Shown here piece after piece: positions 1 through 15,363 of a stretch of 15,363 nucleotides of DNA. Both the position numbers and the translations under genes were made by a program. The notes under the pieces are model-generated. The model saw only the letters and a list, made by a program, of their open reading frames with translations. It did no database searches and had not been told where the DNA came from. Numbering within the stretch: position 1 is the stretch's first letter; every line of letters begins with the position of its first letter. Where the stretch lies: the UHGV virus genome UHGV-0120107; one strand, 5' to 3'. The stretch is from a virus.

Positions 1-189
1 TCTTCCAGCCAGTCGATAGCGTCCTTAGTGTGTTCATCTGGTTTATATGAGCGAATCATTTCGCTTATTGGGTCGCAACGTTTGCAGAGGCGATCAACTT
101 CACTGTTGATTCGTTCGTAATCTTCATCAGTAAAACTTGCGATTATTTGCGATATTTCACGCTTATCATTCAGAGTCAGAATCATCATC
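1..189 (-). CDS. Hypothetical early-left operon protein, partial (runs off the window start)
   Basis: Open frame on the minus strand from ATG-ATG at 189..184 with no stop before position 1 (MMILTLNDKREISQIIASFTDEDYERINSEVDRLCKRCDPISEMIRSYKPDEHTKDAIDWLE...). Sits where lambda has kil/gam, but I see no recognisable similarity. Confidence 0.35.
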
Positions 190-273
190 TTTATCCTGTT
201 CTTTGTGCTGATTGAGCATTTTGTTCATCTGACGAATGAATTCTTCGTCTGACCAGTTATCTGTAAAACTCAT
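166..273 (-). CDS. Small acidic hypothetical protein (35 aa)
   Basis: ATG at 273 overlaps the stop of the upstream cIII-like ORF (ATGA). Translation MSFTDNWSDEEFIRQMNKMLNQHKEQDKDDDSDSE. Below the 60-aa cutoff of the ORF track. Confidence 0.3.
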   Translation of the reverse strand: MSFTDNWSDEEFIRQMNKMLNQHKEQDKDDDSDSE

Positions 274-440
274 GGACGGCCTTGTTGTTTCAAAATATCC
301 CAAAGCTTTTCGAGCAAACTTTTCATTCTTGGTTGTTTAAAGTCTGCTCCGGTTAAAATGTTTTTTCGTGAATGCTGTACCGATAAAATCGGGTTGAAAG
401 GGCGAACCGATGCCGCCCCTGCAATAGCGAACTGTTGCAT
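270..440 (-). CDS. cIII: cIII-like small protein (56 aa), putative FtsH-inhibitor homolog
   Basis: ATG at 440 preceded by AAGGAG. Translation MQQFAIAGAASVRPFNPILSVQHSRKNILTGADFKQPRMKSLLEKLWDILKQQGRP. N-terminus MQ.FAIAG and the LLEKLWDIL..QG.P segment resemble lambda CIII (MQYAIAG... WKRLIDILNQPGVP) as I recall it. Position downstream of N in the pL operon fits. Not in the ORF track (<60 aa). Confidence 0.5.
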   Translation of the reverse strand: MQQFAIAGAASVRPFNPILSVQHSRKNILTGADFKQPRMKSLLEKLWDILKQQGRP

Positions 441-465
441 AGGATGCTCCTTCTGTTTGATTGCA

Positions 466-529
466 TAACAAAAACGCCTCGAGTGAAGCGTTATTGGTAT
501 GCATATAAAAAGGCCCTCACACTGGAGGG
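466..529 (-). terminator. Two tandem intrinsic-terminator-like hairpins on the minus strand
   Basis: Minus-strand reading: hairpin CCCTCCAGTGTGAGGG (514..529) followed by CCTTTTTAT, then hairpin AACGC-N10-GCGTT (473..492) followed by TTTTTGTT. Lies between the 70-aa ORF and the cIII-like ORF. Confidence 0.4.
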
Positions 530-625
530 CAAAGAAGATTTCAAATAATCAGAACAAGTCGGCTCCTGTTTAGTTACGAGCGACATTGCTCCGTGTATTC
601 ACTCGTTGGAATGAATACACAGTGC

Positions 626-838
626 TTATTCGCGAGCTTTGAGCATGGCATCAGCAATAAAGTAGGCATCATCTGCTAATTCTTTGTACTGTGGTGAATT
701 CTGTCCACCGCCAAAGGAATGTCCGTCCCATCTGCGCACTATTGCTGCCATAGCCTTAGCAGCGAAGTAATCACGTAATGTCGCATCACTTGCCATTTCT
801 GGGCGTTTGATATCTGCTTCATAAAACTCGCACATCAT
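626..838 (-). CDS. Hypothetical protein (70 aa), accessory early-left gene
   Basis: ORF track. ATG at 838 overlaps the stop of the upstream 95-aa ORF (ATGA coupling). No recognisable motif. Confidence 0.5.
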   Translation of the reverse strand: MMCEFYEADIKRPEMASDATLRDYFAAKAMAAIVRRWDGHSFGGGQNSPQYKELADDAYFIADAMLKARE

Positions 839-1116
839 TCACCTCCCAGAGCCTTGCTGATTGCTGACAGTGCTTTCGATACTTCATCAGGATAATGGTC
901 ATTCCATTTTTGCTTGTATGCCTTGTTTAGCATCGCTTGCAGAGCTTCGAGAAGGTCAGGAGCTGCTGCTATCAGTAGCGCATCCTCCCTTTCATTTCTT
1001 GTTGCTGCTTCAATGTATGTGTCACCAATCGTCACACCATGGAACGTAGTCATCATCTCGTTGACGTTTCTAACCGTGTACTTCCATTTACCAGGCGTAC
1101 CCTTAAACTCTTTCAT
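835..1116 (-). CDS. Hypothetical protein (about 93 aa), accessory early-left gene
   Basis: ORF track frame 835..1122. Likely start is ATG at 1116 with GAGG five nt upstream (the track start at 1122 is a GTG). Contains an AAAPDLLEALQAML segment. Function unknown. Confidence 0.5.
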   Translation of the reverse strand: MKEFKGTPGKWKYTVRNVNEMMTTFHGVTIGDTYIEAATRNEREDALLIAAAPDLLEALQAMLNKAYKQKWNDHYPDEVSKALSAISKALGGE

Positions 1117-1168
1117 ATCCACCTCTGTTGTTTATGCCAAAAATAAAGGCCGACTATGCGGCCTGAAA

Positions 1169-1618
1169 TTACTTAACCAATGATGCTGCATATTCGATAA
1201 GGTAAAGCTTTGGAGTCAGCAAAATTTTTAACCATGTCATATTGGTTACTGCACTAATAATAAAAATCCCCCACAGAGCCAAAACTCCAACTAATGGCAT
1301 GATAAGAAGATTAATATCACCTTTGCTATCCCAAACCATTGTCGGCCTGTATTTGGGATTTCCTTTCTCCCATGAATATCCTTCATCACCGATTTTACCT
1401 GTCTCAACTCTTTGGCACTGCTTCTTCATAAACCAGAAAACCAGTGGGATTGTTAGAATGGCCATTAATGTTTTAATCAGACTGTCAACCATATTCCATA
1501 GCAGCAACTGATGAACAACATCAGGAATCTGTGCCTGGCTAAATGAAACAGCCGCGTCTATTCCATTACTGGCTTTTTGCAGTAGTTCTACGAGAATCTT
1601 GTTTGCTTGTTCTTCCAT
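1169..1618 (-). CDS. Putative small membrane protein (149 aa, two predicted TM helices); candidate superinfection-exclusion protein
   Basis: ATG at 1618 with GAGGTGAG upstream. Two hydrophobic segments (IKTLMAILTIPLVFWFM and INLLIMPLVGVLALWGIFIISAV). Occupies the N-proximal slot where lambdoid phages carry sieB/ral-type genes. Function inferred from position only. Confidence 0.55.
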   Translation of the reverse strand: MEEQANKILVELLQKASNGIDAAVSFSQAQIPDVVHQLLLWNMVDSLIKTLMAILTIPLVFWFMKKQCQRVETGKIGDEGYSWEKGNPKYRPTMVWDSKGDINLLIMPLVGVLALWGIFIISAVTNMTWLKILLTPKLYLIEYAASLVK

Positions 1619-1680
1619 ATCTCACCTCAAATAAGTGGTTTGCTGCCAAAACAATGAACCATCCGGAAATTCCAGATAGT

Positions 1681-1905
1681 TCATAATTCACTCTTCAATA
1701 CTTCCAGCTTACTAATCGCCGATAGATATCCGCGCTGATAGGGCATCATCATTCCTTCGAGCTTGCCACTTCTTAACTCCTCCCTGAGCAATTGTATTGC
1801 TTGATCAATAACCTCTGCCTTAGCGTCCTTTATGGCTTGCTTGCGGGGCTTTGCTTTCTGCTTTGGCAGATTTCTCAAGCATGATGGAATGTATGTCTGA
1901 TTCAT
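1681..1905 (-). CDS. Hypothetical basic protein (74 aa)
   Basis: ORF track frame 1681..1908. ATG at 1905 with GAGGT upstream, directly abutting the N stop codon. Lys/Arg-rich N-terminus (KQKAKPRKQAIKDAK). Confidence 0.45.
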   Translation of the reverse strand: MNQTYIPSCLRNLPKQKAKPRKQAIKDAKAEVIDQAIQLLREELRSGKLEGMMMPYQRGYLSAISKLEVLKSEL

Positions 1906-1908
1906 CAC

Positions 1909-2271
1909 TTACCTCGCTGTAACCTGCTTACTTGTACGATGACCAGCTGCGAAAAGCGCAACTTTTGGCAGGCAGACACCAGTTTCTGGTTGCTTATGTC
2001 CAAACTCATTCGCGTACACAATGGCCGCTCTCTCCAGATTGCGTCTGTATTCTTTCTGTTGCCAGATCACGTCCTGTGCCATGAACTTAATTGGCTTAGC
2101 GTCTTCTATGCGCTCAGGCGTTTCGTGAGTACCTTTAGCCTGAATCTGCGCTCTGCTTAGAGTAGGGCGGTGCAATACTTCTGAGCTTGCCGTAATCTCA
2201 TTCTGGAGCGCTGCACGACGCTCACGACGACGACCTGATGCTGAGCCATTGAAAGCTGTTCTGCGTGTCAT
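1909..2271 (-). CDS. N: N-type transcription antiterminator (120 aa)
   Basis: Strong RBS (AGGAGG) before ATG at 2271. Arginine-rich motif GRRRERRAALQ near the N-terminus, like the lambda N ARM (TRRRERRAEKQ). C-terminus ...VALFAAGHRTSKQVTAR resembles P22 gp24 (...ALYAAGHRKSKQITAR) as I recall it. Located just downstream of pL/OL. Confidence 0.8.
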   Translation of the reverse strand: MTRRTAFNGSASGRRRERRAALQNEITASSEVLHRPTLSRAQIQAKGTHETPERIEDAKPIKFMAQDVIWQQKEYRRNLERAAIVYANEFGHKQPETGVCLPKVALFAAGHRTSKQVTAR

Positions 2272-2436
2272 AGTGACCTCCTGATGAACTTTGGTGGTGT
2301 GGTAGGTGGGAGACCCATTTCGACCTGTTTCGGCCTACTTCAATTCGGCAATAGTCCCGCAGGCCTCGCCGCTTTACGTGCGACATATTCCCGTCCATGA
2401 ACCCTTCACCACACCCCAAAGTTCACTTTGGTTATT

Positions 2437-2450
2437 AGGCTTTTCAGCCT
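2437..2450 (-). promoter_or_regulatory. nutL boxB-like hairpin
   Basis: Minus-strand sequence AGGCT-GAAA-AGCCT (5-bp stem, GAAA loop) between pL and the N start. Shares the core GCTGAAAAGC with the nutR candidate at 3703..3716. No convincing boxA found next to it. Confidence 0.5.
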
Positions 2451-2518
2451 CGTAGATTCATCTCTGAATCGTTGTATATTCACCGCCATGGTGAGTAATG
2501 CGTCCTGCTGATGGCTAA

Positions 2519-2547
2519 ATAGTACGATGTGTACTTTACTGAGTCAA
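2519..2547 (-). promoter_or_regulatory. Candidate pL promoter with overlapping OL operator
   Basis: Minus strand: -35 TTGACT (plus 2542..2547), 17-bp spacer, -10 TACTAT (plus 2519..2524). The operator-like site TACGATGTGTAC (2523..2534) overlaps the spacer and -10. Confidence 0.5.
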
Positions 2548-2611
2548 TACAAAATGTTCTAAATATGGTTTAGTTTTTTATAACGCTTTGTATTTAATGG
2601 GTTTATATTTT

Positions 2612-2643
2612 GGAAAAAGAAAACCCGACGCTAAGGTCGGGTT
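2612..2643 (-). terminator. Intrinsic terminator downstream of cI
   Basis: 8-bp perfect stem AACCCGAC/GTCGGGTT (2622..2629 and 2636..2643) with a 6-nt loop, followed on the minus strand by TTCTTTTT. Lies 30 bp past the cI stop. The plus-strand flank is also T-rich, so it may act in both directions. Confidence 0.6.
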
Positions 2644-2673
2644 ATTGTTGTGTGTTTTAGAGTGGTGAGGCTG

Positions 2674-3333
2674 TTAACTAAATGTCTCTTCAGGCCACTG
2701 GCTAGCGATAACTTTCCCTACTACGGAACAGCTATCATTGCATGGAATCATTGGATATTGCGGGTTTAGTGGTTGTAGGAACACCTGACCGCTATCCCTG
2801 ATCAGTTTCTTGAAGGTAAACTCGTCACCACCAAGTCTGGCTATGCAGAAATCACCTGGCTCAACAGCCTGCTCAGGGTCAACGAGAATTAACATCCCGT
2901 CAGGAAAGCTTGGCTTGGATCCTGTTGGCGCGGTCATGGAATTACCTTCAACTTCAAGCCAAAACGCACAATCACTGGCTTTTTTGGTTGTGCTGACCCA
3001 TCTCTCCGCATCACCTTTGGTAAAGGTTCTAAGCTCAGGCGAGAACATCCCGGCCTGAACATGAGAAAAAACAGGGTACTCATATTGTTTTTTAACGGGG
3101 GCAGATGAGTATTCGCCAACAGGTGAAAATGTACCGTCGTGGTTGAATGAGACGTTATCAATACCAAGGTATTTAAACACCACACCAATCTCGTCAAGAG
3201 ATGGATGACGAGATCCGCGCAACCAGTGACCAATTCCACCCTGCGTCATACCAAGCTCTTCGGCTAACTTCTCTTGAGTTATGCCGAGCTCTTTCATTCT
3301 GGATCTAGCCAGTTCATACCATTTCATTTTCAT
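2674..3333 (-). CDS. cI: CI-type prophage repressor (HTH N-terminal domain plus LexA/S24-like C-terminal domain), hybrid immunity
   Basis: C-terminal two-thirds (...[38 protein letters not shown]... [18 protein letters not shown]) closely matches lambda CI as I recall it. The N-terminal 60 aa ([37 protein letters not shown]...) is a different HTH. Start placed at ATG 3333 (AAGGG RBS) rather than the track start at 3375. Confidence 0.85.
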
Positions 3334-3344
3334 ACCCTTATTAT

Positions 3345-3414
3345 TACGATCTGTACTAAAATCATCCATGCACAAGATGTATTTTTTGTTTGCATTCTAA
3401 AAGTACATATCGTA
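3345..3414. promoter_or_regulatory. OR operator region: two copies of a 12-bp operator-like motif
   Basis: TACGATCTGTAC at 3345..3356 and its reverse complement form GTACATATCGTA at 3403..3414, between the divergent cI and cro genes. The same motif occurs once at OL (2523..2534). Confidence 0.5.
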
Positions 3415-3418
3415 TTAT
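3390..3418 (+). promoter_or_regulatory. Candidate pR promoter
   Basis: -35 TTGCAT (3390..3395), 17-bp spacer, -10 TATTAT (3413..3418). The second operator copy overlaps the spacer and -10. cro RBS GGAGG at 3436..3440. Confidence 0.45.
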
Positions 3419-3444
3419 TGCGATATGGTTACTATGGAGGGCAT

Positions 3445-3660
3445 ATGAGCAACCTACGAAAATATCGAGAGTCACTGAATATCTCTCAAACAACACTTGC
3501 TAAGGCAGTTGGATGCACACAGGGAGCTATCGGACATTGGGAATCTGGTCGTCGCTTCCCAGACCTTAAAACATGCCGTGCTCTTGTTGCGTGCCTAAAC
3601 AAGTTAGGCGCAAAAGTCAGTCTTGATGACGTGTTCCCGCCGGAACACAAAGCCGCTTAA
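3445..3660 (+). CDS. cro: Cro-like HTH repressor (71 aa)
   Basis: ATG at 3445 with GGAGG RBS, divergent from cI. HTH motif QTTLAKAVGCTQGAIGHWESGRRFP shares TQG[GA]IGHW..G.R.P with the CI N-terminal domain. The 128-aa track ORF from 3274 is an upstream extension through the operator region. Confidence 0.75.
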   Translation: MSNLRKYRESLNISQTTLAKAVGCTQGAIGHWESGRRFPDLKTCRALVACLNKLGAKVSLDDVFPPEHKAA

Positions 3661-3670
3661 TAAGCGGATC

Positions 3671-3716
3671 CGCTCTTTGTAACAACGGACATTCGTCCTA
3701 CGTCGCTGAAAAGCGA
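3671..3716 (+). promoter_or_regulatory. nutR candidate (boxA-like plus boxB hairpin)
   Basis: CGCTCTTTG at 3671..3679 (boxA consensus CGCTCTT(T)A), then hairpin TCGCT-GAAA-AGCGA at 3703..3716, just downstream of cro. Confidence 0.5.
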
Positions 3717-3800
3717 GTTCCAAGATATCTGACCAACTAAGGCCATATGCGTTTCCACGCATACCTTTCAACTAACTATTCACTATTGGAAAATTAACAA

Positions 3801-4100
3801 ATGACACAAGCAAGTTATAGCAAGCCAACACAGCGAGAAATTGATCGCGCTGAAACTGATTTACTCATCAACCTGTCAACGCTTACCCAGCGCGGTCTGG
3901 CAAAGATGATTGGCTGTCATGAATCGAAGATAAGCAGAACGGACTGGAGGTTTATTGCTTCGGTCTTGTGTGCTTTTGGAATGGCATCAGACATCAGTCC
4001 GATTAGCAGGGCTTTTAAGTATGCGCTTGATGAAATCACCAATAAAAAACGCCCGGTGTGCAAGACCGAGCGTTCTGAACAAATCCAGATGGATTTTTGA
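3801..4100 (+). CDS. cII: CII-like transcriptional activator (99 aa)
   Basis: C-terminus ...TNKKRPVCKTERSEQIQMDF matches lambda CII (...TNKKRPAATERSEQIQMEF) as I recall it. Gene order cro-cII-O fits. Confidence 0.8.
   Translation: MTQASYSKPTQREIDRAETDLLINLSTLTQRGLAKMIGCHESKISRTDWRFIASVLCAFGMASDISPISRAFKYALDEITNKKRPVCKTERSEQIQMDF
3810..3823 (-). promoter_or_regulatory. Candidate CII-binding site (TTGC-N6-TTGC) of a pRE-like promoter
   Basis: Plus strand GCAAGTTATAGCAA, which is TTGC-N6-TTGC on the minus strand, inside the first codons of cII and oriented toward cro/cI as for lambda pRE. Confidence 0.4.
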
Positions 4101-4145
4101 GTCACTGTGTTACGTCAACAACACATTCAACAGGAGTAATTATAT
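4041..4145 (-). ncRNA. oop-like antisense RNA with its promoter and terminator
   Basis: Minus strand: perfect -10 TATAAT (plus 4139..4144), then about 85 nt downstream a hairpin CGCUCGG/CCGGGCG (one G-U pair) followed by UUUUUUAUU (plus 4043..4072). The terminator lies in the 3' end of cII, as for lambda oop. Confidence 0.5.
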
Positions 4146-4290
4146 GCGAAAGCAGCAGGAAAATAAACGCGTTAATCACCGAAAAGATGTGCTTCGTGAC
4201 CAGTTCTATCAGCAGGTAAATCCTGCCATCGCGGCACCATTGCGGGAGATGCTAAACAAGCACAAAAAATCGGAGGTTAGCCATGAGTAA
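4144..4290 (+). CDS. Small basic hypothetical protein (48 aa) between cII and the replication genes
   Basis: ATG at 4144 preceded by AGGAG. Translation MRKQQENKRVNHRKDVLRDQFYQQVNPAIAAPLREMLNKHKKSEVSHE. Its stop overlaps the start of the O-like gene. Confidence 0.45.
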   Translation: MRKQQENKRVNHRKDVLRDQFYQQVNPAIAAPLREMLNKHKKSEVSHE

Positions 4291-5146
4291 CGTAGCATAT
4301 GCAAACTTCGGGGATAACCGCTCCCCGGTGGAGAAGAAAGTGGCGCAACTCGAAGATGGTTATTCGCGCCTTGCCAATGAGCTTCTTGATGCAACCATGC
4401 GATCAGGTCTGCCTGAGACAGAGCTGTGCATCCTGATGGCTGTCTGGCGCAAGACATACGGATTCAACAAGAAATTAGACTGGATCAGCAATGAGCAATT
4501 CGAGGAGATGATTGATAAACATTACACCCATTGCTCAACAGCTAAAAATAACCTCATCAGACGGAAGGTGTTGATTCAGGAAGGCCGCAAAATCGGTATG
4601 AACACTAACATTTCCGAGTGGCAAACAAAAAATAACGGATTCTGCAAAACATTAGCTAAACCTGCTAAGAAAACCTTAGCGGAACATGCTAATACCATTA
4701 AGCAGAAGTTGCTAACCACAAAAGACAATATTACAAAAGACAAGAAAGACATTAAAAACACATTGCCCGAACAAGTTCAGGCGGTGGAGGAAAAACCGTC
4801 TCAGCCTGCAAACAAAAACCAGGTCATCGATGACGCATTCGAAAACATCTTCTGGCTTGCAGGAATGCGTAAGCTGGAGAAGAAATCATCCAAGTCAGCT
4901 TTCAGAACTCAATATCAGATATGGCGTCGCGATAACGGCGGAACCCCAGAGGAATTTGCCACGTTCCTTGCAGGAGATATTGCATCTCGTGTTGGAAAGC
5001 AATTCGGCTTCGATAAGCTTCACCCATCAACGTACCTCAACGGTCAGCGCTGGAACGACGAGAAGCCAGAAACTATTCAACCACAATCCAAACCATCATC
5101 CGCAATCACCGTATCGAAAACTGGCTACGTGTTTTTCGACAGGTGA
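4283..5146 (+). CDS. Replication initiator, lambda O-like (287 aa)
   Basis: GGAGG RBS. N-terminal domain (...LEDGYSRLANELLDA...LMAVWRKTYGFNK...NISEW...) resembles lambda O as I recall it. The C-terminal half is divergent. Confidence 0.8.
   Translation: MSNVAYANFGDNRSPVEKKVAQLEDGYSRLANELLDATMRSGLPETELCILMAVWRKTYGFNKKLDWISNEQFEEMIDKHYTHCSTAKNNLIRRKVLIQEGRKIGMNTNISEWQTKNNGFCKTLAKPAKKTLAEHANTIKQKLLTTKDNITKDKKDIKNTLPEQVQAVEEKPSQPANKNQVIDDAFENIFWLAGMRKLEKKSSKSAFRTQYQIWRRDNGGTPEEFATFLAGDIASRVGKQFGFDKLHPSTYLNGQRWNDEKPETIQPQSKPSSAITVSKTGYVFFDR
4650..4755. repeat. Candidate replication origin inside the O-like gene (short repeats plus A-rich tract)
   Basis: GCTAA repeated at 4655, 4664 and 4688, with the inverted copy TTAGC at 4676 and a palindromic TTAGCTAA. 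AAAGACA repeated three times at 4721, 4736 and 4745 in an A-rich tract. Lambda ori lies at the equivalent mid-gene position. Confidence 0.3.
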
Positions 5147-5149
5147 ACC

Positions 5150-5257
5150 ATGAAATCAAAAATCAAATCGCTACTGGTCGCTGGTTATAACCACGGCTGG
5201 TTAAGTATTTCGTTTGTCGATTTCTGGTTTAAAAATCTCAATCAGAGGGAATCATGA
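5150..5257 (+). CDS. Possible small ORF (35 aa) coupled to the primase/helicase gene
   Basis: ATG at 5150 with AGGTGA upstream. Its stop overlaps the primase ATG (ATGA). Hydrophobic (MKSKIKSLLVAGYNHGWLSISFVDFWFKNLNQRES). May be spurious. Confidence 0.2.
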   Translation: MKSKIKSLLVAGYNHGWLSISFVDFWFKNLNQRES

Positions 5258-7134
5258 GGCCAAGTGAACTCAGCGACCTGCTTTGGGCGCAGGTTGACAG
5301 GGTGGCTCCGCACCTGTTGCCAAACGGCAAGAAAGAGGGGCATGAGTGGGTTGCCGGTAACGTCAACGGCGACAAGGGAAACAGCCTTAAGGTCAACCTT
5401 AGCGGCAAGAAAAAATGGGCTGATTTCGCCGAGGGAGACGGCGGTGACATGCTTGATTTGTGGATGGCATGTCGTGGAATTAACCTGCATCAGGCTATGC
5501 AGGAAGCGAAAGCATTTCTCGGTATCAAGGATGACGATCACCATTTCGATGCCAAACGTGAGAAAAAATTCTCCAGACCTGATCGCAAGAAAATCGCCCG
5601 CTACGTTACCAGAACAGAATCCCATCTTGAGTACCTGCAATCGCGTGGCATATCGCCAGAAATCGTAAAGCGCTACGAGGTTGTCAGCGGCAAGGTGTGG
5701 AATGGAGAGCGGGAACTGGATGCTCTGGTGATTCCGTACAAACGCGATGGTGAGTTGTTGCAGGTCAAGCGAATCAGCACTGAGCGCCCGGACGGGAAGA
5801 AAGTCATTATGGCAGAAGGTGATTGCGAACCTTGTCTGTTCGGATGGCAGGCTCTGGACGCTGGCGTGAGGGCGGTTGTGCTTTGCGAAGGCGAAATTGA
5901 TTGTATGAGCTATGCGCAATACGGCATCTCGGCGTTATCCGTGCCGTTTGGTGGCGGGAAAGGCGCTAAGCAGCAGTGGATTGAGTTTGAGTATCACAAC
6001 CTCGACAGGTTTGAGGAAATATTCATCTCGATGGACGTTGATGATGTTGGTCGTGAAGCCGCAAGGGAAATCGCAAGCCGACTCGGTGAACATCGTTGCC
6101 GTCTTGTTACTCTGCCGTACAAAGACATCAACGAATGCCTGATGAACGGTGTTACCGAGGATGAAATCTGGCAGTACATCGGCACGGCATCCTACTTCGA
6201 TCCTGAAGAACTCTACAGCGCGCGAGAGTTTTACCAGGACACTATCAACGCTTTCTACGGCAAGCAGCAGTATCTGTTTAATCCACCGTGGGAATCTCTG
6301 GCAGATAAATTCCAGTTCCGTGAGGCAGAGTTGACGCTGGTCAATGGTGTGAACGGTCACGGAAAAACGGAGGTTGTCGGGCATATGGCACTTGAGGCAA
6401 TGCGTCAGGGTGTGAAGACGTGCATCGCGTCACTTGAGCTGAAGCCTGGTATTCTCCTTAAGCGCCTTACCCGTCAGGCGACGTGCTGCAAGATGCCGCC
6501 AGTGCTGGAAATTGACTCTGCATTTAAATTTTATGACGAAAGACTTTGGGTGTTTGGTCTGACCGGAACGGCGAAAGCCGACAGGCTGATCGAAATATTC
6601 GACTACGCTCGCCGCCGATACTGGATCCAGTTATTCATCATCGACAGCCTGATGAAATGTGGCATAGGCGACGATGACTATAACGGGCAGAAGGCGTTTG
6701 TTGACTCGATTTGCGACTTCAAAAACAAAACAAACTCCCACGTCATTCTCGTTACTCACTCGCGAAAAGGAGACAGCGAAGAAAAACCAACCGGGAAAAT
6801 GGACGTAAAAGGCTCTGGAGCGATAACAGACCTGACAGACAACCTTTTCATCATCTGGCGTAACAAGGCTCGCGAGAGAGCGTTACAGAGAGTTCAGAGT
6901 GGTGAAAAGATGTCAGAGAAGGACGAACAGCTACTGGCATCTCCGGCATCTGTTTTGATGCTTGAAAAGCAACGTAACGGCGAAGGTTGGGAAGGTGGTG
7001 TCCCGTTGTTCCTTGACGAGCAATCGCACCAGTTCCTGCAACTTGAATCAGGATCGCCATATAGCTACATCGCCAATATGCCGAAATCGGAATATGACGA
7101 GGCGTGGCGACAGGAAAACGTGACGGAGTATTAA
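5254..7134 (+). CDS. Fused DNA primase (Toprim) / DnaB-family helicase replication protein (626 aa)
   Basis: RBS AGAGGGA. Toprim-like motifs (VVLCEGEIDCMSYAQYG and FISMDVDD). Walker A NGVNGHGKTE and Walker B-like LFIIDSLM in the C-terminal half. Takes the place of lambda P or P22 gene 12 after the O-like initiator. Confidence 0.8.
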   Translation: MRPSELSDLLWAQVDRVAPHLLPNGKKEGHEWVAGNVNGDKGNSLKVNLSGKKKWADFAEGDGGDMLDLWMACRGINLHQAMQEAKAFLGIKDDDHHFDAKREKKFSRPDRKKIARYVTRTESHLEYLQSRGISPEIVKRYEVVSGKVWNGERELDALVIPYKRDGELLQVKRISTERPDGKKVIMAEGDCEPCLFGWQALDAGVRAVVLCEGEIDCMSYAQYGISALSVPFGGGKGAKQQWIEFEYHNLDRFEEIFISMDVDDVGREAAREIASRLGEHRCRLVTLPYKDINECLMNGVTEDEIWQYIGTASYFDPEELYSAREFYQDTINAFYGKQQYLFNPPWESLADKFQFREAELTLVNGVNGHGKTEVVGHMALEAMRQGVKTCIASLELKPGILLKRLTRQATCCKMPPVLEIDSAFKFYDERLWVFGLTGTAKADRLIEIFDYARRRYWIQLFIIDSLMKCGIGDDDYNGQKAFVDSICDFKNKTNSHVILVTHSRKGDSEEKPTGKMDVKGSGAITDLTDNLFIIWRNKARERALQRVQSGEKMSEKDEQLLASPASVLMLEKQRNGEGWEGGVPLFLDEQSHQFLQLESGSPYSYIANMPKSEYDEAWRQENVTEY

Positions 7135-7164
7135 ATGACCATCTACATCACTGAGCTAATAACA

Positions 7165-7193
7165 GGGGCTATTTACACAGTAGCCCTTTTTTA
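7165..7193 (+). terminator. Intrinsic terminator (tR2-like) between replication genes and the nin region
   Basis: Hairpin GGGCTA-N9-TAGCCC (7166..7186) followed by TTTTTT (7187..7192), 30 bp past the primase/helicase stop. Confidence 0.6.
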
Positions 7194-7219
7194 TTGGATT
7201 AAGAACGAGGGGGATCCTG

Positions 7220-7558
7220 ATGGACACCGTTAACGGAATGTGTTCAGACGCACCGCGTGCCAAAAAATGTAAATGCGGAAAATCACCGACAATATTCGAC
7301 ATGGAGAACGGGTGCCAAATCTACTGCGCTAACCACGCCGCTGTGGCGGCCGCGAATTATCGCAGTGCGGTAACGGAGTGGGAAGATGGAGCAAGGCGTA
7401 ATAGGTACTGGAAATCATCAAGCCTTCCAGTTTGTGAAAGATTCAACCACAGGCCAAAACCAAAACGTAGCCGGCGAGACAAAGTGTTGAAAAAACTCAT
7501 GCAAATTAACATGGCTGGTTTTGTCAGATTCGTGAGTGAAACGACTAACGGGGATTGA
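7220..7558 (+). CDS. Hypothetical Cys-rich protein (112 aa), first nin-region gene
   Basis: Strong RBS GAGGGGGA. Cysteine cluster CKCGKSPTIFDMENGCQIYCANH suggests a zinc-binding fold. Basic C-terminus. Confidence 0.55.
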   Translation: MDTVNGMCSDAPRAKKCKCGKSPTIFDMENGCQIYCANHAAVAAANYRSAVTEWEDGARRNRYWKSSSLPVCERFNHRPKPKRSRRDKVLKKLMQINMAGFVRFVSETTNGD

Positions 7559-7559
7559 T

Positions 7560-7913
7560 ATGGACGAATCAAGAAAGTCTTTCGAGCAATGGGCATCAAA
7601 GCAATTCAATATCTCAGTAGAGGAAATTGTTAATAAGCGAATGCTGGGTGATTACCTGCACAACCCAGACTTACATAATGCATGGCAAGCATGGATAGAT
7701 AGCAGGGCGGCAATAGAAATTGAGCTACCAAAGCCTCATGCACATCTTATATGGATTCAGGCTGGTCATGCGCCTGACGATTATTGGGATGATGTGGCGG
7801 TGTCATATAGCGAAAAGGATAAATGCTGCGACGGTTCAGACCGCTATCCTGTGCATGCTGGATGGGAAATTGAAGAGGTTCTTCGCGCCGCTGGAATCAA
7901 AGTGAAGGAGTGA
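7560..7913 (+). CDS. Hypothetical protein (117 aa), nin region
   Basis: ATG at 7560 with GGGGA upstream, two nt after the previous stop. The track start at 7536 is a GTG. Acidic protein containing a CCDGSDRYPVHAGWE segment. Confidence 0.55.
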   Translation: MDESRKSFEQWASKQFNISVEEIVNKRMLGDYLHNPDLHNAWQAWIDSRAAIEIELPKPHAHLIWIQAGHAPDDYWDDVAVSYSEKDKCCDGSDRYPVHAGWEIEEVLRAAGIKVKE

Positions 7914-7915
7914 GT

Positions 7916-8068
7916 ATGAGCGGAATAATAACCGGCATAGCAGCTGGCATGTGCGCTGGCTCAGCAGTCGCCGCAATCCTCTGGGATGAAGAGTGGAATT
8001 TGCGGACGTTTATCAAATATCAGGTTGCGGCACTTGGGATTGTTTCTGCAATGTACATTCTGAGGTGA
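7916..8068 (+). CDS. Small hydrophobic protein (50 aa), likely membrane peptide
   Basis: AAGGAG RBS at 7905..7910. ATG overlaps the previous stop. Translation MSGIITGIAAGMCAGSAVAAILWDEEWNLRTFIKYQVAALGIVSAMYILR. Below the track cutoff. Confidence 0.45.
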   Translation: MSGIITGIAAGMCAGSAVAAILWDEEWNLRTFIKYQVAALGIVSAMYILR

Positions 8069-8083
8069 GTATGAGGCCAACTT

Positions 8084-8533
8084 ATGCAAATCGAGATGAT
8101 CAAGACCGCAGGGGGAGTATTCGCTCCGGCGTTTGAGCATGACCTTCCCCGCCTTACCAAGTTCCAAAACGGCGAGATGTACACAGCCGAATTCAAGTTA
8201 ACCCGCAATCCTGCATTCCATCGAAAAATGTTCGCGTTCTTCAACTTCTGCTTTCAGCACTGGGCTGCTGACAAGGCAGGTCTTGAGCATGCCGACGAAA
8301 CCACTCAGTTCAACCGGTTCAGAAAAGACCTGACGATACTGGCTGGCTTCTACGACATGGTGACGAACATTCGCGGTGAGGTTAGGGCAGAGGCTAAAAG
8401 CCTGTCATACGGCAGCATGGAGGCAGATGAATTCGAGCGTTGCTACAGCGCCATGATTAACGCAGCTATCAAGCATGTGTTTGGCAAGACGAAAGACCAG
8501 AACGTGCTGAATCAGCTCTACAACTTTTTCTGA
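8084..8533 (+). CDS. Hypothetical nin-region protein (149 aa); possibly DUF1367/YbcN-like
   Basis: GAGG RBS. Sits where DLP12-type prophages carry ybcN. The family assignment is a tentative recollection. Confidence 0.55.
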   Translation: MQIEMIKTAGGVFAPAFEHDLPRLTKFQNGEMYTAEFKLTRNPAFHRKMFAFFNFCFQHWAADKAGLEHADETTQFNRFRKDLTILAGFYDMVTNIRGEVRAEAKSLSYGSMEADEFERCYSAMINAAIKHVFGKTKDQNVLNQLYNFF

Positions 8534-8539
8534 GGTTAT

Positions 8540-8722
8540 ATGGGAAAGCAGCGACGAAGCATAACTCAAATCGCAATGGACAACCTGATATTCATCCCCA
8601 CCAAACGCTCCAGAAACAAACCCAAGCCAGTACCTTCCGAATAAGACGTAACGACCTTTAACTACACCGCGCACCTGTGGGATATCCGCTGGCTGCGTGA
8701 CCGTGCGAGGAAAACAAGGTGA
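8540..8722 (+). pseudogene. ninE: ninE-like gene interrupted by an in-frame TAA stop at codon 35
   Basis: ATG at 8540 (GAGG RBS) encodes [34 protein letters not shown], then TAA at 8642..8644. The same frame continues DVTTFNYTAHLWDIRWLRDRARKTR to TGA at 8720..8722. Both halves resemble lambda NinE (60 aa) as I recall it. Confidence 0.5.
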
Positions 8723-8889
8723 TTGACCCAAATCGAAGTTACGAACAAGAAAGCGTAGAGCGAGCTTTAACGTGCGCTAACTGCGGTCAGAAGCTGCATG
8801 TGCTGGAAGTTCACGTGTGCTCCGATTGCTGCGCAGAACTGATGAGCGATCCGAATAGCTCAATGTACGAGGAAGAAGACGATGAGTGA
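8719..8889 (+). CDS. ninF: NinF-like small zinc-ribbon protein (56 aa)
   Basis: GTG start overlapping the ninE stop. Translation VIDPNRSYEQESVERALTCANCGQKLHVLEVHVCSDCCAELMSDPNSSMYEEEDDE with two Cys pairs. Resembles lambda NinF as I recall it. Confidence 0.55.
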   Translation: MIDPNRSYEQESVERALTCANCGQKLHVLEVHVCSDCCAELMSDPNSSMYEEEDDE

Positions 8890-9094
8890 TTACCTGAAAT
8901 GGTATCTCTGCCACCGCTGGTTAATTAAGTGTGCTGTAAAAGACTGGATGACAGCGGATGCCAACAAGCTTAAGCAAAGAAAAGACTATTACTACGCCAG
9001 AATGAAGGAAAACTACTGCTCAATTCGCACTCGCATATTTATTAAAAAAGACCTTCAGTCAATTCTTCAATTGCGAGGGAAGGTAAATGGCTAA
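8882..9094 (+). CDS. Hypothetical protein (70 aa), nin region
   Basis: ORF track. GAGGA upstream. Overlaps the ninF 3' end and the next gene's start. No recognisable motif. Confidence 0.45.
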   Translation: MSDYLKWYLCHRWLIKCAVKDWMTADANKLKQRKDYYYARMKENYCSIRTRIFIKKDLQSILQLRGKVNG

Positions 9095-9377
9095 CCTACG
9101 CAAAGAAGCACGCGGCAGAGAATGTCAGGTACGTATTTACGGCGTATGCAATGGCAATCCTGAAACTACAGTTCTGGCACATTACCGGATGGCTGGAATT
9201 TGCGGAACGGGAATGAAACCTGACGACCTGATCGGCGCATGGGCTTGTAGCGACTGCCACGCTGAGATCGACCGACGCACCCATAACCTCAACAACAAAG
9301 ACGCCAGACTTTACCACCTCGAAGGCGTGATCAGGACGCAGGCGATACTGCTGAAGGAGGGGAAGATTAAACCATGA
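9087..9377 (+). CDS. Cys-rich protein (96 aa), YbcO/DUF1364-like putative nuclease
   Basis: ORF track. Cysteines at C..C, C and C..C (CQVRIYGVCNGN, ...GICGTG, CSDCHAEIDRR). Lies immediately upstream of rusA as ybcO does in DLP12-type prophages. Family name from memory. Confidence 0.55.
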   Translation: MANLRKEARGRECQVRIYGVCNGNPETTVLAHYRMAGICGTGMKPDDLIGAWACSDCHAEIDRRTHNLNNKDARLYHLEGVIRTQAILLKEGKIKP

Positions 9378-9736
9378 ACGAATATCAGTTTGTGCTTCCA
9401 TACCCGCCGTCGCTGAATACCTACTGGAGAAGACGGGGAAGCCAATACTACATCAGCGATAAAGGCCAGAAATACCGAAAAGACGTTCAGCAAATCATTC
9501 GCCAACTCAAGTTAGACATTTTCACCAAATCACGACTCCGTATCAAAGTCATCGCAGACGTTCCAGACTCCCGCCGCCGCGACCTCGACAACATCCTGAA
9601 AGGTTTACTCGACTCCCTTATCCACGCCGGATTTGCGGAAGACGACGAGCAATTCGATGACATTCGCGTAATTCGTGGTGTGAAAGTACCAGGCGGACGG
9701 CTTGGAATAAAAATCACCGAACTGGAGAACGTATGA
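9374..9736 (+). CDS. rusA: RusA Holliday-junction resolvase (120 aa)
   Basis: Matches RusA along its length as I recall it (...LPYPPSLN.YWRR..., ...DVPDSRRRDLDN..., ...GGRL.I.ITEL...). Overlaps neighbours by 4 nt on both sides. Confidence 0.85.
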   Translation: MNEYQFVLPYPPSLNTYWRRRGSQYYISDKGQKYRKDVQQIIRQLKLDIFTKSRLRIKVIADVPDSRRRDLDNILKGLLDSLIHAGFAEDDEQFDDIRVIRGVKVPGGRLGIKITELENV

Positions 9737-9921
9737 ACGCCACAATTCAAACGATACCAGAACTGCTTATACAGGCACGAGGCAATCAGACCGAAGTGGC
9801 GAGGATGCTTTCCTGCGCAAGAGGAACAGTGCTCAAGTACAACCGAGACAGAAAAGGCGAGCGTCACGTAATAGTTAACGGCGTCCTGATGGTCAAACAG
9901 GGCAAGAGGGGAAGACGATGA
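9733..9921 (+). CDS. ninH: NinH-like protein (62 aa)
   Basis: ...TIPELLIQARGNQTEVARMLSCARGTVLKYNRD... resembles lambda NinH (...YGNQTEVARRLKCSRGTVRKY...) as I recall it. Sits immediately upstream of Q. Confidence 0.7.
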   Translation: MNATIQTIPELLIQARGNQTEVARMLSCARGTVLKYNRDRKGERHVIVNGVLMVKQGKRGRR

Positions 9922-10541
9922 GACTCGAAAGCGTAGCTAAATTTCATTCGCCAAAAAGCCCGATGATGAGCGACTCACCACGGGCCACGGCTTCTGACTC
10001 TCTTTCCGGTACTGATGTGATGGCTGCTATGGGGATGGCGCAATCACAAGCCGGATTCGGCATGGCTGCATTCTGTGGTAAGCACGAACTCAGCCAGAAC
10101 GACAAACAAAAGGCTATCAACTATCTGATGCAATTTGCACACAAGGTATCGGGGAAATACCGTGGTGTGGCAAAGCTCGAAGGAAATACTAAGGCAAAGG
10201 TACTGCAAGTGCTCGCAACATTCGCTTATGCGGATTATTGCCGTAGTGCCGCGACGCCGGGCGCAAGATGCAGAGATTGCCACGGTACAGGCCGTGCGGT
10301 TGATATAGCAAAAACAGAGCAGTGGGGGAGAGTTGTCGAGAAAGAGTGCGGAAGATGCAAAGGCGTCGGCTATTCAAGAATGCCAGCAAGCGCCGCATAT
10401 CGCGCTGTAACGATGCTAATCCCAAACCTTACCCAACCCACCTGGTCACGCACTGTTAAGCCGCTGTATGACGCTCTGGTGGTGCAATGCCACAAGGAAG
10501 AGTCAATCGCAGACAACATTTTGAATGCGGTTACACGTTAG
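9918..10541 (+). CDS. Q: Q late-gene antiterminator, lambda type (207 aa)
   Basis: Full-length match to lambda Q as I recall it (MRLESVAKFHSPKSPMMSDSPRATASDSLSG...), followed by a lambda-type PR'/qut region. Confidence 0.9.
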   Translation: MRLESVAKFHSPKSPMMSDSPRATASDSLSGTDVMAAMGMAQSQAGFGMAAFCGKHELSQNDKQKAINYLMQFAHKVSGKYRGVAKLEGNTKAKVLQVLATFAYADYCRSAATPGARCRDCHGTGRAVDIAKTEQWGRVVEKECGRCKGVGYSRMPASAAYRAVTMLIPNLTQPTWSRTVKPLYDALVVQCHKEESIADNILNAVTR

Positions 10542-10583
10542 CAGCATAATTGCCACGGATGGCAACATATTAACGGCATGATA

Positions 10584-10612
10584 TTGACTTTTTGAATAAA
10601 GTTGGGTAAATT
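10584..10612 (+). promoter_or_regulatory. PR' late promoter with qut region
   Basis: -35 TTGACT (10584..10589), 17-bp spacer, -10 TAAATT (10607..10612), 43 bp downstream of Q. Sequence closely resembles lambda PR'. Confidence 0.7.
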
Positions 10613-10619
10613 TGACCCA

Positions 10620-10811
10620 ACGATGGGTTAATTCGCTCGTTGTGGTAGTGAGATGAAAAGAGGCGGCGCTTACTACCGATTCCGCCTAGTTGGTCACTTC
10701 GACGTATCGTCTGGAACTCCAACCATCGCAGGCTGAGAGGTCTGCAAAATGCAATCCCGAAACAGTTCGCAGGTAATAGTTAGAGCCTGCACAACGGTTT
10801 CGGGATTTTTT
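10620..10811 (+). ncRNA. 6S-like late leader RNA ending at the tR' terminator
   Basis: About 190 nt from the predicted PR' start to a strong terminator: 10-bp stem ATCCCGAAAC/GTTTCGGGAT (10754..10763 and 10797..10806) followed by TTTTTT. Confidence 0.6.
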
Positions 10812-11086
10812 ATATCTGCACAACAGGTAAGAGCATTAAAGAACTGGCAAAGAGCTTAACGGTCTGCGAAAGCATTTCTTAGTGGCACAACTGGCCGGTA
10901 CAACTGAGTGCTCTTTCCGGTGTGGTGAATGCGCAGGCTGATGCGCGCAGGAGAGCTTCGGAAGAACAAGGTGCCTGTATACAAGCCGGAGATCAGCGCC
11001 GGCCACCACAGCCAAATCCACCCAGAGCAAAACCGTTGTTCATCCTTACCATTCCCTCAGTATTTTGGACTACAACCCTCAGCCCA

Positions 11087-11200
11087 TTTTTTAAAGCGTA
11101 CTTCCACCAAGAACTAGACCTAACCAACTCATTGCTGACACTCTGTGGATACGGTTGTCTAGTGCGCTTTAAAAAAGAAAACCCAGCATCAATGGCTGGG
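11087..11200. repeat. Nested inverted repeats plus a minus-strand terminator-like hairpin between tR' and S
   Basis: 12-bp perfect inverted repeat TTTTTTAAAGCG (11087..11098) / CGCTTTAAAAAA (11165..11176) encloses a 7-bp inner repeat ACTAGAC (11113..11119) / GTCTAGT (11157..11163). Adjacent hairpin CCCAGC-N7-GCTGGG (11182..11200) is followed on the minus strand by TTTTCTTTTTT. Confidence 0.4.
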
Positions 11201-11363
11201 CTTCGTGATATGAGCGGCATGTATTGTTGGCGCAATCCACGCCTGATTTGCTCATGAATGCGGTCACGAACAAACCCGTTACAAATCAACCGTAACCCGG
11301 ATTTGTTCAAGCGACCATATCCATAATTCCTAATTTGAACAGATCCCCTTCTGGGGGTAAGAC

Positions 11364-11687
11364 ATGAAGATGCCAGAAAAACATGACCTGTTAGCTGCCA
11401 TTCTCGCGGCAAAGGAACAAGGCATCGGGGCAATCCTTGCGTTTGCAATGGCGTACCTTCGCGGCAGATATAATGGCGGTGCGTTTACAAAAACAGTAAT
11501 CGACGCAACGATGTGCGCCATTATCGCCTGGTTCATTCGTGACCTTCTCGACTTCGCCGGACTAAGTAGCAACCTCGCTTATATAACGAGCGTGTTCATC
11601 GGCTACATCGGTACTGACTCGATAGGTTCGCTTATCAAACGCTTCGCTGCTAAAAAAGCCGGAGTAGAAGATGGTGGAAATCAATAA
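11364..11687 (+). CDS. S: Holin S, lambda type (107 aa, dual-start motif MKM)
   Basis: Near-identical to lambda S as I recall it ([64 protein letters not shown]...). GGGGG RBS. Confidence 0.9.
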
Positions 11688-12147
11688 TCAACGTAAGGCG
11701 TTCCTCGATATGCTGGCGTGGTCAGAGGGAACTGATAACGGACGACAGAAAACCAGAAATCATGGTTATGACGTCATTGTTGGCGGAGAGCTATTCACTG
11801 ATTACTCAGATCACCCTCGCAAACTTGTCACGCTAAACCCAAAACTCAAATCAACAGCAGCCGGGCGCTACCAGCTTCTTTCCCGTTGGTGGGATTCCTA
11901 TCGTAAGCAGCTTGGCCTGAAAGATTTCTCTCCGAAAAGTCAGGACGCTGTTGCGCTGCAGCAGATTAAGGAACGTGGCGCTTTGCCGATGATTGATCGC
12001 GGTGATATTCGTCAGGCTATCGACCGTTGCAGCAATATCTGGGCTTCACTGCCGGGGGCTGGTTATGGTCAGTTCGAGCATAAGGCTGACAGCCTGATTG
12101 CAAAATTCAAAGAAGCTGGCGGAACGGTCAGAGAGATTGAGGTATGA
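11671..12147 (+). CDS. R: Endolysin R, lambda-type lytic transglycosylase (158 aa)
   Basis: Matches lambda R as I recall it ([49 protein letters not shown]...). Start overlaps the S 3' end as in lambda. Confidence 0.9.
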
Positions 12148-12581
12148 GCAGAGTAACCGCGATTATCTCCGCTCTGGTTATCTGCATCATCGTCTGTCTG
12201 TCATGGGCTGTTAATCATTACCGTGATAACGCCATTGCCTACAAAGAGCAGCGCGATAAAGCCACATCCACAATCGCTAACATGCAGAAGCGTCAACGTG
12301 ATGTAGCAGAACTCGACGCAAGATATACAAAGGAACTTGCTGATGCTAACGCGACTATCGAAAGTCTCCGTGCTGATGTTTCTGCTGGGCGTAAGCGCCT
12401 GCAAGTCGCCGCCACCTGTGCAAAGTCAACGACCGGAGCCAGCAGCATGGGCGATGGAGAAAGCCCAAGACTTACAGCAGATGCTGAACTCAATTATTAC
12501 CGTCTCAGAAGTGGAATCGACAAGATAACCGCGCAGGTTAACTACCTGCAGGAATACATCAGGACGCAATGCCTTCGATGA
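12144..12581 (+). CDS. Rz: Rz spanin, inner-membrane subunit (145 aa)
   Basis: N-terminal 30 aa match lambda Rz ([31 protein letters not shown]...); the rest is divergent. ATGA overlap with the R stop. Confidence 0.85.
12337..12528 (+). CDS. Rz1: Rz1 spanin, outer-membrane lipoprotein subunit, embedded in Rz in the +1 frame
   Basis: ORF wholly inside Rz in another frame. Signal-peptide-like N-terminus with lipobox-like LLGVSAC followed by a Pro-rich segment ([14 protein letters not shown]). The true start may be an internal Met. Confidence 0.7.
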
Positions 12582-12754
12582 TAGCGATAATTTTACTCAT
12601 CATCCTTCACATCTGGCTCTGTAGGAAGGGTGGTGATCACTTCTGGAGCGAATCCAGATTAAAAATCTCATTGCTGATGCTTGAAGTTGAGCATATGGCG
12701 CGCGGTAAGGGGCTGCGTTGAGATAAGAACCAGTCATTACAAATACCAGGATTT

Positions 12755-12780
12755 AGCCTCGCATTCGCGGGGCTTTTTAT
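12755..12780 (+). terminator. Intrinsic terminator after the lysis cassette
   Basis: Hairpin GCCTCGC-ATTC-GCGGGGC (one mismatch) followed by TTTTTATT, about 175 bp past the Rz stop. Confidence 0.5.
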
Positions 12781-12885
12781 TGCCATTACAAAAGCCATTC
12801 CCTACAGAGTGGCTTTGATAATGGCTTATACCCTACACGGGATAACTTAACTGATATCCCTTTTAACGGATAAACGGAGCCAACA

Positions 12886-13122
12886 ATGGCAGAGATTATT
12901 CCCATGACTGAAGAACAGAAATTCCAGTTAGAGATTTACAAACTGGTCATGAACCAGAACGCAGCCGCAGAAGAAGCATTTCAGTTCATTGGTACTGACG
13001 AGTTGAAGCTTGAGCTATTCAAAATTCACTTCCAGTCAGGCGGCGCTAATTCGGATATCACGATCCGCACATTCGAAGCGGTGCGTAAATCGAAGGAAGC
13101 GTTAGACCTGTTCACTACCTGA
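12886..13122 (+). CDS. Hypothetical protein (78 aa) upstream of the terminase genes
   Basis: ORF track. GGAG RBS at 12874..12877. No recognisable motif. Confidence 0.5.
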   Translation: MAEIIPMTEEQKFQLEIYKLVMNQNAAAEEAFQFIGTDELKLELFKIHFQSGGANSDITIRTFEAVRKSKEALDLFTT

Positions 13123-13129
13123 GCATGAT

Positions 13130-13309
13130 GTGAGCCGCGTAATCAATTTGGGTAAGGAGAAGAAATTCCCAATTACTCAAGAGCTATACGAGCGGCTGGA
13201 AAGCGTCATTCATGATTACGATGGTGAAATCAGTTTATGCGAGGCGATTGGCACACTCGAATTGCTGAAGCAGTCATTGATTGAAGGCGCTAAAGAGCCA
13301 TCAGCCTGA
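13130..13309 (+). CDS. Possible small ORF (59 aa, GTG start)
   Basis: GTG at 13130 to TGA at 13307..13309 (VSRVINLGKEKKFPITQELYERLESVIHDYDGEISLCEAIGTLELLKQSLIEGAKEPSA). Fills the gap before terS. Weak start signal. Confidence 0.3.
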   Translation: MSRVINLGKEKKFPITQELYERLESVIHDYDGEISLCEAIGTLELLKQSLIEGAKEPSA

Positions 13310-13326
13310 AATAACAACTAAGTGAG

Positions 13327-13821
13327 ATGAATATGGCGGCACCAAAGGGCAACCGATTTTGGGAGGCCCGCAGTAGTCATGGGCGAAATCCTAAATTCGA
13401 ATCGCCTGAGGCGCTGTGGGCTGCTTGTTGTGAATACTTCGAGTGGGCTGATGATAACCCGCTATGGGAGGGTAAGGTATTTTCATATCAGGGAGAAATA
13501 ATTAAGGCTAATGTCCATAAGATGCGAGCCATGACTATTTCAGGATTGTGTACCTTCCTTGATATCACCAGGCAAACATGGGGAACCTTCCGGTCAATGG
13601 AAGGTTTTTCTGACGTCACATCACGAGCGGAAGACATCATCTACGACCAGAAATTCTCTGGCGCAGCCGCTGACCTTCTCAACGCTAACATCATCGCCCG
13701 TGATTTGGGCCTCAAAGAGAAGTCGCAAGTTGAAGACGTGACACCTGATAAGGGAGATCGCGATAAGCGGCGCTCTCGTATCAAGGAGCTATTCAACCGT
13801 GGAACTGGACGCGATTCTTGA
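13327..13821 (+). CDS. terS: Terminase small subunit, P22 gp3-like
   Basis: [40 protein letters not shown]... matches P22 gp3 as I recall it. Translation may start at the second ATG (13333). In P22 the pac site lies inside this gene; I could not place it here. Confidence 0.8.
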
Positions 13822-15295
13822 TAACCTGAGCGACGAAGAGCAAATCGAATTGCTCGAGCTACTCGAAGAAGAAGAGAACTACCGGAACACACACCTGCTA
13901 TATGAATTTACGCCATACAGCAAACAGCTTGAGTTCATCGACGCCGGGCATGACTATCCAGAGCGATGTTTTATGGCTGGTAACCAGATTGGTAAGTCAT
14001 TTACTGGTGCTGCTGAAGTCGCGTTTCACCTTACCGGGCGTTATCCGGGCACAAAAGGCTATCCTGCTGATGGTAAATATGGCGGTGAGTGGAAAGGTAA
14101 GCGTTTCTATGAGCCTGTTGTCTTCTGGATTGGCGGCGAGACAAACGAGACTGTAACCAAAACGACTCAACGCATCCTGTGCGGTCGTATCGAAGAGAAT
14201 GATGAGCCTGGCTACGGTTCCATACCGAAAGATGACATTATTAGCTGGAAGAAGTCTCCTTTCTTTCCGAACCTTGTTGATCACCTTCTGGTTAAGCATC
14301 ACACGGCTGATGGCGTTGAAGATGGCATTTCAATCTGCTACTTCAAACCATACTCGCAAGGCCGTGCTCGCTGGCAGGGTGACACAATCCACGGCGTGTG
14401 GTTTGACGAAGAGCCACCATACAGCATTTATGGCGAAGGTCTTACCCGTACCAACAAATACGGGCAATTCTCAATTCTGACGTTTACCCCGCTGATGGGG
14501 ATGTCTGACGTTGTTACCAAGTTCCTGAAGAATCCCAGCAAGTCGCAGAAAGTGGTCAACATGACCATCTATGACGCTGAGCACTATACCGACGAGCAGA
14601 AAGAGCAAATCATCGCATCCTATCCTGAGCATGAGAGAGAGGCGCGTGCTCGCGGTATTCCTACGATGGGTAGCGGTCGAATCTTCCAGATACCGGAAGA
14701 GACGATTAAGTGTCAGCCGTTCGAGTGTCCTGATCACTTCTACGTCATCAATGCAATGGACTTCGGATGGGATCACCCACAGGCACACATCCAGCTTTGG
14801 TGGGATAAAGACGAGGACGTGATTTATCTTTCTCGCGTCTGGAAGGCCAAACAGAAGAAGGCGACAGAGGCATGGAGTGCTGTTAAAGCATGGAGCAAAA
14901 ACACCCCTACGGCTTGGCCTCATGACGGGCATCAGCACGAAAAGGGAGGCGGCGCTCAGCTCAAGGAACAATACGCCGACGCTGGGTTCGACATGTTGCC
15001 AGATCATGCAACATGGCCTGATGGAGGTAATGCGGTCGAACCCGGGATAGCAGAGATACGCGACATGATGCTCGACGGTCGTTTCAAGGTATTTAACACC
15101 TGCGAGCCATTCTTTGAAGAGTTTCGCCTGTATCACCGCGATGAGAACGGGAAGATCGTCAAGCTAAATGACGACATCCTTTCTGCTGTTCGCTATGGCT
15201 ACATGATGAGGCGTTTTGCAATACAGATGCGAGACATCAAAGATCCTAAAGAGATTGATTACTCAAGCTACAACATACCTTGCGGAGTTGGATGA
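13799..15295 (+). CDS. terL: Terminase large subunit (498 aa), P22 gp2-like
   Basis: Walker A-like AGNQIGKS near the N-terminus and a nuclease-type C-terminal half. Start overlaps the terS 3' end by 23 nt in another frame. Overall resemblance to P22 gp2 from memory. Confidence 0.9.
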
Positions 15296-15363
15296 TGGCT
15301 GATGATAGAAAGATGACTGACTGGCATCGCAAGGTGCTGTGCAACTTTGATAATGCCTGGTCA
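15295..15363 (+). CDS. 5' end of the next late gene (probably portal), partial
   Basis: ATG at 15295 overlaps the terL stop (ATGA). Open to the window end ([23 protein letters not shown]...). Portal assignment is from gene order only. Confidence 0.35.
   Translation, partial: MADDRKMTDWHRKVLCNFDNAWS

What the first reader, a model, noticed from the sequence alone, without database searches (positions are those of the whole stretch)
626..1908. Four uncharacterised ORFs, one a two-TM membrane protein, in the N-to-cIII accessory slot
Between N and the cIII-like gene lie four co-oriented ORFs (74, 149, about 93 and 70 aa) with credible ribosome-binding sites and none recognisable to me. In lambda and P22 this slot carries accessory genes such as ral (anti-restriction) and sieB (superinfection exclusion). 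The 149-aa ORF has two clear hydrophobic helices, as expected of an exclusion or abortive-infection effector. The cluster is bounded by minus-strand terminator-like hairpins at 466..529. This is my best candidate for an undescribed defence or anti-defence module in the window.
Basis: partly seen in the sequence, partly recalled or inferred. Interest (0 to 1): 0.6.

Follow-up and report, generated by a model that had tools for sequence, protein, structure and literature searches.

The report
Four hypothetical genes, lambdoid accessory slot
Four small genes of unknown function lie between the N and cIII genes of a lambda-like E. coli prophage; they are real, but they are three independently swapped cassettes in a well-known variable region, not one new defence module.

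Summary
Four co-oriented minus-strand genes (74, 149, 93 and 70 aa) with good ribosome-binding sites lie between N (1909-2271) and cIII (270-440) of a lambdoid prophage, and terminator hairpins close the cluster at 473-530.

- **Not one module.** Two further hairpins (1654-1684, 1147-1164) and the mosaic junctions split the cluster into three cassettes: N+ORF74, ORF149 and ORF93+ORF70. These reassort freely among E. coli prophages, and none of 5,426 complete E. coli genomes carries all four.
- **Already catalogued.** All four belong to uncharacterised phage families: PHROGs 5305, 3054, 1273 and 2201. ORF93 is the XkdD/Y8K6 family (PF27050), a homologue of P22 orf78 from the same slot.
- **ORF149.** It does have two transmembrane helices. 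Its family has about 2,500 clusters at 50% identity and no Pfam model. The N- and C-terminal tails are strongly conserved and the loop is hypervariable. It occurs as a stand-alone gene in virulent phages too (phi92-like, N4-like, Vibrio phages).
- **Expression.** ORF149 is co-oriented with pL, lies behind a terminator and has no promoter-like site of its own. This points to early lytic expression, not a prophage-expressed exclusion or abortive-infection effector.

My best guess, at low confidence, is a membrane function during lytic growth, such as Imm-like superinfection exclusion. No function was demonstrated. Interest is modest.

The parts
2519..2547 (-). pL-like promoter (TTGACT, 17 nt spacer, TACTAT) that would drive the leftward early operon
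   Evidence: Consensus scan, 9 of 12 matches. Its position between the cI-type repressor gene (2674-3375, Peptidase_S24 plus HTH) and N fits lambda and P22.
1909..2271 (-). Antiterminator N (120 aa)
   Evidence: Pfam N_peptide 8.1e-19 and phrog_271 2.1e-36.
1681..1908 (-). ORF74/75: a basic (pI 9.7) small protein with no hydrophobic segment, translationally coupled to N. Its RBS lies in the last N codons and its ATG is at 1905.
   Evidence: phrog_5305 (unknown function) 4.8e-38. The exact protein is on 76 contigs. It follows N in mEpX2, ECP1 and mEp506, and follows the second N gene of mEp213. Homologues at 38-42% identity occur in 45-58 kb Escherichia and Salmonella phages such as Sasha, swi2 and SeSz-2, which I take to be virulent.
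1654..1684 (-). Hairpin of 14 pairs followed by a T-run. It overlaps the ORF74 stop and is in a tL1-like position.
   Evidence: Scan. RNA fold -20.3 kcal/mol, z = -5.0, 0 of 200 shuffles fold as well. A mosaic junction lies at 1613-1650.
1169..1618 (-). ORF149: a membrane protein with two transmembrane helices, PHROG 3054 family. GC is 0.389 against 0.475 for the window.
   Evidence: Hydropathy peaks at 43-65 and 100-128. phrog_3054 1.5e-61. 474 homologues and 2,534 representatives at 50% identity. Conserved tails and a variable loop. The coding sequence alone is replaced by unrelated genes in L013, L017 and L001.
1147..1164 (-). GC-rich hairpin followed by TTTATTTTT, immediately after ORF149
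   Evidence: Scan. Fold -9.7 kcal/mol, z = -1.9. The hairpin stays with the downstream flank when ORF149 is swapped, with the junction at 1164-1168.
835..1116 (-). ORF93: XkdD/Y8K6 family (Pfam PF27050 Phage_P22_Y8K6), a homologue of P22 orf78
   Evidence: Precomputed PF27050 on all homologues. phrog_1273 5.4e-26. BLASTP to P22 orf78 gives 2e-7. RefSeq names it 'XkdD/Y8K6 family phage-associated protein'. Residues 1-60 are 91% conserved, 61-83 are 13% and 84-93 are 77%.
626..838 (-). ORF70: an acidic small protein whose start overlaps the ORF93 stop (ATGA)
   Evidence: phrog_2201 1.2e-19, matching only the C-terminal part of that 226-position profile. 427 homologues share a conserved core of about 50 aa with variable N-termini. 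It is adjacent to an ORF93-family gene in Dewey, CurroJimenez, Sf101, Z142-1 and locus NP882.
473..530 (-). Two tandem terminator-like hairpins that close the cluster upstream of cIII
   Evidence: Scan. Fold of 462-535 is -30.7 kcal/mol, z = -6.8.
270..440 (-). cIII (56 aa)
   Evidence: phrog_550 'CIII' 1e-22.

Best explanation
**Shown.** Region 626-1908 is the hypervariable accessory segment of the leftward early (pL) operon of a lambdoid E. coli prophage. It holds four real protein-coding genes arranged as three independently exchangeable cassettes:
- N plus ORF74.
- ORF149, with its own downstream hairpin.
- ORF93 plus the translationally coupled ORF70, followed by a double terminator.

All four belong to conserved but uncharacterised phage protein families. 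All four families also have homologues in phages outside the lambdoid group: clearly virulent ones for ORF149, and 45-58 kb phages that I take to be virulent for the other three.

**Inferred from gene order, orientation and terminators.**
- The genes are silent in the repressed prophage and are transcribed from pL early in lytic growth.
- ORF74 is made together with N, before the first hairpin.
- The other three are made only after N-mediated antitermination, like ral, kil, gam and cIII.

**Inferred, low confidence.**
- ORF149 is a self-sufficient inner-membrane protein whose conserved N- and C-terminal tails carry the function. The two transmembrane helices and the loop between them vary freely.
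- Its most likely job is a membrane-level function of the infected cell that pays off for any phage lifestyle.
- My first choice is blocking genome entry of secondary phages during the lytic cycle, working like T4 Imm or P22 SieA.
- ORF74, ORF93 and ORF70 are small soluble proteins that probably bind and modulate host or competitor proteins.

**How the confidence splits.** About 0.85 for the cassette structure and gene reality, about 0.6 for early-lytic, N-dependent expression, and about 0.3 for the exclusion-type function of ORF149. The overall figure of 0.4 reflects the whole statement.
For: **Phage context.** The window encodes cI, cro, cII, O, Q, holin, Rz and TerL. N and cIII are identified.

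**Gene reality.**

**Cassette structure.**
- Hairpins.
- Junctions at 1164-1168, 1613-1650 and 1907-1920.
- Genome counts of 244, 149 and 148 separately and 0 together, among 5,426 complete E. coli genomes.
- Unrelated genes replace ORF149 between the same flanks: a 156-aa protein, a DUF7446 protein and a 55-aa protein.

**Expression inference.**
- The only promoter-like site upstream is pL.
- The orientation is the same as N, unlike sieB in lambda and P22.

**ORF149 as a stand-alone gene not tied to lysogeny.** Homologues occur in several settings:
- phi92 gp220, next to an ATPase and an endonuclease.
- An N4-like Ithacavirus.
- Vibrio phages, in one case alone on the opposite strand inside head and tail genes.
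- A metagenomic phage, upstream of PhoH, a DnaB-like helicase and a DNA polymerase.
- Pantoea prophages, after Rz/Rz1.
- Salmonella P22-like prophages, next to a true SieB gene.

**ORF149 architecture.**
- In the distant set, mean pairwise identity is 51% for the N-tail and 71% for the C-tail. It is 21% and 12% for TM1 and TM2, and 10% for the loop.
- Loop length ranges from 11 to 85 residues.
- K+R counts are 0.64 before TM1 and 3.28 after it. This weakly favours an N-out, loop-in topology that would place both conserved tails in the periplasm.
Against: **No functional evidence exists for any of the four proteins.**
- ORF149 has no sequence similarity to SieB, SieA or any Pfam family.
- The AlphaFold models are of low confidence: pLDDT 64.6 for ORF149 and 64.5 for ORF93.
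- Fold searches gave nothing.

**Points against the exclusion reading.**
- If the hypervariable loop is cytoplasmic, it cannot be a periplasmic specificity determinant.
- In phi92, one Vibrio phage and a metagenomic phage, the gene sits next to DNA-metabolism genes. This would equally fit a replication-related or host-takeover role.

**Limits on the expression inference.**
- The promoter scan is a simple consensus search and would miss weak or non-sigma-70 promoters, so prophage expression is not excluded.
- The 1147-1164 hairpin is weak (z = -1.9).
Confidence: 0.4

Rival explanations
1. One reading: the four genes form one undescribed prophage-borne defence module, and ORF149 is a membrane effector of superinfection exclusion or abortive infection expressed in the lysogen (SieB- or RexB-like).
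For: - The slot carries sieB in lambda and P22.
- ORF149 is a protein with two transmembrane helices.
- Its GC (0.389) is lower than the window's (0.475), and it is followed by its own hairpin, as is usual for a moron.
- All four genes do occur together in at least two other E. coli contigs.
Against: - The genes reassort independently, and none of 5,426 complete genomes has all four.
- No promoter-like site lies upstream of ORF149, which is co-oriented with pL behind a hairpin. True sieB genes are antisense to pL, and P22 sieB has its own annotated promoter.
- ORF149 homologues sit beside a true SieB gene in Salmonella prophages.
- The family is present in virulent phages, which have no lysogen to protect.
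- There is no PADLOC hit.
Confidence: 0.1
2. ORF149, and possibly the three small soluble proteins, are counter-defence factors made early in infection. They would neutralise host or resident-prophage defences, for example membrane-acting exclusion or abortive-infection systems or injection-stage nucleases. This would resemble the way P22 Esc and gp17, lambda Ral or T4 rII protect their own phage.
For: - The position and timing match ral, gene 17 and abc.
- Alternative occupants of the slot include Ral and gp17.
- All four families also occur in phages outside the lambdoid group, which need counter-defence but have no use for lysogen protection.
- ORF93 and ORF149 both show conserved ends around a hypervariable middle, which fits an arms race.
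- Membrane-bound defences that act at genome injection exist, for example SNIPE (PMC13190303).
Against: - No similarity to any known anti-defence protein.
- No conserved linkage to a particular defence or target.
- Nothing was tested.
- ORF149's conserved tails stay recognisably conserved from Vibrio to Escherichia phages, with nine invariant positions. This argues for a conserved, housekeeping-type target, not a variable defence protein.
Confidence: 0.2
3. ORF149 has nothing to do with conflict between phages. It would be an envelope-directed host-takeover or lysis-timing factor, such as a division inhibitor, a holin or antiholin modulator, or a membrane anchor for the replicating genome in the manner of phi29 p16.7.
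For: - In Pantoea prophages the homologue directly follows holin, lysozyme and Rz/Rz1.
- In phi92, a Vibrio phage and a metagenomic phage it precedes ATPase, nuclease, PhoH, helicase or polymerase genes.
- The strongly conserved tails suggest a conserved host partner.
- Early small proteins that hit host envelope or division functions, such as Kil, are encoded in the same operon.
Against: - There is no match to any Pfam family, holin families included.
- The window has its own complete lysis cassette elsewhere.
- The gene is dispensable, since it is replaced by unrelated genes in sister prophages.
- Its genomic position is not conserved.
Confidence: 0.15
4. ORF93 and ORF70 form a two-component unit, toxin-antitoxin-like or an effector with its modulator, because they are translationally coupled and travel together.
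For: - Their stop and start codons overlap by 4 nt.
- The two are adjacent in several phages and strains, even where ORF93 is only 77-79% identical.
- P22 orf78 is likewise followed by an abutting small gene, orf87.
Against: - The downstream partner is not conserved. P22 orf87 is unrelated to ORF70, and mEp213 and L017 have other partners.
- In Salmonella phage 64795_sal3 the two homologues lie 11 kb apart.
- There are no toxin or antitoxin domains and no significant PADLOC hit.
Confidence: 0.05

Closest known systems
Lambda and P22 N-to-cIII accessory region (sieB, ral, ea10; P22 ral, orf78, orf87, gene 17)
   Same: - Same position in the pL operon, between N and cIII.
- Same mosaic, terminator-punctuated organisation.
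- ORF93 is a true homologue of P22 orf78.
   Different: - None of ral, sieB, gene 17 or ea10 is present here.
- ORF74, ORF149 and ORF70 have no lambda or P22 counterpart.
SieB superinfection exclusion protein (Pfam PF14163)
   Same: Encoded in the same slot, and a small protein with hydrophobic segments.
   Different: - No sequence similarity (no Pfam hit at E up to 1; BLASTP E = 0.22).
- Opposite orientation relative to pL, and no promoter of its own found.
- ORF149 homologues coexist with SieB in one prophage.
T4 Imm and P22 SieA (small inner-membrane proteins that block entry of phage DNA)
   Same: - A small membrane protein that works alone.
- For Imm, made early by a virulent phage.
- This is the mode of action I consider most likely for ORF149.
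   Different: - No sequence similarity (SieA BLASTP E = 0.17; no Pfam hit).
- SieA is expressed from the prophage.
- The function of ORF149 is untested.
XkdD/Y8K6 family (Pfam PF27050 Phage_P22_Y8K6; PHROG 1273)
   Same: ORF93 is a member.
   Different: The family itself has no known function. ORF93 differs from P22 orf78 by a longer N-terminal part and a different variable segment.
PHROG 3054 ('TMhelix containing protein', e.g. phi92 gp220, HF4s g00037c)
   Same: ORF149 is a full-length member (1.5e-61), and all 35 diverse relatives tested fall into the same PHROG.
   Different: Nothing distinguishes ORF149 from the rest of the family. The family is uncharacterised and has no Pfam model.

Membership tests
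SieB (PF14163) | Sequence match to the SieB profile or to lambda SieB | tested here: not met
   No Pfam family at E up to 1 for ORF149. BLASTP against lambda SieB gives E = 0.22 over 13 residues. The PF14163 model does detect the true SieB genes next to ORF149 homologues.
SieB (PF14163) | Gene antisense to pL with its own promoter, expressed in the lysogen | tested here: not met
   ORF149 is co-oriented with N and pL, and no promoter-like site was found upstream. Lambda and P22 sieB lie on the opposite strand, and P22 sieB has its own annotated promoter. Expression itself was not measured.
P22 SieA | Sequence similarity to SieA | tested here: not met
   BLASTP E = 0.17.
T4 Imm-type superinfection immunity | Sequence match to a superinfection-immunity Pfam family | tested here: not met
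   No Pfam hit at all at E up to 1, and none among 35 relatives.
T4 Imm-type superinfection immunity | Blocks entry of superinfecting phage DNA | not testable with these tools
   This needs plating-efficiency and DNA-injection assays.
Ral anti-restriction | Sequence match to Ral | tested here: not met
   No Pfam or NCBIfam hit for any of the four. Ral genes are recognised by annotation in sister prophages at this slot.
XkdD/Y8K6 (PF27050), for ORF93 | Match to the family profile and to the name-giving P22 protein | tested here: met
   PF27050 is precomputed for the exact protein P0031 and for all 120 listed homologues. BLASTP to P22 orf78 gives 2e-7 with 37% identity. The model is newer than the local Pfam copy, so could not show it.
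PHROG 3054, for ORF149 | Full-length profile match | tested here: met
   1.5e-61, residues 1-149 against profile positions 1-137 of 137. All 35 relatives tested match.
Known anti-phage defence systems (PADLOC-DB 2.0) | Match to any defence-protein model | tested here: not met
   Only chance-level hits, with E of 0.016 or more.
Holin or antiholin | Match to a holin family and a position in the lysis cassette | tested here: not met
   No Pfam hit. The window's lysis cassette is at 11364-12581, with an S-type holin, an endolysin and Rz. One distant homologue follows Rz/Rz1 in Pantoea.
Moron (autonomous promoter-gene-terminator insert) | Own terminator, deviant base composition and own promoter | tested here: inconclusive
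   A hairpin with a T-run follows ORF149, and its GC is 0.389 against 0.475. No sigma-70-like promoter was found upstream. The family's scattered genomic positions fit moron behaviour.
Toxin-antitoxin pair (ORF93 and ORF70) | Recognisable toxin or antitoxin domains and a conserved pairing | tested here: not met
   No such domains. The partner gene varies, and the homologues are unlinked in phage 64795_sal3.

The most novel reading that the evidence does not exclude
ORF149 would represent a very large, unrecognised family of stand-alone phage inner-membrane proteins: PHROG 3054, about 2,500 clusters at 50% identity, and no Pfam model. Both virulent and temperate phages of Gammaproteobacteria would deploy them early in infection to control what crosses the cytoplasmic membrane. 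They could do this by excluding secondary phages or by disarming membrane-located, injection-stage defences. The two strongly conserved terminal tails would engage a conserved host membrane component.
Probability: 0.25. Interest if true: 0.6.

Novelty: new member of a known kind. Interest (0 to 1): 0.3.

Why it matters
The N-to-cIII segment of lambdoid phages is a classic store of exclusion and anti-restriction genes. Cataloguing its contents shows where uncharacterised phage-host conflict genes lie.

The one item here that deserves bench work is ORF149.
- Its family is very large and sharply conserved at both termini.
- It is absent from Pfam and present in virulent and temperate phages alike.
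- A single phenotype would therefore annotate thousands of phage genes.

ORF74, ORF93 and ORF70 are ordinary small hypothetical early proteins. As a whole the finding is not surprising to a phage specialist.

Tried and rejected
**Profile and sequence searches.**
- Pfam, NCBIfam, PADLOC and PDB-sequence searches on all four proteins gave no significant hit.
- Weak hits, such as ORF93 to RNA polymerase beta' (E = 0.08) and ORF74 to HslU (E = 0.18), are at chance level and were discarded.
- Direct comparisons of ORF149 with lambda SieB and P22 SieA were negative.
- ORF70 against P22 orf87 gave no similarity.

**Structure.**
- The AlphaFold2 model of ORF149 is low confidence (pLDDT 64.6).
- In the ORF93 model (pLDDT 64.5) only the C-terminal helical hairpin is confident.
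- Foldseek against viral structures gave nothing at E of 0.001 or below.
- I did not use the third fold search, because neither model justified it.

**Other sequence checks.**
- The Rfam scan of the whole window found no family.
- Plus-strand ORFs inside the region matched no PHROG, so an antisense sieB-like gene is not present.

**Literature.**
- Searches for PF27050, mEp506, XkdD, orf78 and lambdoid accessory or anti-defence genes found no functional data on any of the four families.
- The Hf4s preprint does not discuss the ORF149 homologue.

**An idea I dropped.**
- I considered that ORF149 is linked to recombination or replication genes, as in phi92, Vibrio 1.027.O and a metagenomic phage.
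- I dropped conserved linkage because other phages place the gene in structural or lysis regions.
Full report
**Context.** The window is part of a lambdoid prophage.
- Pfam identifies a cI-type repressor (2674-3375), cro, cII, replication protein O, a Toprim protein, antiterminator Q, an S-type holin, Rz, small terminase gp3 and large terminase.
- The 158-aa ORF between holin and Rz is an endolysin by PHROG.
- On the minus strand, a pL-like promoter (2519-2547) is followed by N (1909-2271; N_peptide 8e-19).
- After the region under study comes cIII (270-440; phrog_550 1e-22).

**Check of the observation.**
- Four co-oriented minus-strand ORFs lie between N and cIII at the stated coordinates: ORF74/75 (1681-1908, ATG at 1905), ORF149 (1169-1618), ORF93 (835-1116) and ORF70 (626-838).
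- Each has a GAGG-type ribosome-binding site. ORF74's lies within the last codons of N, and the ORF70 start overlaps the ORF93 stop (ATGA).
- ORF149 has two hydrophobic segments, at about residues 43-65 and 100-128.
- The two hairpins at 473-530 are real and stable (-30.7 kcal/mol, z = -6.8).
- The ORFs are genuine genes. The exact proteins are on record in many genomes, each has hundreds of full-length homologues, and no plus-strand ORF in the region matches any phage family.
One lies directly after ORF74 (1654-1684; -20.3 kcal/mol, z = -5.0). A weaker one lies directly after ORF149 (1147-1164; z = -1.9).

**The cluster is not one module.**
- Megablast against 5,426 complete E. coli genomes finds ORF149 DNA in 244 genomes, ORF74 in 149 and ORF93-ORF70 in 148. 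No genome has the four together at 80% coverage or more.
- Phage records likewise carry only parts of the cluster.
- Contigs that encode the identical ORF93 show the pattern directly:
  - L013 keeps ORF74, ORF93 and ORF70 but has an unrelated 156-aa gene in place of ORF149.
  - L015 lacks ORF74.
  - L017 has a 55-aa gene in the ORF149 position.
  - E. coli Z142-1 has a DUF7446 gene there.
- Similarity breaks at window positions of about 1164-1168, 1613-1650, 1907-1920 and 2188, which are gene boundaries and hairpins.
- Two contigs, an E. coli draft genome (L016) and a Logan assembly (L014), carry all four genes at 97.5-98.5% identity. The combination recurs but is one of many.
- ORF74 travels with a particular N allele. 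In mEp213, which has two N genes, ORF74 follows the second.
- ORF93 and ORF70 are usually adjacent, but the downstream partner of ORF93-family genes varies. In Salmonella phage 64795_sal3 the two homologues lie 11 kb apart.

**What the proteins are.** None matches a characterised family in Pfam, NCBIfam, PADLOC or PDB sequences. All four fall into PHROGs of unknown function: 5305, 3054, 1273 and 2201.
- **ORF93.**
  - It carries the recent Pfam family PF27050 'Phage_P22_Y8K6', which RefSeq names 'XkdD/Y8K6 family phage-associated protein'.
  - It is homologous to P22 orf78 (E = 2e-7). P22 orf78 lies in the same slot, in the order ral, orf78, orf87, gene 17, c3.
  - Residues 1-60 are 91% identical across relatives, residues 61-83 only 13%, and the last ten 77%.
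  - The AlphaFold model is confident only for a C-terminal helical hairpin.
- **ORF70.** It shares a conserved C-terminal core of about 50 residues with many small proteins that have variable N-termini.
- **ORF74.** It is basic (pI 9.7) and has no hydrophobic segment.
- **Wider distribution.** Homologues of ORF74, ORF93 and ORF70 also occur in 45-58 kb Escherichia and Salmonella phages outside the lambdoid group, which I take to be virulent.

**ORF149 in detail.**
- *Size of the family.* Close homologues span Escherichia, Salmonella, Citrobacter, Cronobacter, Kluyvera and Pantoea. A profile search of 1.84 billion representatives returns 2,534 proteins at E of 0.001 or below and 1,190 at 1e-10 or below. 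The 150 listed are all 70-184 aa and mostly full-length matches. There is no Pfam model, and 35 of 35 diverse members match phrog_3054.
- *Architecture.*
  - A conserved N-terminal tail of about 45 residues, with mean pairwise identity 51% in the distant set.
  - TM1, at 21% identity.
  - A loop of 11-85 residues with almost no conservation (10%).
  - TM2, at 12% identity.
  - A C-terminal tail, W-[LI]-K-I-W-x-A-P-K-L-Y-L-x-E-Y-A-A-x-L-x-K, at 71% identity.
- *Topology.* Lysine and arginine are rare before TM1 (0.64 per 15 residues) and frequent after it (3.28). By the positive-inside rule this weakly favours both conserved tails being periplasmic and the loop cytoplasmic. This is an inference, not a measurement.
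- *Models.* The AlphaFold model is low confidence (pLDDT 64.6) and fold searches were empty.

**Where the ORF149 family occurs.** tblastn finds it in 173 phage records. Schitoviridae and phi92-like phages are virulent by established knowledge. The contexts are diverse:

| Phage or prophage | Position of the homologue |
|---|---|
| phi92 (gp220) | Next to an AAA ATPase and an endonuclease |
| N4-like Ithacavirus | Early or middle region |
| Vibrio phage 1.027.O | Upstream of a DUF2800 nuclease-family gene |
| Vibrio myovirus 115E34-1 | Alone on the opposite strand, between tail-completion and head-closure genes |
| Metagenomic phage | Upstream of PhoH, a DnaB-like helicase and a DNA polymerase |
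| Pantoea prophages | Directly after holin, lysozyme and Rz/Rz1 |
| Salmonella P22-like prophages | Directly beside a true SieB gene |
| CUS-3 | After ral |

There is no conserved neighbour. The gene behaves as a self-sufficient, highly mobile single-gene cassette that is useful to phages whatever their lifestyle.

**Mechanism.**
- *Shown:* gene order, orientation, hairpins and the absence of a consensus promoter between pL and cIII other than pL itself.
- *Inferred from the lambda and P22 paradigm:*
  - The four genes are repressed with pL in the lysogen.
  - ORF74 is made with N as an immediate-early product.
  - ORF149, ORF93 and ORF70 need N-mediated read-through.
- This differs from sieB, which in lambda and P22 is antisense to pL; P22 sieB has its own annotated promoter.
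- *Best guess for ORF149:* together with the occurrence in virulent phages, this makes a prophage-expressed exclusion or abortive-infection effector unlikely. My best guess is an early lytic membrane function. My first choice is exclusion of secondary phages at the DNA-entry step, working like T4 Imm or P22 SieA but without homology.
- *Rivals:* counter-defence against membrane-located defences, or an envelope, lysis-timing or replication-anchoring role.
- None of these can be separated with sequence tools. I put about 0.3 on the exclusion mode, 0.2 on counter-defence and 0.15 on a role outside phage conflict.
- *The three small soluble proteins:* they are most simply seen as early host- or competitor-binding proteins of the kind this operon is known for (Ral, Kil, Gam, cIII). 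There is no specific evidence for this.

**Comparison with what is known, and novelty.**
- The slot and its mosaic behaviour are textbook lambdoid biology.
- ORF93 is a member of a named but uncharacterised family, and the other three are members of catalogued PHROGs.
- Nothing here is a new kind of system. These are new, or newly noticed, occupants of a known accessory region.
- The only element with wider potential is the PHROG 3054 family, because of its size, its sharply conserved termini, its lack of a Pfam model and its presence in virulent as well as temperate phages.

**Verdict.**
The slot and the lack of annotation are right. The 'module' and the 'prophage exclusion effector' reading are not supported. 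A defence or anti-defence role remains untested.
- Interest is 0.3.

Noticed in passing
window 835-1116 (ORF93) and 1169-1618 (ORF149): Both proteins have strongly conserved ends around a hypervariable middle. ORF93 residues 1-60 are 91% identical across relatives, 61-83 are 13% and 84-93 are 77%. In ORF149 the tails are 51% and 71% against 10% for the loop. In ORF93 the first 60 codons differ from the Z142-1 and mEp213 alleles by only 5 nucleotides (4 codons changed synonymously, none non-synonymously) while the next segment is replaced outright. That points to intragenic mosaic exchange.
   Followed up: partly
L021 (phage mEp213, JQ182733) locus 1922-3907: mEp213 carries two different N antiterminator genes in one pL operon. 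The second is followed by the ORF74 homologue, as if a whole 'N + ORF74' cassette had been inserted downstream of another N.
   Followed up: no
L014 (Logan SRR22121115 contig) locus 2903-5491: One N-to-cIII region holds two XkdD/Y8K6 (PF27050) genes and a doubled set of accessory cassettes, in the order N, 62 aa, 147 aa, Y8K6 (82 aa), ORF74, ORF149, ORF93, ORF69.
   Followed up: no
window 2622-2643: A perfect 8-bp GC-rich hairpin with T-runs on both strands, so it could act as a bidirectional terminator. It lies between the end of the cI-type repressor gene and the pL promoter region.
   Followed up: no
window 5254-7134: The replication module pairs a lambda-type O protein (4283-5146) with a 626-aa Toprim-domain protein in place of a lambda P-type helicase loader.
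   Followed up: partly
window 11671-12147: The 158-aa gene between holin and Rz has no Pfam hit at E of 0.01 or below, yet it matches the endolysin PHROG (phrog_90, 4e-63). It is an endolysin type not covered by the local Pfam copy.
   Followed up: partly
L006-L008 (Pantoea stewartii prophages) locus 4001-4453: A 61%-identical ORF149 homologue sits directly after the Rz/Rz1 spanin genes, not in the early-left operon. Two prophages in the same genome carry identical copies.
   Followed up: partly
window 166-303: A 45-aa acidic ORF overlaps the 3' end of cIII, in the position where kil lies in lambda. It matches only PHROGs 17766 (unknown function) and 2123 over its first 20-30 residues.
   Followed up: no

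Follow-up and report, generated by a model that had tools for sequence, protein, structure and literature searches.

N/boxB pairs serve as textbook examples of how peptides recognize RNA and are in wide use for tethering. To our knowledge, the only N/boxB structures solved are those of the lambda, P22 and phi21 pairs; that of P22 is the NMR structure 1A4T. N proteins are intrinsically disordered (PMC8632103). According to a later paper's summary of Legault 1998 (PMC12027372), the GAAAA or GAAGA pentaloop of lambda boxB folds as a GNRA tetraloop from which the fourth base is extruded. The boxB loop of P22 is GACAA; its C is looped out and makes contact with His7 and Arg11 in the N peptide (PMC12550061). 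The GACAA loop is also found in phages of the H-19B/HK97/933W/mEp234 type, identical to the P22 nutL boxB (GCGCUGACAAAGCGC); their 127-aa N has the arginine-rich motif (ARM) RRRERLKAKALANGVLAREEA, and their nut sites are ordered as (boxA), spacer hairpin, CUACG and boxB. The nutR site of H-19B contains two hairpins (spacer and boxB), both protected by N with NusA/NusG, and H-19B nutR/tR1 is a Rho-dependent terminator (PMC3526286).

For Salmonella phage epsilon34, the divergence of the first 27 residues of N led to the prediction of a new BoxB specificity (Villafane et al. 2008, PMC2629481). The N protein of this phage (gp43, 120 aa) has the ARM GSA[AS]GRRRERRAALQN, and its boxB core, GCUGAAAAGC, follows CUACG. 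Stx phages with a 90-aa N (YYZ-2008, Stx2 phage 1717, Stx1-converting phage AP005153 and others) fall into the same tetraloop class, with the ARM AASRRRARRANLQS, a nutL boxB of UGGCU-GAAA-AGCCA and a nutR boxB of UCGCU-GAAA-AGCGA. A tetraloop variant class has been noticed earlier, and the system described here is an ordinary new member of it. It lies in a stretch of 15,363 nucleotides from virus genome UHGV-0120107 (the window), which, as judged from sequence comparison, in all likelihood carries the early antitermination module of a lambdoid E. coli prophage whose N and both boxB hairpins are of the epsilon34 or “tetraloop” class.

Early region of the prophage

The window is 100% identical to E. 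coli strain Z142-1, and the N/nut hairpin module belongs to a lambdoid E. coli prophage. Genes, promoters and other landmarks of the early region are as follows.

1909..2271, minus strand: N antitermination gene (120 aa), first in the pL operon (open reading frame; AGGAGG Shine-Dalgarno 6 nt upstream)
2284..2426, minus strand: N leader, distant parts of which pair in a 19-bp long-range stem (arms at 2408-2426, 5', and 2284-2303, 3') that stops immediately ahead of the N Shine-Dalgarno
~2512, minus strand: predicted pL transcript start (ATCAGCAGGACGC, as in lambda, P22 and mEp234), from homology of the start region to lambda/P22 pL
2519..2547, minus strand: pL promoter, TTGACT-17-TACTAT, overlapping operator oL1 (promoter scan)
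2622..2643, no strand assigned: bidirectional terminator-like hairpin after cI (both-strand terminator scan; mEp234 names this position Timm)
2674..3333, minus strand: cI repressor, LexA family (open reading frame; 93-98% DNA identity to cI of Stx phages and several coliphages)
3389..3418, plus strand: pR promoter, TTTGCA-18-TATTAT or TTGCAT-17-TATTAT, overlapping oR1 (promoter scan)
3445..3660, plus strand: cro, 71 aa (open reading frame; cro annotated in matching phages)
3717..3800, plus strand: nutR-to-cII interval, putative tR1 region, near-identical to HK97 and mEp234, with the hairpin AUGCGU-UUCC-ACGCAU (3747-3762)
3801..4100, plus strand: cII (open reading frame; same relative position in mEp234 and HK97)

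The operators oL1 (2518-2537) and oR1 (3400-3419) are inverted repeats of each other, 20 nt long and 90% complementary. The cI-cro-nutR module is 93% identical to that of the Stx phages with the 90-aa N. By analogy with H-19B, whose nutR/tR1 is homologous, the interval at 3717-3800 would be the tR1 region that N is expected to override. The overall logic and gene order are shared with lambda, as is the long-range stem of the N leader, which resembles its lambda counterpart (CUUUGGGGUGUGUGAUAC ... CACACACCACCAAAG) in both position and sequence. The 258-nt pL leader folds at -85.9 kcal/mol (z = -4.0). The stem of the lambda N leader is an RNase III site, and the stem in the window may, by analogy, serve the same function.

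The probable nutL and nutR hairpins

Two matching hairpins lie on opposite strands, one in the interval between pL and N and the other between cro and cII, and they are very probably where the prophage N protein docks on the RNA (nutL and nutR), as their sequence and setting indicate. The coordinates, strands and folds given for them in the initial annotation agree with those found here.

2437..2450, minus strand: nutL boxB, AGGCU-GAAA-AGCCU (AGGCUGAAAAGCCU), 5-bp stem with GNRA tetraloop
2451..2455, minus strand: conserved CUACG of nutL, between spacer hairpin and boxB
2455..2470, minus strand: nutL spacer hairpin, GAUUCA-GAGA-UGAAUC (fold; a like element precedes boxB in H-19B, mEp234 and epsilon34)
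3671..3685, plus strand: nutR boxA, CGCTCTTTGTAACAA (exact CGCTCTT[AT] at 3671-3678, 25 nt before the nutR boxB)
3687..3698, plus strand: nutR spacer hairpin, GGAC-AUUC-GUCC (fold; identical in H-19B nutR)
3698..3702, plus strand: conserved CUACG of nutR, directly before boxB
3703..3716, plus strand: nutR boxB, UCGCU-GAAA-AGCGA (UCGCUGAAAAGCGA), 5-bp stem with GAAA loop

With the predicted pL start 62 nt upstream of it, the nutL boxB has the same sequence as its counterparts in E. coli CP53 and in the IMG/VR loci L007 and L010. The nutR boxB differs from that of H-19B/HK97 solely by the missing loop C, and its 14-mer is the same as the “putative NutR - boxB” annotated in epsilon34 (NC_011976). 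The nutL hairpin folds at -7.4 kcal/mol in a 38-nt context (z = -3.1) and is retained when the entire 258-nt pL leader is folded. A compensatory change distinguishes the outer two stem pairs of nutL from those of nutR (A-U/G-C vs U-A/C-G). In eight distinct nut sites from relatives, 40 of 40 stem cells are paired and the outer two pairs covary; since no variation is seen in the three inner pairs (GCU/AGC) or in the U-A closing pair, this covariation fits a tetraloop on a 5-bp stem and a UGAAAA hexaloop on a 4-bp stem equally.

The core shared by the two hairpins is part of a longer common motif of 17 nt, CTACGNNGCTGAAAAGC. The bare 10-mer (GCTGAAAAGC) has three matches in the window at up to one mismatch, against 1.6 expected, which is not significant. 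The 17-nt motif, for which 0.02 occurrences are expected, is found exactly twice, once at each nut site, with the two copies divergent; none of 200 shuffles reaches two occurrences. Because the bare 10-mer and bare boxA-like patterns are statistically uninformative, the evidence rests on position and extended context. Hairpins of just 14 nt with a statistically ordinary core could instead be small terminators, RNase sites or chance palindromes, with the real nut sites elsewhere, and each spacer does hold another small hairpin, that of nutL with a GAGA loop. This reading is scarcely credible: neither boxB hairpin is followed by a T-run or called by the terminator scan, the 17-nt motif is far from chance, and the hairpins occupy positions homologous to nut sites that are annotated or experimentally used in mEp234, epsilon34, P22 and H-19B. 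The spacer hairpins were rejected as alternative boxB elements, as they are unlike each other at nutL and nutR and vary among phages, and the loop of the H-19B nutL version is not GNRA. A whole-window Rfam scan at gathering thresholds reached no family and so gives no independent support.

The boxA element was said to be present only at nutR, and this holds: the single exact CGCTCTT[AT] in the window is the one at 3671-3678. Between the pL start and the nutL boxB there is no exact match, and only ACAACG is left at nutL. The nutL of H-19B/HK97-type phages likewise lacks a canonical boxA, whereas P22 nutL has one, and nutL of the Stx phages combines a proper boxA (GCTCTTTAAACAA) with another spacer hairpin. 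From boxA through boxB, nutR is identical in Stx1-converting phage AP005153, with two differences over the 74-nt context. For H-19B N, boxA is reportedly dispensable; Neely and Friedman are said to have described in 2000 a “reducer” hairpin in the H-19B NUT site as well as independence of boxA and NusB. We take the nutL spacer hairpin to be the equivalent of that “reducer” hairpin, and H-19B nutR/tR1 is the experimentally studied homologue (the work of Neely and Friedman in 1998 and 2000 and of the Sen laboratory). A “putative nutL boxA” annotated in mEp234 (CGCACTACT; CGCATTACT in the window) was rejected, as it agrees with the consensus at four of nine positions and corresponds to the lambda sequence CGCACTGAC upstream of the true lambda boxA.

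The N protein and its mosaic structure

Over its full length, the N protein belongs to the P22/HK97/H-19B N family: residues 2-120 match Pfam PF25694 (N_peptide) at 68.4 bits (cutoff 27.9), and the protein matches phrog_271, “anti-termination protein N-like”, at E = 2e-36. It does not match the Pfam lambda-N family, and a comparison of its sequence with the PDB gave chance matches only (E > 0.3). Identity is 84% to N of the mEp234/HK97/H-19B/933W type, 81% to epsilon34 gp43, 40% to P22 gp24, with homology along the entire protein, and 31% to lambda N. The ARM, with RRRERR at residues 14-19, lies in a short patch of different ancestry.

2164..2256, minus strand: ARM specificity patch, N codons 6-36, with the class motif G9-S-A-S-G-RRRERRA-A-L-Q-N24 at 2200-2247

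On either side of this patch the gene is of the HK97 type. Codons 1-5 share 14 of 15 nt with mEp234, and codons 37-95 are identical to mEp234 at 176 of 178 nt, as compared with 145 of 178 for epsilon34. Within the patch, the DNA agrees with mEp234 at 56 of 114 aligned nt (with a 21-nt indel), with epsilon34 at 82 of 93 and with L010 at 92 of 93. The parents of this mosaic, as far as DNA identity identifies them, are an HK97-type backbone and an epsilon34-type patch. Three small patches interrupt an early-left region that is otherwise 99-100% HK97-like DNA: codons 6-36 of N, the boxB of nutL, and the nutR loop, where a single C is deleted. The 165-nt leader from the nutL boxB to N is identical to the HK97 type at 163 positions.

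The initial annotation described N as a chimera of a lambda-like ARM and a P22-like C-terminus, acting on boxB sites of the phage's own sequence. As a mosaic the protein does qualify, and both resemblances exist. RRRERRA is identical to lambda N residues 6-12, and over lambda residues 6-15 the comparison of RRRERRAALQ with lambda RRRERRAEKQ gives 8 of 10 positions, the invariant Gln included (the class motif RRRERRAxLQ scores the same). Sixteen of the last 21 residues are as in P22 gp24, both proteins ending in closely similar versions of LP.VAL[YF]AAGHR.SKQ[IV]TAR. A lambda/P22 hybrid with private boxB sites is nevertheless very improbable. A single Pfam family spans residues 2-120, P22 gp24 aligns at both ends of N, and the nearest full-length relatives are the HK97/H-19B-type and epsilon34 proteins. 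The ARM patch groups with epsilon34-type sequences, and its likeness to lambda does not extend below the level of the motif: nine of the 30 nucleotides that encode the ARM core are not those of lambda, five of them synonymous differences at third positions of RRRERRA codons, and the flanking DNA is unrelated, so a recent lambda origin is rejected. There is no equivalent of lambda Trp18, the residue in register being Ile26. Natural ARMs of the P22 type can have an RRRERR core as well and still go with a GACAA boxB. The P22-like C-terminus is the commonest module of the tetraloop class and one among several common, freely shuffled C-terminal modules; lambda-like C-termini (…GRQIHAVQKMRGKSIPLI) occur with the same ARM. 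Nor is the boxB sequence peculiar to this phage, as the GCUGAAAAGC tetraloop boxB is also annotated in epsilon34 and is present in many Stx phages and at least 120 IMG/VR contigs.

Comparison with the established classes places the locus with epsilon34. Its N carries the class ARM motif G-[ST]-[AS]-[AS]-x-RRR-[EA]-RR-A-x-[LVM]-Q-[SN], and both nut sites have the class boxB form NN-GCU-GAAA-AGC-N'N' after CUACG. By its sequence, the ARM is of the type first seen in epsilon34, whose N has the same length and whose boxB core after CUACG, nutR spacer hairpin and nutR boxB 14-mer are also those of the window. The two differ in the N leader (epsilon34-type as opposed to HK97-type), the outermost nutL stem pair (C-G in epsilon34, A-U in the window) and the host (Salmonella and E. 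coli, respectively). With the H-19B/HK97/933W type, the window shares the N family, a near-identical N body, the N leader, the order of nut elements and the region downstream of nutR; however, it has RRRERRAALQNEITA and a GAAA tetraloop in place of RRRERLKAKALANGVLAREEA and GACAA, its N is seven residues shorter, and both of its loops lack the C. P22 gp24 has the ARM AKTRRHERRRKLAIERDT and a boxB of GCGCU-GACAA-AGCGC, which leaves only the C-terminal module and the inner stem (GCU/AGC with the same closing pair) in common; the window loop has no base like the looped-out C. Lambda shares the ARM core RRRERRA-x-x-Q and the U-A closing pair of boxB, but lambda N proper is characterized by Trp18, a GNRNA pentaloop and the C-terminal RNAP-binding …GKSIPLI, in place of which the window has Ile26, a 4-nt loop and the P22-like C-terminus; the lower stem also differs, and in contrast to lambda the window spacer holds a hairpin and nutL lacks boxA. 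As the lambda pentaloop amounts to a GNRA fold plus an extruded base, the window loop is in effect the lambda loop minus that base. The Stx phages, although of the same class and identical to the window from the nutR boxA through boxB, have a much shorter N body.

Linkage of ARM type and boxB loop

Among the sequences compared, ARM type and boxB loop type are perfectly linked over about 200 related loci, many of which are near-duplicates, with far fewer independent lineages than loci. The ARM RRR[EA]RRAx[LVM]Q[SN] goes with the GAAA tetraloop, and the ARMs RRRERLKAKALANG (HK97/H-19B) and RRHERRRK (P22) go with the GACAA pentaloop. This linkage bears out the earlier proposal that the two boxB sites are matched both to each other and to the ARM of N. 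In a protein search, a GAAA boxB was found at nutL in all 13 loci with the RRRERRAALQN ARM, and also at nutR where the sequence extends that far. GACAA is the nutL loop in 70 of the 71 loci whose ARM is of the RRRERLKAKALANG type (no site was found in the other) and the nutR loop in the 65 where the sequence extends that far. The 54 P22-type loci have GCGCU-GACAA-AGCGC upstream of N in 50 cases, across three C-terminal modules, and a GAAA boxB in none.

A search from the RNA side gave the same association. The motif CTACGNNGCTGAAAAGC occurs in at least 120 IMG/VR contigs, as a divergent pair 1.2-3.5 kb apart in about half of them among the matches listed. Sixty-six nutL-like tetraloop sites precede 36 distinct N proteins (88-121 aa), 35 of which carry RRR[EA]RRAx[LVM]Q[SN]; the remaining one has Leu for Ala and Thr for the final Ser/Asn. 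The Gly, five Arg and the Gln are invariant in all 36. The open reading frame filter used in this search would also admit ARMs of the HK97 or P22 type. The same ARM and boxB pair recurs in several sequence backgrounds (epsilon34, E. coli CP53, L010 and the window).

The loop difference might be neutral, with ARM and loop co-travelling by linkage and ancestry and both types of N using both types of boxB. The nutL site is only ~170-240 nt from the ARM codons, a distance at which linkage alone could explain part of the co-occurrence; the loops differ by a single nucleotide, RRRER is common to both ARM types, and near-identical loci are numerous in the sample. Several observations make this account unlikely. 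The nutR site lies 1.2-3.5 kb from nutL, with a highly mosaic immunity region in between, yet the two always have the same loop type. The motif is kept in 36 distinct N proteins despite very different bodies and C-termini. In the window itself, the HK97-type leader lies between a nutL boxB and an ARM patch of the other type, so that recombination has separated all but the matched elements. Finally, the contacts made by the P22 loop C imply that the absence of this base should matter. The co-occurrence instead suggests that the tetraloop class has a specificity of its own.

Proposed mechanism and origin

In the proposed mechanism, the pL and pR transcripts would carry nutL and nutR, each consisting of a small spacer hairpin, CUACG and a boxB with a GAAA (GNRA) tetraloop on a U-A closing pair, with boxA additionally at nutR. 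The N-terminal ARM of N (GSASGRRRERRAALQN) would bind boxB on the nascent RNA, and the HK97/H-19B-type N body, whose C-terminus is P22-like, would act with NusA and further Nus factors to convert RNA polymerase to a termination-resistant form. The modified polymerase would then read through tR1, tL1 and later terminators. The tetraloop class (GCU-GAAA-AGC boxB) would be separate from the HK97/H-19B and P22 classes with their GACAA pentaloop and extruded C, and its specificity would reside in the three small patches of the HK97-like early-left region. These patches adjoin a cI-cro-nutR immunity module of the kind found in Stx phages, which natively belong to the tetraloop class.

A broader proposal, for and against which the balance is about even, is that the tetraloop boxB and the RRR[EA]RRAx[LVM]Q[SN] ARM form an orthogonal N/boxB specificity, a lambda-like reading of GNRA without an extruded base in a family that otherwise reads GACAA with the third base extruded. 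The prophage would then be a natural “specificity transplant”, in which N and nut sites of the H-19B/HK97 type gained a new target: about 31 codons were swapped, the 14-nt nutL boxB was replaced and one nucleotide was changed in the nutR loop, the likely trigger being the gain of a tetraloop-type cI-cro-nutR immunity module.

Being a normal N/nut module, the locus contributes little to the general picture. It does draw attention to a large class in nature that includes N of many Shiga-toxin phages and has a true GNRA tetraloop as its boxB. The window is also a clean natural experiment, in which, within otherwise identical H-19B/HK97-type sequence, the putative specificity determinants come down to some 31 codons and to 1-5 nucleotides in each boxB. 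It would be convenient for studying how ARM peptides discriminate between a tetraloop and a pentaloop that extrudes a base, and it could reveal whether the extruded base matters in NusA recruitment. Among 5,426 complete E. coli genomes, the ARM patch was found in two.

The nut sites and their setting

The window holds the early region of a lambdoid prophage followed by late genes, and the gene order around N and its nut sites is the classical lambdoid one. Over the stretch tested (1850-2660), it matches the E. coli Z142-1 chromosome with 100% identity.

Features of the N/nut region (window coordinates and strand)
1909-2271, minus: N
2436-2272, minus: N leader, 165 nt, between N and nutL
2437-2450, minus: nutL boxB, AGGCU-GAAA-AGCCU
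2455-2470, minus: nutL spacer hairpin, GAUUCA-GAGA-UGAAUC, by folding
2547-2519, minus: pL, TTGACT-17-TACTAT, transcript start about 2512
2674-3333, minus: cI
3389-3418, plus: pR
3445-3660, plus: cro
3687-3698, plus: nutR spacer hairpin, GGAC-AUUC-GUCC, by folding
3703-3716, plus: nutR boxB, UCGCU-GAAA-AGCGA
3801-4100, plus: cII

The pL and pR operator/promoter segments together form a 20-nt inverted repeat (90% complementary). The initial annotation had placed matched boxB hairpins at nutL and nutR, and their coordinates and strands were all confirmed, as were the 5-bp stems and GAAA loops by folding; the nutL hairpin is retained when the entire 258-nt leader is folded. The 10-mer originally quoted as their common core is not statistically significant alone when its count in the window is set against expectation. 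The common element is longer, CTACGNNGCTGAAAAGC, and occurs in exactly two copies, at the two boxB sites, versus 0.02 expected. Both outer stem pairs are changed in a compensatory manner between nutL and nutR. Across eight distinct nut sites (from the window, epsilon34, mEp234, P22 and the related locus L007) every cell is paired; the outer two pairs covary, one with four pair types and the other with two, and GCU/AGC inside them never changes. The hairpins are real, and it is very probable that they are the nut boxB sites.

A terminator-like hairpin at 2622-2643, between cI and pL/oL, scores on both strands and is the counterpart of "Timm" in the mEp234 annotation. A strong one (12 bp followed by a T-run, 4046-4076, minus) runs antisense to the cII 3' end, where lambda and P22 have their oop RNA terminator. 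In the Z142-1 record (RefSeq NZ_CP159700.1, 1154822-1155632), both features under N/nutL are labelled "hypothetical protein", and N is unnamed.

Linkage of the N arginine-rich motif to the boxB loop

The type of arginine-rich motif (ARM) in N is linked to the type of boxB loop. In a protein search, loci with the RRRERRAALQN ARM carried a GAAA boxB at nutL in 13 of 13 cases, and likewise at nutR wherever the sequence extends there. Loci with the RRRERLKAKALANG-type ARM carried a GACAA pentaloop at nutL in 70 of 71 cases, with no site found in the remaining one, and at nutR in 65, wherever the sequence extends there; their nutL boxB is identical to that of P22, GCGCUGACAAAGCGC. Among 54 P22-type ARM loci analysed, GACAA was present in 50, and in none was it replaced by GAAA under any of three C-terminal modules.

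Searched as an RNA site, CTACGNNGCTGAAAAGC is present in at least 120 IMG/VR contigs, and about half of the matches listed contain a divergent pair 1.2-3.5 kb apart. Among the matches listed, 66 nutL-like copies lie ahead of genes for 36 distinct N proteins (88-121 aa), obtained with an ORF filter open to HK97-type and P22-type ARMs too. Nearly all of these 36 have G-[ST]-[AS]-[AS]-x-RRR-[EA]-RR-A-x-[LVM]-Q-[SN]; the exception has Leu replacing Ala and Thr replacing the final Ser/Asn, and the Gly, five Arg and Gln are invariant among them. Further compensatory stem variants at the tetraloop sites listed are UG/CA, AG/CU, CG/CG, UC/GA, UA/UA, AU/AU, CA/UG and GC/GC. The 90-aa N found in many Stx phages belongs to this class as well (YYZ-2008, Stx2 phage 1717, Stx1-converting phage AP005153).

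The C-terminus of tetraloop-class N is P22-like or lambda-like (…GRQIHAVQKMRGKSIPLI) among the matches listed. Since the same ARM-boxB pairs occur under differing C-termini, ARM and boxB travel together while the rest of N shuffles, and a "chimeric" N is the norm in these phages. In the compared loci (L087-L166, P22-type; L167-L286, tetraloop-type), N spans 88 to 121 aa, and a single ARM type can be joined to as many as three C-terminal modules that are unrelated: P22-like …AAGHRKSKQITAR, lambda/phi21-like …KLSSKPLI or …GKSIPLI, and …GKSIPAYYD. The tetraloop class is large, and in this prophage its putative specificity determinants are unusually cleanly delimited.

The N protein and its relation to lambda and P22

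A single Pfam family, PF25694 N_peptide, covers N (120 aa) from end to end (residues 2-120, 68 bits), and phrog_271 matches as well. Identity reaches 84% with the 127-aa N of mEp234/HK97/933W/H-19B and 81% with epsilon34 gp43 (120 aa), against 40% with P22 gp24 and 31% with lambda N. The proposal that N joins a lambda-like ARM to a P22-like C-terminus was right about the parts, an RRRERRA-like ARM and a C-terminus sharing 16 of 21 residues with P22; one family across residues 2-120 argues against a lambda/P22 hybrid. Because gp24 can be aligned with N at both ends, the P22-like C-terminus is a family trait and not a graft.

In its first 27 residues N follows the epsilon34 type (MTRRTAFNGSASGRRRERRAALQNEITA versus MTRRTTFNGSAAGRRRERRAALQNAVTA). 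This N-terminus was described as divergent, with a novel BoxB specificity likely, when the genome of epsilon34 was published (PMC2629481), and the GenBank epsilon34 record tags the identical 14-mer "putative NutR - boxB". With that site already annotated and the element widespread in IMG/VR, boxB is not, as had been suggested, of the phage's own sequence; the N/nut system is an ordinary module of an already noticed type.

The lambda likeness of the ARM lies in its core: of the 10 positions in window RRRERRAALQ, 8 agree with lambda residues 6-15 (RRRERRAEKQ), among them the class-invariant Gln, which aligns with lambda Gln15. Recent exchange with lambda as its source is ruled out by differences at 9 of 30 nt and by unrelated flanks. 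Lambda Trp18 has no counterpart; Ile26 stands in that register, at a position variable across the tetraloop-class matches listed. RRRERR cores occur also in P22-type ARMs that retain GACAA. The U-A closing pair of boxB is common to lambda and the window. The lambda GNRNA pentaloop adopts a GNRA tetraloop fold with its fourth base extruded (Legault 1998, as relayed by PMC12027372), and in the P22 GACAA loop the extruded C contacts His7 and Arg11 (PMC12550061); the window loop is therefore either pentaloop minus the extruded base. The ARM that goes with it has a core nearest to that of lambda, a likeness that may be meaningful for binding mode.

Mosaic structure

Nucleotide identity by segment (all minus strand; L010, an IMG/VR locus)
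2512-2451, pL start to before boxB: mEp234 60/62; L010 53/62; epsilon34 54/62
2450-2437, boxB-L: mEp234 10/15; L010 and L007 14/14
2436-2272, N leader: mEp234 163/165; epsilon34 67/169
2271-2257, N codons 1-5: mEp234 14/15; L010, L007 and epsilon34 15/15
2256-2164, N codons 6-36 (ARM): mEp234 56/114 with a 21-nt indel; L010 92/93; epsilon34 82/93
2163-1986, N codons 37-95: mEp234 176/178; epsilon34 145/178
1985-1909, N codons 96 to stop: mEp234 53/77; all others 57-60/77

In its final ~25 codons (…KVALFAAGHRTSKQVTAR, 1909-1985, minus), N is unlike every relative examined, and the 178 nt before them show 99% identity to mEp234. On these alignments, codons 96 to stop form a further small mosaic patch, in a segment expected to contact RNA polymerase.

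The nutR flanks are HK97-like, and the HK97/H-19B boxB differs from that of the window solely in having a loop C. Stx phages natively of the tetraloop class are 93% identical to the cI-cro-nutR block (2674-3792); AP005153 is identical from boxA through boxB of nutR and differs at two positions in the surrounding context. In E. coli this patch for the ARM is a rarity, which megablast found in 2 of 5,426 complete genomes; one of the two, CP53, has the same ARM and GAAA boxB with a different leader again. Sequenced phages with the patch are mainly Salmonella phages (18 of 20 records). Plausibly, an HK97/H-19B-like phage gained a tetraloop-type immunity/nutR module, and short recombination patches may then have brought N and nutL into line.

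boxA and the spacer hairpins

A boxA had been noticed only at nutR, and this holds: the sole exact core in the window, CGCTCTTT (extended, CGCTCTTTGTAACAA), is at 3671-3685, upstream of the nutR boxB, and a motif scan found no comparable boxA on the nutL side, from the pL start (about 2512) up to the boxB. GenBank labels mEp234 980-988 (EF120460) "putative nutL boxA" (CGCACTACT), which agrees with the consensus for boxA in only 4 of 9 positions. This stretch is homologous to about 2491-2499 (minus) of the window, and the annotation is probably wrong because the aligned lambda sequence precedes the true lambda boxA. HK97/H-19B-type nutL seems to be without any boxA core.

At both nut sites the order is spacer hairpin, CUACG, boxB, as in H-19B, mEp234/HK97 and epsilon34. 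Neely & Friedman (2000) reportedly named the spacer hairpin "reducer", and are said to have found that H-19B N has no need for boxA, NusB or S10. Spacer and boxB hairpins have been described at H-19B nutR, where N with NusA/NusG protects both, and tR1 downstream is Rho-dependent (PMC3526286).

Proposed mechanism

The ARM helix of N would bind the boxB tetraloop on nascent pL and pR transcripts, and the HK97/H-19B-type central and C-terminal parts would engage NusA and RNA polymerase, with NusB/NusE possibly acting at the boxA of nutR. The polymerase so modified would then pass tR1 (interval 3717-3800) as well as the leftward terminators. The scheme draws on how lambda N works in general (PMC8632103) and on the studies of H-19B (PMC3526286); sequence, position, fold and the linkage seen by comparison were observed, and we infer the rest.

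The N leader and the late region

The whole 258-nt leader folds with z = -4.0. Within it, the N leader contains a 19-bp long-range stem (2284-2303 with 2408-2426, minus) that ends just upstream of the N Shine-Dalgarno, and a competing local hairpin, CCAAAG-UGAA-CUUUGG (2416-2431, minus). The latter is kept in mEp234, differs by one base in epsilon34 and has a similar counterpart in P22. Lambda has an arm pair closely similar to the long stem (CUUUGGGGUGUGUG… / …CACACACCACCAAAG), the RNase III site controlling N translation.

The late ORFs, of 207 aa at 9918-10541 and of 107, 158 and 145 aa at 11364-12581, are presumably lambda-like Q, S, R and Rz. For epsilon34 the same is reported of its Q, which has 98% identity to lambda Q (PMC2629481). 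The specificities of early and late antitermination therefore appear to derive from different phage lineages.

Follow-up and report, generated by a model that had tools for sequence, protein, structure and literature searches.

A compact lambdoid immunity region, very probably of the known VT2-Sakai type, with a lambda-like CI tail and a non-lambda DNA-binding domain

The window analyzed here is the whole 15,363-nucleotide stretch of the viral genome UHGV-0120107. Between positions 2519 and 3660 it carries a repressor gene and a cro gene on opposite strands, together with two groups of operator and promoter sequences. The cI repressor gene lies on the minus strand at 2674-3333 and encodes 219 residues from an ATG at 3333, with an alternative ATG at 3327 (open reading frame list and Pfam). 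The cro gene, on the plus strand at 3445-3660, encodes 71 residues. On either side, Pfam identifies an N-type antiterminator gene at 1909-2271 (minus strand), cII at 3801-4100 and, at 4283-5146, an O-type replication gene. The gene order around cI and cro is that of the normal early region of a lambdoid phage. The interval between cI and OL holds a terminator and is free of cargo genes, so that OL1 and OR1 are 881 bp apart. In lambda the same slot holds rexAB, and in VT2-Sakai, phi458 and 2B8 it holds other ORFs. The terminator, an intrinsic t_imm-like signal for the cI transcript found by a terminator scan, is located at 2622-2643 on the minus strand and consists of the hairpin AACCCGACC-TTAG-CGTCGGGTT with a T-rich tail. 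Positions 2616-2651 align over 36 bp with lambda 35799-35834, a segment next to the end of rexB, at 89% identity. One compensatory pair (A-T to G-C) sets the stem apart from that of lambda. Another terminator-like hairpin on the minus strand, at 3406-3427, was rejected since it is made of OR1 and neighboring sequence that is variable among alleles.

The CI protein is 96-100% identical to the annotated cI products of VT2-Sakai-type phages. It contains an HTH_3 domain at residues 11-58 (8e-11) and a Peptidase_S24 domain at residues 87-209 (9e-29), both assigned by Pfam. The two parts of the protein differ sharply in their relation to lambda. The C-terminal block, encoded at 2680-3084 on the minus strand and comprising the end of the linker and the C-terminal domain (residues 84-219), is 94% identical in DNA to lambda cI over 405 bp (blastn) and matches lambda CI at 133 of 136 residues (97.8%). 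This DNA likeness ends at codon 83/84, in the inter-domain linker. The Ala94-Gly95 cleavage site, Ser132 and Lys175 align with lambda 112-113, 150 and 193 (Met-inclusive numbering), and the catalytic motifs QAGMF, GNSMT and FKKLI are all found. With an HTH and a Peptidase S24 domain, an Ala-Gly site and a Ser/Lys dyad, CI has the make-up of a self-cleaving repressor of the LexA/lambda-CI kind, and its 98% identity to the lambda C-terminal domain suggests that autocleavage would be stimulated by RecA. Solved structures exist for the lambda C-terminal domain.

The N-terminal DNA-binding domain (residues 1-83, encoded at 3085-3333 on the minus strand, with the recognition helix QGGIGHWL) is unlike that of lambda. 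Only 24 positions match lambda CI, about 31%, and a blastn comparison of 3085-3333 with lambda finds no similarity. The domain is 96% identical to its counterpart in VT2-Sakai and the Stx1 phage, 56% to that of g341c and 48% to that of ST64T. An earlier reading of the DNA, made from the sequence alone, had described a lambda-type CI C-terminal domain joined to a different DNA-binding domain, and the identities of 133 of 136 against about 31% confirm both halves of that description. The repressor is modular, a non-lambda HTH domain being combined with the cleavage and oligomerization domain of the lambda type. GenBank and PGAP place the start of cI upstream, at an ATG or TTG at 3369 or 3375. 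A frame opened at either of these would extend across OR3 and OR2, and the annotated genes are probably too long. In ST64T and g341c, it is the Met at 3333 that is conserved.

Cro is also an HTH_3 protein (4e-12 by Pfam), of the 434-Cro and not the lambda-Cro type, with the recognition helix QGAIGHWE. Its Pfam matches are limited to HTH_3, HTH_31 and HTH_19, which places it outside the lambda Cro fold family. Its relatives in the PDB are 28tn (4.5e-17), P22 C2 and the 434 repressor. The folds of CI and Cro are already fixed by the Cro homologue 28tn and by the structures of the lambda C-terminal domain. Cro (GCTQGAIGHWESGRRFPD) and CI both fit TQG[GA]IGHW..G.R.P, the shared recognition motif noticed in the sequence-only reading, and their HTH domains have 35% of residues in common overall. 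The register of helix 3 in Cro was taken from an alignment to the 434 repressor and from established knowledge of the 434 complex. In this alignment, Q26-G27-A28-I29-G30-H31-W32 of Cro lies at helix 3, opposite Q28-Q29-...-Q33 of the 434 repressor. Residues Q28, Q29 and Q33 in helix 3 of the 434 repressor contact bases.

The 12-mer TACGATNTGTAC occurs exactly at 2523-2534 (plus strand), 3345-3356 (plus strand) and 3403-3414 (minus strand), just where the sequence-only reading had put it. Even with one mismatch allowed, it has no further match in the 15.4-kb window. Three occurrences compare with 0.14 expected, and none of 200 shuffles reached three. This 12-mer forms the central part of a longer dyad of 17 bp, AAGTACA-N3-TGTACTT. 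A degenerate pattern of this dyad, with up to two mismatches, matches seven places in the window, six of which fall in two clusters at 2520/2545/2579 and 3342/3368/3401. The seventh match, at 3568-3582 inside cro, has two mismatches, is within chance expectation and was set aside. Because the degenerate pattern had been drawn from the six sites, a position weight matrix (PWM) was also built from the three exact sites only. In the 15.4-kb window this matrix ranks 2579 fourth (13.3 bits) and 2545 fifth (11.8 bits), with the following match at 8.0 bits. The site at 3368 comes only tenth and is therefore weak by PWM.

The six sites, to which no strand is assigned, form two groups of three. On the left, OL1 (TAGTACGATGTGTACTT, 2520-2536) contains an exact 12-mer, has the top PWM score in the window and is homologous to VT2-Sakai OL1 (TAGTACGATATGTACTT). 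OL2 (CAATACAAAATGTTCTA, 2545-2561) and OL3 (TATAACGCTTTGTATTT, 2579-2595) are homologous to the published VT2-Sakai OL2 and OL3, and a repeat finder relates the two to each other as inverted repeats. On the right, OR3 (TATTACGATCTGTACTA, 3342-3358) contains an exact 12-mer and is homologous to the published VT2-Sakai OR3 (TATTACGCTCTGTACTG). OR1 (AAGTACATATCGTATTA, 3401-3417) contains the 12-mer on the minus strand and is homologous to the published VT2-Sakai OR1. Between them, OR2 (ATGCACAAGATGTATTT, 3368-3384) has one good half-site; it is published and annotated as OR2, and its position is kept in all five alleles compared.

These sites are interlaced with the promoters. A consensus scan places pL at 2519-2547 on the minus strand, with a -35 TTGACT (2547..2542), a 17-nt spacer and a -10 TACTAT (2524..2519), at 9 of 12 consensus matches. 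The position is homologous to that of a promoter annotated at OL in AP005153. The same kind of scan places pR at 3389-3418 on the plus strand as TTTGCA-18-TATTAT, with a -35 TTTGCA/TTGCAT at 3389-3395 and a -10 TATTAT at 3413-3418, and the major rightward promoter of AP005153 is annotated at the homologous place. OL1 overlaps the -10 and spacer of pL, OL2 overlaps the pL -35 by 3 bp, and OR1 overlaps the pR -10. The overlap of the motif with the predicted -10 elements (2524..2519 for pL and 3413-3418 for pR) had already been pointed out from the letters and holds in the promoter scan. The consensus scan missed the hexamers of pRM. By inspection of the sequence, a putative pRM lies at 3340-3368 on the minus strand, with a -10 AATAAT (3345..3340), which OR3 overlaps, and a weak -35 TGGATG (3368..3363). 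The maintenance promoter of AP005153 is annotated at the homologous place. The centers of OR2 and OR3 are 43 and 17 bp from the ATG at 3333, compared with 42 and 19 bp in lambda, and these distances fit a lambda-like pRM with this -10 and a leaderless message. Transcription from pRM would start at or near the A of ATG 3333, as in lambda.

The repeat finder pairs OL1 with OR1 at 90% complementarity along a 20-nt stretch that includes the -10 hexamers. The motif could on this account be a by-product of duplicated promoter sequence, with pL and pR sharing a -10 region, and not an operator at all. We find this barely credible, since OR3, OL2, OL3 and OR2 lie away from those -10s and yet have the same dyad, and promoters do not require internal two-fold symmetry. 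The pattern of conservation also argues against it. In an alignment of five distinct alleles (the window, 683R2, phi458, 2B8 and VT2-Sakai), variable columns number 8 of 84 in the half-sites, 6 of 18 in the centers (positions 8-10) and 24 of 50 in the inter-operator spacers, with p = 1.4e-6 for half-sites against spacers (Fisher). Thus, the half-sites are conserved while the centers and spacers drift. The same code is, moreover, present at OR and OL of ST64T. In the relatives examined, operator spacing is constant within 1 bp (OL1-OL2 25, OL2-OL3 33-34, OR3-OR2 26 and OR2-OR1 32-33 bp), whereas OL1 and OR1 lie between 880 and 2,287 bp apart, according to the cargo that separates cI from OL. 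We favor operators. The sequence-only reading was right that the motif is an operator core and its three 12-mer sites are real, but its description was partial: it missed the 17-bp dyad along with OL2, OL3 and OR2, and its count of two sites between cI and cro and one at pL falls short of the published three and three.

The region resembles lambda in having three plus three 17-bp operators, a C-terminal CI domain with the lambda cleavage site and Ser/Lys dyad, and a terminator like the one near rexB. Helix 3 is QSGVGAL in lambda CI and QGGIGHW here, and the lambda operators (TATCACCGCCAGTGGTA) are unrelated to those of the window. The lambda operator (TATCACCGC-type) has no match in the window at up to 3 mismatches, which separates the region from imm-lambda. 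Cro is an all-helical HTH_3 protein outside the lambda Cro family, rexA and rexB are absent from the window, and the spacing of OR1 and OR2 is 33 bp instead of 24 bp, roughly one helical turn more. The likeness to phage 434 is that the N-terminal domain of the repressor and Cro are paralogous HTH_3 domains with common helix-3 residues, and therefore the two proteins would read the same operators. However, similarity in sequence to the 434 repressor is marginal (E = 0.25-0.3), the 434 operators are 14 bp long and not 17 bp, and the window has no 434 operator (ACAA-N6-TTGT), so the region is not of the 434 immunity type. The repressor type of the Stx phage BAA2326 was rejected as its footprinted operators (ATAACTGTGCGTAATG and others) are unrelated to the sites found here. 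The H-19B, 933W, phi80, HK022, HK97 and N15 types were dropped because Glinkowska 2010 treats Nil2 as separate from them. Literature searches on Nil2/2851 and on hybrid repressors yielded no specific result.

With an N-terminal domain only about 31% identical to lambda, and with neither lambda nor 434 operator sequences in the window, the region could be taken for an uncharacterized specificity in which a novel DNA-binding domain is fused to the lambda cleavage module. Our search also found no specific NCBIfam or Pfam model for the VT2-Sakai repressor type. Nevertheless, this reading, put forward in the sequence-only analysis, is very improbable. In VT2-Sakai (NC_000902) and in the Stx1 converting phage (AP005153), Cro is identical at all 71 residues, and 80 of the 83 residues of the CI N-terminal domain match (96.4%), with helix 3 unchanged. 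Cro is likewise 100% identical, and the CI recognition helix identical, in the Stx2-II converting phage, and the PA series has a 100% identical Cro and a 96% identical CI N-terminal domain. A megablast of 2450-3700 gives matches in 109 phage records. The CI N-terminal domain is at least 95% identical in 63 phage records, among them Stx2 phage 1717, the PA series and several Stx2a phages. Over the whole region, Stx2 phage II (AP005154), Nil2 and 2851 show about 93% DNA identity.

The operators, too, have been annotated and published. In AP005153, OR and OL each contain three features annotated as "putative operator", and these are homologous in position, one to one, to the six sites described here. 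Table S5 of Yin et al. 2015 (PMC4587872) gives the same six 17-mers in PST1 phages, citing Fattah et al. 2000, and the PST1 operators are described there as the "same as operator sequences in E. coli O157:H7 Sakai". Table S1 of PMC10742460 presents the same sites as VT2-SA OR1-3 and OL1-3, again citing Fattah et al. 2000. Even the domain pattern has been described before: as PMC10742460 reports of Fattah et al. 2000, the homology of VT2-Sakai CI to lambda is high in the C-terminal part and low in the N-terminal part. At least 80% of the region is also present in 768 of 5,426 complete E. coli genomes, about one in seven, and E. coli Z142-1 has a 100% match among these. The replication genes of the Z142-1 prophage differ from those of the window.

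We conclude that this is very probably a lambdoid E. coli prophage immunity region (OL/pL, t_imm, cI, OR/pRM/pR and cro) of the known VT2-Sakai type, with which it shares Cro, CI helix 3 and six operators in homologous positions. The region is not new: descriptions of its immunity type date back to 2000, and the type is very common among E. coli genomes. The claim of a new immunity specificity is thereby withdrawn, since the comparison of the CI N-terminal domain and Cro with known types, which the sequence-only reading had itself proposed as a check, led to a type already described. The CI C-terminal domain of VT2-Sakai is 97.1% identical to that in the window, the six 17-bp operators have the same order and spacing (25/33-34 at OL and 26/32-33 at OR), and pL and pR are homologous. 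In VT2-Sakai, OL1 and OR1 are 2,287 bp apart with about 1.4 kb of cargo ORFs, compared with 881 bp and a terminator only in the window. Of the ten operator bases that differ, six are at central positions 8-10 and two are at position 17. Each operator departs from the published VT2-Sakai sequence by 1-2 bases. The flanking N and replication genes are different (mosaic), and the VT2-Sakai reference cI has an in-frame stop whereas the cI gene in the window is intact.

After the VT2-Sakai type, the nearest CI N-terminal domains are those of Salmonella P22-like phages. In ST64T, which has phage L-type immunity, helix 3 of c2 is QGAIGHWL (TQGAIGHWLNG) where the window has QGGIGHWL, Cro is 69% identical, and the OR spacing is 34/26 compared with 33/26. 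The operator code of the window recurs at OR and OL of ST64T when the PWM is transferred. However, the ST64T C-terminal domain is only 47% identical and not lambda-type, the N-terminal domain is 48% identical, and the host of ST64T and phage L belongs to another genus, Salmonella. Thus, phage L/ST64T shares the operator code and the helix with the window, but its repressor is not orthologous over the whole length. The C1 repressor of g341c is related over its full length, with an N-terminal domain 56% identical and a lambda-like C-terminal domain 79% identical, and g341c/epsilon34 has annotated putative repressor sites of the form ATACA-N3-TGTAT. It differs in its recognition helix (KGAVSHW) and in having only two annotated sites, which score lower with the PWM from the window. 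Judged by these sequences, the window combines a lambda-family tail with a DNA-reading module (N-terminal domain, cro and operators) that belongs to the L family. The full-length relation to g341c shows that this head was joined to a lambda-like tail earlier than a single recent swap would imply. With the same combination found in the moderately diverged g341c, the recent exchange with lambda may have gone in either direction.

The sequences, the site statistics, the pattern of conservation and the identity to published sites are direct results. From these we infer binding, affinity order, cooperativity and promoter start points, and suggest the following mechanism. CI dimers would read the six 17-bp dyads through an HTH of the 434/P22 class with QGGIGHW in helix 3. 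Occupancy of OL1/OL2 and OR1 would block pL and pR. Lying 43 bp upstream of ATG 3333, much as in lambda, OR2 is in a position to activate pRM, and OR3, over the pRM -10, would shut off pRM when repressor is abundant. Because the C-terminal domain is 98% identical to that of lambda CI, it is expected to provide dimerization, pairwise cooperativity, OL-OR looping over 881 bp and RecA-stimulated cleavage at Ala94-Gly95, with Ser132 and Lys175 performing the self-cleavage. Given the 33-bp spacing of OR1 and OR2, lambda-style pairwise cooperativity at OR is our assumption. Cro, with a helix 3 almost the same as that of CI, would bind the same sites and drive the lytic state.

It is possible, though we lean against it, that the specificity is not fully separate and overlaps in function with that of lambda, through the common C-terminal domain or weak operator recognition, or with that of L/ST64T, through the operator code. 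On the lambda side, the common C-terminal domain would act by forming mixed oligomers. Cross-immunity between VT2-Sakai and lambda was observed by Fattah et al. 2000, as cited in PMC10742460, and this questions how fully distinct the specificity is; the report is, however, second-hand. The literature searched gave no direct measurements of the cognate CI or Cro binding to the six sites, and the sole EMSA we found on VT2-Sakai-type operators used lambda CI (PMC10742460). In that paper, lambda CI binds VT2-Sakai operators with KDapp of 3.7-6.4 µM and its own sites with KDapp of 0.2-3 µM. It binds its own strong sites (0.2-0.35 µM) about 10-25 times more tightly, and its micromolar binding to the VT2-Sakai operators may be non-specific. 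On the Salmonella side, the overlap would be favored by the ST64T c2 helix 3 and the 69% identical Cro, but at 48% identity between the N-terminal domains residues outside helix 3 may alter specificity, and the literature searched yielded no in vivo data on the L/ST64T pairing.

More tentatively still, we raise the rather unlikely idea that VT2-Sakai-type and L/ST64T phages recognize each other's operators and that this CI forms mixed oligomers with lambda CI. The former might follow from one operator code and nearly one helix, despite different oligomerization and cleavage domains, and the latter might occur in double lysogens since the repressor carries a lambda tail. Our literature search found no tests of either with the cognate proteins. 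Mutual operator recognition, if true, would mean partial cross-immunity or cross-induction between genera.

As a discovery, the region matters little and is ordinary. In E. coli O157:H7 Sakai and many relatives, its immunity type governs how the Stx2a prophage is induced and hence how much toxin is produced. The window presents a compact, cargo-free form of this switch, and no toxin gene was seen in it. Correct operator maps are useful in annotation. That the operator model carries over to phage L/ST64T also bears, as a small point, on the shuffling of immunity modules at the repressor linker.

The cI gene is intact in the window and in the Stx1 converting phage (AP005153), in contrast to the VT2-Sakai reference (NC_000902, 2901-3596, minus strand), in which an in-frame stop stands where the TQGG recognition helix has its Gln codon, and the annotation splits the gene into two fragments. 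In database annotations, i.e., AP005153 and the PGAP record of the Z142-1 prophage of E. coli, cI starts at an upstream ATG or TTG, corresponding to window 3369 or 3375. The frame of this extension (window 3334-3375) runs across OR3 and OR2. It is the Met at 3333 that is conserved in ST64T and g341c, and AAGGG is found 7 nt upstream of the ATG at 3327. The long annotated form is probably an over-extension.

The c2 protein of Salmonella phage ST64T has a recognition helix that is nearly that of the window CI, though its C-terminal domain is unrelated. The operator code at 2520-2595 and 3342-3417 recurs in ST64T, at 1416-1492 and 2228-2299. Based on these sequences, the VT2-Sakai-type and ST64T immunity types may recognize each other's operators. 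Cro (3445-3660) shares ~50% identity over 69 residues with PDB code 28tn, which was deposited under the title 'lambda repressor-like protein'. Thus, a solved structure exists for a close relative of Cro.

The interval between cI and OL (2596-2673) is gene-free, and its sole element is a t_imm-like terminator that ends the cI transcript. The stem differs from that of lambda by one compensatory pair, A-T to G-C. In lambda this slot is occupied by rexAB, and in VT2-Sakai, phi458 and 2B8 by other cargo ORFs. Because there are no genes here in the window, OL1 and OR1 are only 881 bp apart, compared with 1.9-2.3 kb in the latter three phages. Adjoining t_imm in lambda, at a position homologous to OL3 of the window, is the sequence AAATACAATTGGTTATG (35759-35775; 760-776 in L003, our lambda record). 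It scores 12.0 bits with the operator position weight matrix used for the window, which exceeds every background hit in the 15-kb window. This sequence could be due to chance, or it could be a leftover from a common ancestor of the cI-OL interval.

The replication module (4283-7134) is made up of an O-type initiator and, after it, an ORF of the primase/helicase type that encodes 626 aa. In the Z142-1 prophage, the immunity region is identical, but the replication pair is another one, i.e., a replication protein and an ATP-binding protein, which places the mosaic junction just right of cII. Candidate N-utilization sites were identified by eye. These are a nutL boxB hairpin, AGGCTGAAAAGCCT (2437-2450, minus strand), and, on the plus strand, a nutR boxA, CGCTCTTTG (3671-3679), and boxB, TCGCTGAAAAGCGA (3703-3716). 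Both candidate boxB hairpins have a GAAAA-type loop.

Follow-up and report, generated by a model that had tools for sequence, protein, structure and literature searches.

The window analyzed here, the whole 15,363-nucleotide stretch of the viral genome UHGV-0120107, represents the immunity and early-right portion of a mosaic lambdoid phage, the nearest phage record sharing just 51% of it. The gene order cI-cro-cII-[ORF48]-O was confirmed through Pfam searches, a Cro-like HTH gene being present between the cI-like and cII genes, and the other genes of relevance are positioned as follows.

2674 to 3375, minus strand: cI-like repressor gene
3801 to 4100, plus strand: cII gene, 99 aa, phage-21-type (Pfam PF05269 [Phage_CII], E value 4.6e-35; PHROG 191)
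4144 to 4290, plus strand: 48-aa ORF (ORF48), start codon ATG at 4144 to 4146 (PHROG 1913, E value 4.9e-18)
4283 to 5146, plus strand: O-like replication initiator gene (PF04492, E value 1.1e-33; also by PHROG search)
5254 to 7134: gene for a Toprim/DnaB-like protein

The initial annotation had described an antisense unit resembling lambda oop RNA, with a hairpin inside the 3' end of cII, and the Pfam and PHROG assignments of the ORF at 3801 to 4100 bear out its identity as CII. The unit (4043 to 4144) lies on the minus strand while the cII and O-like genes are both on the plus strand, as is the case for lambda oop, and its putative promoter, pO, and the O-like gene are convergently oriented. 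No near-identical copy of positions 4020 to 4300 was found among 5,426 complete Escherichia coli genomes, the best full-length match being approximately 80%.

The 48-aa ORF matches PHROG 1913 over its full length, the label of that family, "tail protein," being implausible at such a position. Homologs in the same slot, at 83% identity, were retrieved by tblastn from 17 phage records, where they are mostly unannotated; carriers include Min27, Stx2a phages, Salmonella SI5/SF6-type phages, and Klebsiella phiKp_30. The stop codon of this ORF and the beginning of the O-like gene share bases (ATGAGTAA at 4283 to 4290), an overlap which suggests that the two genes may be translationally coupled.

Downstream of the cro-like ORF, the plus strand harbors a palindrome, CCGCTTATTAAGCGG (3653 to 3667), followed by the boxA-like CGCTCTTT (3671 to 3678) and a boxB-like hairpin, TCGCT-GAAA-AGCGA (3703 to 3716), and the plus-strand segment from 3653 to 3716 is a probable nutR site for an N-type antiterminator. 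An iteron search of the O-like gene detected no lambda-style four-iteron origin array at the settings used, the sole direct repeat being a 21-nt pair (4458 to 4478 and 4635 to 4655) which is 81% identical and 177 bp apart.

Predicted promoter and RNA of the antisense unit

The elements assigned to the unit, all of which are on the minus strand, are listed below.

4167 to 4162, minus strand: best −35 candidate, TTTATT; 17-nt spacer, 3/6 match, weak
4144 to 4139, minus strand: pO-like −10 hexamer, TATAAT; aligns with CATAAT of lambda pO, with a first base complementary to the A of ATG 4144
4131 to 4043, minus strand: predicted oop-like RNA of approximately 89 nt; 5' G assigned by homology to lambda +1 (record position 38675), 3' end U6A
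4125 to 4106, minus strand: 5' hairpin, UGUGUUG-UUGACG-UAACACA, in the minimum free energy (MFE) fold; inserted module
4096 to 4081, minus strand: small central hairpin, AAAUCC-AUCU-GGAUUU, in the MFE fold
4076 to 4044, minus strand: tO-like intrinsic terminator, from terminator scan and fold, with covariation in relatives

The perfect minus-strand TATAAT originally noted at 4139 to 4144 is indeed present and overlaps the ATG at 4144 to 4146 by one base. It is followed by 7 nt and a G (4131) whose counterpart in the alignment is the mapped 5' terminus of lambda oop. A perfect −10 in the homologous position is here combined with a −35 matching at three of six positions and with no extended −10 (TGn). 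A consensus promoter scan did not call the pO site at 4144 to 4139, because just three of the six −35 positions match. As TATAAT occurs twice in the window against 5.75 occurrences expected, its presence is not significant alone, and hexamer frequency was dropped as a statistical argument; the site is judged to exceed chance because of its homology to lambda and its comparative conservation, not because of a motif count.

The hairpin and U6 tract reported at 4043 to 4072 were likewise recovered (core at 4072 to 4050, U6 at 4049 to 4044), whereas the accompanying distance of about 85 nt was not, the −10 being separated from the T run by 90 nt. In the core stem of this GC-rich hairpin, CGCTCGGT (4072 to 4065) pairs with ACCGGGCG (4057 to 4050) across the loop CTTGCAC (4064 to 4058); A/G:U pairs extend the stem to 4076/4046, and an A at 4043 follows the T6/U6 tract (4049 to 4044). 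The hairpin at 4076 to 4046 and its T run were found independently by the terminator scan of the minus strand.

The predicted RNA is perfectly complementary to the last 55 coding bases of cII and its stop codon (58 nt) and to 31 nt of the cII/ORF48 spacer, which, as in oop, places an intrinsic terminator inside cII and approximately 50 nt of complementarity at the cII 3' end. Its MFE is −28.6 kcal/mol (z = −2.78), compared to −28.5 kcal/mol (z = −4.27) for lambda oop. The 5' end is uncertain by approximately 3 nt, as reads of P22 oop begin 3 nt further in (PMC13397905). Rfam yielded no family at the gathering threshold and, at permissive thresholds, only subthreshold matches to unrelated small RNA models overlapping the terminator region; Rfam 15 appears to hold no oop model, for which reason a curated family score is lacking. 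A minus-strand coding interpretation, represented by a 62-aa GTG ORF (4105 to 3917), was rejected, as this ORF extends across the terminator and lacks a ribosome-binding site.

Relationship to lambda oop and other oop RNAs

Lambda oop is a 77-nt RNA which extends from pO to tO, overlaps 52 bases of cII, and promotes RNase III-dependent decay of cII mRNA (PMC5869508, PMC3985674, PMC5488031); an RNase III-dependent decrease in cII mRNA and CII activity is credited to Krinke and Wulff (1987 and 1990), as cited in PMC5869508 and PMC3985674. The minus strands of the window and of the lambda reference (NC_001416, positions 37900 to 39700; oop, complement of 38599 to 38675) were aligned. The lambda strand reads TTGAGT-17-CATAAT-GACTCCT-G, the G being +1 (38675), and terminates 77 nt downstream in GGGCGUUUUUUA (38599), while the window strand reads TTTATT-17-TATAAT-TACTCCT-G (4131) and 89 nt later ends, as in lambda, in GGGCGUUUUUUA (4043).

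Alignment of the two RNAs produced 68 identities over the 77-nt lambda RNA, with an identical U6A end. These are concentrated in the 3' 51 nt of the window RNA, which begin at UCCAUCUGG and in which 47 of 48 aligned bases equal lambda oop/tO, the sole further difference in this part being three extra loop bases in the window. These bases represent one additional cII codon, located in the terminator loop, and account for a cII overlap of 55 coding bases in the window versus 52 in lambda, the latter being the published figure (PMC5869508). The alignment, the shared −10-N7-G geometry, and the equivalent cII overlap together identify the unit, previously only likened to oop, as a true homolog of lambda oop.

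The two systems further agree in their leftward orientation between cII and a replication gene and in their terminator stem and U6A. In both, moreover, the −10 overlaps the downstream start codon, since the lambda CATAAT contains the O start codon; the overlap with ORF48 for which a coupling had been suggested is correctly described, yet general to the family and not special to this ORF. They differ in the length of the RNA (89 nt predicted versus 77 nt), the −10 (TATAAT without TGn versus TGT-CATAAT), the −35 (TTTATT, 3/6, versus TTGAGT, 4/6), the terminator loop (CTTGCAC in the window, unlike the lambda form), and the downstream gene (the 48-aa ORF versus O). The most extensive difference concerns the 5' 38 nt of the window RNA, which are only partly alignable with lambda (21 identities). 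Here, stem-loop I of lambda is replaced by the UGUGUUG/UAACACA hairpin insert, and CUGGAU, which pairs with a 5' GAUCCAG in lambda, instead forms a small local hairpin in the window.

This replacement also affects a LexA-type CTG-N10-CAG box, present in lambda as CTGTTGATAGATCCAG at −2 to +14 and absent from the window, where the CTGT and ACAG half-sites are split apart by the hairpin insert. A LexA site within oop-pO is attributed to Lewis et al. (1994), as cited in PMC5869508, and we infer that the CTG-N10-CAG box corresponds to it. The box is carried by 47 of 68 distinct units and is thus a property of lambda and many of its relatives and not a family-defining one.

Homologs of oop have been observed by RNA sequencing in P22 (a 63-nt RNA; PMC13397905) and prophage BTP1 (PMC7067206), and sequences similar to oop have been noted in Stx phages (PMC5488031). 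P22 oop and OOP-BTP1 resemble the window unit in position and in their antisense relation to a cII-family gene (c1 in P22), although the P22 RNA differs in its terminator stem (GCCUCAA/UUGAGGC), has a 5' end of the lambda type (GAUUGAUCCAG), and is shorter than that of the window. Stx and phage 21-type phages (e.g., Min27 and lambda imm21) share with the window a phage-21-type cII (86 to 95% amino acid identity) and its terminator allele, in which the CGCTCGG and CCGGGCG arms flank a TCTTGCACA insert. Min27 additionally shares the TATAAT −10 and a homolog of the 48-aa ORF, but its type of RNA is predicted to be approximately 68 nt long and to be devoid of the window's 5' hairpin. No oop feature was annotated in any of the annotated phage records examined.

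Conservation and modular exchange among relatives

Searching with a 19-nt anchor located within the RNA yielded 116 usable units, including those of the window and lambda and derived almost entirely from IMG/VR contigs, of which 65 were distinct. Across these units, the 3' half and tO are nearly invariant, the loop occurring in two alleles, whereas variation in the 5' body and in the DNA upstream of the −10 (on the plus strand, the downstream gene) involves entire modules. As the anchor biases the sample, loci were also retrieved by means of the CII protein, from annotated phages and one genome per species. This yielded prophages of Hafnia, Shimwellia, E. albertii, Symbiopectobacterium, Pectobacterium, Superficieibacter, Pseudescherichia, Atlantibacter, Phytobacter, and Yokenella, spanning approximately ten enterobacterial genera, in which CII identity falls to as little as 30%, yet the cII 3' end invariably contains a stable antisense hairpin followed by a T run. 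In most loci, the start of the T run precedes the end of the stop codon by 48 to 56 nt, the distance being 33 to 34 nt in one subgroup (L136 to L138). The stems themselves differ among relatives, being represented by CGCTCGG/CCGGGCG, ATCCTCGG/CCGGGGAT, GCCTCAGC/GGTCGAGGC, CGTCCAG/CTGGACG, ATCCGCG/CGCGGAT, GCGCTCTG/CAGGGCGC, ATCCCCA/TGGGGAT, and CGCTCAG/CTGGGCG.

Covariation was assessed by projecting the 12-bp hairpin of the window onto unfitted MAFFT alignments, A3 and A4, and counting pairs, with the following results.

Cells in standard pairs: A3, 84.8%; A4, 90.6%
Cells paired after column shuffles: A3, 74%; A4, 77%
Cells paired with partners slid by 1 to 3 columns: A3, 37 to 54%; A4, 42 to 59%
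Pairs showing compensatory changes (of 12): A3, 6; A4, 7
Cells changed on both sides (expected): A3, 23 (8.2); A4, 28 (7.5)
Shuffles reaching the covariation score: A3, 0/500; A4, 0/500

The T run, furthermore, is kept despite loss of the Lys-Lys codons, as in L136, where the protein reads ...NEKRP... and the codons are GAA AAA. Taken with the covariation, this retention across a codon change indicates that the terminator is selected as an RNA and DNA structure beyond coding constraint.

Conservation is also apparent on the promoter side. At the position equivalent to the lambda −10, 45 of the 68 distinct units carry CATAAT and 14 carry TATAAT, such that (C/T)ATAAT is found in 59/68, ahead of approximately seven unrelated downstream genes. 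Of the remaining nine distinct units, six are vector copies of lambda t0 (within L161 to L168, e.g., a pSEVA plasmid), which possess the terminator and no −10 and serve as a negative control. An extended −10 (TGn) precedes CATAAT in 44 of the 45 units, again across approximately seven unrelated downstream genes, and forces codon 2 of these replication-module genes to be NCA, a promoter constraint acting within coding sequence (e.g., L001, L007, L011, L069, L123, L135, and L159). In TATAAT units, among which is the window, TGn is never present, and in a group found via the 5' hairpin the hexamer is TAAAAT with unchanged N7-G spacing. The −35 is weak nearly everywhere (3 to 5 of 6). This pattern is the expected trace of a real, −10-dominated promoter and would be hard to explain by a translation initiation region alone.

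The 5' hairpin of the window recurs in other loci. A search whose pattern fixed the stem sequence located it in 19 IMG/VR contigs as well as in L159, a Phytobacter prophage, the partners to which it is joined there including at least four terminator alleles and four or more downstream genes. One locus, L185, possesses the exact promoter, ORF48 start, and 5' body of the window, with a different cII 3' end. The window oop is, therefore, one recombinant of known modules and not singular. The underlying spacer motif, TGTGTTG(N1-6)CGTAACACAGTGAC (CACTGTGTTACG... on the plus strand), is seen in the window (4101 to 4131), L159, L136 to L138, and L170 to L188. Joined as it is to several cII 3' ends and downstream genes, it behaves as an independent mosaic module, which may act in the oop RNA, in the pR mRNA immediately upstream of the ribosome-binding site, or as a protein-bound inverted repeat. 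A CRP-type reading of this inverted repeat was discarded upon inspection by eye, its spacing (TGTG-N12-CACA, N9 in relatives, versus N8) being wrong. More generally, these comparisons suggest that each of the four parts (promoter, 5' body, terminator allele, and downstream gene) reassorts independently among phages.

Some retrieved sequences are of a different nature. Lambda-identical cII/oop was encountered on short, low-coverage contigs from unrelated taxa (Shewanella, Kitasatospora, Bradyrhizobium, Ruminococcus, and others; loci within L141 to L158 and L161 to L168), which most likely represent lambda DNA contamination. Cloning vectors (L161 to L168) carry the lambda t0 stem, as found in the window, and matches limited to the last 21 CII residues represent lambda t0 terminator cassettes of such vectors (e.g., pSEVA237M).

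Proposed role of the unit and its significance

By analogy with lambda, the locus very probably encodes a functional oop unit which acts on cII. In this scheme, a sigma-70-dependent pO (−10 at 4144 to 4139, with its weak −35) would fire leftward against the pR transcript, starting at approximately G4131, and transcription would cease within cII at the intrinsic terminator (4072 to 4050 plus U6 at 4049 to 4044). The resulting RNA of approximately 89 nt would pair with pR mRNA and the duplex would be cleaved by RNase III, as in lambda, such that cII mRNA and CII protein would fall and the phage would be biased toward lytic growth. Polymerases originating from pO may also, as in lambda, collide with pR transcription entering the replication genes (lambda mechanism: PMC5869508, PMC3985674, PMC5488031, PMC12197685). 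Because the 5' 38 nt are unlike those of lambda, the behavior of stem-loop I, RNase III processing, and RNA decay may not transfer to the window RNA.

The collision component could itself be the principal function, pO interfering with pR transcription into ORF48, O, and the primase-helicase genes and so tuning replication initiation, as in the "dual promoter" model of lambda, in which case the RNA, terminated at tO, would be mostly a by-product. In lambda, a −10 mutation which inactivates pO reduces plasmid copy number and pR read-through increases, while the level of oop RNA itself has little effect on replication (PMC3985674). In the window, moreover, the −10 coincides exactly with the translation start of the gene that opens the replication operon, and among relatives the −10 is kept ahead of many different replication modules. 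Such a role is compatible with an antisense function, both being documented in lambda, but it leaves unexplained why the terminator is always inside cII, affording 50 to 58 nt of complementarity, and not in the spacer, nor did the search of the O-like gene detect an iteron array that would place an origin nearby. Promoter interference as the main task is regarded as conceivable, albeit unlikely.

A considerably less probable proposition, which we deem very unlikely, is that the unit is an inactive relic that gives rise to no RNA of consequence. The hairpin and T run would then persist through coding for the CII C terminus (the degradation tag NKKRP...TERSEQIQM) and through a recombination junction, the TATAAT being no more than AT-rich spacer between a Shine-Dalgarno sequence and the ORF48 ATG. 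The weak −35, the uncalled promoter, and the lack of TATAAT enrichment accord with this, as does the importance of CII C-terminal residues for FtsH proteolysis (PMC5869508). The block is also near identical in DNA among phages whose cII is otherwise 37 to 41% identical, as would be expected from mosaic exchange. Coding constraint on cII and inheritance of the cII 3' end and spacer as a single mosaic unit could account for part of the conservation. Nevertheless, compensatory changes maintain the stem where the protein sequence diverges, and the T run outlasts the change of Lys codon. The −10, furthermore, is kept or upgraded in diverged spacers, with TGn falling within codon 2 of unrelated genes, for which coding constraint offers no explanation, and the window hexamer is a perfect consensus while the active lambda pO has CATAAT.

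Another primary function, be it action in trans on host or phage targets, leftward priming of replication, or peptide coding, is scarcely credible: the 5' 38 nt do constitute a separate mobile hairpin module and a role for oop in priming replication was once proposed (PMC3985674), but the primer idea was experimentally rejected in lambda (PMC3985674), and the RNA lacks a ribosome-binding site, its only ATG frame being three codons long.

A functional oop unit acting on cII is, then, the preferred reading, and the RNA is of a known kind, a classic lambda regulatory RNA whose identification is ordinary. The only mildly new aspect would be its modular 5' hairpin subtype, which has no LexA-type box. 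It is possible, though we hold the view only tentatively, that the window oop represents a distinct modular subtype in which a mobile 5' cassette (TGTGUUG...CGUAACACAGUGAC) has taken the place of stem-loop I and the LexA-type operator, combined with a consensus TATAAT in place of the extended CATAAT. Were this subtype functional, oop synthesis would be uncoupled from the SOS response, and the structured 5' end could alter RNA stability or RNase III processing, thereby providing a differently wired input into the choice between lysis and lysogeny.

A mosaic phage carries a classic lambda regulatory RNA that is recognizable from its arrangement alone, a finding which adds little new biology, while the alignments assembled here could seed an Rfam model of oop. 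They portray oop as being built from reassorting modules, namely, the −10 type, a 5' body with or without the LexA-type box, and a terminator allele. This modularity predicts phage-to-phage differences in the SOS and RNA decay input to the cII decision, including among Stx phages, in which that decision controls toxin release.

Follow-up and report, generated by a model that had tools for sequence, protein, structure and literature searches.

Organization of the replication region

The window analyzed in this study is a stretch of 15,363 nucleotides of phage DNA (UHGV virus genome UHGV-0120107). Its replication region consists of three genes in the same orientation, encoding an O-like initiator, a 35-aa protein and a 626-aa protein that is predicted to be a primase-helicase (Table 1). 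Only 3 nt separate the O stop codon from the ATG of the 35-codon open reading frame (ORF), and the ATG of the 626-aa ORF overlaps the TGA of the 35-codon ORF by 4 nt (ATGA). Because of this short spacing and the ATGA overlap at the helicase start, the three tightly packed genes are predicted to be translationally coupled. A sequence-only reading of this DNA had described a 626-aa protein after an O-like initiator and a gap of 107 bp, and had noted a possible 35-aa ORF in this gap that overlaps the start codon of the larger ORF. All coordinates given there hold, with the 107-bp gap at 5147-5253, and so does the layout of the small ORF.

Table 1. [quoted passage not shown] Functional names are predictions from sequence comparison and modelling.
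Feature	Position	Strand	Basis or remark
O-like replication initiator gene, 287 aa	4283-5146	+	Stop TGA at 5144-5146
Three origin-type iterons inside the O gene	4646-4715	.	Repeat search, sequences checked
A-rich low-GC stretch beside the iterons, containing ACAAAAGACAA twice (direct repeat)	4716-4775	.	
Coding region of the O C-terminal domain, residues ~181-287 (~107 aa)	4823-5143	+	Linked to primase-helicase
Shine-Dalgarno-like AGGTGA of the 35-aa gene	5141-5146	+	Overlaps O stop codon; read from sequence
35-codon gene (MKSKIKSLLVAGYNHGWLSISFVDFWFKNLNQRES)	5150-5257	+	PHROG 21848 match, coding conservation
Shine-Dalgarno-like AGAGGG of the primase-helicase gene	5244-5249	+	Within the 35-aa ORF; read from sequence
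Bifunctional primase-helicase gene, 626 aa, T7 gp4/Twinkle type	5254-7134	+	
Predicted zinc-free homologue of the DnaG CHC2 zinc-binding domain, residues 1-95	5254-5538	+	Profile-to-DnaG alignment
RNA-polymerase (primase) domain, Toprim fold, residues ~103-310	5560-6183	+	gp4 alignment, invariance
Primase-helicase linker, residues ~311-355	6184-6318	+	Position in T7 gp4 alignment
SF4 helicase domain, residues ~356-595	6319-7038	+	gp4 alignment, profile, invariance, fold
K371-T372 codons, empty intein insertion site	6364-6369	+	Comparison with phi24B 'P'
C-terminal tail (…SEYDEAWRQENVTEY), residues 596-626	7039-7131	+	Conserved in enterobacterial clade

Identity of the 626-aa protein

The 626-aa protein matched PHROG 239 'DNA primase/helicase' (E=1e-169), T7 gp4 (E=3e-22 by sequence and 3e-48 by profile) and Twinkle (E=1e-13 by sequence and 3e-45 by profile), and the family profile covers T7 gp4 residues 57-507 in one stretch. 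Pfam Toprim_2 was identified at residues 209-296 (E=3e-12), in agreement with the Toprim-like motifs previously read in the N-terminal half. The Walker A (GVNGHGKT, with K371) and Walker B (LFIIDS, with D464) motifs of the C-terminal half, attributed in the same reading to a DnaB/RecA-fold helicase, are present as well. On the whole protein, Pfam AAA_25 and DnaB_C fell just under their cut-offs (23-26 bits for DnaB_C against a cut-off of 27). Despite these scores the helicase domain is regarded as established, since the PHROG 239 match, the T7 gp4 matches and the fold all indicate it. Chance can be dismissed as an explanation for these matches.

An AlphaFold model based on an alignment of 135 sequences gave a pLDDT of 88.8 and replaced a model from just 16 close homologues (pLDDT 62, with the N-terminus below 45). 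Comparison of the model with T7 gp4 (5ikn_J) by Foldseek gave a TM score of 0.77 and an rmsd of 3.9 A over 500 columns. The primase-helicase family shows approximately 38% identity, and at the catalytic residues of both domains conservation is complete or reaches at least 90% among 65 and 135 relatives (34-94% identity). Overall, sequence and modelled fold identify the 626-aa protein as a predicted bifunctional primase-helicase of the T7 gp4/Twinkle type, with the primase N-terminal to the helicase. The domain search suggested as a check in the sequence-only reading returned a DnaG/Toprim-type primase fused to an SF4 helicase in one polypeptide, whose homology to T7 gp4 and Twinkle extends over the length of the chain. 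Several databases label family members 'Twinkle protein'. A literature search found no experiment or biochemical assay on this protein family; judged from its sequence, the protein should have both helicase and primase activity.

Key residues of the primase domain (pLDDT 85-97) are R131, K172, K182/K183, E212-G-E214-x-D216, D261-x-D263 and K290-D291-x-N293, among which E212, D261, D263 and D291 align with T7 gp4 E157, D207, D209 and D237. The linker may serve oligomerisation, by analogy with gp4. In the helicase domain the motifs H1 (G365-K371-T372), H1a (E395), H2 (D464), H3 (H502/R504/K505) and H4 (G520) were recognized; K371, E395, D464 and H502 correspond to K318, E343, D424 and H465 of T7 gp4. 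R504/K505, G520 and R536 likewise align with gp4 and show at least 90% conservation. The domain also has N537 and K572/R574 among its key residues, and the KxRxxG motif and the invariance of R574 suggest that this residue is the arginine finger. Alignments to distant relatives mostly stop near residue 606; in the alignment of the enterobacterial clade, Y605, A607, N608, M609, Y614 and V623 are invariant in the C-terminal tail. DnaB structures matched the RecA-like core only (E~1e-10, profile). The 626-aa protein is not of the P22 gp12/DnaB type, DnaB_C being below its cut-off and the N-terminal two-thirds being primase.

Comparison of alleles revealed that those of Stx phages, Shigella and Cronobacter have their Walker A loop interrupted by an intein. 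The phi24B 'P' protein (968 aa) equals the 626-aa protein plus 342 aa between K371 and T372. The 342-aa intein is carried by the phi24B, Min27 and F403 alleles, whereas the window allele is without it.

A zinc-free N-terminal domain and its bearing on priming

Searches with the N-terminal 200 residues as a single sequence gave no Pfam or PDB match, and an N-terminal profile of 40 sequences gave no significant PDB match. The family profile, in turn, is co-linear with E. coli DnaG 30-318, PF01807 weakly matched 11 of 40 family members, and NCBIfam TIGR01391 also pointed to homology with the DnaG zinc domain. In the profile alignment the DnaG ligands C40, H43, C61 and C64 are replaced by G35, N38, D57 and E60. 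Cysteine and histidine are absent between H30 and C73 of the 626-aa protein, and a search of 127 relatives for a conserved Cys/His tetrad found none. AlphaFold modelled the domain with a 2-helix/5-strand/2-helix topology (pLDDT 82-92), and G35, G39, G42, S44, D57, G64 and D65 are at least 90% conserved among relatives of 34-60% identity. The N-terminal domain is therefore predicted to be a zinc-free homologue of the DnaG zinc-binding domain.

With all four zinc ligands missing from this domain, the 626-aa protein is likely, though not certain, to act as a primase. T7 gp4 and DnaG need their zinc domains to recognize the template, and gp4 depends on its own for template-directed priming. Metazoan Twinkle has no zinc cysteines and is not a primase, and P22, which has its own gene 12 helicase, still needs host DnaG for priming. 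The 626-aa protein might likewise be an active helicase with a vestigial primase, as in metazoan Twinkle, with host DnaG still laying the primers, as for P22. Replacement of the four DnaG-type ligands, the lack of the tetrad throughout the family and the need for the zinc domain in template recognition all speak for such a loss. We nevertheless consider it distinctly unlikely, as the zinc-free domain itself is strongly conserved and confidently modelled, and 135 sequences show little or no variation at the acidic residues of the Toprim fold and the basic residues of the RNA-polymerase domain. Conservation to this degree is not expected of a dead primase site; the primase catalytic residues have been lost in metazoan (human) Twinkle. 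The family, with its probably active primase, constitutes a natural test of whether a primase of the DnaG/gp4 type can recognize its template without zinc.

The 35-codon gene

The 35-aa ORF matched PHROG 21848 (E=5e-25) and is exactly 35 codons long in 27 diverged loci, with the consensus MKSRIKSLLIAGYNHGLLS..FVRYWF.KL.LR.. for its product. Across these loci synonymous change has almost reached saturation (pS 0.71; pN 0.28), and pN/pS is 0.39 in the frame of the ORF; the two other frames have values of 1.0 and 1.56 and contain stops in 26-27 of the 27 loci. By this coding conservation the 35-codon ORF, listed only as possible in the sequence-only reading, is identified as a real gene under clear purifying selection. 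It is annotated in ES18 (gp60), epsilon34 (gp51) and g341c; several phage records omit it, and it is absent from the PGAP annotation of the E. coli records inspected.

The 3-nt gap and 4-nt overlap are a typical coupling geometry. In some Xenorhabdus and Providencia loci, as in Vibrio and Pseudomonas phages, the ORF is missing and the gene of the initiator directly abuts that of the helicase. These observations would suit a mere spacer for translational coupling whose peptide has no function; alternatively, the gap might hold an RNA element and not a gene. Both proposals are rather doubtful. It is the amino acid sequence that is conserved, not only the open frame, as the pN and pS values of the 27 loci indicate, and the control frames show neither low pN/pS nor freedom from stops. 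An RNA element is opposed by the saturated synonymous sites and by the insignificant fold of the 107-bp gap (z=-1.76). A real gene is thus the preferred reading, and its absence from the loci named above means that the module as such can do without it. Comparison of loci found no strict association of the small ORF with the O C-terminal domain or with the helicase: loci L019, L022 and L024 have the ORF but lack the O C-terminal domain, and loci L014 and L030 have that domain but lack the ORF.

A tentative role for the 35-aa protein, possible though not favored, is that of an accessory subunit of the primase-helicase with its zinc-free priming domain, acting as an O-to-ring adaptor, a loader or a regulator of activity. 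If true, the three proteins would form a minimal origin-to-primosome system, mechanistically unlike both lambda O/P and T7 gp4.

The O-like initiator and the predicted origin

Pfam Phage_rep_O matched O residues 19-113 (E=1e-33), and lambda O aligned with residues 1-155 only of the window O (38% identity, E=9e-26). The N-terminal half is predicted to be an origin-binding domain of the lambda O type. Residues 156-299 of lambda O had no significant match in the window. Since the match is confined to residues 1-155, the P-binding half of lambda O is replaced. The iterons inside the O gene are spaced by 24 and 23 bp, and every iteron has an internal dyad, TTAGC-N7/8-GCTAA; according to its annotation lambda has four iterons at the equivalent place within its O gene, whereas the window has three. 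The neighboring A-rich stretch has a GC content of 0.35-0.39 and an AT skew of up to +0.54 and, by analogy with the lambda origin, is likely to be the DNA-unwinding element.

Pfam and PDB searches with the O C-terminal domain gave no relative. Some records carry the name 'primosomal protein I', and a DnaT-like nature was considered for the domain and rejected, Pfam and PDB giving no support. In all enterobacterial loci the domain accompanies the primase-helicase, even where the N-terminal half is unrelated, and the two co-diverge among phages. Homologues of the domain at 38-48% identity are also found where this helicase is absent. Vibrio phage D65 has a similar domain and encodes no helicase or loader, and in Pseudomonas phage Skulduggery such a domain adjoins a DnaC-like loader. 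An exclusive partnership of domain and helicase therefore holds within Enterobacterales but fails generally, and the homologous domains of these two phages weaken the case for helicase recruitment by the O C-terminal domain.

Replacement of lambda P and a proposed mechanism

The best tblastn match of lambda P in the whole window had E=3, and no homologue was found; nor does the window, comprising about 15 kb of phage, contain any other helicase or loader gene. The proposal that a single-polypeptide primase/helicase stands in place of lambda P is thus borne out, with a gp4-type protein at that place and lambda P without a homologue. The further description of a self-contained module goes too far, as the window encodes no polymerase, SSB, clamp or ligase. 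We conclude that the window carries an ES18-type lambdoid replication module, in which its own primase-helicase very probably takes the place of DnaB (obtained through P) and DnaG. Replication would then be independent of host DnaB and DnaG.

In the mechanism that we propose, O would assemble on the iterons and open the A-rich region, after which the primase-helicase would assemble into a ring on the single-stranded DNA, perhaps with the aid of the O C-terminal domain and/or the 35-aa protein. The ring would unwind DNA 5'-3' and lay RNA primers for extension by host DNA polymerase III. The phage itself would supply helicase and primase, whereas lambda borrows DnaB (via P) and DnaG.

Host DnaB might still initiate, with the 626-aa protein working beside or after it in rolling-circle replication, recombination-dependent replication or restart. 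An O-type initiator may use host factors directly, since Vibrio D65 has its O C-terminal-like domain without helicase or loader and, of 314 lambdoid phages, 34 carry an O homologue only (PMC12315714). Such a division of labor is very improbable here. The 626-aa gene lies at the exact position of lambda P and P22 gene 12, its translation is coupled to that of O, and across Proteobacteria the family occupies the same position beside unrelated initiators, as expected of a replicative helicase.

Prevalence and significance

The arrangement is already known and very common, being the ES18/epsilon34-type module; it was reportedly recognized in the genome papers of ES18 (2005) and epsilon34 (2008). 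Among complete E. coli genomes, 5.6% (~1/18) contain the module; it also occurs in Stx2 phages, and its large gene is routinely annotated 'bifunctional DNA primase/helicase'. This study adds the predicted status of the 35-aa ORF as a real gene, the putative zinc-free DnaG-like N-terminal domain, and the Stx-phage intein in the Walker A loop. Lambda, with its dependence on DnaB, DnaC-bypass and DnaG, should not serve as the model for phages that have this module. Among them are Stx2 phages, for example phi24B, whose primase-helicase gene carries the label 'P', and the point is relevant to Stx-phage replication and toxin output.

Comparison with known systems

ES18 (gp59-gp60-gp61) and epsilon34 (gp50-gp51-gp52) share all three genes with the window, and gene order and overlaps are identical. 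The module also occurs in g341c, mEp043, Sf101, SEN22 and Stx phages (the 'O' and 'P' of phi24B and Min27). Identity to these phages is 93.6-99.4% for the primase-helicase, 69-97% for the 35-aa protein and approximately 77% for the O C-terminal domain; against ES18, tblastn gave 77% for the O C-terminal domain, 94% for gp60 and 93.6% for gp61. The N-terminal, iteron-binding half of the window O differs from that of most ES18-type phages. Since the nucleotide match starts only at window positions ~4835-4993, origin specificity probably differs as well. Published accounts describe the module as an O homologue with a helicase or primase-helicase (PMC2629481, PMC10307801). The 'Eru' replication units of non-lambdoid Stx phages (PMC8044961) were considered and are different modules.

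T7 gp4 (PDB 1Q57, 5IKN, 6N7I) likewise joins a Toprim domain, a linker and an SF4 helicase in one polypeptide, but shares only ~22-26% identity with the 626-aa protein. It has a Cys4 zinc ribbon, whereas the 626-aa protein has a longer DnaG-like domain that is predicted to be zinc-free. The settings differ too, the 626-aa protein belonging to a temperate lambdoid phage, where it follows an O-type origin-binding protein, while T7 uses a transcription-activated origin and a phage polymerase. Twinkle (PDB 7T8B, 8E2L) has the gp4-like architecture in common with the window protein, and the N-terminal domain of metazoan Twinkle is also without zinc cysteines. The primase catalytic residues, in contrast, are invariant in the window family and lost in the metazoan protein.

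Lambda O/P and the window share the position after cII, the O N-terminal domain, and the iterons and A-rich region inside O. The C-terminal half of lambda O is unrelated to that of the window O, and while lambda P is a loader for host DnaB, the partner of O in the window is predicted to be a helicase-primase enzyme. P22, with gene 18 and gene 12, is likewise a lambdoid phage that has its own helicase after an O-type initiator (PMC10307801). Its gp12 is a DnaB-like helicase, to which the ES18-type primase-helicase is non-homologous (PMC10307801); the window helicase is gp4-like and fused to a primase domain.

Organization of the replication region

The window has the layout of a standard lambdoid early-right operon with late genes behind it: N, cI, cro, cII, O, small gene, large gene, nin-region genes (DUF7301, DUF1367, YbcO and RusA), Q, then the lysis genes and terminase. 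Neither a tRNA nor any further helicase or loader gene was found in the window. The three replication ORFs, the gap before the large ORF and the start-codon overlap match the sequence-only reading exactly. Its proposal that a primase-helicase stands in place of lambda P also held. A search for lambda P across the whole window gave no match (best E=3). The three genes are tightly coupled in translation. The O stop codon sits within a Shine-Dalgarno-like AGGTGA and the ATG of the small ORF lies 3 nt further on; the small and large ORFs share the sequence ATGA, in which the TGA of the former overlaps the ATG of the latter, and a separate Shine-Dalgarno-like AGAGGG lies 4 nt upstream of the large ORF.

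Several further features were observed around this region. The minus-strand hairpin in cII matches the lambda oop antisense RNA terminator in position and orientation, and epsilon34 has a small annotated gene (gp49) at the position of the putative 48-codon ORF. Downstream lie a 32-codon hydrophobic ORF containing a terminator-like hairpin and a DUF1367 gene; the DUF1367 family is called Eru1C in non-lambdoid Stx phages, where it belongs to the 'Eru1' replication unit (PMC8044961).

Features of the replication region, aligned residues and related alleles. ORFs are from the ORF map and sequence; residues of the 626-aa protein are from residue-level alignment with T7 gene 4 protein (gp4)
Feature	Position	Strand	Description
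Terminator-like hairpin	4046-4076	-	within cII 3' end; strong, 12 pairs then T run
Putative 48-codon ORF (MRKQQENKRVNHRKDVLRDQFYQQVNPAIAAPLREMLNKHKKSEVSHE)	4144-4290	+	spans cII-O gap; shares 8 nt with O start (ATGAGTAA)
O-like ORF	4283-5146	+	287 aa; stop TGA 5144-5146
Iterons	4646-4715		three, within O gene; spacing 24/23 bp
A-rich, low-GC stretch	4716-4775		after iterons; ACAAAAGACAA present twice
O to large ORF gap	5147-5253		107 bp
Small ORF	5150-5257	+	35 codons
Primase-helicase ORF	5254-7134	+	626 codons
Equivalent of Toprim intein site	5893-5898		codons E214-I215
Empty Walker A insertion site	6364-6369		codons K371-T372
32-codon hydrophobic ORF (MTIYITELITGAIYTVALFYWIKNEGDPDGHR)	7135-7233	+	immediately 3' of primase-helicase stop; initial 33 nt match epsilon34 NinA gene
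Terminator-like hairpin with TTTTTT	7164-7188	+	inside 32-codon ORF
nin-region gene	8084-8533	+	149 aa; Pfam DUF1367, E=8e-21, two stretches of 198-position model
Toprim acidic residue	E212		gp4 E157
Toprim DxD	D261, D263		gp4 D207, D209
Toprim acidic residue	D291		gp4 D237
Walker A	K371		gp4 K318
H1a	E395		gp4 E343
Walker B	D464		gp4 D424
H3	H502		gp4 H465
K371/T372 insertion alleles	L002 2552-5458; L028, L029; P0012, P0151		L002, phi24B 'P'; L, related loci; P, family proteins
35-codon gene of phi24B	L002 2445-2552		without annotation
O C-terminal-domain homologue, Vibrio phage D65	L072 3129-3923
O C-terminal-domain homologue, Pseudomonas phage Skulduggery	L073 3084-3848

The primase-helicase and its active sites

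The earlier suggestion of a Toprim-type primase and a DnaB/RecA-fold helicase in a single polypeptide was borne out by domain, profile and fold comparisons. Pfam Toprim_2 matched residues 209-296 (E=3e-12), AAA_25 and DnaB_C scored slightly below their cut-offs, and the full protein corresponds to phrog_239 'DNA primase/helicase' (E=1e-169). Among solved structures, the single sequence matched T7 gp4 (E=3e-22, residues 192-539) and the mitochondrial helicase Twinkle (1e-13). A family profile of 65 sequences matched gp4 at E=3e-48 across residues 57-507, that is, the complete RNA-polymerase domain, linker and helicase, followed by Twinkle (3e-45), DnaB helicases (~1e-10) and Aquifex DnaG (3e-7). 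An AlphaFold model based on 16 close homologues was of low quality (pLDDT 62), whereas one based on 135 sequences was confident (mean pLDDT 88.8). Superposition of the latter on gp4 chain 5ikn_J gave TM 0.77 and an rmsd of 3.9 A across 500 columns, with Twinkle, DnaB and DnaG ranking next.

The catalytic residues aligned to gp4 are invariant or at least 90% conserved among both the 65 relatives, whose alignment has a mean column identity of 38%, and the 135 relatives. Both active sites are thus intact and under selection. The same level of conservation was found for R131, K172, K182/K183, R504/K505, G520, R536/N537 and K572/R574.

Comparison of family members revealed inteins at both active sites. 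Stx2 phages phi24B, Min27 and F403, one E. coli and one Shigella flexneri chromosome, and Cronobacter carry a 342-350-aa insertion in the Walker A loop, exactly between K371 and T372. It begins with Ala, contains two LAGLIDADG-like motifs and ends ...THN before Thr. We take it to be an intein that carries a homing endonuclease; it probably falls in the class without an N-terminal nucleophile. PMC2807308 already lists such inteins in the 'Primase' of Shigella prophages. A second, different intein (~305-312 aa; Cys first, ending ...GN before Cys) interrupts the Toprim catalytic motif (EGE|ID) in distant members of ~900-930 aa (P0147, P0181 and P0189).

The N-terminal domain lacks zinc ligands

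Residues 1-95 did not align to the gp4 Cys4 zinc ribbon in the family profile, and neither the single sequence nor an N-terminal profile gave a significant Pfam or PDB match for them. The NCBIfam dnaG model covers residues 26-143 (E=1e-9), and Pfam Zn_ribbon_DnaG gave weak, co-linear matches to 11 of 40 family members (best E=4e-4), its positions 26-92 aligning to residues 26-92 of the window protein. When compared with E. coli DnaG by itself, the family profile aligned to residues 30-318 in a single co-linear stretch (E=7e-10, for this one comparison). The zinc ligands of DnaG (C40, H43, C61 and C64) align to G35, N38, D57 and E60. No Cys or His occurs between H30 and C73 of the window protein, and no Cys/His tetrad is conserved among 127 relatives; G35, G39, G42, S44, D57, G64 and D65 are conserved. 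The modelled domain (pLDDT 82-92) comprises two helices, five short strands and two helices. From these alignments we conclude that residues 1-95 are a zinc-free descendant of the DnaG-type CHC2 zinc-binding domain. The zinc ligands are the sole defining gp4/DnaG feature tested here that the window protein lacks. The missing ligands are the chief ground for supposing that the primase is inactive, a reading that is improbable in view of the conserved catalytic centre.

The 35-codon ORF is a gene

The small ORF, raised as a possibility in the sequence-only reading, proved to be real. Its product matches PHROG 21848 and is annotated as ES18 gp60, epsilon34 gp51 and g341c gp46. The records of phi24B and Min27 lack the annotation, as do several further phage records, Stx2a phages among them, and the eight listed RefSeq (PGAP) E. 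coli records (of 304 matching genomes), where only 'replication protein' and 'toprim domain-containing protein' lie under the match. In total 66 related loci were fetched, and the 38 closest, epsilon34 and phi24B were checked for the ORF. It has exactly 35 codons in 27 diverged loci, where the helicase is just 58-99% identical to that of the window, from Escherichia, Salmonella, Citrobacter, Pantoea, Xenorhabdus, Morganella, Arsenophonus, Serratia, Rahnella and others (consensus MKSRIKSLLIAGYNHGLLS..FVRYWF.KL.LR...).

In a Nei-Gojobori analysis pS was 0.71, close to saturation, and pN was 0.28. The pN/pS ratio of 0.39 compares with 1.0 and 1.56 in the two alternative frames, which are interrupted by stops in 26 and 27 of the 27 sequences. 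Variability was highest at third codon positions (0.38), followed by first (0.26) and second (0.16), and predicted folding of the region's RNA was not significantly stronger than that of shuffled sequences (z=-1.76). Together, these results indicate that the ORF is protein-coding and under purifying selection. Some Xenorhabdus and Providencia loci, and the Vibrio and Pseudomonas phages compared here, lack it, and their initiator gene adjoins or overlaps the helicase gene; hence it is an accessory of one sub-lineage and not part of the module core. Our preferred guess, held with low confidence, is that the protein acts as an accessory or adaptor of the primase-helicase.

Initiator and origin

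Pfam Phage_rep_O matched residues 19-113 of the window O (E=1e-33). Its alignment to lambda O was limited to residues 1-155 (38% identity, E=9e-26), and no counterpart of the lambda O C-terminal half was found in it. The origin-like repeats within the gene each carry a TTAGC-N7/8-GCTAA dyad, and the layout of iterons followed by an A-rich stretch is that of lambda ori.

A distinct conserved domain, for which no Pfam or PDB relative was found, makes up the last ~107 residues of O. This domain accompanies the primase-helicase across 36 related loci and is kept with it despite an unrelated N-terminal half in phi24B and loci L025-L032. Megablast matches to mEp043, Sf101, epsilon34, SEN22 and phi24B start within O, at ~4835-4993, which marks the point where the origin-binding half of O, with its iterons, has been joined by recombination to the remainder of the module. 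In isolated phages the domain diverges together with the helicase: it is ~77% identical when the helicase shares 94-99% identity, and 54-60% identical when the helicase shares 59-61%. These patterns fit the lambda paradigm of an exchangeable, partner-binding C-terminal domain, but physical linkage alone could explain the co-divergence. Homologues of the domain (38-48% identity) occur in D65, with no adjoining helicase or loader, and in Skulduggery, with a DnaC-like gene next; 'O-only' modules of the D65 kind are noted in PMC12315714. Because these two homologues occur without this helicase, we infer a specific O-to-helicase contact with only moderate confidence.

Comparison with known replication modules

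By analogy with lambda and T7, O would bind the iterons and open the A-rich region, and the primase-helicase, with no loader of the P or DnaC type, would assemble into a ring on the strand thus exposed, unwind 5'-3' and make primers. Host polymerase III, SSB, gyrase and ligase would perform the remaining steps. The description of the module as self-contained is too strong, because helicase and primase are the only functions the phage supplies. It is possible, though rather doubtful, that the microprotein and the zinc-free domain together characterize a minimal primosome with a mechanism of its own.

The primase-helicase is already known and common, and its family is very large. Matches comprised more than 2,300 clusters at 90% identity (the closest with 5,632 member sequences), 8,229 clusters at 50% identity (E<=1e-3) and 89 phage records (E<=1e-100). 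Of the 5,426 complete genomes of E. coli, 304 have the gene. Databases label these proteins 'bifunctional DNA primase/helicase', 'toprim domain-containing protein' or 'Twinkle protein', among other names. Among species-representative genomes, Shimwellia pseudoproteus has the closest full match (99% identity). A search of the accessible literature found neither biochemical nor genetic work on the ES18-type subfamily. PMC2629481 and PMC10307801 describe the module as an O homologue together with a helicase or primase-helicase, and PMC2629481 also mentions an ES18-type protein whose N-terminal domain is of the lambda type. This study shows quantitatively that the 35-aa ORF is a gene and describes the zinc-free DnaG-like domain residue by residue; it also adds the mosaicism of the O C-terminal domain with its counter-examples, and the intein-bearing Stx-phage alleles. 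The O, small gene and primase-helicase of the window are an ES18-type replication module, as in ES18 (gp59-60-61) and epsilon34 (gp50-52).

Follow-up and report, generated by a model that had tools for sequence, protein, structure and literature searches.

Three accessory genes at the start of a lambdoid nin region: a deletion-generated gene fusion, a two-module phiTE_015-family protein and a rare predicted small membrane protein

Our data indicate that the three open reading frames between the replication genes and the NinB-like gene of virus genome UHGV-0120107 very probably mark the start of a lambdoid nin region and are ordinary accessory cassettes, genuinely coding, drawn from a gene pool that lambdoid nin regions share. 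The window analyzed here (15,363 nucleotides) is one entire metagenome contig (ENA ERZ1755925 NODE_552). These frames, ORF1 to ORF3, had been described as three unknown ORFs, and they can now be defined as two conserved small genes fused by a deletion, a two-module phiTE_015 protein, and a rare, selected small membrane protein. All three are coding beyond chance, on the evidence of dN/dS or pN/pS and of their recurrence in public assemblies, where the exact ORF1 protein occurs on approximately four to five contigs, that of ORF2 on 374, and that of ORF3 on 35. By sequence match, all but ORF3 can be placed in named families of uncharacterized proteins. What we say about the function of the three products draws on composition, position, and predicted structure.

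We found that the gene order runs cII, O-like, toprim primase-helicase, terminator, ORF1 to ORF3, NinB-like, YbcO, RusA, Q-like antiterminator, and holin, which identifies the locus as part of a lambdoid early-right operon. The initial annotation had listed a Cys-rich ORF of 112 residues, an acidic one of 117, and a hydrophobic one of 50 with an AAGGAG ribosome-binding site, and had placed them at the opening of the nin region; all three are present where it put them (Table 1), and the order from the primase-helicase through the terminator to NinB-like, YbcO, RusA, and Q bears out that placement. The genes are closely spaced, with 1 nucleotide between the ORF1 stop and the ORF2 start and 2 nucleotides between the ORF2 stop and the ORF3 start, and tight gene packing of the same kind has been reported for lambdoid nin regions (PMC8022706). 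The view that the nin region is dispensable for growth likewise agrees with published work, in which nin genes were dispensable in the laboratory (PMC5630979).

Table 1. Coordinates of features at the start of the nin region, counted from the first nucleotide of the window
Feature	Position	Strand	Description
32-aa ORF (HK97 gp56; "ninA" in phage CUS-3)	7135-7233	+	putative gene; PHROG 5907, E 6.9e-18
tR2-like intrinsic terminator (predicted)	7164-7197 (hairpin 7164-7188)	+	10-bp stem, 5-nt loop, then TTTTTTATT
ORF1	7220-7558	+	112 aa; 6 Cys, 5 of 6 within the first 36 residues; pI 9.65; in-frame fusion protein
gp60-like module of ORF1	7220-7381	+	residues 1-54; 100% DNA identity to HK97; C8, C17-x-C19, C32-x3-C36, H39
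Deletion joint	7381-7382	+	codon boundary between W54 and E55; 267 bp missing vs UPEC_U013 (L005) and L009; microhomology 1 nt
DUF7301 module of ORF1	7382-7558	+	residues 55-112 = DUF7301 residues 14-71; strongly basic, pI 11.3
ORF2	7560-7913 (from ATG)	+	117 aa; 22 acidic vs 13 basic residues; pI 5.04; Phage_phiTE_015 family
ORF2 N-terminal module	7560-7715	+	residues ~1-52; predicted three-helix bundle, pLDDT 88-95; motifs MDESRKxFE..W, WxAWxxSRAAIE
ORF2 C-terminal module	7716-7913	+	residues ~53-117; predicted mainly beta-strand plus one helix, moderate pLDDT 65-81; LPKPHAHLIWIQAGHAPDDYWDDV...CCDGS.RYPV...AAGIKVKE
AAGGAG Shine-Dalgarno of ORF3	7903-7908	+	7 nt 5' of ATG, within conserved last codons of ORF2
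Boundary repeat, left copy, GTGAGTATGAG	7910-7920	+	11 bp; spans ORF2 stop and ORF3 start
ORF3	7916-8068	+	50 aa; GRAVY +0.92; predicted two-helix membrane hairpin
Boundary repeat, right copy, GTGAGTATGAG	8065-8075	+	11 bp; at ORF3 stop
NinB-like recombination mediator	8084-8533	+	149 aa; downstream neighbor; PHROG 319 NinB/Orf, E 4.8e-56; Pfam DUF1367, E 8.4e-21

The tR2-like terminator that had been proposed just before the ORFs was recovered as a stable hairpin, with an RNA fold of -17.4 kcal/mol (z = -5.3) that none of 200 shuffled sequences equaled in stability. Its 10-bp stem and the following UUUUUUAUU correspond to the GC-rich hairpin and U-run of an intrinsic (rho-independent) terminator, and termination is predicted here. 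In Intestinirhabdus alba (L027), the equivalent place holds a hairpin of different sequence with a T-run. The hairpin of the window is contained in a 32-aa ORF, the putative ninA/gp56 gene, which starts directly after the helicase stop codon and overlaps the start of ORF1 by 14 nucleotides. This overlapping ORF was missed in the initial annotation, as were the ORF1 fusion and the family memberships described below; its cluster comprises 120 members, often mislabeled "histone H1".

Judging from the anatomy of the locus, transcripts from the early-right promoter would have to pass the tR2-like hairpin, which in lambda occurs via N antitermination, and ORF1 to ORF3 would then be translated as a close-packed series, each with its ribosome-binding site in the end of the preceding gene. 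We found no promoter-like site on the plus strand between positions 6800 and 8700, and minus-strand ORFs and promoter-like sites in the region did not exceed chance level (3 found vs 2.4 expected). A scan of the whole window against Rfam matched no family. Since plus-strand promoter-like sites were absent, expression of ORF1 to ORF3 should depend on early-right readthrough of the terminator, during lytic growth, and expression in the lysogen, which prophage-encoded defense or exclusion would need, is not indicated. Lytic-phase expression is a better fit to host takeover or counter-defense than to prophage-encoded defense.

The 112-residue protein with a cysteine cluster exists as an ORF, but its gene is not native and was created, in one phage lineage, when a deletion fused two genes. 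Residues 1-56 match PHROG 6308 (HK97 gp60; E 7.3e-41) over profile positions 1-56 of 70, the C-terminal 14 positions being absent. Residues 55-110 match PHROG 1785, and residues 55-105 match Pfam DUF7301 (PF23975) with 76.6 bits against a cut-off of 27, over positions 14-64 of 65 and with the first 13 absent. The undeleted order was found in Escherichia coli UPEC_U013 (L005) and in L009, a metagenome relative that shares the downstream genes of the window, and consists of ninA (32 aa), a gp60-like gene (67 aa), a 60-aa gene (PHROG 21123), a DUF7301 gene (71 aa), and a phiTE_015-family gene. The undeleted layout is also retained in an E. coli F5 prophage, which has the same ORF2 allele (99.7% identity). 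Relative to this layout, alignment and junction analysis show that exactly 267 bp are absent from the window, the joint reading ...ACGGAGTGG/GAAGATGGAGCA.... A single illegitimate in-frame deletion of 267 bp joined gp60-like residues 1-54 to DUF7301 residues 14-71, yielding a protein of 112 aa, and removed the 60-aa gene. The exact fusion is carried by approximately five contigs from at least two samples, always beside the same neighboring genes, and therefore the fusion is real and confined to one lineage.

Both parent families of ORF1 are genuine genes. Among gp60-like homologues, dN is 0.05-0.07 with dS saturated, and the DUF7301 part has a pN of approximately 0.30 vs a pS of approximately 0.70-0.76, indicative of purifying selection. 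Both families are uncharacterized. Composition tentatively points to DUF7301 as an Arg/Lys-rich peptide that probably binds nucleic acid. AlphaFold2 modeled ORF1 poorly (pLDDT 56.7), and the Foldseek matches of this model are meaningless.

We consider it nearly, if not quite, an even call that ORF1 is a decaying remnant, that is, that a deletion in dispensable DNA left an accidental in-frame fusion that is tolerated and has no role of its own. Microhomology at the joint amounts to just 1 nucleotide, as is typical for illegitimate deletions, and one in three deletions is in frame by chance. Furthermore, the fusion occurs in one lineage as opposed to the widespread intact genes, it cuts off the conserved gp60 residues N55 and L57 and the first 13 residues of DUF7301, and phage Sf6 readily yields spontaneous nin deletions under selection (PMC5630979). 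Set against this, the fusion retains all of the conserved Cys and His residues of the gp60 module and 51 of the 65 DUF7301 profile positions, its reading frame is intact and its ribosome-binding site good, it was found in at least two independent samples, and the contig name states a coverage of 278x.

The gp60-like family is tiny: an exhaustive HMMER search through 1.84 billion representative proteins yielded only eight. C8, C17-x-C19, C32-x3-C36, and H39 are conserved even in P0216, the most divergent gp60-like member, and all six are present in ORF1. These conserved residues suggest metal binding, and we tentatively regard the gp60-like module as a small, probably zinc-binding protein. In HK97, CUS-3, L022, L023, and P0216, the native gp60-like gene lies directly upstream of the NinB-like gene and overlaps its start. 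The module in the window does not adjoin the NinB-like gene; it is fused to DUF7301, with ORF2 and ORF3 in between.

In other loci (L006, L015, L017, where the gene is uncalled, and L027), the slot before ninB is taken by Lar. This shared position and a C.CG...C...C...A..EWN pattern prompted the question of whether gp60-like proteins are Lar homologues, which we rejected as they failed every sequence criterion. Pfam Lar_restr_allev (PF14354) gave no match to ORF1 or to three gp60-family proteins at E<=10, in a search that gave a genuine Lar 50.5 bits. The two CxxC zinc knuckles of Lar (CPFCG ... CxxC) are absent from gp60-like proteins, which have C-K-C-G and C-x3-C instead. Comparison of gp60 with Lar by hhalign gave a probability of 0.6% over 9 columns, a value of limited power given that both alignments are shallow, and none of the eight gp60-like proteins from the HMMER scan was a Lar or a sequence bridging the two. 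The resemblance to Lar thus appears to be positional only.

Recognition of ORF2 rests on a precomputed Pfam assignment of the exact protein to PF26207 (Phage_phiTE_015) and on a match to PHROG 343 (E 4.9e-19); the NCBIfam phiTE_015 model gave no match to this allele. The structure prediction that had been suggested as a check was informative for ORF2 but not for ORF1: the AlphaFold2 model of ORF2 (mean pLDDT 80.7) has two parts, of which the N-terminal three-helix bundle is confident. Across phiTE_015 members, the constant parts are MDESRKxFE..W, W.AWQASRAAIEI, and the terminal IRAAGIKVKE, with a core in between whose sequence and length are hypervariable. In Klebsiella Ead/Ea22-like proteins, the C-terminus is approximately 77% identical to the core of ORF2 (LPKPHAHLIWIQAGHAPDDYWDDV..CCDGS.RYPV). 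For lambda Ea22, the C-terminal domain has been proposed to bind a host protein (PMC10834534). The C-terminal module of ORF2 gave no match to the solved lambda Ea22 C-terminal domain or to any other PDB entry. By analogy with Ea22-like proteins, ORF2 would consist of a constant three-helix module and an exchangeable C-terminal module and would most likely be a binder of a host partner, an assignment that we make with low confidence.

The nearest relative of this DNA differs from segment to segment over approximately 950 bp. Positions 7135-7381 have 100% DNA identity to HK97 32059-32305, positions 7382-7577 have 98% DNA identity to Stx phages, and the body of ORF2 has 99.7% DNA identity to the E. 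coli F5 prophage, while the ORF3 cassette has no match in complete E. coli genomes or deposited phages. Such patchwork is typical lambdoid nin-region mosaicism. The 11-bp boundary repeat has two matches in the window, one at each end of ORF3, and only 4 of 200 shuffles reach two. Furthermore, the stop/start junction (...GGAATCAAAGTGAAGGAGTGAGTATG) is conserved across 11 loci with differing flanking genes and across phiTE_015 alleles. Cassettes would be exchanged at these conserved junction sequences, with ORF3 having a junction on either end. Recombination at conserved boundary sequences is a long-proposed mechanism for lambdoid mosaics, and the repeat-bracketed ORF3 and the conserved junction are consistent with cassette exchange in this manner.

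ORF3 is rare and strongly selected. We found pairwise dN/dS values of 0.09-0.21, with synonymous sites near saturation, indicating strong purifying selection and ruling out a spurious ORF. Changes among homologues are conservative within the hydrophobic helices, and the inter-helix loop ILWDEEWNLRTFIKYQ is almost invariant. The first helix carries a glycine zipper (G3xxxG7xxxG11xxxG15), and the second hydrophobic segment is shorter. Members of the family fall into 8 clusters with 72% identity or more and were found in 3 of 2.9 million IMG/VR contigs and in 1 of 185,579 species genomes, that of Intestinirhabdus alba. A tblastn search of 50,697 phage records returned no match, complete E. coli genomes left ORF3 without a match, and searches of Pfam, NCBIfam, and PADLOC were empty, with a single non-significant match among PHROGs (E 0.072). 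Some homologues carry an IMG label of F-type ATP synthase subunit c, which is unsupported: ORF3 has no Pfam match, its second helix contains no Asp or Glu, and hhalign against E. coli AtpE gave a probability of 0.3%.

At 12 of 13 distinct loci, ORF3 comes 2 nucleotides after a phiTE_015-family gene irrespective of the allele, the exception being Intestinirhabdus alba, where it directly follows the terminator. Of five distinct allelic contexts, three (L015, L017, and L027) have Lar as the gene after ORF3; in the lineage of the window, that gene is NinB-like. From its helices and position, ORF3 may be an inner-membrane hairpin that self-associates and is produced early in lytic growth, a reading that we hold with low confidence.

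Glycine zippers are typical of tightly packed, often channel-forming helix oligomers. It is possible, if on the unlikely side, that ORF3 is a membrane-active toxin or a modulator of lysis timing, i.e., a small pore-forming or depolarizing peptide in the manner of type I toxins, holins, and antiholins. Its 50 residues, two hydrophobic segments, and GxxxGxxxGxxxG zipper would suit such a role, as would strong purifying selection that falls above all on the inter-helix loop. However, neither Pfam nor PHROG matched ORF3 to Hok, Ldr, TisB, holin, or another family, and its place in the early operon is distant from the lysis cassette, whose holin lies at 11364.

We next consider counter-defense, as the initial annotation had viewed the three ORFs as candidates for host-interaction or defense-related functions. 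That reading received no direct support, given that PADLOC was negative and that a plus-strand promoter-like site was absent. PADLOC-DB contained no family matching ORF1 to ORF3, both parent proteins of ORF1, or the NinB-like neighbor at E<=1. Sequence and profile searches of the PDB returned nothing significant, with no match for ORF2 and best E values of 0.7 for ORF1 and 0.084 for ORF3, and a BFVD fold search returned uncharacterized phage proteins only. Likewise, we found nothing on function in the literature on DUF7301, phiTE_015, HK97 gp60, ninA, or nin-region Lar. Across Pfam, PHROGs, NCBIfam, PADLOC, and PDB sequence and fold searches, homology of ORF1 to ORF3 to characterized proteins, characterized nin proteins among them, was not found. 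The earlier statement that none of the three is recognizable thus holds for characterized homologues, but not for family membership, with ORF1 belonging to PHROG 6308 and DUF7301 and ORF2 to Phage_phiTE_015/PHROG 343 (374 contigs).

We regard it as unlikely, at perhaps one chance among several, that at least one of ORF1 to ORF3 is a counter-defense factor (anti-restriction or anti-abortive-infection) or a superinfection-exclusion factor, and counter-defense during lytic growth is possible. In related phages, the slot from phiTE_015 to ninB holds Lar, a known restriction-alleviation family, which also directly follows ORF3 in the contexts counted above; gp60-like genes occupy the same slot and have a C-x-C-G...C-x3-C...A-x2-E-W-N pattern that superficially recalls Lar. 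Constant ends around a hypervariable core, as in phiTE_015 proteins, are often seen in arms-race proteins, and the dispensability of the nin region (PMC5630979) points the same way. On the other side stand the negative PADLOC search, the failed Lar comparisons by Pfam, hhalign, and HMMER, the lack of a plus-strand promoter-like site for the lysogen expression that exclusion needs, and an experimental literature in which we found nothing. The boldest proposal, which we consider improbable, is that ORF3 is the founder of an unnamed family of two-helix proteins in the inner membrane, with 50 aa and a glycine zipper, that Enterobacteriaceae lambdoid phages would make early in lytic growth, often encode directly upstream of Lar, and use in membrane counter-defense or superinfection exclusion, and, separately, that ORF1 is a new two-module protein caught in the act of arising from a single deletion between neighboring accessory genes.

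Our preferred reading of the region, as ordinary accessory cassettes of the lambdoid nin gene pool, has little importance beyond annotation. The locus nevertheless illustrates, in a small space, how lambdoid nin regions may be built, by cassette swaps at stop/start junctions and an occasional illegitimate deletion that yields a chimeric gene, and the ORF1 fusion is a tidy case of chimeric gene formation by a single deletion. The most interesting remainder is ORF3, a rare and strongly selected predicted small membrane protein. If any product is anti-restriction or membrane-acting, the strongly conserved, putative zinc module of gp60-like proteins and ORF3 would be the first candidates.

Several known systems resemble parts of this locus. 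T4 Imm and HK97 gp15 are small phage inner-membrane proteins, and ORF3 is similar to them in being short, in having two predicted transmembrane segments, and in being an accessory-cassette gene; it differs in being much shorter, in having no sequence similarity to them, and in having no detected promoter of its own for lysogen expression. Lar/RalR (PF14354) shares with the native gp60-like gene the slot that overlaps the ninB start, a small and Cys-rich product, and a C-terminal A..EWN motif, whereas gp60-like proteins have C-x-C and C-x3-C in place of two CxxC and are without an HMM, profile-profile, or bridging match. Like lambda tR2 and other nin terminators, the predicted terminator lies directly 3' of the replication genes and before the nin genes, but here the hairpin is inside a 32-codon ORF (ninA/gp56) with its own ribosome-binding site. 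Phage_phiTE_015 proteins (PF26207, PHROG 343), such as Sf6 gp48 and ST64T Orf-86, have the same N-terminal three-helix module and ...AAGIKVKE end as ORF2. With Ead/Ea22-like proteins (PF13935), ORF2 shares its C-terminal module, and its constant N-terminal part and exchangeable C-terminal domain recall lambda Ea22 (PMC10834534), although ORF2 contains no coiled coil and sits in the early-right operon and not in the exo-xis region. Finally, ORF1 residues 1-54 are identical to HK97 gp60 (PHROG 6308) and residues 55-112 are 98% identical to DUF7301 proteins (PF23975), such as ST64T Orf-69 and Stx2-1717 gp30, all encoded at the same nin-region location; in the window, the two have become one fused polypeptide, with the gp60 C-terminus, the DUF7301 N-terminus, and the intervening 60-aa gene lost.

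We found that phiTE_015-family genes end in approximately 30 nucleotides (...GCCGCTGGAATCAAAGTGAAGGAGTGA) that hardly vary among alleles whose cores are unrelated, based on comparison of 7884-7922 of the window with loci L003-L022. Genes of this family consist of a hypervariable core between constant ends. The 3' end provides the ribosome-binding site of the next gene, whichever gene follows, be it ORF3 (the 50-aa predicted two-helix membrane protein), Lar, gp60-like, Orf-98, or NinB.

In E. coli UPEC_U013 (NZ_CP058596; locus L005), the ORF3 slot is occupied by an ORF of 63 aa that contains two hydrophobic segments and starts at the same junction sequence as ORF3. The RefSeq annotation lacks this ORF as well as three further genes, namely ninA, the PHROG 21123 gene (60 aa), and the gp60-like gene; the four lie within 1501-1961 and 2510-2701 of the locus. 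Similarly, in locus L017 a Lar gene (MSLPKPCPFCG...WNRRAGDEE) directly 3' of the ORF3 homologue is uncalled. Three 50-aa ORF3 homologues from JGI/IMG (P0048, P0049, and P0052) carry the IMG label 'F0F1-type ATP synthase membrane subunit c / V-type subunit K', which is probably an artefact of their Gly/Ala-rich helix.

The gene at the NinB position matches PHROG 319 'NinB/Orf recombination mediator' (E 4.8e-56), while its Pfam match is DUF1367 and not the NinB family. An ATG at 8071, out of frame with this gene, opens a 21-codon frame that is identical to the C-terminus of P0216, a divergent gp60-like protein. The frame looks like the footprint of a gp60-like gene that formerly overlapped this NinB allele. 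Downstream, approximately 185 bp (8534-8718) separate the NinB-like gene from a 56-aa ORF that may resemble NinF, an unusually loose spacing for a nin region. In the public record, neither the 185-bp interval nor the 56-aa ORF has a called gene.

Coordinates of features in the window
Feature	Position	Description
ninA (HK97 gp56)	7135-7233	32-codon ORF
NinB-position gene	8084-8533	149 aa
56-aa ORF	8719-8889	GTG start

The tR2-like hairpin lies wholly inside ninA, which has a GGAG ribosome-binding site of its own. Translation of ninA would presumably interfere with folding of the hairpin, and therefore termination at this site could be translation-dependent. Intestinirhabdus alba (L027 2414-2500) contains a diverged ninA-like ORF with a hairpin and T-run at the equivalent place, and the hairpin sequence differs from that of the window. 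Many NCBI records name the ninA peptide 'histone H1', a label that is clearly spurious.

Along the window, the nearest relatives change sharply at gene boundaries (7134/7135, 7381/7382, about 7577, and 7913/7916), giving four or five mosaic segments within 950 bp. Identity to HK97 of 100% starts exactly at the ninA ATG, while the gene upstream of ninA encodes a DnaB-type helicase in HK97 versus a toprim primase-helicase in the window phage.

Follow-up and report, generated by a model that had tools for sequence, protein, structure and literature searches.

A Premature Ochre Codon in ninE of a Mosaic Lambdoid Phage from a Metagenome Assembly: a Probable Single-Base Loss-of-Function Allele

Locus and gene order

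The DNA analyzed here (the window, a stretch of 15,363 nucleotides [nt]) is contig NODE_552_length_15363_cov_278.63 of ENA assembly ERZ1755925, the name of which gives a k-mer coverage of about 278×. All of it is phage DNA, comprising the early-right and lysis region of a mosaic lambdoid phage. The left part carries, in order, N, a cI-like repressor gene, a cro-like gene, cII, O, a gene for a 626-amino-acid (aa) primase/helicase, and small nin-region genes, including one of the DUF7301 family; the right part continues with a DUF1367/NinB-Orf-like gene, ninE, ninF, a 70-aa open reading frame (ORF), and genes for YbcO, RusA, NinH, Q, holin, endolysin, Rz, and terminase. The position of ninE, downstream of a NinB/Orf-type gene, directly upstream of ninF, and between the replication genes and Q, is canonical, and phages lambda, HK97, and mEp043 share the order. 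The neighboring genes in the window are intact and of normal length. Features at the locus were as follows.

8084 to 8533, plus strand: DUF1367/NinB-Orf-like recombination mediator gene, 149 aa (Pfam DUF1367; phrog_319, NinB/Orf)
8540 to 8644, plus strand: truncated ninE frame, 34 codons and then TAA (Pfam NinE, 48 bits)
8642 to 8644, plus strand: premature TAA (ochre) at codon 35, from TCA (Ser) by C-to-A at 8643
8645 to 8722, plus strand: untranslated ninE remnant, codons 36 to 60 plus the original TGA, in frame, with the conserved DVTTFNYTAHLWDIRWLRDRARKTR block
8707 to 8711, plus strand: Shine-Dalgarno-like GAGGA, 8 nt upstream of the ninF GTG and inside the Arg-Ala-Arg-Lys codons of ninE
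8713 to 8714, no strand: mosaic junction in the last ninE codons; homology to relatives L006 and L014 ends at 8713
8719 to 8889, plus strand: ninF, 56 aa (Pfam NinF, 51.7 bits; phrog_672, 123 bits)
8405 to 8731, minus strand: antisense shadow ORF, 108 aa, opened by the same C-to-A (antisense TGA to TTA)

The GTG start of ninF overlaps the original ninE TGA as GTGA, a layout found also in lambda, HK97, and mEp043. The gene at 8084 to 8533 sits in the NinB position; it is assigned to DUF1367 and not to NinB by Pfam, and to the NinB/Orf recombination-mediator family by PHROGs. Its exact 149-aa protein was found in Enterobacter, Salmonella, and Cronobacter records.

Further upstream, the DUF7301 gene (7220 to 7558) encodes 112 aa versus the usual 60 to 71 aa and its N-terminal part, some 55 residues, is novel and rich in Cys (CKCGK...GCQIYC). 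Ordinary DUF7301 genes show DNA homology to this gene only from about 7382 onward, a pattern suggestive of a gene fusion or of a mosaic joint inside the gene. The exact 112-aa protein was found only in contigs of this phage.

The ninE frame

A NinE-family frame opens with ATG at 8540, meets TAA at 8642 to 8644 (codon 35), and continues in frame to TGA at 8720 to 8722, just as an earlier note made from the sequence had read it; the name ninE that it gave to the gene was likewise correct, as the frame matches Pfam NinE (PF05322). Against a curated membership cut-off of 25 bits, the 60-aa read-through product scored 113.2 bits (E value, 5e-33; profile positions 1 to 58 of 58) and the N-terminal 34 aa alone scored 48.4 bits (E value, 9e-13; profile positions 1 to 34 of 58). 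Because read-through raises the score from 48 to 113 bits, the 25 codons past the TAA still encode the NinE C terminus. As judged from sequence, the resemblance to NinE is far beyond chance.

Lambda NinE is 60 aa long, as the earlier note had it, and HK97 NinE is of the same length. The alignment with lambda ninE that the earlier note proposed, extended to HK97, was gap-free across 183 nt, and codon 35 was TCT (Ser) in both phages. Like the NinE genes of lambda and HK97, to whose products its read-through product is 73% identical, the window gene lies between a NinB/Orf-like gene and ninF and shares the GTGA overlap. Unlike the intact family, which includes lambda NinE, HK97 gp63, P22-like proteins, the 58-aa proteins of Enterobacter and Salmonella, and the 56-aa protein of DLP12, its frame stops at codon 35; DLP12 NinE, also brought into the comparison, continues beyond codon 34. 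The CxxC motif of lambda-type NinE is missing from the N-terminal half encoded in the window (ICENC to AMDNL) and from the whole Enterobacter-type subfamily.

No uninterrupted ORF of about 56 to 60 codons is present at ninE in the window. With TAA at codon 35 and homologs mostly of 58 or 60 aa, the gene is therefore a disrupted member of the family (a pseudogene or a truncated allele) and not an intact one. Past the TAA, the remnant offers no ATG, GTG, or TTG in frame, and the C-terminal part therefore cannot arise as a product of its own. The exact 34-aa product is on record nowhere as a called gene.

Mosaic structure

About two thirds of the window matched Escherichia coli prophages at 94 to 96% identity. 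The segment from 8065 to 8713, spanning the DUF1367 gene and ninE, is of the Enterobacter/Salmonella/Cronobacter prophage type and 98.6% identical to L006; complete E. coli genomes yielded no ninE of this subtype, and in two of them the upstream DUF1367 gene alone was matched. Downstream of the junction and through Q, the longest aligned segments were those of mEp043 (95.9% identity, 8597 to 10626) and of a Salmonella phage (96.3% identity, 8747 to 10641). By these alignments, ninE is a recombinant in which an Enterobacter/Salmonella-type body carries a lambda/HK97-type 3' end (Thr-Arg-stop), followed by a lambda-type ninF. The hybrid frame has 60 codons, versus 58 in the Enterobacter type.

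Codon 35 in related genes

The related prophages carry a sense codon where the window has TAA, a point that the earlier note had wanted checked. All of the closest intact relatives (L006, L007, L009, L012, L014, and L005) have TCA at codon 35, and just 5 of 174 positions separate the window ninE from the nearest intact genes; one C-to-A transversion, at 8643, thus accounts for the TAA. In a set of 98 other full-length ninE loci, codon 35 reads TCT 80 times, TCA 17 times, and ACT once, that is, Ser in 97 and Thr in 1; the 80 IMG/VR loci in this count of intact genes are best tblastn matches, a sample biased toward intact genes, from which the rate of disruption cannot be read without bias. When proteins were searched with the read-through product, 77 clusters were returned, 76 of which had a precomputed Pfam NinE hit. 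The top 25 clusters were 53 to 60 aa long (nearly all of them 58 aa), came from Enterobacter and Salmonella, were 86 to 94% identical to the query, and followed the pattern ...KPKPVPTESDV(T/K)TFNYTAHLWDIRWLRDRARK. The read-through product is 88 to 93% identical to the 58-aa proteins of Enterobacter and Salmonella prophages, with 88 to 97% for the "QIAMDNLIF" subfamily.

The earlier note had left three options for the TAA: the gene is nonsense mutated, the base is a sequencing error, or the allele is truncated in nature. The evidence supports the first of these, with a one-step change from TCA to TAA at a near-universal Ser35. The idea that NinE homologs might normally end here was refuted, as none of the 77 protein clusters and none of the 98 other full-length loci ends at residue 34. 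The option of an error is taken up with the assembly records below.

Besides the 98 full-length loci, only one other disrupted ninE was found, in L016 (IMGVR_UViG_2035265002_000006). This gene, of the same subfamily and on the minus strand near 8562 to 8589, is frameshifted after about codon 44 (...TFNYTAPVGYPLVA*). Both genes are disrupted, but the lesion in L016 is a frameshift rather than a nonsense codon and is independent of the one in the window.

Intact ninE is often left uncalled in public assemblies, where it appears as a gap of about 175 nt (L006, 4457 to 4633; L104, about 8510 to 8684; L107, about 8872 to 9046; L109, about 7995 to 8169), so a missing gene call is not evidence of disruption. 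We also noted a natural NinE variant (P0045 and P0051; L015, 4457 to 4633) with the same N-terminal 38 residues and a different C-terminal half (YDPVWPLLSKRWLRQRARK), which corresponds to a separate PHROG family (phrog_32968) and suggests that NinE may be built from two exchangeable halves.

Sequence removed by the stop codon

Within the family, residues 35 to 58 are better conserved than residues 1 to 34 (mean top-residue frequency, 0.92 versus 0.79), and Ser35 occurs in 97% of 76 clusters of homologous proteins. The conserved C-terminal block S-D-V-x-T-F-N-Y-T-A-H-L-W-D-I-R-W-L-R is encoded past the stop (8645 to 8701) and is absent from the product. An AlphaFold2 model of an intact relative was weak (pLDDT, 70; pTM, 0.24), and its only long helix (residues 44 to 57) also lies past the stop; no solved structure related to NinE by sequence was found.

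The change of TCA (Ser35) to TAA would truncate NinE. Translation would stop after 34 residues, with loss of the most conserved half (SDVxTFNYTAHLWDIRWLRxRARK) and of the longest predicted helix, and for this reason the window ninE is most likely inactivated, a loss of function that we deduce from conservation.

Assembly records and searches for the allele

Two further assembly records carry the same allele. One is an 8.45-kb stretch of a 142-kb scaffold (L013; ERZ28586267, HEQI17-1_SAMEA4431911) and the other a 1.66-kb Logan contig from run ERR1620298 (L103), and both are base-identical to the window, including the TAA. The three agreeing records may derive from one sample or read set and so are perhaps not independent. 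Exact-pattern scans for the TAA allele in species-representative genomes, IMG/VR, and JGI metagenomes gave no match, nor did an earlier, more specific pattern in IMG/VR. When codon 35 was left free and the downstream variants linked to it were scanned for, no carrier turned up, and no parent allele or second carrier was found in the scans outside the contig family of the window. The scan of genome contigs gave no match even with codon 35 left open, so that collection is uninformative on this ninE subfamily. On these searches, the TAA allele appears private to one phage lineage.

Four substitutions near the stop are private to this lineage, namely, 8636 A>T (Thr33Ser), 8643 C>A (Ser35 to stop), 8653 A>G (synonymous), and 8659 C>T (synonymous). 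They span 24 nt (8636 to 8659), with five other differences from L006 across 649 nt (permutation P, about 0.016). Instead of a single point mutation, the cluster could mark a small patch converted from an allele not yet sampled, or else mutations that arose in a local burst. After the stop, the window differs from L006 at only two positions, both synonymous, which fits a recent event.

Weighing of alternative explanations

Strains can be mixed in metagenome assemblies, and the true codon might be TCA, with the A at 8643 a consensus error or a minority variant chosen by the assembler. The confinement of the TAA to records tied to this contig family, with none in species-representative genomes, IMG/VR, or JGI metagenomes, would agree with such an artefact, as would the three further private substitutions within 24 nt of the stop. 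However, a consensus substitution error is very unlikely at the depth of about 278× given by the contig name, and the three records are base-identical over 1.6 to 8.4 kb with the TAA included. Agreement of the records and depth together make an assembly or consensus error unlikely, and we assign it a very small share of the probability. A slightly larger share, though still a small one, goes to the view that the 34-aa peptide keeps or modifies NinE activity and that the allele is tolerated or even favored for it. The 34 N-terminal residues match the NinE profile by themselves, and the match to phrog_32968, with its shared N terminus and different C-terminal half, hints at modularity. Against this view, about 100 loci and 77 protein clusters include no other ninE that ends at this point, conservation in the family is highest in the half that is lost, and the allele appears confined to a single phage lineage. 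To a natural, self-sufficient mini-NinE, or the related case of a conversion patch from an unsampled lineage with an established short form, we likewise give a very small probability.

Full-length NinE might still be made if an ochre suppressor tRNA or programmed read-through carried translation past the TAA, and the 25 downstream codons are indeed intact and in frame, with two changes relative to L006, both synonymous. Such intact downstream sequence is equally expected after a recent mutation, though, and the stop is not conserved, as none of the 98 other full-length ninE loci has one at codon 35. In enterobacteria, a UAA with G after it terminates translation efficiently, and the stops used for programmed read-through are normally conserved and leaky. 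No tRNA gene and no match to an Rfam family was found within the 15.4-kb window, RNA folding of 8600 to 8740 around the stop was no more stable than that of shuffled sequence (z = 0.51), and no promoter-like or terminator-like site was found within 8540 to 8722. Read-through of this kind is very hard to credit. We have just as little confidence that the C-to-A change was a gain on the other strand, where it opens the 108-aa ORF at 8405 to 8731, and that this ORF is a selected product. In each of the six close relatives examined, a TGA at the matching codon closes the antisense frame, which is open in the window allele alone, and in L103 one gene caller placed an 89-aa antisense gene here instead of ninE. 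The ORF has no Pfam match, however, starts with TTG, has no promoter-like site found on the minus strand near 8731, and shows no conservation as an open frame; its exact antisense codon register to two sense genes is the classic position of a shadow ORF. As a gene, it was rejected as a shadow ORF on the closed frames of the relatives and the lack of a Pfam match.

The reading that we favor, and hold with high confidence, is a genuine single-base nonsense mutation that makes a loss-of-function allele of ninE in a lambdoid phage or prophage known from a metagenome assembly.

Expected consequences and parallels

A loss of NinE by nonsense mutation should have few effects downstream. The untranslated gap from the TAA to the start of ninF is only 74 nt, and ninF should be translated without coupling to ninE, by way of GAGGA. 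An N-peptide gene was called on the contig (about 1909 to 2271, minus strand), and as the phage thus encodes an N-type antiterminator, Rho-dependent polarity on Q is unlikely. With a ribosome-binding site of its own kept by ninF and an N antiterminator gene present, we expect the stop to have little downstream effect and no polarity on downstream genes.

Lambda still forms plaques when its nin region is deleted, and the nin genes are nonessential (PMC10695390). In the viable Shigella phage Sf6, one nin gene has a premature nonsense codon and another an IS911 insertion (PMC5630979). As in Sf6, a dispensable nin-region gene has here been knocked out by a premature stop while other genes are intact (PMC5630979); the gene and the phage differ from those of Sf6, however, and viability here is suggested by the intact neighbors and the high coverage. 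The mutation is probably near-neutral, given that the nin region is dispensable, that ninF has its own ribosome-binding site, and that an N-type antiterminator would protect early transcription. It is probably also recent; both the intact neighbors and the purely synonymous differences from L006 past the stop are in keeping with a near-neutral knockout of recent date in an otherwise intact phage.

This kind of finding is already known, an ordinary knocked-out accessory gene with no new biological feature. For annotation, the locus should be labeled a ninE pseudogene or truncated allele; it should be neither left unannotated nor called as the spurious antisense ORF. What NinE does is the real question, and the TAA allele does not bear on it. 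NinE is evidently useful in nature though unneeded in the laboratory, since about 98% of the sampled ninE copies (an upper estimate, as the IMG/VR loci were picked as best protein matches) are intact and highly conserved. For this phage, the allele would add one more dispensable nin-region gene knocked out while all of the neighboring genes are intact.

Follow-up and report, generated by a model that had tools for sequence, protein, structure and literature searches.

Background

Several natural RNAs carry tRNA-like domains, among them tmRNA, the bacterial Y RNA YrlA and the TLS of plant viruses, and an engineered 'tRNA scaffold' is used to express recombinant RNA. Phages are also associated with structured RNAs such as GOLLD and ROOL, whose function is unknown (Weinberg et al. 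2017, PMC5737381). In EHEC prophages, convergent sRNA pairs and anti-sRNAs are located 3' of the late promoter PR' (Tree et al. 2014, PMC4104026). The idea of boundary sequences between phage modules goes back to the work of Clark et al. 2001 on HK620, as it is cited in PMC3029335. The interval between the Q and S genes is among the most-studied stretches of phage DNA, yet it is annotated with just a promoter, terminators and these 'boundary sequences'.

Here we describe this interval in a viral genome, UHGV-0120107, of which a stretch of 15,363 nucleotides was analysed (the window). We give a probability of about one half to the reading that the interval serves the Q-dependent late (lysis) transcript as an untranslated, heavily folded leader, acting as plus-strand RNA and assembled from portable modules.

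Organisation of the Q-S interval

The left boundary of the interval is tR', the intrinsic terminator of the PR' leader (10753-10812, plus strand). It consists of an inverted repeat (I2, 10753-10767/10793-10807) followed by a T-run and is the same as in lambda. Sequence comparison shows near-identity to lambda from the end of Q to position 10835, covering PR', the 6S-like leader and tR', in agreement with a first-pass annotation made from the sequence. That annotation was also right to see a structured, non-coding interval at the position where morons and tRNA genes are inserted in lambdoid phages.

The lack of a credible ORF is likewise supported. The sole long plus-strand ORF (111 aa, 10922-11257) spans segments in which close relatives have a 2-nt indel or have entire modules replaced, and HK620, which is 99.6% identical, has no annotated gene in the interval. 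Coding by this ORF, or by a 15-codon ORF after the hairpin (see below), was rejected, both being unconserved and relatives having stops and 2-nt indels. ORF callers occasionally put 'hypothetical proteins' on these segments.

Fold z-scores of the window sequence alone are modest (-1.4 to -1.9), so it is the comparative data, and not the folding energy, that carry the structural case. The structural features go beyond chance: diverged phages keep a long stem and a hairpin via compensatory changes. Searching the window against Rfam 15 gave no family for the tRNA-shaped core or for M4-M5, both at the gathering threshold and at E<=10, and no family was found at the element in 37 related loci (E<=0.5-1). 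Incidental matches in these searches were to tRNAs, IsrJ, Proteo-phage-1, int-alpA and a hammerhead. Between the late terminator and the holin gene, the interval is a chain of conserved folded RNA modules of ~550 bases, which are described below in 5' to 3' order.

An added cassette downstream of tR'

Comparison between phages shows that 10813-11086 is an added cassette, comprising stem A, a tRNA-shaped RNA and its own terminator, tQ. L262-type phages pass from tR' directly to the M4 domain without it. Discrete-insertion behaviour, which had been proposed for the inverted-repeat segment further downstream, belongs to this cassette instead.

Stem A (I3; 10819-10924, plus strand) is a long helix enclosing a variable apical part. 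Its 5' arm is CACAACAGGTAAGAGCA (10819-10835) and its 3' arm is TGCTCTTTCCGGTGTG (10909-10924); the final 4 nt of the stem, TGTG, double as the first 4 nt of the closing helix of the tRNA-shaped element. The arms enclose unrelated inserts in lambda, in HK620 (two copies) and in the Klebsiella phage ZCKP8, and compensated arm variants are present in L140, L154, L224 and L176. In L026 the apical part of stem A contains a type I hammerhead, and tRNA genes or a hammerhead ribozyme fill the same leader in other phages.

The cassette is closed by tQ (11067-11092, plus strand), a hairpin followed by T6. The HK620 record labels it 'late transcription terminator; tQ'. In the window it is weakened by a G-to-A change in the stem; L038 and L039 have other GC hairpins with a T-run at this place, and tQ is the positional equivalent of tR' in L262.

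The tRNA-shaped element

The tRNA-shaped element (10921-11010, plus strand), the most unusual feature of the interval and one that the first-pass annotation did not mention, folds by itself as a cloverleaf, which is its minimum-free-energy structure. In the window copy the closing helix is formed by TGTGGTG (10921-10927) and CACCACA (11004-11010). The 5' strand of this helix is followed by an AAT linker (10928-10930), a D-like hairpin GCGC-AGGCTGAT-GCGC (10931-10946), the variable module and a T-like hairpin GCCGG-AGATCAGCG-CCGGC (10985-11003). The two loops pair with each other, GCUGA of the D-like loop with UCAGC of the T-like loop. Across 57 unique IMG/VR copies the core is conserved and the middle is hypervariable; the near-invariant core of the family consists of the closing helix, AAU, GCGC-AGGCUGAU-GCGC and then GCCGG-AGAUCAGCR-CCGGC.

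The pairing is supported by covariation. In the core alignment 98.9% of cells are paired, 9 of 21 pairs have changes on both sides and none of 500 shuffles was as good. In an unbiased test, all seven closing-helix pairs are formed in 57 of 66 genome copies, as against 8.5% in the shuffled control, and 33 distinct closing-helix sequences are found among the 66 genome copies carrying the T-like arm. Both hairpin stems, D-like and T-like, show compensatory changes, as do the closing helix and the loop-loop pairing; the latter reads GUCGA:UCGAC in L047 in place of GCUGA:UCAGC. In Pseudomonas copies the closing helix runs 10-17 bp past the 7 bp seen here. NCC follows the closing helix in roughly half of the IMG/VR copies (a by-eye estimate from the listed tails); NCCA is unconserved among copies. 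The element is always on the strand of its flanking genes, and nearby tRNA genes share this strand in 15 of 124 loci.

The element has the 7-bp acceptor, 4-bp D stem and 5-bp T stem of a tRNA cloverleaf. In place of a 7-nt anticodon loop on a 5-bp stem, the slot in the window holds a 5-bp stem with a 22-nt loop and a further 6 nt, and the loops are AGATCAGCR and AGGCTGAT where a tRNA has the T-loop GTTCRANYC and a D-loop GG. ARAGORN calls no tRNA gene in the window, and the Rfam tRNA model has no match at E<=10 in 10540-11400. A tRNA pseudogene in decay, the residue of a former tRNA cassette, would share the cloverleaf topology and the tRNA insertion position; tRNA genes adjoin in 15 loci, and the window module is common to a tRNA-like gene of Agtrevirus phages. 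A pseudogene would be expected to drift, yet the core is near-invariant from Enterobacteria to Rhizobium and the stems are kept by compensation. The tRNA signatures are absent from both loops, and neither ARAGORN nor the Rfam tRNA model detects a tRNA. This origin is disfavoured by the conservation pattern, and we regard it as highly unlikely.

A second reading of the invariant core is that it is a catalytic RNA, a new class of self-cleaving or self-processing ribozyme that cuts the leader. An invariant core with freely varying peripheral helices, tolerated insertions and a tertiary loop-loop contact is consistent with this, and the hammerhead in the adjacent stem A of L026 indicates that self-cleavage is used in the leader. 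The core bears no likeness to known ribozyme models, however, and we hold the idea to be very unlikely.

Variable modules and spread of the family

The middle part of the element ranges from 2 to 162 nt, and at least 35 unrelated types are found on the same core. The module of the window copy (10947-10984, plus strand) is GCAGG-AGAGCTTCGGAAGAACAAGGTG-CCTGT plus ATACAA. It is found, 99% identical, upstream of tRNA genes in Klebsiella siphophages. In Agtrevirus phages it fills the anticodon-arm position of a genuine tRNA body, which ARAGORN calls 'tRNA-???'.

Significant rRNA mimicry is confined to one module type, which mimics helix 11 of 16S rRNA. Mimicry of 23S rRNA by the window module was also considered and was rejected, the 21-nt similarity (z=2.9, 1/60 shuffles) being non-significant over 109 modules. 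A module of ~141 nt recurs in enterobacterial, Pseudomonas and alphaproteobacterial copies when these are compared by eye; its identification as a cobalamin riboswitch was abandoned, as it has no Rfam match.

The core is found in lambdoid prophages, in virulent Klebsiella phages and in prophages of Pseudomonas, Xanthomonas, Burkholderiales and Rhizobium. The Pseudomonas and Xanthomonas copies are in early prophage regions, off the lambdoid module junctions. These data show that the tRNA-shaped RNA is a member of a family present across phages and prophages of Proteobacteria, the slot of which takes unrelated modules. No protein cluster occurs in more than 6 of 63 loci, and this absence of a shared partner gene is compatible with reliance on conserved host machinery. 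Terminators flank the element downstream in 9 and upstream in 7 of 62 loci, compared with 12 of 256 control windows; the enrichment is modest, only about threefold, and the notion that the element is always flanked by terminators was discarded. Literature searches returned nothing relevant on tRNA-like RNAs in lambdoid late leaders, on the core sequence or on processing of the lambda late leader.

The M4 domain

The first-pass annotation drew attention to a 12-bp perfect inverted repeat (11087-11098/11165-11176). The repeat is present and extends to 16 nt (I1, 11087-11102/11161-11176, 94%), with arms 58 nt apart. The arms form the basal helix of M4 (11087-11176, plus strand), a leader domain in which an inner CCA/UGG-type helix (11114-11116/11146-11148) closes a variable loop. 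An inner inverted repeat claimed for the same segment, CTAGAC/GTCTAG, is seen in the fold but is lineage-specific and is missing from close relatives.

Among 24 diverse homologues analysed with RNAalifold, 7 of the 8 pairs of the basal helix have both-side changes. The wobbles are strand-specific, with about 22 G-U cells on the plus strand versus 2 A-C/C-A cells. Judged by this comparative sequence evidence, the inverted repeat is no insertion scar; its arms form the basal helix of a plus-strand RNA domain that has been conserved. M4 stands directly after tR' in many lambdoid phages, for example L262, and in a large lambdoid group the lysis cassette has M4 plus M5 as its core 5' leader. The repeat and hairpin (11087-11208), for which an origin as the remnant of a small element had been suggested, are this conserved leader.

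Terminal inverted repeats of 16 nt at a distance of 58 nt would also suit the remnant of a miniature transposable element (MITE) lying within the repeat. The repeat and hairpin, however, are present in a single copy per genome, invariably at the Q-S locus, in 108 E. coli genomes, and no target-site duplication flanking 11087/11176 is visible in the window. The arms covary among homologues as an RNA helix, and no relative was seen in which the flanks are kept and 11087-11176 is missing. Single-locus occurrence and arm covariation effectively refute the MITE identity, to which we give almost no weight. This matters for annotation, since this conspicuous inverted repeat is no transposon scar but an RNA helix in the leader of the lysis genes.

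The M5 hairpin and possible antisense transcription

M5 (11171-11208, listed without a strand) is composed of an A-run, the hairpin CCCAGC-ATCAATG-GCTGGG (11182-11200) and the adjoining near-invariant segment CTTCGTGA (11201-11208). The plus-strand A-run is conserved in 89 unique homologues, and the stem has compensated variants (CCCGC/GCGGG and CCAGC/GCTGG). The placement of M5 varies: in some phages a gene-sized insert separates it from M4, and in others the first lysis gene, with its SD and ATG, is 5 nt away.

A GC hairpin at 11182-11200 with a minus-strand T-run had been noted, and it does score as terminator-like on that strand. Read on the minus strand (11204..11178, tail CTTTTTTAAA), M5 is a canonical intrinsic terminator, a GC-rich hairpin with an immediate U-run, and it is called in both the window and L262. 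The further proposal of an antisense RNA terminator holds in part: the minus-strand terminator shape is there, but no minus-strand promoter was called and the AgvB/AsxR models gave no match. Consensus scans, which are weak evidence, called no minus-strand sigma-70-like promoter in the window or in L262, and candidate minus-strand -10 hexamers are poor and unconserved. The Rfam models of AgvB and AsxR (RF02702/RF02703), STnc100 and Esr41 have no match at E<=10 on either strand of 10540-11400.

These results bear on the possibility that M5 terminates a short minus-strand sRNA, similar to AgvB/AsxR and convergent with the late transcript. An RNA of that kind would come from a promoter of its own as a primary transcript of 51-60 nt, antisense to the late transcript. 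Besides the conserved U-run, the order of elements on the minus strand favours such an sRNA: a variable segment is followed by ~45 conserved nt that include the terminator, the layout described for anti-sRNAs by Tree et al. (PMC4104026). Terminators are back-to-back in Sakai Sp5, and here tQ and M5 are convergent. The lack of a called promoter and of Rfam matches argues against such an sRNA, as does the adjoining M4 helix, which folds on the plus strand; where M5 is 5 nt from a lysis-gene SD, a plus-strand role is equally plausible. An antisense RNA ending at the M5 hairpin is possible but unsupported, and on the present analysis we consider it doubtful. In the plus-strand leader that we prefer, M5 may additionally halt antisense transcription.

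The region upstream of S

M6 (11210-11255, plus strand), as read from the sequence, is a helix ATGAGC/GCTCAT around the hairpin GGCG-CAATCCA-CGCC. Its lambda counterpart is GGCAGGAGG...CCTCCTGCC, and on inspection homologues retain a hairpin at this place with differing sequences. The immediate 5' UTR of S (11268-11363, plus strand; start codon at 11364) contains alternative helices. The segment GGATTTGTTC (11298-11308) is predicted to pair either with GAACAAACCCG (11268-11278) or with TTGAACAGATCC (11335-11346) (I5, I7). A hairpin CCCC-TTCT-GGGG (11345-11356) is just 5' of the start codon.

The S 5' UTR region is conserved in lambda. Lambda is without M4 and M5 and has a different three-way element instead, and none of these modules is therefore essential to the lambdoid lytic cycle. 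A long-range CACGA/UCGUG helix around M4-M5 was discarded; both of its strands are invariant, so that covariation is uninformative, and the window is without the 5' strand.

M4-M5 and the alternative helices before S could together be a sensor and expression platform, resembling a riboswitch or thermosensor, through which the translation of holin and the timing of lysis are tuned. In its favour, the mutually exclusive helices at the S RBS are directly preceded by a conserved domain of several helices that has invariant single-stranded segments, and M5 abuts the SD in some phages. We nevertheless think such a sensor unlikely: there is no ligand or family match, lambda functions without M4-M5, and the gene between M4 and M5 in some phages speaks against a single compact aptamer.

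Boundary sequences

In the record of phage CUS-3 a 241-bp homologue of the S-upstream block is annotated 'bsq3; boundary sequence'. This annotation covers the homologue of 11247-11363, and a block after Q is bsq4. Conserved non-coding blocks are indeed present here at the junction of exchangeable modules. The conserved blocks might then be DNA linkers kept for recombinational shuffling of modules, with no RNA function, and recombination at such linkers would give conserved flanks and unrelated centres as seen. Action through DNA homology only does not fit the compensatory and strand-specific wobble changes, which imply selection on RNA pairing. Neither these changes, with their G-T pairs on one strand, nor the 33 self-complementary closing helices are predicted by linkers, and the core is also in virulent Klebsiella phages and early Pseudomonas and Xanthomonas prophage regions. 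Linkers devoid of RNA function are rather unlikely in our estimate. The RNA stems could double as recombination sites, so that the two ideas can both hold.

Proposed function

If the interval is a folded plus-strand leader, the cassette would be transcribed only on read-through of tR', by Q antitermination or leak-through. The tRNA-shaped core would act as a folding and processing handle. Excision would perhaps be carried out by host tRNA-maturation enzymes, with RNase P at the 5' end and trimming by an exonuclease or RNase E at the 3' end. The product would be a stable small RNA with the variable module as its effector, acting for instance as a decoy or sponge. For M4-M5 and the alternative helices downstream, control of holin mRNA stability and translation is the more likely role. 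Judged from sequence comparison, antiterminated transcripts would most likely be processed into a stable carrier RNA, and a structured lysis 5' UTR would follow it.

The processing theme is suggested by the tRNA genes or hammerhead that occupy the same leader in other phages, and the carrier idea by the 16S helix-11 mimic and the recurrent ~141-nt module. The tR'-to-M4 junction of L262-type phages and the many modules on one core point to cassette behaviour, as does the window module within the Agtrevirus tRNA body and beside Klebsiella-phage tRNA genes. Some observations count against tRNA-type processing. The Pseudomonas closing helix is longer than would be expected of a true RNase P substrate with its 7-bp acceptor, the T-like loop is 9 nt long and is without the tRNA T-loop sequence, and NCCA is unconserved. 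The near-invariance of both hairpins, stems included, is unexplained by a simple carrier role and hints at a specific partner or chemistry.

We tentatively propose, as a possibility that we rate well below even odds, that the core is a natural RNA carrier, a single invariant kissing-loop frame that folds, processes and stabilises interchangeable effector RNAs across Proteobacteria phages. Such effectors would include the 16S helix-11 mimic, the ~141-nt domain and the 32-nt window module. Expressed only on read-through or antitermination, they would be the RNA equivalent of protein 'morons', acting on the machinery of the host or on its defences. A bolder version of the proposal would make the invariant core itself a new ribozyme, or else the ligand of a conserved host factor.

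As the comparisons show, the interval contains several covarying RNA structures, and one is a member of a family with a near-invariant core that extends from E. coli phages to those of Pseudomonas, Xanthomonas, Burkholderia and Rhizobium. This raises a testable question, namely what job a tRNA-shaped RNA with a swappable arm has during lytic growth. If the frame carries decoy or regulatory RNAs, an RNA layer would be added to phage accessory ('moron') biology, and a true carrier would be a naturally optimised scaffold for RNA expression in bacteria.

Comparison with known systems

The boundary sequences of Clark et al. are, in HK620 and CUS-3, the same DNA blocks as described here, with bsq3 corresponding to the S-upstream block and tQ annotated. 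They were read as linkers and a terminator, and RNA covariation is absent from the records and the searchable texts.

AgvB/AsxR and the convergent sRNA pairs are, like the RNAs described here, non-coding RNAs of the PR'-to-lysis interval of lambdoid prophages. They share convergent terminators, and M5, taken in minus-strand orientation, varies in its 5' part and is conserved in its 3' part. They differ in that no Rfam model matches here, no promoter was called and the conserved structures fold on the plus strand. PasA/PasC, beside the holin gene, are in the same interval (Zhu, Shabalina and Storz 2026 preprint), a likeness that is drawn from their description only.

GOLLD and ROOL are similarly phage-borne and structured, are often near tRNA genes and are probably co-transcribed with them; they differ from the element altogether in size, fold and host range, and their models do not match. 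The tRNA genes of the Q-S region in Stx phages (ileZ-argN-argO) resemble the element in their position downstream of tR' and in their strand.

With canonical tRNA the element shares a four-arm topology, a 7-bp closing helix stacked on a 5-bp T-like stem and a loop-loop 'elbow' contact. It also shares NCC(A) after the helix in about half of the copies, and it is at times adjacent to real tRNA genes. Unlike tRNA, it has no anticodon loop but a slot for 2-162 nt of unrelated sequence. Its invariant loops form 5 Watson-Crick pairs and not the G18/G19-psi55/C56 contacts, its T-like loop has 9 nt, its closing helix is much longer in some taxa and tRNA detectors are blind to it.

Compared with the tRNA-like domains of other RNAs, the element is without G3:U70 and a canonical T-loop, the Rfam models of tmRNA and others are unmatched, and its core is an independent, phage-borne family. 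The tRNA-like domains and the tRNA scaffold have in common with it a tRNA-shaped frame in which a foreign RNA domain takes the place of the anticodon arm, and for tRNA-like domains and the element alike the host tRNA enzymes are a plausible route to processing and stability.

Layout and occurrence of the interval

The late region of the window is of the lambda/HK620 type. Q (9918-10541) is followed by PR', the 6S-like leader and its terminator tR' (stem 10753-10807), all identical to lambda, then by a non-coding interval of 550 bases and the lysis genes S (holin, 11364-11687), R and Rz. HK620 and HK633 are 99.6% identical to window 10819-11363, and of the complete E. coli genomes searched (5,426), 108 have the interval, those of E. 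coli HS and O26:H11 strains among them, in one copy each and with no annotated feature over it. The sole annotation in the interval of the HK620 record is 'tQ late terminator'. Single-sequence folding energies of the window are only mildly better than those of shuffles, and the case was therefore built on related sequences (loci fetched from databases carry L-numbers).

The first-pass annotation described the interval as a structured, non-coding insert at the position of toxin and tRNA genes in Stx-type phages (the moron position) and considered, among other readings, a remnant of a small element. Structure, lack of coding and position are borne out; the insert proves to be a different part of the interval, and a transposon-like origin has to be given up, since the inverted repeat on which it drew is a covarying RNA helix found once per genome in the 108 E. 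coli genomes.

A core leader helix and hairpin

The 12-bp perfect inverted repeat is real and grows to 16 nt with one G-T pair (11087-11102/11161-11176). Homologues of the leader domain that it closes (M4, 11087-11176) and of the following hairpin (M5, 11182-11200, with flanks 11171-11208) were gathered with two patterns, one for the hairpin and its 3' flank and, separately, one for the 5' flank. Each matched at least 120 IMG/VR stretches, with 89 and 101 unique sequences, respectively, among the matches listed. The consensus leader has a tR'-type terminator followed by CACGACNTTTCTG, the basal helix (e.g. AAAGCGYCCTA ... TAGGRCGYTTT) with an A-rich linker, and the hairpin CCCAGC..GCTGGG followed by CTTCGTGA, more hairpins and the holin gene. 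For 24 diverse members RNAalifold predicts the basal helix at window 11093-11100/11163-11170, lengthened in the window's lineage to the repeat first noticed, and likewise an inner CCA/UGG helix of M4. Both-sided changes occur in seven of the eight basal pairs, and arm variants include AAAGCACTCTA/TAGAGTGCT, TTAGCGCTTATC/GATAAGCGCTAA and AAAATGCCCT/AGGGCATTTT. About 22 cells of the alignment are G-U on the + strand versus only 2 that are A-C or C-A, so that the molecule that folds is the + strand RNA, the late transcript. On this comparative evidence we identify the inverted repeat as an RNA helix of the core leader.

The GC hairpin was also correctly recognised: read on the minus strand it runs into CTTTTTTAAA and scores as a terminator-like site. 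Its stem has compensatory variants (CCCGC/GCGGG, CCAGC/GCTGG), and M5 resembles a minus-strand terminator because an A-run precedes it in every homologue. M4 and M5 are separable units, since in some phages a gene-sized insert separates M4 from the A-run and M5; in others, the distance between M5 and the first lysis gene's SD and ATG is 5 nt. Lambda retains a mere remnant of M4-M5 (..CCTTTTACACATGACCTTCGTGAAAGCGGGTGGCAGGAG..), so both are dispensable for lambda.

Nearer to S, GGATTTGTTC (11298-11308) can pair with an upstream (11268-11278) or a downstream (11335-11346) partner beside the S ribosome-binding site, and the same three pairing blocks are conserved in lambda. These alternative pairings may form a switch acting on S translation.

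The inserted cassette

The M4-M5 block directly follows tR' in the related leader L262. The segment that the window has in addition to leaders of this type, 10813-11086, is therefore the real insert, and it contains a tRNA-shaped RNA. Its three parts are stem A, a long helix (10819-10835/10909-10924), the tRNA-shaped element (10921-11010) and tQ, a hairpin with T6 (11067-11092). The arms of stem A are kept around unrelated centres in lambda, HK620 (twice) and Klebsiella phage ZCKP8, and compensated arm variants occur in four further loci (L140, L154, L224, L176). In L026, from a related phage (IMG/VR contig 3300011242_000058), the apical part of stem A holds a complete type I hammerhead (384-430; CUGAAGAG...GAAAC...GUC), which scores 28.7 bits with Rfam RF00163, below the 34-bit gathering score, and E=4.7e-5 in a local search. 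This hammerhead lies in the late leader, about 130 nt upstream of the contig's own tRNA-shaped element.

HK620 (L001 1255-1340 and 1395-1500) has a second stem-A-like helix. A further conserved HK620 segment, GAAATGTATCTGGC.GTAGC.TAAC.GCTAAACACCAG..., is common to ZCKP8 (L002 1800-1915) and absent from the window, and includes an apparently compensated hairpin (CAAGG/CCTTG versus TGAGG/CCTCA). Compared with window 10819-11010, lambda (L004, 44.8-45.0 kb) keeps stem A and, where the kissing-loop core would be, has a three-way element of a different kind, TTGTGCTG-AAT-...CCGG-AAGCAGAA-CCGG...GGCG-TCAT-CGCC...CAGCACAA, found almost unchanged in at least 30 IMG/VR copies. A compensated G-C to C-G change distinguishes its closing helix from that of the window.

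Structure of the tRNA-shaped element

The first clue to this element came from BLAST of the interval: 10907-11010 recurs at 99% identity in unrelated virulent Klebsiella phages, immediately ahead of tRNA genes, and 10945-10978 exactly matches a stretch of a 'tRNA-Pro' of Agtrevirus phages. The core pattern CTCTTTCCGNTGTGNTGAAT matched at least 120 IMG/VR stretches, and 57 unique complete copies were parsed among the matches listed. The core consists of a closing helix (TGTGGTG), an AAT linker, a D-like arm (GCGC-AGGCTGAT-GCGC), a variable slot of 2-162 nt, a T-like arm (GCCGG-AGATCAGCR-CCGGC) and the closing strand CACCACA. The slot holds at least 35 unrelated types.

With the variable part swapped for a fixed linker, 98.9% of cells in the core-only alignment are paired, and both-sided changes are seen in 9 of 21 core pairs, a level reached in none of 500 shuffles. 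Variants include GCGT/ACGT, ACGC/GCGT and GCAC/GTGC in the D-like stem and GCAGG/CCTGC, ACCGG/CCGGT and GACGG/CCGTC in the T-like stem; in one locus (L047) the loop-loop pairing GCUGA:UCAGC becomes GUCGA:UCGAC. The parser demanded that the closing helix and the T-like stem be paired, and made no such demand of the D-like stem or the loop contact. An unbiased test of the closing helix located the T-like arm by sequence alone in genome copies. Among the matches listed 66 carry this arm, and in 57 of them the 7-nt stretches before AAT and after the T-like arm pair at every position (8.5% in a shuffled-pairing control). Among the 66 copies the closing helix is represented by 33 distinct sequences, such as CGGTCTG/CAGACCG, GAGGGTG/CACCCTC and ATGGATG/CATCCAT, and in Pseudomonas copies the helix runs on for 10-17 bp.

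Contents of the variable slot

The module of the window is GCAGG-AGAGCUUCGGAAGAACAAGGUG-CCUGU. In Agtrevirus phages it stands where the anticodon arm would be in a tRNA body that is normal in other respects and ends in ACCA, a gene that ARAGORN labels 'tRNA-???'. The module is therefore portable, fitting a true tRNA frame as well as the core. A likeness of this module to 23S rRNA was not significant.

Another module type, AGCTAGATGGTGAGGTAATGGCTCACCATGGCGACGA (L032, L037, L041, L089, L094), is a clear mimic of 16S rRNA helix 11 (blastn E=2e-5; Rfam SSU model 36.7 bits; z=8-13 against shuffles) and differs from E. coli 16S by compensatory changes. A module of about 141 nt (GAGTGTAAGACCTG...GAGTAAGC...GAAACCTTCGCCCCGGTGAAACTCCGGTGTC...), compared by eye only, recurs in enterobacterial, Pseudomonas and alphaproteobacterial copies (L034, L143, L194, L212, L241, L243) and matched no Rfam family.

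Distribution and genomic context

A scan of one genome per species with the D-like arm alone (AATGCGCAGGCTGATGCGC, a 19-mer) gave at least 120 matches, against about 4 expected by chance on our own estimate. About 20 of the 120 listed fall by chance within a conserved gene that encodes a protein in Xanthomonadales and Burkholderiales and are false positives for the RNA element (L131, L145, L149, L162, L166, L201, L208, L209, L215, L217, L219, L227, L242 and similar). Another (L203, Halomonas olivaria AP019416.1, repeat GTTCCCCGCAGGCGCGGGGATGAACCG) has the 19-mer inside a CRISPR spacer, so this Halomonas system has sampled DNA with the element. Most remaining listed matches have the whole core, in Enterobacterales, Pseudomonas, Xanthomonas, Stenotrophomonas, Burkholderia, Pandoraea, Massilia, Thauera, Rhizobium and other hosts.

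The element is always co-oriented with its neighbour genes, and in 15 of 124 loci lies on the same strand as nearby tRNA genes. In enterobacterial phages it is mostly found between Q and the lysis genes, elsewhere near CI-type repressors, RecT, NinG or lysozyme genes; no neighbouring protein is common to more than 6 of 63 loci.

Known phage RNAs occur near the element (L112 142-220; L130 2325-2405; L236 723-799). Proteo-phage-1 RNA (60.4 and 43 bits) lies a few kb away, in L130 about 1.9 kb and on the same strand, and in another locus IsrJ (59.7 bits) immediately precedes two tRNA genes and the element. Sakai prophage Sp5 (L125 3955-4070) has a variant of the same topology between stx2B and the convergent sRNAs EcOnc27/AsxR, with closing helix GCATGGTG/CACCATGC, AAT, a hairpin, and a T-like hairpin (CCGGG-AGGCA-CCCGG) abutting the 3' strand, about 45 nt before a + strand terminator. 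In E. coli K-12 the core-genome sRNA RydB (L351 714-781, minus strand; Rfam rydB partial hit, E=0.47) has a hairpin, GCCGGAGAUAAGCGCCGG, flanked by CCCC...GGGG and identical at 17 of 18 positions to the T-like arm (window 10985-11002), which may be a relic or convergence. Short 'hypothetical protein' CDS annotated over the element or stem A (MZ440881, MF612073 and other phage records) are probably ORF-caller artefacts.

Proposed function

Because all conserved pairings are on the + strand downstream of tR', the RNAs would be made when RNA polymerase reads through tR', by Q antitermination or leak-through. We favour a role for the tRNA-shaped element as a carrier, in which an invariant kissing-loop frame would fold independently and serve as a handle for maturation and stability, the variable slot carrying the effector. 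The tRNA-like stacking of a 7-bp on a 5-bp helix fits this role, as do the NCC that about half of the IMG/VR copies have after the closing helix (estimated by eye), the interchange of modules with a true tRNA body, and the tRNA genes or hammerhead in the same leader elsewhere. These four observations suggest that the element is cut out by RNase P and trimmed at its 3' end. What speaks against a simple substrate of this enzyme is the longer closing helix in Pseudomonas, the non-canonical T-like loop and the near-invariance of both hairpins, stems included; such invariance points towards some specific partner or activity. M4-M5 and the helices after them, including the GGATTTGTTC alternatives, would in our preferred reading act on the stability and translation of the holin mRNA; M5 might additionally terminate antisense transcription.

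Relation to known RNAs

No family in Rfam 15 fits the core or M4-M5, tRNA finders do not detect the element, and in the literature searched, full-text queries with sequence strings and keyword combinations gave nothing pertinent. In database records the blocks appear as the terminator tQ in HK620 and, in CUS-3, as the 'boundary sequences' bsq3 and bsq4. The idea behind boundary sequences is that of recombination linkers, from Clark et al. 2001 (cited in PMC3029335). The interval holds a family of structured RNAs that appears to be undescribed and is very widely distributed. Other phages have known RNAs in the same interval: StxS and 6S derive from PR' (PMC7547250), the anti-sRNAs AgvB/AsxR are arranged in convergent pairs (PMC4104026), and PasA and PasC adjoin the holin gene (2026 preprint). 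The Rfam AgvB and AsxR models have no match in the interval, and these known RNAs have other sequences, probably including PasA and PasC.
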